Assembly: GCA_963759805.1 (NCBI GenBank)
Contig: CAVXAT010000019.1
Coordinates: 1-13,987, forward strand
DNA from: an uncultured bacterium
GTDB lineage: Bacteria > Babelota > Babeliae > Babelales > RVW-14
Length of the DNA: 13,987 nucleotides
Direction: 5' to 3'
Every line of letters starts with the position of its first letter. Positions within the stretch are counted from its first letter, which is position 1. The notes beneath the pieces were generated by a model. The model searched no databases. It had not been told where the DNA came from and saw only the letters and a program-made list of their open reading frames with translations. A program made the position numbers and the translations under genes. Of the stretch, positions 1 through 13,987 are shown piece by piece.

Positions 1-425
1 ATCACGATAATCAGGTATGCCCAGCAATCTTTTCTCCTAATGGCCAACCCATCTTAACTGCTTCAGATGACAACACTGCAAAACTTTGGAATTTGAACGG
101 GCAGCTTATTGCAACATTCACACGATATATATCAAGCAGTCTTTTCCCCGGATGGCCAATTCATCTTAACTGCTTCAAATGACTATACTGCAAAACTTTG
201 GGAAATCCATCCACTTTGGAATTCCACAAAATATCGAACTGGCCAACTTTCTTTGCAAGAGTTAGCAACGATTTTGCTTATCTTGAAACACAAAGATTTT
301 GTTAGGTCAAATTCGAAGATCCAGGCCATTATTCATGGCGTTCTTAATCAAATCGATGGACCTGTGGATGTGCCTAAGAGCAAAGACACATCAAAAACTT
401 TTTTGTATGGTTTTTGAATTCTTAA
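1..425 (+). pseudogene. 3' part of WD40-repeat paralog 1 (5' truncated by window; frameshifted)
   Basis: Two WD40 units (H..V..A.FSP.G..ILTAS.D.TAKLW) followed by the family C-terminal domain (WEIHPLWNSTKYRTGQLSLQELATILLILK). Frameshifts occur near 120 and near 370. The family ending HIKNFFVWFLNS* (TAA 423-425) lies in a different frame from ORF 109..417. Confidence 0.75.
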
Positions 426-766
426 ACGGAAAGACTAATGTGGAAAACCAACATGGCTTAATACCCAAAAAATGCAGCCCGGCGACCAGGTTCTGTTCTC
501 GCCCAGGTGGAACCAGGTGTTTCAAGATCTGGTGTTGAAGTTGGCTGCTTAAAACAACAAATAATTTAGCATTTAAGTTTCACATAGAAACGTACCCAAT
601 TCAAATATCACCCAATCTGTTTCAGCCTGAAATCTTAATCTATTTTTAATCTATTTTTTTGATTTTTTGAGGGAGCGGTTGCGCAACCTGTTTTTTATTG
701 TTAAAATTGAAAATAATAAGAATTAAATAAAGTTTTTTATTGCAAATGTGAGTACAGGTTATATTT

Positions 767-772
767 AGGAGG
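767..772 (+). promoter_or_regulatory. Shine-Dalgarno site for WD40 paralog 2
   Basis: AGGAGG 7 nt upstream of ATG at 780. Confidence 0.7.
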
Positions 773-779
773 TTATATC

Positions 780-2111
780 ATGAAAAAGAGTTTATTTTTA
801 ATACCTTTGGCGACGCTGTTTTTTCAGGTACCATCATATGTTTTTTGTGCAATGGCGCCGGAAGAAACAAGTCGTAATTGGTCCTAACCTTACATCAAAT
901 ATGTTTCAATAATGCCAGTAACCATATTCTACTATTACACCCCAGAACAACTCCTTGAATCACCAAAAAGGAAAAAGCCCTGCCGCAAGAAATTGCATAT
1001 GAAATTTCTAAAACTTTAATATCAATAAATTCTGCCTTTTTCTTTCCCAAAATCGATGGTTATCCAAAAAAATCATGACAGTTTGGGATTTCATCACATT
1101 ACAATATTCCACCATGATGATTTGTAAATTCAGCAGTCTTTTCCCCGGATGGCCAATTCATTTTAACTGCTTCAAAGATCATACTGCAAAACTTTGGAAT
1201 TTGAACGGAGAGCCGATTGCAACATTCCATCACTGATTTTAGGTAAACTCAGCAGTCTTTTCCCCCGATGGCCAATTCATCTTAACTGCTTCATGGACCA
1301 TACTGCAAAACTTTGGAATTTGAACGGAGGAGAGCCGATTGCAACATTCCAGCACGATTTTGGGGTAAACTCAGCAGTCTTTTCCCCCGATGGCCAATCC
1401 ATTTTAACTGCTTCATAGGACCACACTGCAAAACTTTGGAATTTGAACGGAGGAGAGCCGATTGCAACATTCCATCACGATTTTGGGGTAAAATCAGCAG
1501 TCTTTTCCCCCGATGGCCAGTTCATTTTAACTGCTTCACATGACAAAACTGCAAAACTTTGGAATTTGAACGGAGGAGAGCCGATTGCAACATTCCAGCA
1601 CGATTTTGGGGTAAACTCAGCAGTCTTTTCCCCCGATGGCCAGTCCATCTTAACAGCTTCAGTTGACATTGCAAAACTTTGTAATTTGAACGGAGAGCCA
1701 ATTACAATATTCCAGCACGATTTTTGGGTAACCTCAGCAGTCTTTTCCCATGATGGCCAATTCATTTTAACTGCTTTAGGTAACGGTACTGCAATACTTT
1801 GGGAAATTCATCCGCTTAGGAATTCTCCAAAATATCGCAATGGTCAACTTTCTTTGCAAGAGCTAACAACAATTTTGCTTATTTTGAAATACAAAGACTT
1901 TGTTAAGTCAAATCCGGAGGCCCAGGCCATTATTCATGAAGTTCTTGATCAAATAGATGGAAATGTACCTGACGAACAAAGATACATCAAAAACTTTTTT
2001 GAATGGTTTTTAATCGATGGGAATGTACCTGACGAACAAAGATACATCACGAACAAATGGAATGTACCTGGATACATCAAAAAATTTTTTGAATGGTTTT
2101 TAAATTATTAA
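780..2111 (+). pseudogene. WD40-repeat paralog 2, about 6 repeats, multiple frameshifts (pseudogene or sequencing indels)
   Basis: ATG at 780 begins a signal-like MKKSLFLIPLATLFFQVPSYVFCA. Out-of-frame pieces (ICFNNA, ALPQEIAYEISK, FFPKIDGYPK) match the N-terminus of 2127..3455. WD40 units start near 1112, 1230, 1353, 1477, 1600 and 1717. Only 1443..2111 is a long continuous frame. Confidence 0.8.
1952..2105 (+). repeat. Local tandem duplication/triplication of the C-terminal tail (about 60-bp unit)
   Basis: GATGGRAATGTACCTGACGAACAAAGATACATCA occurs twice 60 bp apart, plus a rearranged third piece. The peptide IDGNVPDEQRYI...FFEWFL is repeated. Confidence 0.85.
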
Positions 2112-2126
2112 AAATGAAAGACTAAC

Positions 2127-3455
2127 ATGAAAAAACATCTTATGCCCAAAAATTTATTTGTGATTGCCCTACTCCTAATCACATTTTTTAAAAACGTAAG
2201 TGGAGCCAAACCCTTGACTGAAATATGTTTAAAGAATGCCTATGAATATATTCTCGACTGTCCTCCGAAACAACTTATTGAATTAGCCAGAGGCGAAAAG
2301 GCCCTACCCCAAGAAATTGCATACGAAATTTCTAAAGCCTTAATAACAAAAAATTCTACTCTTTTCTTTCCTAAAGTTGATGGTTATCCAAAAATAAAAC
2401 AAATATCCCAACATAATAATGAAGTAAAATCAGCAGTCTTTTCCCCCGATGGCCAGTTCATCTTAACTGCTTCATATGACAACACTGCAAAACTTTGGAA
2501 TTTGAACGGAGGAGAGCCGATTACAATATTCCAGCACGGTCATTTGGTATTCTCAGCAGTCTTTTCCCCGGATGGCCAGTTCATCTTAACAGCTCCAGCT
2601 GACCATACTGCAAAACTTTGGAATTTGAACGGAGGAGAGCCGATTGCAACATTCCAGCACGGTGATTGGGTACTCTCAGCAGTCTTTTCCCCCGATGGCC
2701 AATCCATCTTAACAGCTTCAACTGACCGTACTGCAAAACTTTGGAATTTGAACGGAGGAGAGCCGATTACAACATTCCAGCACGATTTTGAGGTAAAATC
2801 AGCAGTCTTTTCCCCCGATGGCCAGTTCATCTTAACAGCTTCACTTGACCATACTGCAAAACTTTGGAATTTGAACGGAGGAGAGCCGATTGCAACATTC
2901 CAGCACGATTTTGGGGTAAAATCAGCAGTCTTTTCCCCCGATGGCCAATCCATTTTAACTGCTTCATATGACCACACTGCAAAACTTTGGAATTTGAACG
3001 GAGGAGAGCCGATTGCAACATTCCAGCACGATTTTGGGGTAAAATCAGCAGTCTTTTCCCCCGATGGCCAGTTCATCTTAACAGCTTCACTTGACCATAC
3101 TGCAAAACTTTGGAATTTGAACGGAGGAGAGCCGATTGCAACATTCCAGCACGATTTTGGGGTAAACTCAGCAGTCTTTTCCCCCGATGGCCAATCCATT
3201 TTAACTGCTTCATATGACTATAATGCAAAACTTTGGGAAATTCATCCGCTTTGGAATTCCACAAAATATCGCAATGGTCAACTTTCTTTGCAAGAGCTAA
3301 CAACAATTTTACTTATTTTGAAATACAAAGACTTCGTTAAGTCAAATCCGAAGGTTCAGGCCATTATTCATGGCGTTCTTAATCAAATCGATGGGCCTGT
3401 GCCTGCAAATCAAAGGCATATCAAAAACTTTTTTGAATGGTTTTTAAATTCTTAA
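2127..3455 (+). CDS. Secreted WD40-repeat protein (7 repeats), paralog 3
   Basis: 442 aa with an N-terminal signal-like segment. Seven 41-aa WD40 repeats have a 123-bp period (His codons at 2412, 2535, 2658, 2781, 2904, 3027, 3150), followed by the helical family C-terminus. Confidence 0.93.
   Translation: MKKHLMPKNLFVIALLLITFFKNVSGAKPLTEICLKNAYEYILDCPPKQLIELARGEKALPQEIAYEISKALITKNSTLFFPKVDGYPKIKQISQHNNEVKSAVFSPDGQFILTASYDNTAKLWNLNGGEPITIFQHGHLVFSAVFSPDGQFILTAPADHTAKLWNLNGGEPIATFQHGDWVLSAVFSPDGQSILTASTDRTAKLWNLNGGEPITTFQHDFEVKSAVFSPDGQFILTASLDHTAKLWNLNGGEPIATFQHDFGVKSAVFSPDGQSILTASYDHTAKLWNLNGGEPIATFQHDFGVKSAVFSPDGQFILTASLDHTAKLWNLNGGEPIATFQHDFGVNSAVFSPDGQSILTASYDYNAKLWEIHPLWNSTKYRNGQLSLQELTTILLILKYKDFVKSNPKVQAIIHGVLNQIDGPVPANQRHIKNFFEWFLNS
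2412..3240 (+). repeat. Seven near-identical 123-bp WD40 coding repeats
   Basis: TCAGCAGTCTTTTCCCCSGATGGCCA and GCAAAACTTTGG recur every 123 bp. Confidence 0.95.
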
Positions 3456-3470
3456 AAATGAAAGACTAAC

Positions 3471-4172
3471 ATGAAAAAACTTCTTATGCTCAAAAATTTA
3501 TTTGTGATTGCCCTACTCCTAATCACATTTTTCAAAAACGTAAGTGGAGCCAAACCCTTGACTGAAATATGTTTAAAGAATGCCTATGAATATATTCTCA
3601 ACTGTCCTCCGAAACAACTTATTGAATTAGCCAGAGGTGAAAAAGCCCTACCCCAAGAAATTGCATACGAAATTTCTAAAGCCTTAATAACAAAAAATTC
3701 TACTCTTTTCTTTCCTAAAGTTGATGGTTATCCAAAAATAAAACAAATATCCCAACATAATAATGAAGTAAAATCAGCAGTCTTTTCCCCCGATGGCCAG
3801 TTCATCTTAACTGCTTGCGATGACAATACTGCAAAGCTTTGGAATTTGAACAGAGGGCCGATTGCAACATTCCAGCACGGTAGTTGGGTAAACTCAGCAG
3901 TCTTTTCCCCCGATGGCCAGTTCATCTTAACTGCTTCAGATGACGGTACTGCAAAACTTTGGGAAATTCATCCGCTTTGGAATTCTCCAAAATATCGCAA
4001 TGGCCAACTTTCTTTGCAAGAGTTGGCAACAATTTTACTTATTTTGAAGCACAAAGATTTTGTTAAGTCAGATCCGGAGGCCCAGGCCACTATTTATGGC
4101 GTTCTTAATCAAATCGATGGGAATGTGCCTGCAAATCAAAGGCATATCAAAAACTTCTTTGCAAGTTTTTAA
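3471..4172 (+). CDS. Secreted WD40-repeat protein (2 repeats), paralog 4
   Basis: 233 aa. The first ~115 aa are almost identical to 2127..3455 and the upstream linker (TAAAAATGAAAGACTAAC) is identical. It has only two WD40 units and the same C-terminal domain. Confidence 0.9.
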   Translation: MKKLLMLKNLFVIALLLITFFKNVSGAKPLTEICLKNAYEYILNCPPKQLIELARGEKALPQEIAYEISKALITKNSTLFFPKVDGYPKIKQISQHNNEVKSAVFSPDGQFILTACDDNTAKLWNLNRGPIATFQHGSWVNSAVFSPDGQFILTASDDGTAKLWEIHPLWNSPKYRNGQLSLQELATILLILKHKDFVKSDPEAQATIYGVLNQIDGNVPANQRHIKNFFASF

Positions 4173-4188
4173 ATGCTTAAACCTGCAC

Positions 4189-5448
4189 TTATTTAGCCCC
4201 CAGCAACTTTTCTTCAATTTCCATCAATCGATTATATTTTGCAACACGTTCGCCACGACAAGGTGCTCCAGCTTTAAACTGCCTCGCTGCAGTTCCAAAA
4301 ACAAGATCTGATATGAATGTATCGCAAGTTTCGCCCGATCGGTGCGAGACGACCGTTTTGTAATTATTTAGTTTACAAAATTTGATGGCTTCAACAGTTT
4401 GCGTAACTGTCCCAATCTGGTTTGGCTTGATAAGCACGGCATTTGCAACTCCAAGCTTGACGCCCTTTGCAATCCTATCAATATTTGTAACAAACAGATC
4501 ATCCCCAACAATTTGAATTTTATTCCCAAGCTTTTTAGTCAGAATTTCCCAGCCGGCCCAATCATCTTCAGCCATTCCATCCTCAATCGAAACAATTGGG
4601 TAATTCTTTACCAAATCTTCATACAATTCAACAAACTGTGAACTTGTTAGCTCTTGATTATCGATTATATAAACATTTTTTACAGCATCATAAAACTCAG
4701 AGGCGGCAATATCTAAGCAAAAAGAGATTTCACTTGTACAGTATCCGGACTCTTCAACAGCTTTGTGCATATAATCAAGCATGATATTCTCTTTATTTTT
4801 CTTGGCTTTAATCATGGGCGCAAAACCACCCTCAAAACCAACTCCAACACCATATCCATCTTTTCTTAAAATATTTTTAAGCGCCTGATAAACTTCAACA
4901 GCCGTCTGAACCGTCTTTTGCATTGATCCCTGATTCTTGGGCAAAATCATAAATTCTTGAAACGCAACACCATTGTCCGCGTGTACCCCGCCGTTTAAAA
5001 TATTAAACATACACAAAGGAAAAGCCGTAGGACCAATTCGGAAAACTTGATTTAATAATTCGTAAAGTTCTATTCCTGAATCAACAGCCTGTGCGCGAGC
5101 CACTGCAATGCTTGCAGCCAACGTAGCATTTGCCCCAAGATTTGATTTATTGGGAGTACCGTCGAGATCAATAATTAATTTATCCATGTCGATTAATGCA
5201 GGCGTTTTGCCAATCAATGCAGGCGCAATTTTTTGCTCCAAATTTTCAATAGCTTTCAAAACACCTTTGCCTAAAAACCTGTTTTTGTCACCATCACGTA
5301 ACTCAATGGCTTCAAAAATTCCGGTTGACGCTCCGGATGGCACTGCGGATGTTACCACACTGCCATTATCAAGTTTCAAAACACACATAACTGTTGGAAT
5401 ACCGTTAGAATCAAGCACTTCTCTGCCAAAAATCTTTGATATTTTCAT
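4189..5448 (-). CDS. eno: Enolase (phosphopyruvate hydratase)
   Basis: 419 aa with motifs VPSGASTG, EAIELRDGD, NGGVHA, FQEFMI, EGGFAP, SIEDG, VGDDLFVTN, LIKPNQIGT, VSHRSGET, ERVAKYN. Confidence 0.98.
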   Translation of the reverse strand: MKISKIFGREVLDSNGIPTVMCVLKLDNGSVVTSAVPSGASTGIFEAIELRDGDKNRFLGKGVLKAIENLEQKIAPALIGKTPALIDMDKLIIDLDGTPNKSNLGANATLAASIAVARAQAVDSGIELYELLNQVFRIGPTAFPLCMFNILNGGVHADNGVAFQEFMILPKNQGSMQKTVQTAVEVYQALKNILRKDGYGVGVGFEGGFAPMIKAKKNKENIMLDYMHKAVEESGYCTSEISFCLDIAASEFYDAVKNVYIIDNQELTSSQFVELYEDLVKNYPIVSIEDGMAEDDWAGWEILTKKLGNKIQIVGDDLFVTNIDRIAKGVKLGVANAVLIKPNQIGTVTQTVEAIKFCKLNNYKTVVSHRSGETCDTFISDLVFGTAARQFKAGAPCRGERVAKYNRLMEIEEKLLGAK

Positions 5449-5488
5449 GTTAATTTTACCCTTCTGAAAAATTTGCTAGTCTATGGAA

Positions 5489-5595
5489 CTTATTAATCCA
5501 TGGATTCCAGCCGTCCTTCGACAAGCTCAGGATGAGCGCTCATGGTGAGCCTGTCGAACCATGGCGGACAGGCCTGAAACCAATTTAGGATTACA
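5489..5595. repeat. Composite nested palindromic (REP/RPE-like) element, eno-yajC intergenic
   Basis: Backbone TGGAT|CCTGAAACCAATTTAGGATTACA is interrupted by TCCAGCCGT...ATGGCGGACAGG (5506-5572). The loop of that insert contains the hairpin TTCGACAAGCTCA...TGAGCCTGTCGAA. Homologous to 10689-10800. Confidence 0.85.
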
Positions 5596-5637
5596 CGCTG
5601 GTTTACACAGTATTTGTACAATATTGAGTTTTACATA

Positions 5638-5967
5638 ATGCTAAGCAACTTATACTCAAATATTAATACCCAAGTGACTGAATTAACAAAAAGTCAGTCG
5701 CCTTTAACCATAATTTTAATTCTGGCTTTAATTTTAACGCTAGTATTTCTTGCTTGCTACAATTTAATTATTATCCCTCAAAAATTGGCGCGGGCACACC
5801 TAGATTTCATATGCAACAAACTCAAACCGGGGGACAAGGTAAGCATCCAAAATGGGAACGTGGGCATAGTTTTATACATTTTTAAGAGTACGGTAATCAT
5901 AGAGCTTGAAAACGGATGCAAAACTGAAATTCTAAAACAGTCTATCAAAAGCATACATAAGTTTTAG
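5638..5967 (+). CDS. yajC: Preprotein translocase subunit YajC
   Basis: One TM helix followed by IIPQK...LKPGDKV...G.VG.V...V.IEL..G....I.K.SI, the YajC pattern. ATG 5638 is preferred over TTG 5614. Confidence 0.85.
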   Translation: MLSNLYSNINTQVTELTKSQSPLTIILILALILTLVFLACYNLIIIPQKLARAHLDFICNKLKPGDKVSIQNGNVGIVLYIFKSTVIIELENGCKTEILKQSIKSIHKF

Positions 5968-5973
5968 GGTTTT

Positions 5974-7380
5974 ATGGGACAAACAAACAAAAACTTCTCT
6001 CCATTTATACCAGCTTCCATCGCATTTATATTTGGAATTTACGCACAATCGTATGAACTTTTTAACCCGACAATTTTATTAATAATTCTTGGGGTTTTTA
6101 CCCCAATTGTGTTTGTCAGCGCAATGAAGCGCACAACGGCTTTTAAGCCGTTGTATTGCGCGAAATCCCGCCATAGCCGCATTCATCCCCAGCTTGATAA
6201 ACATGGGGTTTTCTGGCGACGGCGGATCAAAAATTTTTACTCGAATTTTACTCAGGCTTTTACTTGTATCATTTTTTTTACACTTGGTAGTTTTGCACTA
6301 ACATGGCAGAAAAATCAGTATTCAACTATGATACAAGAATTTGATGGCAAAAAACTTGATCTGATCGCCAAAGTTACAAATAAAATACTATTACCAGCAG
6401 ATAAGAGCGGCGACCGGCATGGTTGCTGGAAAGAGATTCTTGAAATAACAGTATGGCAAGCGAAAGATGTGACACCATTCTGCGAAATTAAAAAACCAAA
6501 CTTGCCCGCTCGTGGTGAGTGTTTTTTGCAGGCCGCACCCTTCGATACGCCTCACAACGCTCGGCACTCAGGGCGAGCGGCCAAAAAAAATGTATCGAAC
6601 CATGCGGGCATAAAATTTGCTTCGAATTGTATAGCCCCCTGCTATAAAAAAACAAACTTCAATCTGCAATGCTACTCCACTTCAAACAGTTGCGTGCAAG
6701 TTGACAATATAATTGAAATACAAGACGTCAAAATTAAAGTTCCACAGGATCAATCACTTTCTCAAAACAGTTCATATAAAAATTATCTGATTAAAGAGAA
6801 TTTGTTGGCTTCCGTATTTTTTTACAAAAACAAAAACATAAAAATTTTACGCACCCCAAAATTCAGCTTCAAAAGATTGATCTGGAATATACAAGTAAAC
6901 ACATATCAAAGGCTTCAACAAAAAATGCACCCTACCGTTTTTACTTACTTTTCACTAATGTTTTTAGGCAACACACATCACAAAAACATTGATTCGATGC
7001 GTAACACATTCAATTACTGGGGGCTATCACATTATCTGGCCCGCTCAGGATTACACATTGTTCTGTTTATTCTTATCTGGACGATATTTTTACAACTTAT
7101 TCCCATCTCAATCAGATTTAAACGCAGCTTACTAATTATTATTTGCATAACATATAAATTATTTTCTTGGACAAGCCTTCCATTCACCAGAGCCTTTTAT
7201 GCATTTATTCTGACTGAAATCGGAAAGATTTTTAATCTTCAAACGAACTTTTTGCACCTGCTCTGCATAGTATGCATGACCATTCTTTTATTTAATCCAA
7301 TGCAATTATTTTTTCTTGATTTCCAACTAACATTTGCACTGACGTTTGCGCTTGCATTCGTTTCAAAATATATGCACTAG
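5974..7380 (+). CDS. comEC: ComEC/Rec2-family competence channel protein (no C-terminal metallo-beta-lactamase domain visible)
   Basis: N-terminal TMs (FIFGI), a soluble region, then F..WGLSHYLARSGLHI, RA, NPMQLFFLDFQLTF competence-domain motifs. Contains two in-frame palindromic insertions. Confidence 0.88.
   Translation: MGQTNKNFSPFIPASIAFIFGIYAQSYELFNPTILLIILGVFTPIVFVSAMKRTTAFKPLYCAKSRHSRIHPQLDKHGVFWRRRIKNFYSNFTQAFTCIIFFTLGSFALTWQKNQYSTMIQEFDGKKLDLIAKVTNKILLPADKSGDRHGCWKEILEITVWQAKDVTPFCEIKKPNLPARGECFLQAAPFDTPHNARHSGRAAKKNVSNHAGIKFASNCIAPCYKKTNFNLQCYSTSNSCVQVDNIIEIQDVKIKVPQDQSLSQNSSYKNYLIKENLLASVFFYKNKNIKILRTPKFSFKRLIWNIQVNTYQRLQQKMHPTVFTYFSLMFLGNTHHKNIDSMRNTFNYWGLSHYLARSGLHIVLFILIWTIFLQLIPISIRFKRSLLIIICITYKLFSWTSLPFTRAFYAFILTEIGKIFNLQTNFLHLLCIVCMTILLFNPMQLFFLDFQLTFALTFALAFVSKYMH
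6133..6225. repeat. In-frame palindromic insertions in comEC (site 1)
   Basis: Perfect hairpin ACAACGGCTT-TT-AAGCCGTTGT (6133-6154), and CCGCCATAGCC...GGCGACGGCGG (6168-6225) with inner CCCCA...TGGGG hairpin. Confidence 0.8.
6503..6610. repeat. In-frame nested palindromic insertion in comEC (site 2)
   Basis: Outer TGCCCGC-TCGTGGTGAGTG...TGTATCGAACCAT-GCGGGCA. Inner oppositely oriented GGCCGC-ACCCTTCGATAC...CACTCAGGGCGA-GCGGCC (6531-6582). Confidence 0.85.
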
Positions 7381-7469
7381 CCAATTGGCAGTAGAAAAAC
7401 CAAATAGTCCGGATATACTTAAAACTACCGGGTTTGGATCTATCTGTTTTTAGTGCTTGAGGAATAATC

Positions 7470-8384
7470 GTGAACAATAAAAATAATGATAAAAATTTAG
7501 ACACCCAAGTAAAAAATTACATAAATTTTTTAAAAAAACAGCCCAAGGGCTTTGTGTACAAAGATAATAGACCGCTTCTGGAACCCGGCGCGCCCGTCTA
7601 CGCCAAGGCTACGACGGATGGTTCGACAAGCTCACCACGAGCGCGCCTACTTACTCCCGCTCATCCTGAGTGTTTTGCGAAGCTTGCTGAGCAAAATGTA
7701 TCGAAGGATCGTCCTGCCGTGCCGGCCATAGCTCCCCAAGAGCGACGGCTGGAGCCTGTCGAAGGATGCGAGTGCCAGACGAGATCTAATACAGAATCCG
7801 GATCAAAATCACGCCAAGATATGCTTGACGAAATAAAGTGCAAATTCAAAAACTGTACCCAATGCCCACTTGCCCAACAAGGCCGATCGCAGGTTGTTTT
7901 TGGTGTGGGAAATCCGTTTACAAAAATTATGTTTGTTGGCGAGGGACCGGGCAGAGACGAGGATGCCCAAGGAAAGCCGTTTGTCGGTCGAGCCGGCCAA
8001 TTGCTCACAAAAATAATTGAGGCTATGAAACTCAAGCGTGATGAAGTTTACATCAGTAACGTTGTAAAATGCCGCCCGCCAAACAACAGAACTCCACTGC
8101 CAAACGAGAGCGATATCTGCAAAAAATTAATTCTTTTTAAAGAAATCGAAATCATCAAGCCACAAATCATTTGTGCACTCGGAGCAACTGCCACACAGGG
8201 TCTGCTTGGATATGACATAAGCATTTCAAAATCGCGTGGAATTTTCTTTAAATTTAATGATACTTTGGTTCTGCCAACTTACCACCCAGCCTATCTTCTG
8301 CGCAATCCGGATGCAAAAAAGATTGTATGGGAGGACATGAAAAAGATTATTGGGAAATTAAACGAAATTAACACTACAATTTAA
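7470..8384 (+). CDS. udg: Uracil-DNA glycosylase, family 4 (4Fe-4S)
   Basis: CTQCPL, VGEGPG..ED..GKPFVGRAG, NVVKCRPPNNRTP..ESDIC, TYHPAYLLRNP motifs. GTG start. The N-terminal linker carries about 60 aa derived from palindromic elements. Confidence 0.95.
   Translation: MNNKNNDKNLDTQVKNYINFLKKQPKGFVYKDNRPLLEPGAPVYAKATTDGSTSSPRARLLTPAHPECFAKLAEQNVSKDRPAVPAIAPQERRLEPVEGCECQTRSNTESGSKSRQDMLDEIKCKFKNCTQCPLAQQGRSQVVFGVGNPFTKIMFVGEGPGRDEDAQGKPFVGRAGQLLTKIIEAMKLKRDEVYISNVVKCRPPNNRTPLPNESDICKKLILFKEIEIIKPQIICALGATATQGLLGYDISISKSRGIFFKFNDTLVLPTYHPAYLLRNPDAKKIVWEDMKKIIGKLNEINTTI
7588..7773. repeat. Cluster of in-frame palindromic elements in udg
   Basis: Contains CCGTCTACGCCAAGGCTACGACGG (7594-7617), TGGTTCGACAAGCTCACCACGAGCG, CGCTCATCCTGAGTG...TGTATCGAAGGA, CCTGCCGTGCCGGCCATAGC...GCGACGGCTGGA (7713-7753) and AGCCTGTCGAAGGA. 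All match the intergenic elements. Confidence 0.85.
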
Positions 8385-8395
8385 ACACATGGGGC

Positions 8396-8424
8396 TTTAA
8401 ACACGCGTATTTTTCTGTTAAGAT
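8396..8424 (+). promoter_or_regulatory. Putative sigma70 promoter upstream of the tRNA-fragment array
   Basis: TTTAAA (8396-8401), 17 bp spacer, TAAGAT (8419-8424), with a TGn extended -10. The first tRNA 5' end is 24 nt downstream. Confidence 0.45.
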
Positions 8425-8447
8425 CAAATATATCTTGAAAATTACTT

Positions 8448-9134
8448 GGAGACGTAGCTTCCAGCCTTCGCCCTTCCCACTCCGCTCAGGTAGCTCCGAG
8501 GGACAGGTCGTGGCTACGGCGGACAGGCAGTTGGTTATTGAAAACTTTTGGAGACGTAGCTTCCAGCCTTCGCCCTTCCCACTCCGCTCAGGTAGCTCCG
8601 AGGGACAGGTCGTGGCTACGGCGGACAGGCAGTTGGTTATTGAAAACTTTTGGAGACGTAGCTTCCAGCCTTCGCCCTACGTGGCTACGGCGGACAGGCA
8701 GTTGGTTATTGAAAACTTTTGGAGACGTAGCTTCCAGCCTTCGCCCTACGTGGCTACGGCGGACAGGCAGTTGGTTATTGAAAACTTTTGGAGACGTAGC
8801 TTCCAGCCTTCGCCCTACGTGGCTACGGCGGACAGGCAGTTGGTTATTGAAAACTTTTGGAGACGTAGCTTCCAGCCTTCGCCCTACGTGGCTACGGCGG
8901 ACAGGCAGTTGGTTATTGAAAACTTTTGGAGACGTAGCTTCCAGCCTTCGCCCTACGTGGCTACGGCGGACAGGCAGTTGGTTATTGAAAACTTTTGGAG
9001 ACGTAGCTTCCAGCCTTCGCCCTACGTGGCTACGGCGGACAGGCAGTTGGTTATTGAAAACTTTTGGAGACGTAGCTTCCAGCCTTCGCCCTACGTGGCT
9101 ACGGCGGACAGGCAGTTGGTTATTGAAAACTTTT
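8448..9134 (+). repeat. Tandem array of 9 interrupted tRNA-Val 5' fragments (2 x 102 bp + 7 x 69 bp)
   Basis: Unit = GGAGACGTAGCT [TCCAGCCTTCGCCCTACGTGGCTACGGCGGACAGG] CAGTTGGTTA TTGAAAACTTTT. Units start at 8448, 8550, 8652, 8721, 8790, 8859, 8928, 8997 and 9066. The first two have an extra 33-bp nested insert. Confidence 0.97.
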
Positions 9135-9208
9135 GGAGACGTAGCTCAGTTGGTTAGAGCACCCGCTTCACATGCGGGGGGTCGGAGGTTCGAGTCCTCT
9201 CGTCTCTA
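9135..9208 (+). tRNA. tRNA-Val(CAC), CCA not encoded
   Basis: Acceptor GGAGACG/CGTCTCT + A. D-arm GCTC-AGTTGGTTA-GAGC. Anticodon arm CCCGC-TT CAC AT-GCGGG (CAC 9169-9171). T-arm GGAGG-TTCGAGT-CCTCT. Confidence 0.96.
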
Positions 9209-9237
9209 TTGATTAAAATGCTAAATCAAACACATTA

Positions 9238-9310
9238 GTCGGAGGCCTGTGCTCCATAGCCACAAGCAACGCGAGGGCGACGGAGCATTCGAGTCCTCTC
9301 GTCTCTACCA
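9238..9310 (+). pseudogene. Duplicated tRNA-Val 3' fragment with CCA, interrupted in the T-arm by a 42-bp palindromic element
   Basis: GTCGGAGG (9238-9245) + CCTGTGCTCCATAGCCAC...GGGCGACGGAGCA (9246-9287) + TTCGAGTCCTCTCGTCTCTACCA (9288-9310). Confidence 0.92.
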
Positions 9311-9333
9311 GTTTGCGTTTATTTGAAATAATT

Positions 9334-9819
9334 TTAATCCATAGAATTCATAAGCTCCAGAACCTCTAACATTTTGAGCTTGTCTTCAATATCAGATTTT
9401 GAATTTATTATTTTTTTATCAATAACCTTTAATAATACGTAGCTGATAATAAATGTCAGTAGCCCGATATCAAATCCAAATGCGTTACACCCCCAGTGTG
9501 TCTTATAATCCCAATCCCACACGTGAACGGCACATGTATAAGCGTAGCTCCCCATACATGTGCCTAAAATCAATACACCTGCTACTAATTTTATTTCGTT
9601 CAATATTGCTTTTTTTGTTGATGGCGACAGTCTGTCTAATGCATCTTTTAAAGCAGCGTCAAACTCTACCCTCAAGTGTTCTTTTACCTCTTCTCTTGTG
9701 ACATTCTCGAAACTATCTAATTTTGCCGCACGAAGTCCACTTGTTAAAAAAACGCTATTTATAAATAAAATGTCGCTAATTTTAAAAACATATATCAATA
9801 CGTTTTTAAAAAATTTCAT
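9334..9819 (-). CDS. Hypothetical membrane protein
   Basis: 161-aa ORF immediately downstream of rsmA on the same strand, with a hydrophobic N-terminus and two probable TM segments. No family recognised. Confidence 0.7.
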   Translation of the reverse strand: MKFFKNVLIYVFKISDILFINSVFLTSGLRAAKLDSFENVTREEVKEHLRVEFDAALKDALDRLSPSTKKAILNEIKLVAGVLILGTCMGSYAYTCAVHVWDWDYKTHWGCNAFGFDIGLLTFIISYVLLKVIDKKIINSKSDIEDKLKMLEVLELMNSMD

Positions 9820-9835
9820 AATTTTATATCACATA

Positions 9836-10663
9836 TTACTCTGAAACAATCTCTTTCCATAAATTTATAAAATTATCAAACGACAACTGCTGAGCTCGCA
9901 ATGCGAGCAATTCCGGGGAAAGTTTTTGATTTGTAAAATATTTTGTTGTTTTCAAATTATTTTTAAGAGTCTGTCGTGGAGACCTGTAACATAATTTTAA
10001 AAAAGACCAAAACTCCGTTTCTTGCGGAATATCTTGTAAATCAAATTTTGGTTTAAAATAAATTGTACGCGAAAAGACTTTTGGAGCCGGAATAAATGAA
10101 CCGGGCGCAACCTTATCAAGCAATTTCCATTCGAAATGACGCTGTAGAAACATAGTAGCCGGAGAGAATTTTTTACCTCTAGTTGCAACAATTTTTTGTG
10201 CAACTTCTTCTTGCAGCATAACAACACCCTCTTGAAATAGATCTTTGCATTTTTGAATTTTGAATAAAATTGGAAATGTAATCTGATATGGCAAATTTGC
10301 AAGCAGAACAAGCGGCTTGTGTTTTTCAAGATCTTTAGTCAGATCAACAGTCAAAATATCTTGATTGTTAATTTTTAATCTGGGATCTTTGATCTTCTTA
10401 TTAACATAATCAATCCATTCAGAATCAATTTCGTACACAAATAGATTTTTGCACTTTGTTTGAAGCAAAATTGCAGAGGTCAAAAACCCATCGCCGCAAC
10501 CAATTTCAACAACAGAAGTCTCGTGCGATACGCTAACAGTATGAATCATTCGATCAACAACGGCTTGGTTGCGTAAAAAATGCTGCCCGTAGGCTTTCTT
10601 CTTGATCGGCAACTTTTCTAACTCTTCGGCTTCCAAGCGAAGCCGTTTACTTTTATATTCCAT
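9836..10663 (-). CDS. rsmA: 16S rRNA (adenine1518/1519-N6)-dimethyltransferase
   Basis: KKAYGQHFL, VEIGCGDGFLT, EID, ANLPYQIT, MLQEEVA, F.PAPKV.S, R..LKNNL, RAQQLS motifs of KsgA/RsmA. Confidence 0.96.
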   Translation of the reverse strand: MEYKSKRLRLEAEELEKLPIKKKAYGQHFLRNQAVVDRMIHTVSVSHETSVVEIGCGDGFLTSAILLQTKCKNLFVYEIDSEWIDYVNKKIKDPRLKINNQDILTVDLTKDLEKHKPLVLLANLPYQITFPILFKIQKCKDLFQEGVVMLQEEVAQKIVATRGKKFSPATMFLQRHFEWKLLDKVAPGSFIPAPKVFSRTIYFKPKFDLQDIPQETEFWSFLKLCYRSPRQTLKNNLKTTKYFTNQKLSPELLALRAQQLSFDNFINLWKEIVSE

Positions 10664-10688
10664 AGAGTCACTTATCTTAAAAGGAATG

Positions 10689-10800
10689 CTTATTAATTTA
10701 TGGATCCCGGCCGTCGCACTTGAAGTGCTATGGCGGACAGGCCTGAAACCCTCCTACGCCCTGCCGTGGCTTCGGCGAGGCAGGCAAGTTCAGGATGACA
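10689..10800. repeat. Composite nested palindromic element, rsmA upstream region
   Basis: Backbone TGGAT|CCTGAAA|CAAGTTCAGGATGACA (hairpin ATCCTGAA/TTCAGGAT) is split by two 36-bp inserts, 10706-10741 and 10749-10784, both ending in CAGG. Confidence 0.88.
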
Positions 10801-10993
10801 ACAGGAACATCATAGCAAAACCTCGCAGCTTTATACAGTTTTTGCCATTTTCCATACACTTGGCTAAAGCCGGATAAAAAAATATTATTTAAATACTTGT
10901 TTTCACTATATTAAATTTACTATTATTAATTTAGTATAGGAGTTTTAAAAAGTAGGTCGTAAAGTATTGGTGAGAAAAGGAGAAAGGGGAGAC

Positions 10994-12526
10994 GTGAATA
11001 GACAAGCAAGAGGCATACTCATTGTGTCGATCTGCACAGTGTTAGTTGCAAGCTCAAGTCTTTTCGGAGATAAACTCGAAGACTTTAAGTTGATTGAGGG
11101 AAAAGATCAAAATGCTAAAAAATTAGTACGCGGTGGCGGCGGTGGTCATGGCGGTGGGGGTGGCCATGGCGGCGGCGGTCACAGTTTTAGTGGTGGTCAT
11201 GGTGGGGGCAGAAGCTTTTCAGGTGGCCATGGAACAAGGTCTATGAAGTCTGGTAGCCGATCCTCAAAATCATCTGTACGATCTGGCGGTAAATCGTCAA
11301 CCAGATCAGTGAAATCAAGATCAAAAACCTCAAAATCATCTGTAAAAAGCCACGGAGCAAAGGGCAAAGGTACAAGGGGCGTATCAAAGGGTAAAGGCGG
11401 AAAAGGCGGTAAGGGTGGCAAGGGAATTGGTAAAGGCAAAGGCGGTAAGGGTGGCAAGGGAATTGGTAAAGGCAAAGGCGGTAAGGGTGGCAAGGGAATT
11501 GGTAAAGGCAAAGGCGGTAAAGGCGGCGGAAAAGGCGGCAACCGCGCAAATAAAATTGCACATCACCACGGGCACGGAGGCCACGGCGGAGGGCACCATG
11601 GACATCATGGGTATCACCATGGACACCATTGTCATGGTGGGTACTGGGGCGGCGGTTGGGGTTGCGCAGGCTGGTGGGGCGGTGCATATTTTGGATTTGG
11701 TGCATTGTATCCCTTCTGGTATCCAATGGATCCATTCTTCTGGGGGCCTTACTGGGTAACTCCTTGGCCATGGACTGCAGGCCTAGGTCTTCAATATTAC
11801 CCTGGTCCAGCATGGTGGTACATGAATGCATACAACTGTTGGGTATATCCATTTGCCGGACTTGGTTATGGTTTGATGTTTGCAAACCTCGGTTATTACT
11901 GGTATCCAAGAGCTGGCGTAAGCATTTATCTTGAAGTTCCAGAAGAAGAAGATGCGCCTAGCACGTATGTATACGTTGAAAACGAAAAGGATGAAGACCT
12001 GTACTATGCTTTATACCGCAAGGTCGATCGTAGCATTGACGATACAGAAGCCTCATACCTTATCAAGGTAAGTGCACCACACGTAATATCTACAAGAAAA
12101 GTAGTTAAGGTCTATCTCCCTGAAGATGTTTCAAAAGACAAAGAGTATGTGGTTGTTGCTCGTCGAAATGAATCTGAGTTAAGGAACAGCATGGATGAAG
12201 AGGGTAATAACATTAATCCAGATATCATTCAACAAATAAAGGAAGAAGATAAAGATCTTGCAAAAAGACATACTATGGAAATTGACGAACCATCTGAAAA
12301 AGAAGTTCAAGAGCTTAATAAAACTAAAGAGTCTGCTCGAGCAGATGAAGAAAAACTTGCAACTGCAGTTGAGAACATTGACAAGCAAGACAAGTCTGAA
12401 ATTCCAACAGTAGAACAACTTGAAAAGGAAACAGAACAGGCAAGAGAAGAAGGGACTGTTCATAAGAAACACAAAACAACACATGAAAGACCTGTAAAAA
12501 TGATTGAAGAAGTCGAAGTAGAATAA
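10994..12526 (+). CDS. Secreted low-complexity Gly/His/Ser/Lys-rich protein with aromatic-rich and acidic domains
   Basis: Long ORF (track start 10967). In-frame GTG at 10994 follows AAGGGGAG and precedes a signal-like hydrophobic stretch. No family recognised. Confidence 0.85.
   Translation: MNRQARGILIVSICTVLVASSSLFGDKLEDFKLIEGKDQNAKKLVRGGGGGHGGGGGHGGGGHSFSGGHGGGRSFSGGHGTRSMKSGSRSSKSSVRSGGKSSTRSVKSRSKTSKSSVKSHGAKGKGTRGVSKGKGGKGGKGGKGIGKGKGGKGGKGIGKGKGGKGGKGIGKGKGGKGGGKGGNRANKIAHHHGHGGHGGGHHGHHGYHHGHHCHGGYWGGGWGCAGWWGGAYFGFGALYPFWYPMDPFFWGPYWVTPWPWTAGLGLQYYPGPAWWYMNAYNCWVYPFAGLGYGLMFANLGYYWYPRAGVSIYLEVPEEEDAPSTYVYVENEKDEDLYYALYRKVDRSIDDTEASYLIKVSAPHVISTRKVVKVYLPEDVSKDKEYVVVARRNESELRNSMDEEGNNINPDIIQQIKEEDKDLAKRHTMEIDEPSEKEVQELNKTKESARADEEKLATAVENIDKQDKSEIPTVEQLEKETEQAREEGTVHKKHKTTHERPVKMIEEVEVE
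11405..11512 (+). repeat. 3 x 36-bp perfect tandem coding repeat (GGKGGKGIGKGK)
   Basis: GGCGGTAAGGGTGGCAAGGGAATTGGTAAAGGCAAA at 11405, 11441 and 11477. Confidence 0.95.
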
Positions 12527-12566
12527 AAAGAGGACACAAATCAGTAGGACAGAATAGATCAGTTTG

Positions 12567-12602
12567 AGTGGCATGCTTGAAAGAGCGTGCCACTTTCTTT
12601 TT
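12567..12602 (+). terminator. Rho-independent terminator
   Basis: AGTGGCATGCT-TGAAAG-AGCGTGCCACT stem followed by TTCTTTTT, about 40 nt after the stop at 12526. Confidence 0.85.
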
Positions 12603-12712
12603 CCCACCACTATATTTTAGGCTATAATAAAAATTGATTGAAATTAAGTTTCCGAAATGATATTTATTAAATAATTGATGATCATTGAGAGAATAAAAAA
12701 GGAATGGGGAAA

Positions 12713-13987
12713 ATGCAAAAATTTATGAAATCCATTTTCAAGCCTTTGCTTATCGGTTTGATTTTTGTTAGTGTGAGCTTATTTTTTACACCAAACTCAG
12801 AAACCGTATCTGCCGCTTCAACAACAGCATCCGCTCCGCTGGCAGGACTAGGAGCAACAACACTACCTCAACCGGCCGGTGTAGATCCGGATCTTGCCGT
12901 TTATAATGCATTAGTAACACTTGGAAACTCTGCATCAACAAATCCAACAGTATTTTCAGAACTAATGAGCTCAGTCTATAGTTTTTTGACAACCCCGGCA
13001 AAAGTATCCTCAACAGTCCCTGCGAAAAACATTGCATATCTAGCAAGTCCCTCCGGGGCGTGGTACATTGCCACTGCACCAAGTAACCAAGCTGCAACCA
13101 CAACCGCAAAGACCCAAGCGGACTTTGTCTCAGATTTAGCTGCAACTGCAAATCCACCATCAAACACCACAACTCCAGGGGCCCTAAATACTTTGATTAA
13201 TACTGCTGCTTACCAAAGCGGTTTCATTGACTACCCAAGCACAACCAATTCTGTTTACACTGCAATATTAAACTTCTTTAACATTACCACCAATAACGTA
13301 CCAAGCGGCCCAATTGTAACCGGTCAAGCATTAACCGACTTACAAACATTATTAACCAACCCAAAATTAAACAACTTTCTCAACTCAACCACCGGTGGTC
13401 TTAATGATCAATCAGGACAAACAACCTCAGAACAAGCAACCATTGCAGCCTTACTGCCTCAAGTTAATACTGCTGTAAGTTTTTCTAAGGCCTTGGCTAA
13501 TTTACCAAGCCCTATAACTCCGAGTGCCTTAAATAAAATTGTTAACTACACCAGCACCGATCCCAAAATTCAAACTTATAACACCGTGACTTATTTGGTT
13601 GATTTCCCGGCCGCAAATAGTACTGCAAATAATACTATTACTCTTTACACTATCATAGAAAGCTTCTTTACCAATTACATTCCAAATGTAACAGGCATAA
13701 CCAATGCACAAAATACTAGCGGCAGAACAGATTTAACAGATTTACAAACTTTGTTAAGTAATCCAAATTTGAATAATTTACTAAGCTCATCAGAACAAAT
13801 TTCGGTTGGGAGTTTACTTCTTCAAGTTACTATTGCAATACAGAGCACACAGGAACAGATACAGCAACAGACAAATGCTTTTGCTGCCTCTTTGGCAGCA
13901 GCCCTAACCCCACAGGCAGGAGTCGCAATCCCCGGCGCGTTAAATACCTTAGTTTCCAGCACCACCGGTGCACCTTATTTGTTTGAT
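12713..13987 (+). CDS. Large secreted Thr/Ser/Asn/Ala-rich repetitive (surface-like) protein, 3' truncated by window
   Basis: Manual translation is open for 425 codons to the window end: MQKFMKSIFKPLLIGLIFVSVSLFFTPNSETVSAAST... It has a signal peptide and internal repeats (PGALNTL/PSALNKI/PGALNTL; LTDLQTLL.NP.LNN.L twice). Absent from the ORF track because no stop falls in the window. Alternative in-frame ATGs at 12704 and 12725. Confidence 0.88.
   Translation, partial: MQKFMKSIFKPLLIGLIFVSVSLFFTPNSETVSAASTTASAPLAGLGATTLPQPAGVDPDLAVYNALVTLGNSASTNPTVFSELMSSVYSFLTTPAKVSSTVPAKNIAYLASPSGAWYIATAPSNQAATTTAKTQADFVSDLAATANPPSNTTTPGALNTLINTAAYQSGFIDYPSTTNSVYTAILNFFNITTNNVPSGPIVTGQALTDLQTLLTNPKLNNFLNSTTGGLNDQSGQTTSEQATIAALLPQVNTAVSFSKALANLPSPITPSALNKIVNYTSTDPKIQTYNTVTYLVDFPAANSTANNTITLYTIIESFFTNYIPNVTGITNAQNTSGRTDLTDLQTLLSNPNLNNLLSSSEQISVGSLLLQVTIAIQSTQEQIQQQTNAFAASLAAALTPQAGVAIPGALNTLVSSTTGAPYLFD

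Follow-up and report, generated by a model that had tools for sequence, protein, structure and literature searches.

The window analysed here, a stretch of 13,987 nt of DNA from an uncultured bacterium of the Babelota, carries short hairpins of one family, or resembling it, within or beside genes that include comEC, a uracil-DNA glycosylase gene, tRNA-Val and rsmA (Table 1). The family consists of DNA hairpins inserted into tRNA genes, into other repeats and into itself.

Table 1. Hairpin elements and associated features of the window
Feature	Position	Strand	Remark
Composite family element	5506..5572	+	Outer arms and CAGG end of the family
102-bp in-frame comEC insertion	6125..6226	-	Shrunken IS200/IS605-like unit; not a regular member
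Family hairpin without CA tail	7593..7618	+	Edge of a composite repeat
36-nt member, CACGG end	7717..7752	-	Inserted in second repeat family
Nine-unit tandem array (2 × 102, 7 × 69 bp)	8448..9134	+	As assembled
33-nt variant member	8475..8507	+	Nested in loop of first array element
Intact tRNA-Val(CAC)	9135..9208	+	
Duplicate tRNA 3' arm	9238..9310	+	T-loop interrupted by 42-nt minus-strand member (9246-9287)
36-nt member, CAGG end	10706..10741	+	Stem of CGTC/TGTC-type repeat (about 10692-10800)
36-nt member, CAGG end	10749..10784	+	Loop of the same repeat

Each array unit runs from tRNA-Val bases 1-12 through a family element (35 nt within the 69-bp units) to tRNA bases 13-22 and a 12-nt spacer, and the nested variant is repeated at 8577-8609. 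Congeners G149 and G150 have one unit and G151 none. In the one sequencing-read run searched for the array, only scattered look-alike pieces were present. The interrupted tRNA duplicate is missing from three congeners. Similarly, two congeners lack the composite at 10692-10800 upstream of rsmA, and its loop member has near-identical copies, at C5 and C2, that occupy the same position of the host repeat. At 5506-5572, a 45-nt piece of a second hairpin repeat (5516-5560) stands in place of the family element's core, and the element itself is set in what is left of a third repeat, of CGTC/TGTC type; this composite is missing from the orthologous eno-yajC spacer in two congeners.

A sequence-only reading of this DNA had listed members with a fixed CAGG end, and the array copies, 8475-8507, 9246-9287 (minus strand), 10706-10741 and 10749-10784 do lie where it placed them with that end. 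Three of its members (6168-6225, 7594-7617 and 7713-7753) have no CAGG end of their own. At the first, a hairpin is present (6166-6226, minus strand), consisting of family-like arms without a CA tail wrapped around the left hairpin of the comEC insertion, whose left- and right-end hairpins resemble those of the source genome's IS200. The second, described as a core only, is a family hairpin lacking the CA tail, at the edge of a composite repeat whose insertion into the uracil-DNA glycosylase gene keeps the reading frame. The third is a true member with narrower limits, as the CAGG at 7713-7716 is target sequence of the host repeat.

Structure and target sites of the family

A genome-wide descriptor search returned 132 matches, compared with 6 when the genome was reversed and 1-6 in each of five shuffles, and thus bears out the proposal of a dispersed hairpin family. 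CA, which the search did not require, directly follows 112 of the 132 matches. The source genome holds 93 distinct excisable sites, which are not 93 events, since host-plus-element composites may have multiplied as units. Un-nested copies measure 30-47 nt, a wider range than the 33-42 bp first given, and CAGG is one of several 3' ends (44 of the 93 sites, with CAAG at 26 and the five-base CAY(A/C/G)G at 23). The outer stem of a copy has 6 covarying base pairs and in some cases one bulged A; within it come a 3 × 3 internal loop, a GC/GC clamp and a variable inner stem-loop, and a CA(Y)RG-like tail follows on the 3' side. The first base covaries with the stem end in 84/92 metagenome copies. These units occur as short dispersed imperfect palindromes, doublets and tandem arrays.

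The ends are precise: rebuilt 7+7 junctions were found again in the genome for 33/93 sites, compared with 0-4 for off-diagonal shifts. Copies insert after W and before a base that is mostly C/T, and none of the 93 source-genome junctions shows a target duplication, so the description as a minimal non-coding element that leaves no duplication holds. Apparent duplications were rejected, as each of the nine 3-nt ones is a tRNA CCA|CCA and the four 7-nt ones, among metagenome copies, lie by eye in short tandem repeats. A target C after the element, proposed as general, is a preference here (71/93) and not a rule (41/92 metagenome copies). Copies within long open reading frames are multiples of three in 23/26 cases vs 23/58 outside (P 3e-5).

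Insertions favour the 3' ends of tRNAs, repeats of other hairpin families and the family itself, and the bias to tRNA genes and other hairpin repeats exceeds the non-coding background. A target profile built from 95 metagenome sites gives the source-genome junctions a median score of 1.96, while shifted positions score -2.77 and the opposite strand -3.27; the target preference follows a strand-specific sequence motif. The sequence-only reading had taken all sites to be hairpins and proposed a bias for structured single-stranded targets. As a category this stands for the window sites, and tRNA genes and hairpin repeats are indeed favoured, but part of the bias is sequence preference and the genome-wide enrichment in folding is weak. 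Rebuilt empty sites reach -5 kcal/mol in 42/93 cases vs 11.5% of non-coding windows, and in GC-matched windows the share is 33.6% (P 0.09). A folding z < -2 is found at 10/93 rebuilt sites at ±22 nt, and the test at ±40 nt gives 29/93 vs 9/93 random windows. With mismatched flanks as controls, 20 source-genome sites compare with 15 (of 93), and 18 metagenome sites with 12 (of 92). Folding energy was consequently rejected as proof of hairpin targets, the enrichment being weak once GC or flanks are matched.

Candidate mobilising enzymes

A gene family accompanies the hairpin across genomes, namely an 80-aa single-domain GIY-YIG nuclease (PF01541), here called clade A, which is set apart by a branch of support 100 in a quick tree (105 of 155 rows) and keeps residues Y5, Y17, G19, R27 and H31. 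With a relaxed flank test, a family hairpin lies within 250 nt upstream of the gene at 89/104 loci (25/30 in the phylum set, 10/13 and 54/61 in the GTDB scan), compared with 4/1040 in the shuffle control and 1/30 and 3/24 in two other small GIY-YIG groups; a strict test gave 10/26 and 20/62. A hairpin downstream is found at 10/104, making the arrangement mostly one-sided, unlike transposon ends. Titles of GTDB-scan genomes with clade-A loci include Verrucomicrobia, Alphaproteobacteria, Bacteroidota and Saccharibacteria. In the coding module, the hairpin begins exactly after the discriminator base of a tRNA or tmRNA and usually supplies its CCA; beyond it come a spacer, a second hairpin in inverted orientation and the nuclease gene. 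A sense tRNA/tmRNA was called within 450 nt at 61/104 loci. Both clade-A genes of the source genome stand behind a tRNA and family hairpin, one of them frameshifted and the other cut by a contig end.

Across 261 genomes, in which kin are not independent, three or more family copies are associated with clade A (94/106, odds ratio 12, P 1e-16), and joint odds ratios are 12.0 for clade A, 1.07 for Y1 and 2.2 for an Ssn-like group. Repeat-rich genomes may collect both hairpins and clade-A genes. A clade-A match at 1e-22 is absent from 7/43 genomes with at least 10 copies, and G151 has a clade-A gene without a strict match to the family pattern. Relatives at E 1e-15 number at least 7468 of the 8000 scored, a count that may include neighbouring clades. 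NCBIfam has no name for any of the small nucleases, and in the PDB only distant UPF0213 and SLX1 chains match. Viral contigs hold 29 weak relatives, the best at E 3e-14.

The mobiliser proposed earlier was an HUH Y1 transposase (IS200/IS605 TnpA or RAYT) acting in trans by single-strand cutting and rejoining. Precise ends, strand specificity and the absence of duplication fit HUH chemistry, which is able to rejoin DNA (PMC8266576). The source genome has five Y1 matches, its IS200-derived insertion at 6125-6226 bears family-like arms, and a degenerate, tail-less family-like hairpin lies upstream of tnpA in two identical IS200 copies. Nevertheless, no RAYT passed the cut-off in the source genome, and among the 49 Y1 loci of the phylum matches examined for a flanking hairpin, one lies upstream of 0/29 IS200-type and 3/20 weaker genes. 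Two of these weaker loci carry full copies as insertions into the transposon's own terminal repeats, and sister elements lack them. Furthermore, Y1 co-occurrence is not significant (odds ratio 1.2-1.9 over the 261 genomes; P 0.5 at 1.2), and 22/43 genomes with at least 10 copies have no Y1 match, including the single-contig genomes G005, G184 and G253. Movement by an HUH enzyme is thus quite improbable.

Proposed mechanism and alternatives

On balance, we favour the view that the hairpin preceding the 80-aa GIY-YIG gene in many phyla is the single-stranded DNA recognition site of the nuclease, and that nuclease cuts together with host ligation or repair dispersed the solitary copies. The nuclease likely recognises the hairpin because the two travel together across genomes, whereas Y1 transposases do not travel with the hairpin, and the nuclease may also be what spreads the family. 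GIY-YIG nucleases hydrolyse DNA and are not known to join it, so insertion would need host enzymes. The nuclease would cut both feet of a folded copy on transiently single-stranded DNA, and also look-alike sites with a consensus near GCT|HNGG, a pattern that would match the tRNA D-arm, a repeat containing CTCAGG and the 3' loop strand of the element itself. The freed hairpin oligomer would then be sealed into a cut by host enzymes, and survival would filter the copies, retaining those in frame within genes and those that keep a tRNA intact. Of the two strands, that carrying the tag 5' of its stem is more probably the one recognised, on the evidence of 8 A.C vs 1 G.T mismatches and of folding energies (56/74). 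A bolder version is possible but rather doubtful: the hydrolytic 80-aa protein would serve as the transposase of a single-stranded hairpin of 30-46 nt, a mobile element of the smallest kind, with host ligation replacing the covalent tyrosine intermediate. A single genome would then house three such nuclease-hairpin pairs, each parasitic on the hairpins of the others, the family pair docking at tRNA discriminator bases and supplying a new CCA.

Alternatively, the nuclease could bind the hairpin without mobilising it, and the copies could spread by host recombination, gene conversion between similar tRNA ends and repeats, template switching, or as passengers of larger composites. This would explain why outer-arm subtypes track target class (CCAT arms at tRNA 3' ends, GCCG at one host position), why congeners lack the whole composite and not merely the element, why the same copy sits on both arms of one Y1 terminal repeat, and why direct repeats, several of them tRNA fragments, span the gene at 14/99 nuclease loci. 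We regard it as unlikely, since homology alone gives no base-precise ends in unrelated targets, near-identical copies occupy different target positions, and a strand-specific motif common to genome and metagenome copies is left unexplained. More improbable than either this or HUH movement is that the hairpin is primarily an RNA switch in a tRNA trailer controlling the nuclease gene, the dispersed copies then being by-products. The module does read on from a tRNA/tmRNA gene, and at 51/99 nuclease loci vs 1/84 solitary copies the left arm of the first hairpin recurs further downstream as a perfect mirror of 9-13 nt, so that two alternative folds would be possible. However, wobble bias and folding point to the strand complementary to the tRNA transcript, copies lie antisense in T-loops and in either orientation within open reading frames, the only Rfam families over threshold are tRNA and tmRNA, and dispersal is left unexplained.

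Comparison with known systems

Non-autonomous derivatives of IS200/IS605 elements have hairpin ends and make no target duplication. The family likewise leaves none, in source-genome and metagenome copies, but it is a single hairpin without association with TnpA genes. Family ends were found at 0/29 IS200-type TnpA genes, and only the 6125-6226 insertion, which is separate, has ends in common with an autonomous element. REP and BIME repeats, as far as described in the available text of PMC8266576 and PMC3733652, share with it an imperfect palindrome of 20-50 nt that bears a tag at one foot and a conserved irregularity in the stem, as well as inverted doublets beside the enzyme gene, tandem arrays and copies within genes. 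The family differs from them in its tails (CAGG, CAAG and CAY(A/C/G)G, not GTAG or CGTC) and in having no RAYT partner, and neither "CAGG" nor "GIY" occurs in the available text of PMC3733652. Rickettsia palindromic elements, by their description in that text, also survive in frame in protein genes, but the family adds a candidate enzyme and targeting of tRNA ends. CGTC repeats are described there as lacking a dedicated transposase, and how REP-like repeats spread without RAYT is the question to which the family offers a candidate enzyme, base-precise ends, a strand-specific target motif and pairs of filled and empty sites. Should the predicted cutting be borne out, the nuclease would represent a large added clade of site-specific single-stranded DNA nucleases tolerant of stem sequence; if it also drives insertion, this would be a new transposition chemistry.

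The literature searched, which included few subscription journals and the main text of PMC11893778, contained neither the family motif nor tRNA-end GIY-YIG hairpin modules. The nearest system is Ssn/NTS (Chenal et al., 2025; PMC11893778, main text, for all statements on it here), in which a related nuclease family cuts single-stranded DNA beside its own hairpin. Both systems have a small stand-alone GIY-YIG gene adjoining an oriented short hairpin with further copies scattered through the genome, a C right after the stem and a short tail ending in RG (CYRG in NTS), catalytic Tyr, Tyr and Glu at corresponding positions, and suspected mobility, which for Ssn repeats is raised only as a hypothesis. 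In contrast, the degenerate SRM motif as published matches 0/93 copies and 0/104 clade-A flanks; it matches 10/30 flanks of another small GIY-YIG group, from which clade A is separate in a tree without named SsnA. Moreover, clade A has 80 aa against 94 aa in Ssn, its hairpins are mostly upstream only while those of Ssn are two-sided at 42%, the 3 × 3 internal loop is conserved and the stem covaries freely, and the family is tied to tRNA/tmRNA 3' ends, while the word "tRNA" does not occur in the main text on Ssn. The family thus resembles Ssn/NTS, with another nuclease clade and another motif.

Anatomy and members of the hairpin family

The short hairpin elements constitute a genuine and widespread micro-element family. 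A descriptor comprising a 6-bp outer stem (at most one mismatch or bulge), a K-W-Y / T-W-Y internal loop, a GC/GC clamp and a free inner loop matched 132 times in the source genome (G000; 1.5 Mb in 21 contigs), against 6 matches when the sequence was reversed and 1-6 in each of five shuffled versions, and CA directly follows 112 of the 132 matches, though the descriptor did not ask for it. The outer stem is free to vary in sequence, with its pairing kept. Furthermore, a strict pattern is present in 158 of 261 phylum genomes, the relatives being recorded under the titles Babeliales/Dependentiae, with a single control match overall, and ~4700 stretches are estimated in metagenomes for one family subtype. 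Excision from the innermost copy outward yielded 111 events, which fall on 93 distinct sites; this set excludes by design 20 matches without CA, copies with other tails and long nests. The sequence-only reading had captured most of this anatomy but had proposed a fixed CAGG end, whereas the tails at the 93 sites comprise 44 CAGG, 26 CAAG and 23 five-base forms.

The window, contig C19, carries eno, yajC, comEC, a uracil-DNA glycosylase gene (udg), tRNA-Val(CAC) and rsmA. The eno-yajC, comEC, udg and rsmA loci of two congeners lack the composite repeats found here. Most members proposed earlier are regular, but two others are tail-less, and the one placed at 7713-7753 (-) with a CAGG end had its boundary misassigned.

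Family members and other features in the window
Feature	Position	Strand	Remarks
Regular member	9246-9287	-	
Regular member	10706-10741		
Regular member	10749-10784		
Regular members			Nine copies of the tRNA-Val array
Regular nested member	8475-8507		
Member	5506-5572		Core lost to a piece of another repeat
Member	7717-7752	-	CACGG end; the CAGG named earlier is target sequence
Tail-less hairpin	7593-7618		
Tail-less hairpin	6166-6226	-	Within 102-bp in-frame comEC insertion
Shrunken IS200/IS605-like unit	6125-6226	-	In comEC; both end hairpins present
Small-GIY-YIG repeat	5516-5560		Inserted into family copy, the reverse of the usual host role
GC-rich composite repeat	6483-6614		132 bp, in frame in comEC; missing from two congeners
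GC-rich composite repeat	7555-7790		174 bp, in frame in udg; missing from two congeners
Tandem run of four paralogues	1-4172		Each with 41-aa (123-bp) repeats, presumably WD40-like; first two disrupted by stops or frameshifts
519-aa ORF	10967-12526		Gly/Lys repeats, His-rich stretch, Trp/Tyr/Gly-rich segment, acidic tail

Ends and target choice

With the predicted ends, 33 of the 93 rebuilt junctions have a second occurrence in the genome; shifts permitted by shared bases give 24 (+1/+1) and 6 (+2/+2), and all other shifts 0-4. Of 127 metagenome rows from 125 loci, 92 copies were usable, and in 84 of these the first base is paired to the end of the stem. The proposed insertion without target duplication was borne out, with none beyond tRNA CCA|CCA at rebuilt junctions. 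Copies at metagenome loci L269, L288, L316 and L353 lie within tandemly repeated heptamers, which mimic 7-nt duplications.

The base 5' of the element is A/T in 87/93 source-genome and 77/92 metagenome sites, and the 3' base is C in 71/93 and 41/92, such that the target C noted earlier is frequent but not universal. The element's own 3' loop strand is resembled by 20 of 95 metagenome target sites. A profile built on these 95 sites scored source-genome junctions at a median of 1.96, compared to -2.77 for shifted positions and -3.27 for the opposite strand, a strand-specific discrimination. The 93 sites divide into 51 located non-coding, 30 in ORFs and 12 unlocatable since nested. With the motif held fixed, tRNA/repeat masks cover 10% of non-coding positions (5751/55579) but 33/51 located non-coding sites, so context as well as sequence matters in target choice. 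The suggested bias for structured targets persists as tRNA/repeat enrichment, but folding-energy tests were weak, and host-plus-element composites may have multiplied as units. In-frame length was found in 23/26 copies in long ORFs versus 23/58 outside.

The tRNA-Val locus has nine 5' units in the source genome, one in congeners G149 and G150 and none in G151; the array would therefore be a tandem amplification of a single unit, provided that the assembly is correct here. An element stands at the 3' end of 16/43 tRNA/tmRNA genes (15 exactly behind the discriminator, one a weak match), and three more have nested copies. At tRNA-internal sites the tRNA fragment that holds the element is a duplicate accompanied by a foreign spacer, and this duplicate may be a product of insertion or a spare copy that served as target. 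Elsewhere in G000, a tRNA-Arg 3' arm forms a three-unit 149-bp tandem array, each unit holding two family copies (C14:13080-13650), and a tRNA-Met has a D-arm 5' duplication like that of tRNA-Val (C11:19600-19790). CTCT follows several G000 tRNA genes that lack an encoded CCA; the subtype behind three Leu tRNAs starts in this way too, and these may be scars of lost copies.

Candidate partner enzymes and known systems

The source genome has five Y1 and six GIY-YIG matches. The HUH (Y1) transposase proposed earlier as mobiliser is most likely wrong. In its favour, comEC carries an IS200-derived insertion, two further hairpins of which look like the ends of the source-genome IS200, and the IS200 leader holds a tail-less family look-alike. 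However, the source-genome Y1 genes come with hairpin ends of their own and all fall below the RAYT cut-off; among best-scoring loci of other genomes, a family hairpin lies upstream of 0/29 IS200-type and 3/20 weaker Y1 genes, and genome-level odds ratios are 1.4, 1.2 and 1.9 at 1, 3 and 10 copies, kin not being independent. The tail-less hairpin of the comEC insertion, then an IS-type right-end hairpin, recurs in G000 near C1 92006 (-) and C11 40228 (+). Phylum Y1 transposases at L228-L247 (e.g. L230, L232) have long terminal inverted repeats; L230 has an identical family copy at the matching place in both arms, which suggests conversion between them.

The five small GIY-YIG genes of the source genome form three groups with a different repeat beside each, and both genes of clade A, an 80-aa stand-alone nuclease clade, lie behind a tRNA and family hairpin. 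Outside the source genome, 89/104 clade-A genes have the hairpin upstream, compared to 1/30 Ssn-like and 3/24 third-group genes (best-scoring loci). Odds ratios for clade A are 11, 12 and 4.3 at 1, 3 and 10 copies, again with kin not independent, and among 43 repeat-rich genomes a Y1 match is missing in 22 and a clade-A match in 7. The module runs from tRNA or tmRNA end through hairpin, spacer and inverted hairpin to gene. The first arm is perfectly mirrored over 9-13 nt at 51/99 nuclease loci versus 1/84 solitary copies, and the mirror starts as the CA tail of the second hairpin. The two further small GIY-YIG groups (G000 C1:266306, C9:54564, C1:132943) are each bracketed by their own inverted hairpin repeat, and it is mainly these repeats that host the family.

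Beyond the established anatomy, ends, target motif and association, a clade-A nuclease would recognise and cut the hairpin as ssDNA, by analogy with SsnA, which cleaves ssDNA on one strand only, at a position a few bases upstream of its own hairpin, and requires C after the stem (PMC11893778). The strand opposite to the tail-last strand is favoured as the recognised one because mismatches on the latter are 8 A.C versus 1 G.T and folding favours the opposite strand in 56/74. More tentatively, host enzymes would seal the freed hairpin into a look-alike cut; GIY-YIG enzymes are not known to have a joining step. Against the nuclease mechanism, the source-genome clade-A genes are broken or cut off, the hairpins are mostly on one side of the gene, and kin are not independent in the association.

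A literature search found no paper describing the family motif. Without an SRM match, it stands apart from Ssn/NTS, and without a GTAG/CGTC tag or a RAYT, from REP/RAYT; the family is comparable to both systems in its working and a member of neither.

Follow-up and report, generated by a model that had tools for sequence, protein, structure and literature searches.

The tandem array that leads into the tRNA-Val(CAC) gene in this contig of an uncultured member of the Babelota is likely to be a neutral, recently amplified footprint of a selfish hairpin repeat, for which a small GIY-YIG nuclease is the predicted agent of movement; this reading is held with rather more confidence than doubt. The array does not stand alone but exemplifies a widespread footprint, in which 5' fragments of tRNA genes split by a hairpin element lie ahead of intact genes; this footprint also comes in a 3' mirror version and is accompanied by a linked nuclease gene. 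The amplification to nine units is recent and lineage-specific, and probably a neutral by-product. In the window (the whole stretch of 13,987 nt that was analysed), both the 5' and the 3' forms flank a single gene (Table 1).

As assembled, the array is 687 bp long, with nine head-to-tail units, two of 102 bp and seven of 69 bp. Copies of tRNA-Val nt 1–12 start at 8448, 8550, 8652, 8721, 8790, 8859, 8928, 8997, 9066 and 9135, the last being the intact gene, with start-to-start spacings of 102, 102 and then seven times 69. Both periods are 100% matches in TRF, and units are identical within each class; the two classes differ by a nested 33-bp element and one base change in the host element. Taking the insert out leaves tRNA-Val nt 1–22 in all nine units, with the leader TTGAAAACTTTT after each. 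The start positions and insert removal bear out, in the assembly, the original prediction of nine head-to-tail copies of tRNA nt 1–22 running into the functional gene, and the 12-nt leader that it placed after every unit and ahead of the real tRNA was found in 9/9 units. Its 35-bp insert holds for seven units; in the first two the insert measures 68 bp, with a 33-bp member of the element family nested in the host element. The insert had been called palindromic; it does form a hairpin, but an imperfect one with an internal mismatch. The leader upstream of unit 1, TTGAAAATTACTT, is unlike the repeated leader. The mirror-image split 3' fragment behind the gene was absent from the earlier account. 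A look-up of public reads gave one DNA run with 0.05 of the words, in short pieces from other organisms, none of them across the array.

Table 1. Features at the tRNA-Val(CAC) locus, in window positions.
Feature	Position	Strand	Basis or remark
Likely promoter of the tRNA locus (weak -35, 17 bp, extended -10)	8396–8424	+	Predicted; below scan threshold; block kept in G002 and G003
Leader of the first unit, distinct from the repeated leader	8435–8447	+	Sequence comparison
Two identical 102-bp units: tRNA nt 1–12, 68-bp nested element, nt 13–22, 12-nt leader	8448–8651	+	TRF and sequence comparison
33-bp element nested in the unit 1 element (second copy 8577–8609)	8475–8507	+	Similar nesting behind tRNA-Leu(CAA) on C1
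Seven identical 69-bp units: tRNA nt 1–12, 35-bp element, nt 13–22, 12-nt leader	8652–9134	+	TRF and sequence comparison
35-bp element: imperfect hairpin, CTTCGC / GCTACGG arms, 3' CAGG tag, between tRNA nt 12 and 13	9078–9112	+	
Intact tRNA-Val(CAC) gene, CCA not encoded	9135–9208	+	ARAGORN, Rfam
AT-rich spacer, 29 bp; small GIY-YIG gene at the corresponding place in two relatives (L330, L349)	9209–9237	+	
Split 3' tRNA fragment: nt 46–53, element, nt 54–76 with CCA	9238–9310	+	
42-bp element of the same hairpin family, reversed, inserted after tRNA nt 53, with its tag pointing to the intact gene	9246–9287	-	Minus-strand fold z -3.5

The neighbours of the locus are udg on one side and, on the other, a 161-aa ORF without a Pfam match followed by ksgA (eight ORFs scanned), an order that is syntenic in the congeners. 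The promoter proposed earlier gave no site in a consensus scan; in the congeners G002 and G003, however, both the sequence of the block and its spacing are preserved. This conservation of a weak block across three species makes transcription of the units probable, in spite of the negative scan. TGAAA, which also begins the repeated leader, lies within 25 nt upstream of 12 of the 42 tRNA genes in the source genome (G000), against about 5% expected. Two long ORFs (240 and 224 aa) run across the array because its unit lengths are divisible by three; they were rejected as genes, and over 86 loci of the wider survey described below the periods fall 28/34/24 on the three frames.

The inserted element carries the 3' tag CA[AGC]G and consists of a short outer stem, a 3-base internal mismatch (TTC, TAC or GTC against TAC, TTC or TAT) and an inner palindrome that varies. 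A structure-aware scan gave 82 matches in the source genome and none in the reversed genome used as a control; a few of the 82 look like chance, and the array's own copies were missed. Of these matches, 27 are within 250 nt of a tRNA, a space that makes up 1.3% of the genome, and 18 of the 42 tRNA genes have an element at their 3' end. The element often begins with CCA, so that the end of the tRNA gene is preserved. Within tRNA genes, forward elements sit behind nt 12 or at the 3' end and reversed ones behind nt 53–56. Polarity is fixed, with the tag towards the intact gene in both the 5' and 3' forms. The element also nests in itself, inserting after TAGCT within other elements, and occurs in frame inside genes, including one copy in udg (7718–7752, minus strand). 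Around this copy, at about 7610–7790, elements of the CA[AGC]G-tag family and of a second family are in frame in the N-terminal part of udg, where the Pfam domain starts only at residue 144. A second hairpin family, of the CTTCGACAAGCTCAGG type, is found at 5510–5565 upstream of enolase, and the same type flanks group A GIY-YIG genes.

Elsewhere in the source genome, tRNA-Met(CAT) has two split 5' copies, tRNA-Arg(TCG) one, and at tRNA-Arg(TCT) split 3' copies form a 3 x 149-bp array. The orthologous Val(CAC) locus holds a single unit in G002 and in G003, with other inner loops and a longer spacer, and no unit in G001. A single unit in both G002 and G003 indicates that the unit is older than these species and its amplification recent, which supports the earlier suggestion of insertion into the D-arm followed by amplification of leader, tRNA 5' end and element together. 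A strict pattern for split fragments matched in six of 261 genomes of the phylum; a looser one matched in 12 of 121 genomes of the order and gave 13 further cognate rows. The search of other tRNA loci for interrupted 5' fragments that had been recommended thus finds them in the same genome, in its congeners and in many phyla.

The last of these comes from species genomes searched with the two junctions as the only pattern, which gave at least 119 loci in many phyla, among them, going by the titles of the records, Patescibacteria, Omnitrophota, Ignavibacteria, Gammaproteobacteria, Marinimicrobia and one archaeon. In 109 of the 119 matches listed, a tRNA-like 5' end follows within 250 nt downstream. 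Fragment nt 1–7 equals the next tRNA at six or seven of seven positions in 86 of these 109 (shuffled pairs: mean 3.9, maximum 11), and 77 of the 86 cognate 5' ends belong to genes called by ARAGORN. A cognate copy is found upstream in just one of the 119. The other 23 of the 109 fit the next tRNA at five positions or fewer, and some of them are remnants of a different tRNA gene. Among the matches listed, at least 24 isoacceptors are affected, fragment and gene are 15–184 nt apart, and the inserts are nearly all different (117 distinct in 119). Unit lengths range from 60 to 240 nt without frame bias (86 loci among the matches listed). Six of the listed loci have two copies, and apart from the Val(CAC) array no locus has more than two or three; the tandem pairs at L387, L393 and L408 have non-identical units. 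Leaders are duplicated along with the fragment (identity at position -2 of 0.60 vs 0.33, among the matches listed), which indicates that copying occurs at the DNA level.

The fragments end close to the tag. In 71 of 79 loci among the matches listed, the tRNA remnant past the tag is 7–11 nt long, with a pattern that required at least 7. With a pattern that had no minimum it is 0–12 nt in all 37 cognate rows (16 further rows were non-cognate, and ten of the genomes used had been chosen from the broad-scan matches), and in the 13 rows from the window's order it is 0–10 nt. By eye, two rows at L387 extend past 12 nt beyond the tag. Changes in fragment nt 1–7 include pairing-breaking G>A in 4 of 19 and wobble-keeping C>T in 5 of 19 (among the matches listed). 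At 15 of the 86 loci (among the matches listed; L079, L121, L134, L142, L147, L170 and others), the sequence behind the fragment is an antisense copy of the D-arm region. These copies share one two-base change opposite nt 12–13 that recreates the CTTCGC arm from local sequence, and because they rebuild this arm they suggest that the arms of the element may be templated from the target. Removing the insert restores a whole tRNA in just one of 125 split copies among the matches listed, and not at the Val(CAC) locus. At L045 (G194:C1, about 209200–209300, minus strand), the element sits behind nt 12 of a tRNA-Ala(GGC) gene that is otherwise complete. An intact copy of this gene was sought in G194 (two contigs, 91% complete) and not found; this interrupted full-length gene indicates that insertion is possible without duplication.

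The mirror form, a reversed element in a T-arm fragment behind a tRNA, is present in the source genome and at L330, L349 and L406, and by eye at L415. These were drawn from 19 3' copies in 310 tRNA contexts, with only the downstream side searched. In a metagenome scan for the 3' form, none of 119 matches was family-like, the pattern being too weak, and across the 261 genomes of the phylum it gave the source genome and one chance match. Given this weak pattern, the evidence for the 3' form consists of the five examples just named. Viral contigs scanned with the 5' pattern gave no matches, and phage records match its tRNA part only.

Besides UvrC, the source genome has five small GIY-YIG genes, none of them in the window. 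Sixty-three small GIY-YIG proteins from this genome and its relatives fall into three clades, A, B and C, each with its own hairpin type (FastTree; support 0.92 for A and 0.97 for B, with 0.43 printed at the root node of C). Clade C genes are about 80 aa long, and one 79-aa protein matches PF01541. Of 37 clade C genes, 27 are within 400 nt behind a tRNA on the same strand, against none of the 26 in clades A and B, and the element core is near 20 of the 37 compared with 6 of the 26 others (p 0.04); note that the clade C set was collected with a query that itself stands behind a tRNA. At L330 and L349 the order is tRNA, element, nuclease gene and T-arm fragment split by a reversed element, with the L349 cassette occurring twice in tandem. 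This is the layout on the 3' side of the gene in the window, with a nuclease gene where the spacer stands. Four or more elements are found in 28 of 36 genomes with clade C and in 7 of 24 without, the genomes being kin and not independent. The link is an association among related genomes, and several observations run against it: the element core near no more than 20 of the 37 clade C genes, the 7 of 24 genomes that have at least four elements without clade C, the 8 of 36 that have clade C and fewer elements, and the presence of such a gene in the fetched flank of only 5 of the 119 split-fragment loci listed. In addition, one of the two clade C copies in the source genome is broken near its 3' end and the other is cut by the contig end. 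Identity between clade C and one clade B protein is 36%. A PDB sequence search with a clade C protein gave no match, NCBIfam has no family for the clade, and the ESM Atlas gave generic GIY-YIG clusters. Two group C GIY-YIG genes (L350 and L358), left out of the tRNA-linked count, are behind tmRNA 3' ends with the same element, as judged by eye.

Several known systems share parts of this arrangement. Integrase elements leave an intact tRNA gene beside a displaced fragment, at attL or attR. The same is seen here, and the 3' piece carries CCA, but there is no integrase or island, with only 29 bp between gene and 3' fragment; the fragments are themselves split by elements and lie 15–184 nt from the gene, and 5' and 3' forms flank one gene. 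A CRISPR array was considered and rejected, the units being identical within each class, without unique spacers and without an Rfam CRISPR match. The closest parallels are the Ssn nucleases with their SRM/NTS hairpins (SsnA, cd10448; Chenal et al., 2025), for which the authors propose an IS-like origin; in the accessible text of that paper (PMC11893778), the 94-aa GIY-YIG nuclease SsnA binds one strand of a CGTC-tagged hairpin, as single-stranded DNA, and its cut falls a few nt upstream, within the variable flank. As described there, that system also pairs a small single-domain GIY-YIG gene with flanking oriented hairpins that have a 4-base tag and are dispersed genome-wide, which in the present case is seen in relatives and not in the window, and Tyr, Tyr and Glu are in similar positions (Y5, Y17 and E63 at L349, Y6, Y17 and E64 in SsnA; position only). 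The tag differs, however, reading CYTG here (CARG on the tRNA strand) rather than CGTC. Hairpins with CGTC flank clade B, from which the tRNA-linked clade C is separate in a tree that does not include SsnA itself. The word tRNA does not occur in the main text of PMC11893778, nor are partial tRNA duplications or arrays described in it.

The REP, BIME and REPIN sequences (Di Nocera et al., 2013; PMC3733652) are, in the accessible text of that review, likewise tagged hairpins of 20–50 bp in many copies, nested and clustered, with clusters tandemly repeated together with flanking DNA and with in-frame copies in genes. The RAYT-linked REP families treated there (GTAG and CGTC) have a different tag from the present element, which has a 3-nt internal mismatch, and a GIY-YIG gene is linked here where those families have an HUH transposase. 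That text has nothing on fixed insertion sites within tRNA genes beside a restored copy; its four mentions of tRNA concern tRNA-related enzymes. By eye, none of five PF01797 matches in the source genome is a Y1 transposase bracketed by the element. Two identical IS200-type elements with tnpA only were found (G000:C4:113564–113923 and C11:76599–76958), one between tRNA-Tyr, which has elements, and tRNA-Gly, the other without elements. Phage T4 SegB is a free-standing GIY-YIG homing endonuclease among tRNA genes that recognises a conserved T-loop motif of tRNA (PMC2330249); unlike clade C it belongs to a phage, cleaves double-stranded DNA and homes between genomes, and the accessible text of that paper mentions no hairpin family or split fragments. 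The family resembles the selfish hairpin systems REP/BIME and Ssn/SRM but bears a tag that differs from theirs; att site, intron and CRISPR array are all rejected as labels for it. The arrangement had not been recognised as a described system, and a search of openly accessible papers likewise turned up no account of tRNA fragments split by hairpins or of a small GIY-YIG clade linked to tRNA genes.

The footprint could arise by cutting and rejoining. The element would enter a tRNA gene, a break would be made a few bases beyond the tag, as the related SsnA makes on single-stranded DNA, and the broken end would be rejoined to the leader of an intact copy on the sister chromosome, giving a fragment and a restored gene. 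On the strand that reads tag and then hairpin, the upstream flank would be tRNA nt 13–22, where the fragments break. A reversed insertion in the T-arm would give the mirror product in the same way, and further rounds, or slippage or unequal recombination of identical units, could lead from one unit to nine. If the promoter is active, the units would be in a long leader removed by RNase P, and no RNA function would be needed. The nuclease alone does not explain insertion of the element, and against this route SsnA cuts about 3 nt from its tag (inferred from oligonucleotide lengths in the accessible text of PMC11893778) where 10 nt are kept here. A stronger version would make gene restoration part of the element's own cycle: a predicted ssDNA nuclease of about 80 aa and its tagged hairpin would enter tRNA genes at fixed cloverleaf positions, and the cut beside the tag would drive restoration by end duplication, one unit a round, with nine units as repeated rounds, in a widespread system without integrase, transposase or reverse transcriptase. 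This version is tentative and, taken whole, somewhat doubtful. Restoration does seem coupled and not merely selected, since 12 of the 80 typed cognate loci among the matches listed are for C34 tRNAs, which are probably dispensable, yet only 1 of the 125 split copies is full-length and unrestored.

The order of events might also be the opposite, with partial tRNA copies made by ordinary recombination, REP-like hairpins colonising the spare sequence, and GIY-YIG genes as passengers of safe sites. Longer fragments with second insertions deeper in the tRNA (L062, L096, L109, L111, L119) are in keeping with this, as are fragments from another tRNA gene of a cluster, the insertion of elements into other elements after TAGCT, and the tandem repetition of REP clusters with their flanks noted in PMC3733652. 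A random spare copy would however fall on either side of the gene, whereas the cognate gene of D-arm-split copies is downstream in 86 cases and upstream in one (among the matches listed), and T-arm-split copies with a reversed element sit downstream, the only side searched. Break points that gather within 12 nt of the tag also tell against it, and duplication first is considered unlikely. Inflation of the array during assembly, with a loop of two or three real units blown up to nine, has a rather small chance of being correct. Units are 100% identical within each class, the array is longer than a short read, congeners have one unit and other loci at most two or three copies; but there are two unit classes that differ by a nested element and one base, and tandem pairs of non-identical units are known at the three loci named above. 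Assemblers more often collapse such repeats, and inflation would concern the number of units rather than their arrangement.

Two readings give the inserts or units a role in RNA. The original prediction had envisaged a structured pre-tRNA leader, serving as a source of small RNAs or tuning tRNA output by copy number. In a selected leader of this kind, the decoy 5' end would compete for the acceptor strand, or the hairpins would protect or pace the precursor, with copy number tuning tRNA-Val(CAC). It would fit with the conserved likely promoter upstream in three species, with the persistence of one unit in congeners and with the antisense arms to the D-arm at 15 of 86 listed loci. In equilibrium folding, decoy nt 1–7 displace the acceptor stem by 6.7 kcal/mol here and by a median of 3.0 in 78 loci among the matches listed, against 0.27 with the decoy shuffled, but this would be expected of any duplication, and the folding takes no account of tertiary structure. 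Against a structured leader, the folds of the units are no more stable than those of shuffled sequences (z 0.49 and 0.87; insert -0.69), and Rfam finds no family at the locus except tRNA. Tuning and small-RNA production are likewise not supported: copy number is 0, 1, 1 and 9 within one genus, G001 doing without any unit, while inserts differ between loci, spacers and unit lengths vary freely, and decoy substitutions lack a pairing bias. A selected leader is accordingly given little credence; nothing points to selection on the array, and a functional RNA array is unsupported. An intron or split-tRNA reading of the insert, with splicing to a functional tRNA, is very improbable. The interrupted tRNA-Ala(GGC) of G194, with its insert at the same site and no intact copy found in that genome, is what an intron would look like, although Ala(GGC) may be dispensable; whole tRNAs after insert removal are limited to the single case among 125 listed split copies, and the Val(CAC) fragments end at nt 22 beside an intact gene.

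On the reading preferred here, Ssn would have a counterpart in another family of small GIY-YIG nucleases paired with hairpins, which bears its own tag, has tRNA genes as its niche and is common in uncultured bacteria. Such a footprint offers a substrate on which this uncharacterised clade of nucleases can be tested directly, has a bearing on what spreads REP-like repeats without RAYT, and would explain tRNA pseudo-fragments and tandem repeats that could be misread as att sites, tRNA introns or small-RNA arrays.

The window has other repeats, in its protein-coding regions. Positions 109–4172 hold a tandem family of WD40-repeat genes with 123-bp repeats, some of which seem to be broken by stops or frameshifts. 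A 519-aa ORF at 10967–12526 combines Gly/Lys/His-rich 36-bp repeats with a Trp/Tyr/Gly-rich stretch, and has no Pfam match.

Follow-up and report, generated by a model that had tools for sequence, protein, structure and literature searches.

How does an intact tRNA gene come to stand between broken pieces of itself? In the window (the whole stretch of DNA analyzed, 13,987 nt, which is contig C19 of the 1.5-Mb, 88.7% complete genome designated G000), a gene for tRNA-Val(CAC) lies on the forward strand at 9135–9208 (ARAGORN; Rfam RF00005, 68.8 bits), flanked on one side by a uracil-DNA glycosylase gene and on the other by an unknown ORF and then ksgA. The discriminator A9208 is followed directly by TTG, that is, no CCA is encoded. 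Downstream of a 29-nt AT-rich spacer (9209–9237), the 3′ end of the gene recurs on the forward strand in two parts. The first (9238–9245, 8 nt) copies tRNA positions 46–53 and is identical to 9181–9188, and the second (9288–9310) copies positions 54–76, with positions 54–73 repeated exactly at 9288–9307, CCA at 9308–9310 and the conserved downstream gene adjoining. The two 3′ ends match at 28/28 nt overall, the CCA being their sole difference. Separating the two parts at 53^54 is a 42-nt CYTG-tagged hairpin element (9246–9287, forward strand), whose fold consists of CCTG and a 6-bp stem (−7.8 kcal/mol with DNA parameters); it shows no target duplication, points its tag toward the intact tRNA and sits within a 31-nt fragment, not a full-length gene.

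Upstream, at 8448–9122 on the forward strand, are nine 5′ stubs of the same gene (positions 1–22), each split at 12^13 by a hairpin of the same family in reverse orientation and assembled as two 102-nt and seven 69-nt units, the first two stubs carrying a nested second hairpin. The last of these D-stem elements (35 nt, 9078–9112, reverse strand) has its tag toward the intact tRNA. Its reverse complement and the insert at 9246–9287 share the consensus CYTG-N4-CCRYAGC..GCGA(A/C)GG, in an alignment that used three of five rows, two with wrong coordinates having been left out. The sequence-only reading had described an intact gene lacking CCA, a split 3′ copy with CCA behind it, and a 42-bp T-arm insert inverted relative to that of the array; the first two were found as described and the third was confirmed at 53^54 by the common consensus and the orientations. 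Read along the CYTG strand, the hairpin at the tRNA sites recorded in G000 follows a G, again without target duplication, and this rule makes D-stem and T-arm hairpins point in opposite directions; because the tags face the intact gene, the hairpins on its two sides are inverted.

Public reads were searched for the same arrangement. Run X3 gave a single contig (depth 2.6) with 0 differences over 9135–9250, including an identical 29-nt spacer, followed by a different hairpin of the CYTG family; it extends just 13 nt past the spacer/stub junction and stops short of the CCA. Run X4 gave one contig identical to 8643–8741. An assembly artefact is disfavoured by the single, low-depth X3 contig, and this one contig also suggests that the hairpin at the tRNA-Val(CAC) site turns over between strains.

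The lack of CCA in the intact gene, which had been singled out as notable, proved ordinary. CCA is encoded in 28 of the 42 tRNA genes of G000 and absent from 14, and the CCA-adding enzyme proposed as a check has a counterpart in a CCA-adding-type nucleotidyltransferase gene (top NCBIfam match "multifunctional CCA", 153 bits, below the curated cut-off of 451); the missing CCA was therefore dropped as a special trait. Mature tRNA-Val(CAC) would be made with the proximal end, to which the host enzyme would add CCA. A search for a sigma-70 promoter gave no match. Since tRNA-Val(UAC) is also encoded in G000, the locus, as a dead remnant, would be of little consequence to the cell.

A use for the downstream copy at the RNA level, in which the acceptor 5′ strand of a read-through precursor would pair with the distal CCA end, so that this end offers a second 3′ terminus or the stretch between is a removable insert, appears very improbable. 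The folding prediction for 9135–9310 does put distal pairing 4.8 kcal/mol ahead (P 0.996), but the fold model ignores tertiary and co-transcriptional folding, and distal pairing leaves the T arm distorted and brings in 102 additional nt. An Rfam scan of the locus found only the tRNA and no intron family, the copy is absent from three relatives (G001–G003), and the hairpin interior differs in the sister contig of X3. Distal pairing in a modeled read-through precursor could nevertheless hinder maturation.

The orthologous site was compared within a phylum set of 261 genomes, the 260 besides G000 all belonging to the same order. Two syntenic genomes of the same genus (G002 and G003) have a plain tRNA-Val with CCA, the same gene order and no 3′ copy, together with single-copy equivalents of the upstream 5′ stubs. 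G001 has a plain CCA-less tRNA followed by other genes and no 3′ fragment in its 14.7-kb contig. Given the shared gene order and encoded CCA of G002 and G003, the native end is likely the downstream copy in the window, and the working end would be its replacement; on this sequence comparison, the spare copy is likely the displaced, dead original tRNA end.

In G150, of the same family, and in G004 the layout is complete: a small GIY-YIG gene separates the intact tRNA, which has a left hairpin at its position 74, from a split 3′ copy. The encoded proteins belong to a family of about 80 aa (PF01541) with 324 matches in 158 of the 261 genomes; the 90 best-scoring loci were fetched, and all cassette counts rest on these. 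For 62 of the 90, a tRNA or tmRNA lies upstream at a distance of at most 400 bp, a placement that applies to about 1% of G000. Full cassettes of about 0.3–0.4 kb, on nine isoacceptors, were recognized at 13 of these 62 tRNA-adjacent genes (11 by script; L113 and L128 by eye), the remaining 49 having no duplicated tRNA end. Each cassette ends in the gene end, 3–10 nt of the same tRNA, a CYTG-type hairpin and the tRNA 3′ end, the gene filling the place of the window's spacer. Two more cassettes, both at tRNA-Gly and one of them in tandem, were found on metagenome contigs.

At the locus in the window the nuclease gene is absent, and the 29-nt spacer stands where full cassettes have the left hairpin, leader and GIY-YIG gene. 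No significant match was found between this spacer and the 90 cassette interiors (72/100 shuffles were equally good), and no left hairpin is detectable in it. The cassette layout without its nuclease gene points to a gene-less scar of a selfish GIY-YIG/hairpin element lodged in the tRNA gene, a reading that is probably correct, with real room for error.

The geometry of the cassettes bears on how such a scar could form. The right hairpin lies before position 54 in six cassettes, before 58 in four, before 59 in two and before 60 in one, and at every insertion point 3–10 nt of host tRNA remain on the tag side, with the stop codon mostly a few nt from the joint. The tag-side stub is at most 10 nt in 15/15 T-arm cases (the 13 cassettes and two cases in G000). 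Among D-stem stubs, surveyed at 20 loci with a pattern that demanded 7 nt so that the upper limit alone is informative, no more than 15 nt lie beyond the tag in 19/21, and the two that are longer run up to a further hairpin. In every T-arm and D-stem stub case examined, the tag points toward the intact gene. For these counts the binomial p values are < 1e-9, with kin that are not independent. In a protein tree of about 80 residues, from which L112 was left out as a truncated ORF, 11/12 cassettes share the T-loop insertion point of their nearest neighbour that carries a cassette, mostly at a different tRNA; L166 is without a close cassette, and here too kin are not independent.

The hairpin itself is widespread. 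A CYTG tag with a stem-loop gave 68 motif matches in G000 against a shuffle mean of 7.2, and a hairpin begins at position 74 in 19 of the 42 tRNAs, a count that excludes one further flagged tRNA whose hit was the neighbouring gene. Hairpins also split 5′ stubs upstream of tRNA-Met and tRNA-Arg(TCG) in G000, and a complete tandem tRNA copy riddled with hairpins occurs in G016. Downstream of tRNA-Arg(TCT) in G000 are 3′ copies in three 149-nt units, split at 53^54 with 8 nt kept, whose spacer resembles the cassette leader (0/100 shuffles as good).

A partial duplication of the gene by replication slippage or unequal recombination might have come first, with the hairpin surviving only in the spare copy and deletions trimming that copy; the nuclease genes would be bystanders that share tRNA neighbourhoods. 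The riddled tandem copy of G016 and the genome-wide spread of the hairpin, at many G^ sites and at position 74 of so many tRNAs, speak for such a course. It is improbable nonetheless: the spacer at 9209–9237 copies neither flank, tag-side stubs stay within a narrow length limit, the gene ends within a few nt of the stub in most full cassettes, and the insertion point tracks the nuclease clade. The spacer also divides an earlier proposal, that of repeated insertion into the tRNA with regeneration by local duplication. Insertion with regeneration resembles what is found in the cassettes of relatives; plain local duplication does not fit a spacer that copies neither flank.

The other earlier proposal was a collapsed attachment-site remnant hit later by the hairpin: a recombinase island would have entered the T-arm region, the tRNA would have been restored without CCA, the island would have shrunk to 29 nt (attL/attR) and the native end, by then dispensable, would have been struck at a favoured site. 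The topology is that of tRNA islands (PMC4383910), G000 has six large serine recombinase matches, one of them directly behind tRNA-Arg(CCT), and at C10:45280, in what appears to be the opposite end of a serine-recombinase island, lies a displaced tRNA-Arg(CCT) 3′ fragment with hairpins stacked in front of it at the point where the window's copy is split; 53^54 is also struck in distant orphan fragments. With such islands and a hairpin-bearing tRNA-Arg(CCT) end, G000 offers a real route to an att scar that is hit afterwards, and to that extent the proposal has a true example. For the tRNA-Val(CAC) locus it is weakened, and we consider it unlikely. Neither G002 nor G003 has an island at this site, let alone the integrase-bearing island between the tRNA and an uninterrupted 3′ fragment that would have marked an ordinary attR scar, and the single tyrosine recombinase match in G000 is on a different contig. 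In addition, insertions before 54, 58, 59 and 60 all keep 3–10 nt, so that the junction shifts along with the hairpin; an integrase crossover would offer no explanation for such a shift.

If the locus is the scar of a selfish element, the following course can be proposed. A CYTG hairpin would be placed after a G in the T arm of the native gene, which is thereby disabled. Much as SsnA acts at its own hairpin, a small GIY-YIG nuclease supplied in trans would then likely nick single-stranded DNA near this one, and a new joint would arise 3–10 nt from the tag. Repair from a second copy (the sister chromosome, an incoming allele or a cassette donor) would place a new 3′ end lacking CCA, together with donor flank, upstream, the native end with its CCA staying downstream. 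The nuclease gene would have been lost, or never brought to this site, and a mirror event at the D stem, followed by tandem amplification, would have produced the upstream stubs. Transposition with a staggered cut would duplicate 54–73, yet it leaves target-specific bases inside the right hairpin unexplained. That hairpin insertion can precede repair is suggested by the tRNA-Ala(GGC) gene of G194, whose split copy is the only match for that tRNA in a genome that is 91% complete in two contigs. This gene (L076; G194:C1:209180–209300) is full-length, with its D stem split by a 31-nt hairpin.

Several further hairpin sites were recorded. In tRNA-Arg(TCT) of G000 (C14:13644–13720; also L082, L083 and L087) the inserted hairpin starts with CCA and the old CTC sits behind the hairpin tag, G001–G003 having CTC after the discriminator; the encoded CCA of this tRNA thus appears, from sequence, to be supplied by the hairpin element. 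Other hairpin copies start with CTC and displace a CCA. A collapsed copy full of hairpins lies upstream of tRNA-Arg(TCG) in G000 (C9:12716–12960). In L098 and L099 (Planctomycetaceae, Acidobacteriota) a solo hairpin occupies 53^54 with no GIY-YIG gene; one host is a degenerate tRNA-Thr of full length, the other an orphan half of a tRNA-Pro, and neither locus has an intact tRNA. Two metagenome contigs, L103 and L105, have common upstream DNA and different tRNA-Ala 3′ cores between two hairpins, L103 running on into a GIY-YIG gene; the insert at 9246–9287 has the same outer stem as both.

Strict T-arm patterns, which cover insertions at 53^54 only, matched 2/261 and 3/261 phylum genomes, seven GTDB loci and seven metagenome loci, and no viral loci. 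A loose D-stem pattern matched 62/261 genomes, mostly by chance, with a real hairpin in 14 genomes picked by eye. One query for the GIY-YIG family in viral contigs found none, and in the PDB the protein matched nothing but UPF0213 proteins (best E 1.3e-4) and, weakly, SLX1.

G000 itself has two genes of the nuclease family behind a tRNA and hairpin, one frameshifted (C5, tRNA-Ser) and one cut by a contig end (tRNA-Asp). The C5 gene, the best candidate nuclease in this genome, groups with the 57^58 cassettes (support 0.865), and the window's scar is at 53^54. Its closest relative is L103 (258/300 aligned nt), which has an upstream 53^54 hairpin with the window's outer stem and an end of its own that is a 57^58-type remnant. 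Three kinds of small GIY-YIG genes were seen in G000 (C1:132943, C1:266306, C9:54564, C5:3782 and C18:49169), flanked by an SRM-like hairpin family, a second family and the tRNA-linked CYTG family.

A wider reading of the same sequences, taken as one and short of an even chance, is that an 80-aa GIY-YIG nuclease outside the Ssn clade and a CYTG hairpin form a minimal mobile element of an undescribed class, which would hop between tRNA genes with neither integrase nor transposase. The hairpin would be written into a clade-specific T-loop position and the tRNA rebuilt upstream; gene-less units and D-stem arrays would be non-autonomous products, and the hairpin would still be exchanged between strains. 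If this were true, a large family of "hypothetical" 80-aa GIY-YIG genes (158/261 genomes) would gain a testable role and substrate, and common tRNA fragments that island finders skip or would label att scars would be explained. The scar would predict hairpin, strand, distance from the tag and T-loop position for each clade, and the Ssn-type toolbox could be extended.

Elsewhere in the window, 1–4172 holds tandem paralogous genes of 123-nt repeats, some frameshifted and differing in repeat number, which we take from their motif to be WD40-like. GC-rich palindromic stretches lie in frame in a membrane-protein ORF (5974–7380), presumably ComEC-like by its motif, and in the N-terminal part of the uracil-DNA glycosylase gene (7470–7800). 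A 519-aa ORF at 10967–12526 carries Gly/Ser/Lys/His low-complexity repeats, and its orthologue in G003 has other repeat units.

The locus was compared with five known systems. Like the tRNA islands found by Islander, it has a restored tRNA and, in matching orientation, a displaced 3′ fragment (PMC4383910); those islands span 2–200 kb, whereas the interval here is 29 nt, with no integrase, and the fragment is split by a hairpin (PMC4383910). REP, REPIN and BIME sequences (PMC3733652) and Rickettsia palindromic elements are likewise hairpins of 20–60 nt, tagged with a tetranucleotide, nested and clustered, with no target duplication. The tag here is CYTG, not GTAG or CGTC, and CCTG does not occur in the REP/RAYT text (PMC3733652). 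The CYTG hairpin is linked to GIY-YIG genes at fixed tRNA-gene sites and not to a Y1 transposase; none of the five PF01797 matches in G000 is flanked on both sides by a CYTG hairpin (200-nt flanks, by eye).

Comparable to the putative nuclease is SsnA, a single-domain GIY-YIG enzyme that binds its hairpin on one single strand, depends on the C that follows the stem and makes its cut a few bases upstream (PMC11893778; Chenal et al., 2025). The Ssn system with its NTS/SRM sequences shares with the cassettes a small single-domain GIY-YIG gene between hairpins and a conserved C after the stem (PMC11893778), and in both the hairpins are dispersed genome-wide; a gene between hairpins is seen in relatives, not in the window. 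The degenerate SRM motif fits neither insert on either strand, and the cassette protein is 35% identical (E 1.5e-4) to a G000 GIY-YIG gene with SRM-like flanks. The main text on Ssn nowhere mentions tRNA, and mobility is proposed there, not demonstrated (PMC11893778). The defining features tested for islands, SRM and REP/RAYT are lacking here, and the locus was therefore assigned to none of these. SegB of phages T4 and T6 is a free-standing GIY-YIG gene among tRNA genes whose product recognizes a T-arm motif and drives segmental amplification of tRNA-containing DNA; it differs in being phage-borne and a double-strand cutter, and the abstracts describe no hairpin element or split spare copy (PMC2330249; PMC13096335). 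In a search of the openly accessible literature, no description of a tRNA-lodged GIY-YIG/hairpin cassette was found.

A close parallel is with the mobile ORFs of fungal mitochondria, known from Allomyces atp6 and Glomus atp6, atp9, cox2 and nad3 (PMC3630166). There, too, a replacement 3′ end and an endonuclease ORF are accompanied by a displaced native end, and the host gene remains intact (PMC3630166). The cassettes differ in their bacterial tRNA targets, an 80-aa single-domain nuclease, flanking hairpins, a native copy split by a hairpin and switches between isoacceptors; the window differs further in that the ORF is absent, the layout being complete in 13 of the 62 relatives' loci (90 best-scoring fetched). 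For a mobile ORF the inserted end is expected to be of foreign origin; the two copies in the window are 28/28 identical except for the CCA, and those of L113 have one mismatch. As part of the reading of the locus as a gene-less scar, and by analogy, the element would probably, at somewhat better than even chances, have worked like these fungal mobile ORFs, or like a homing element of the Seg type, with hairpin recognition of the Ssn type.
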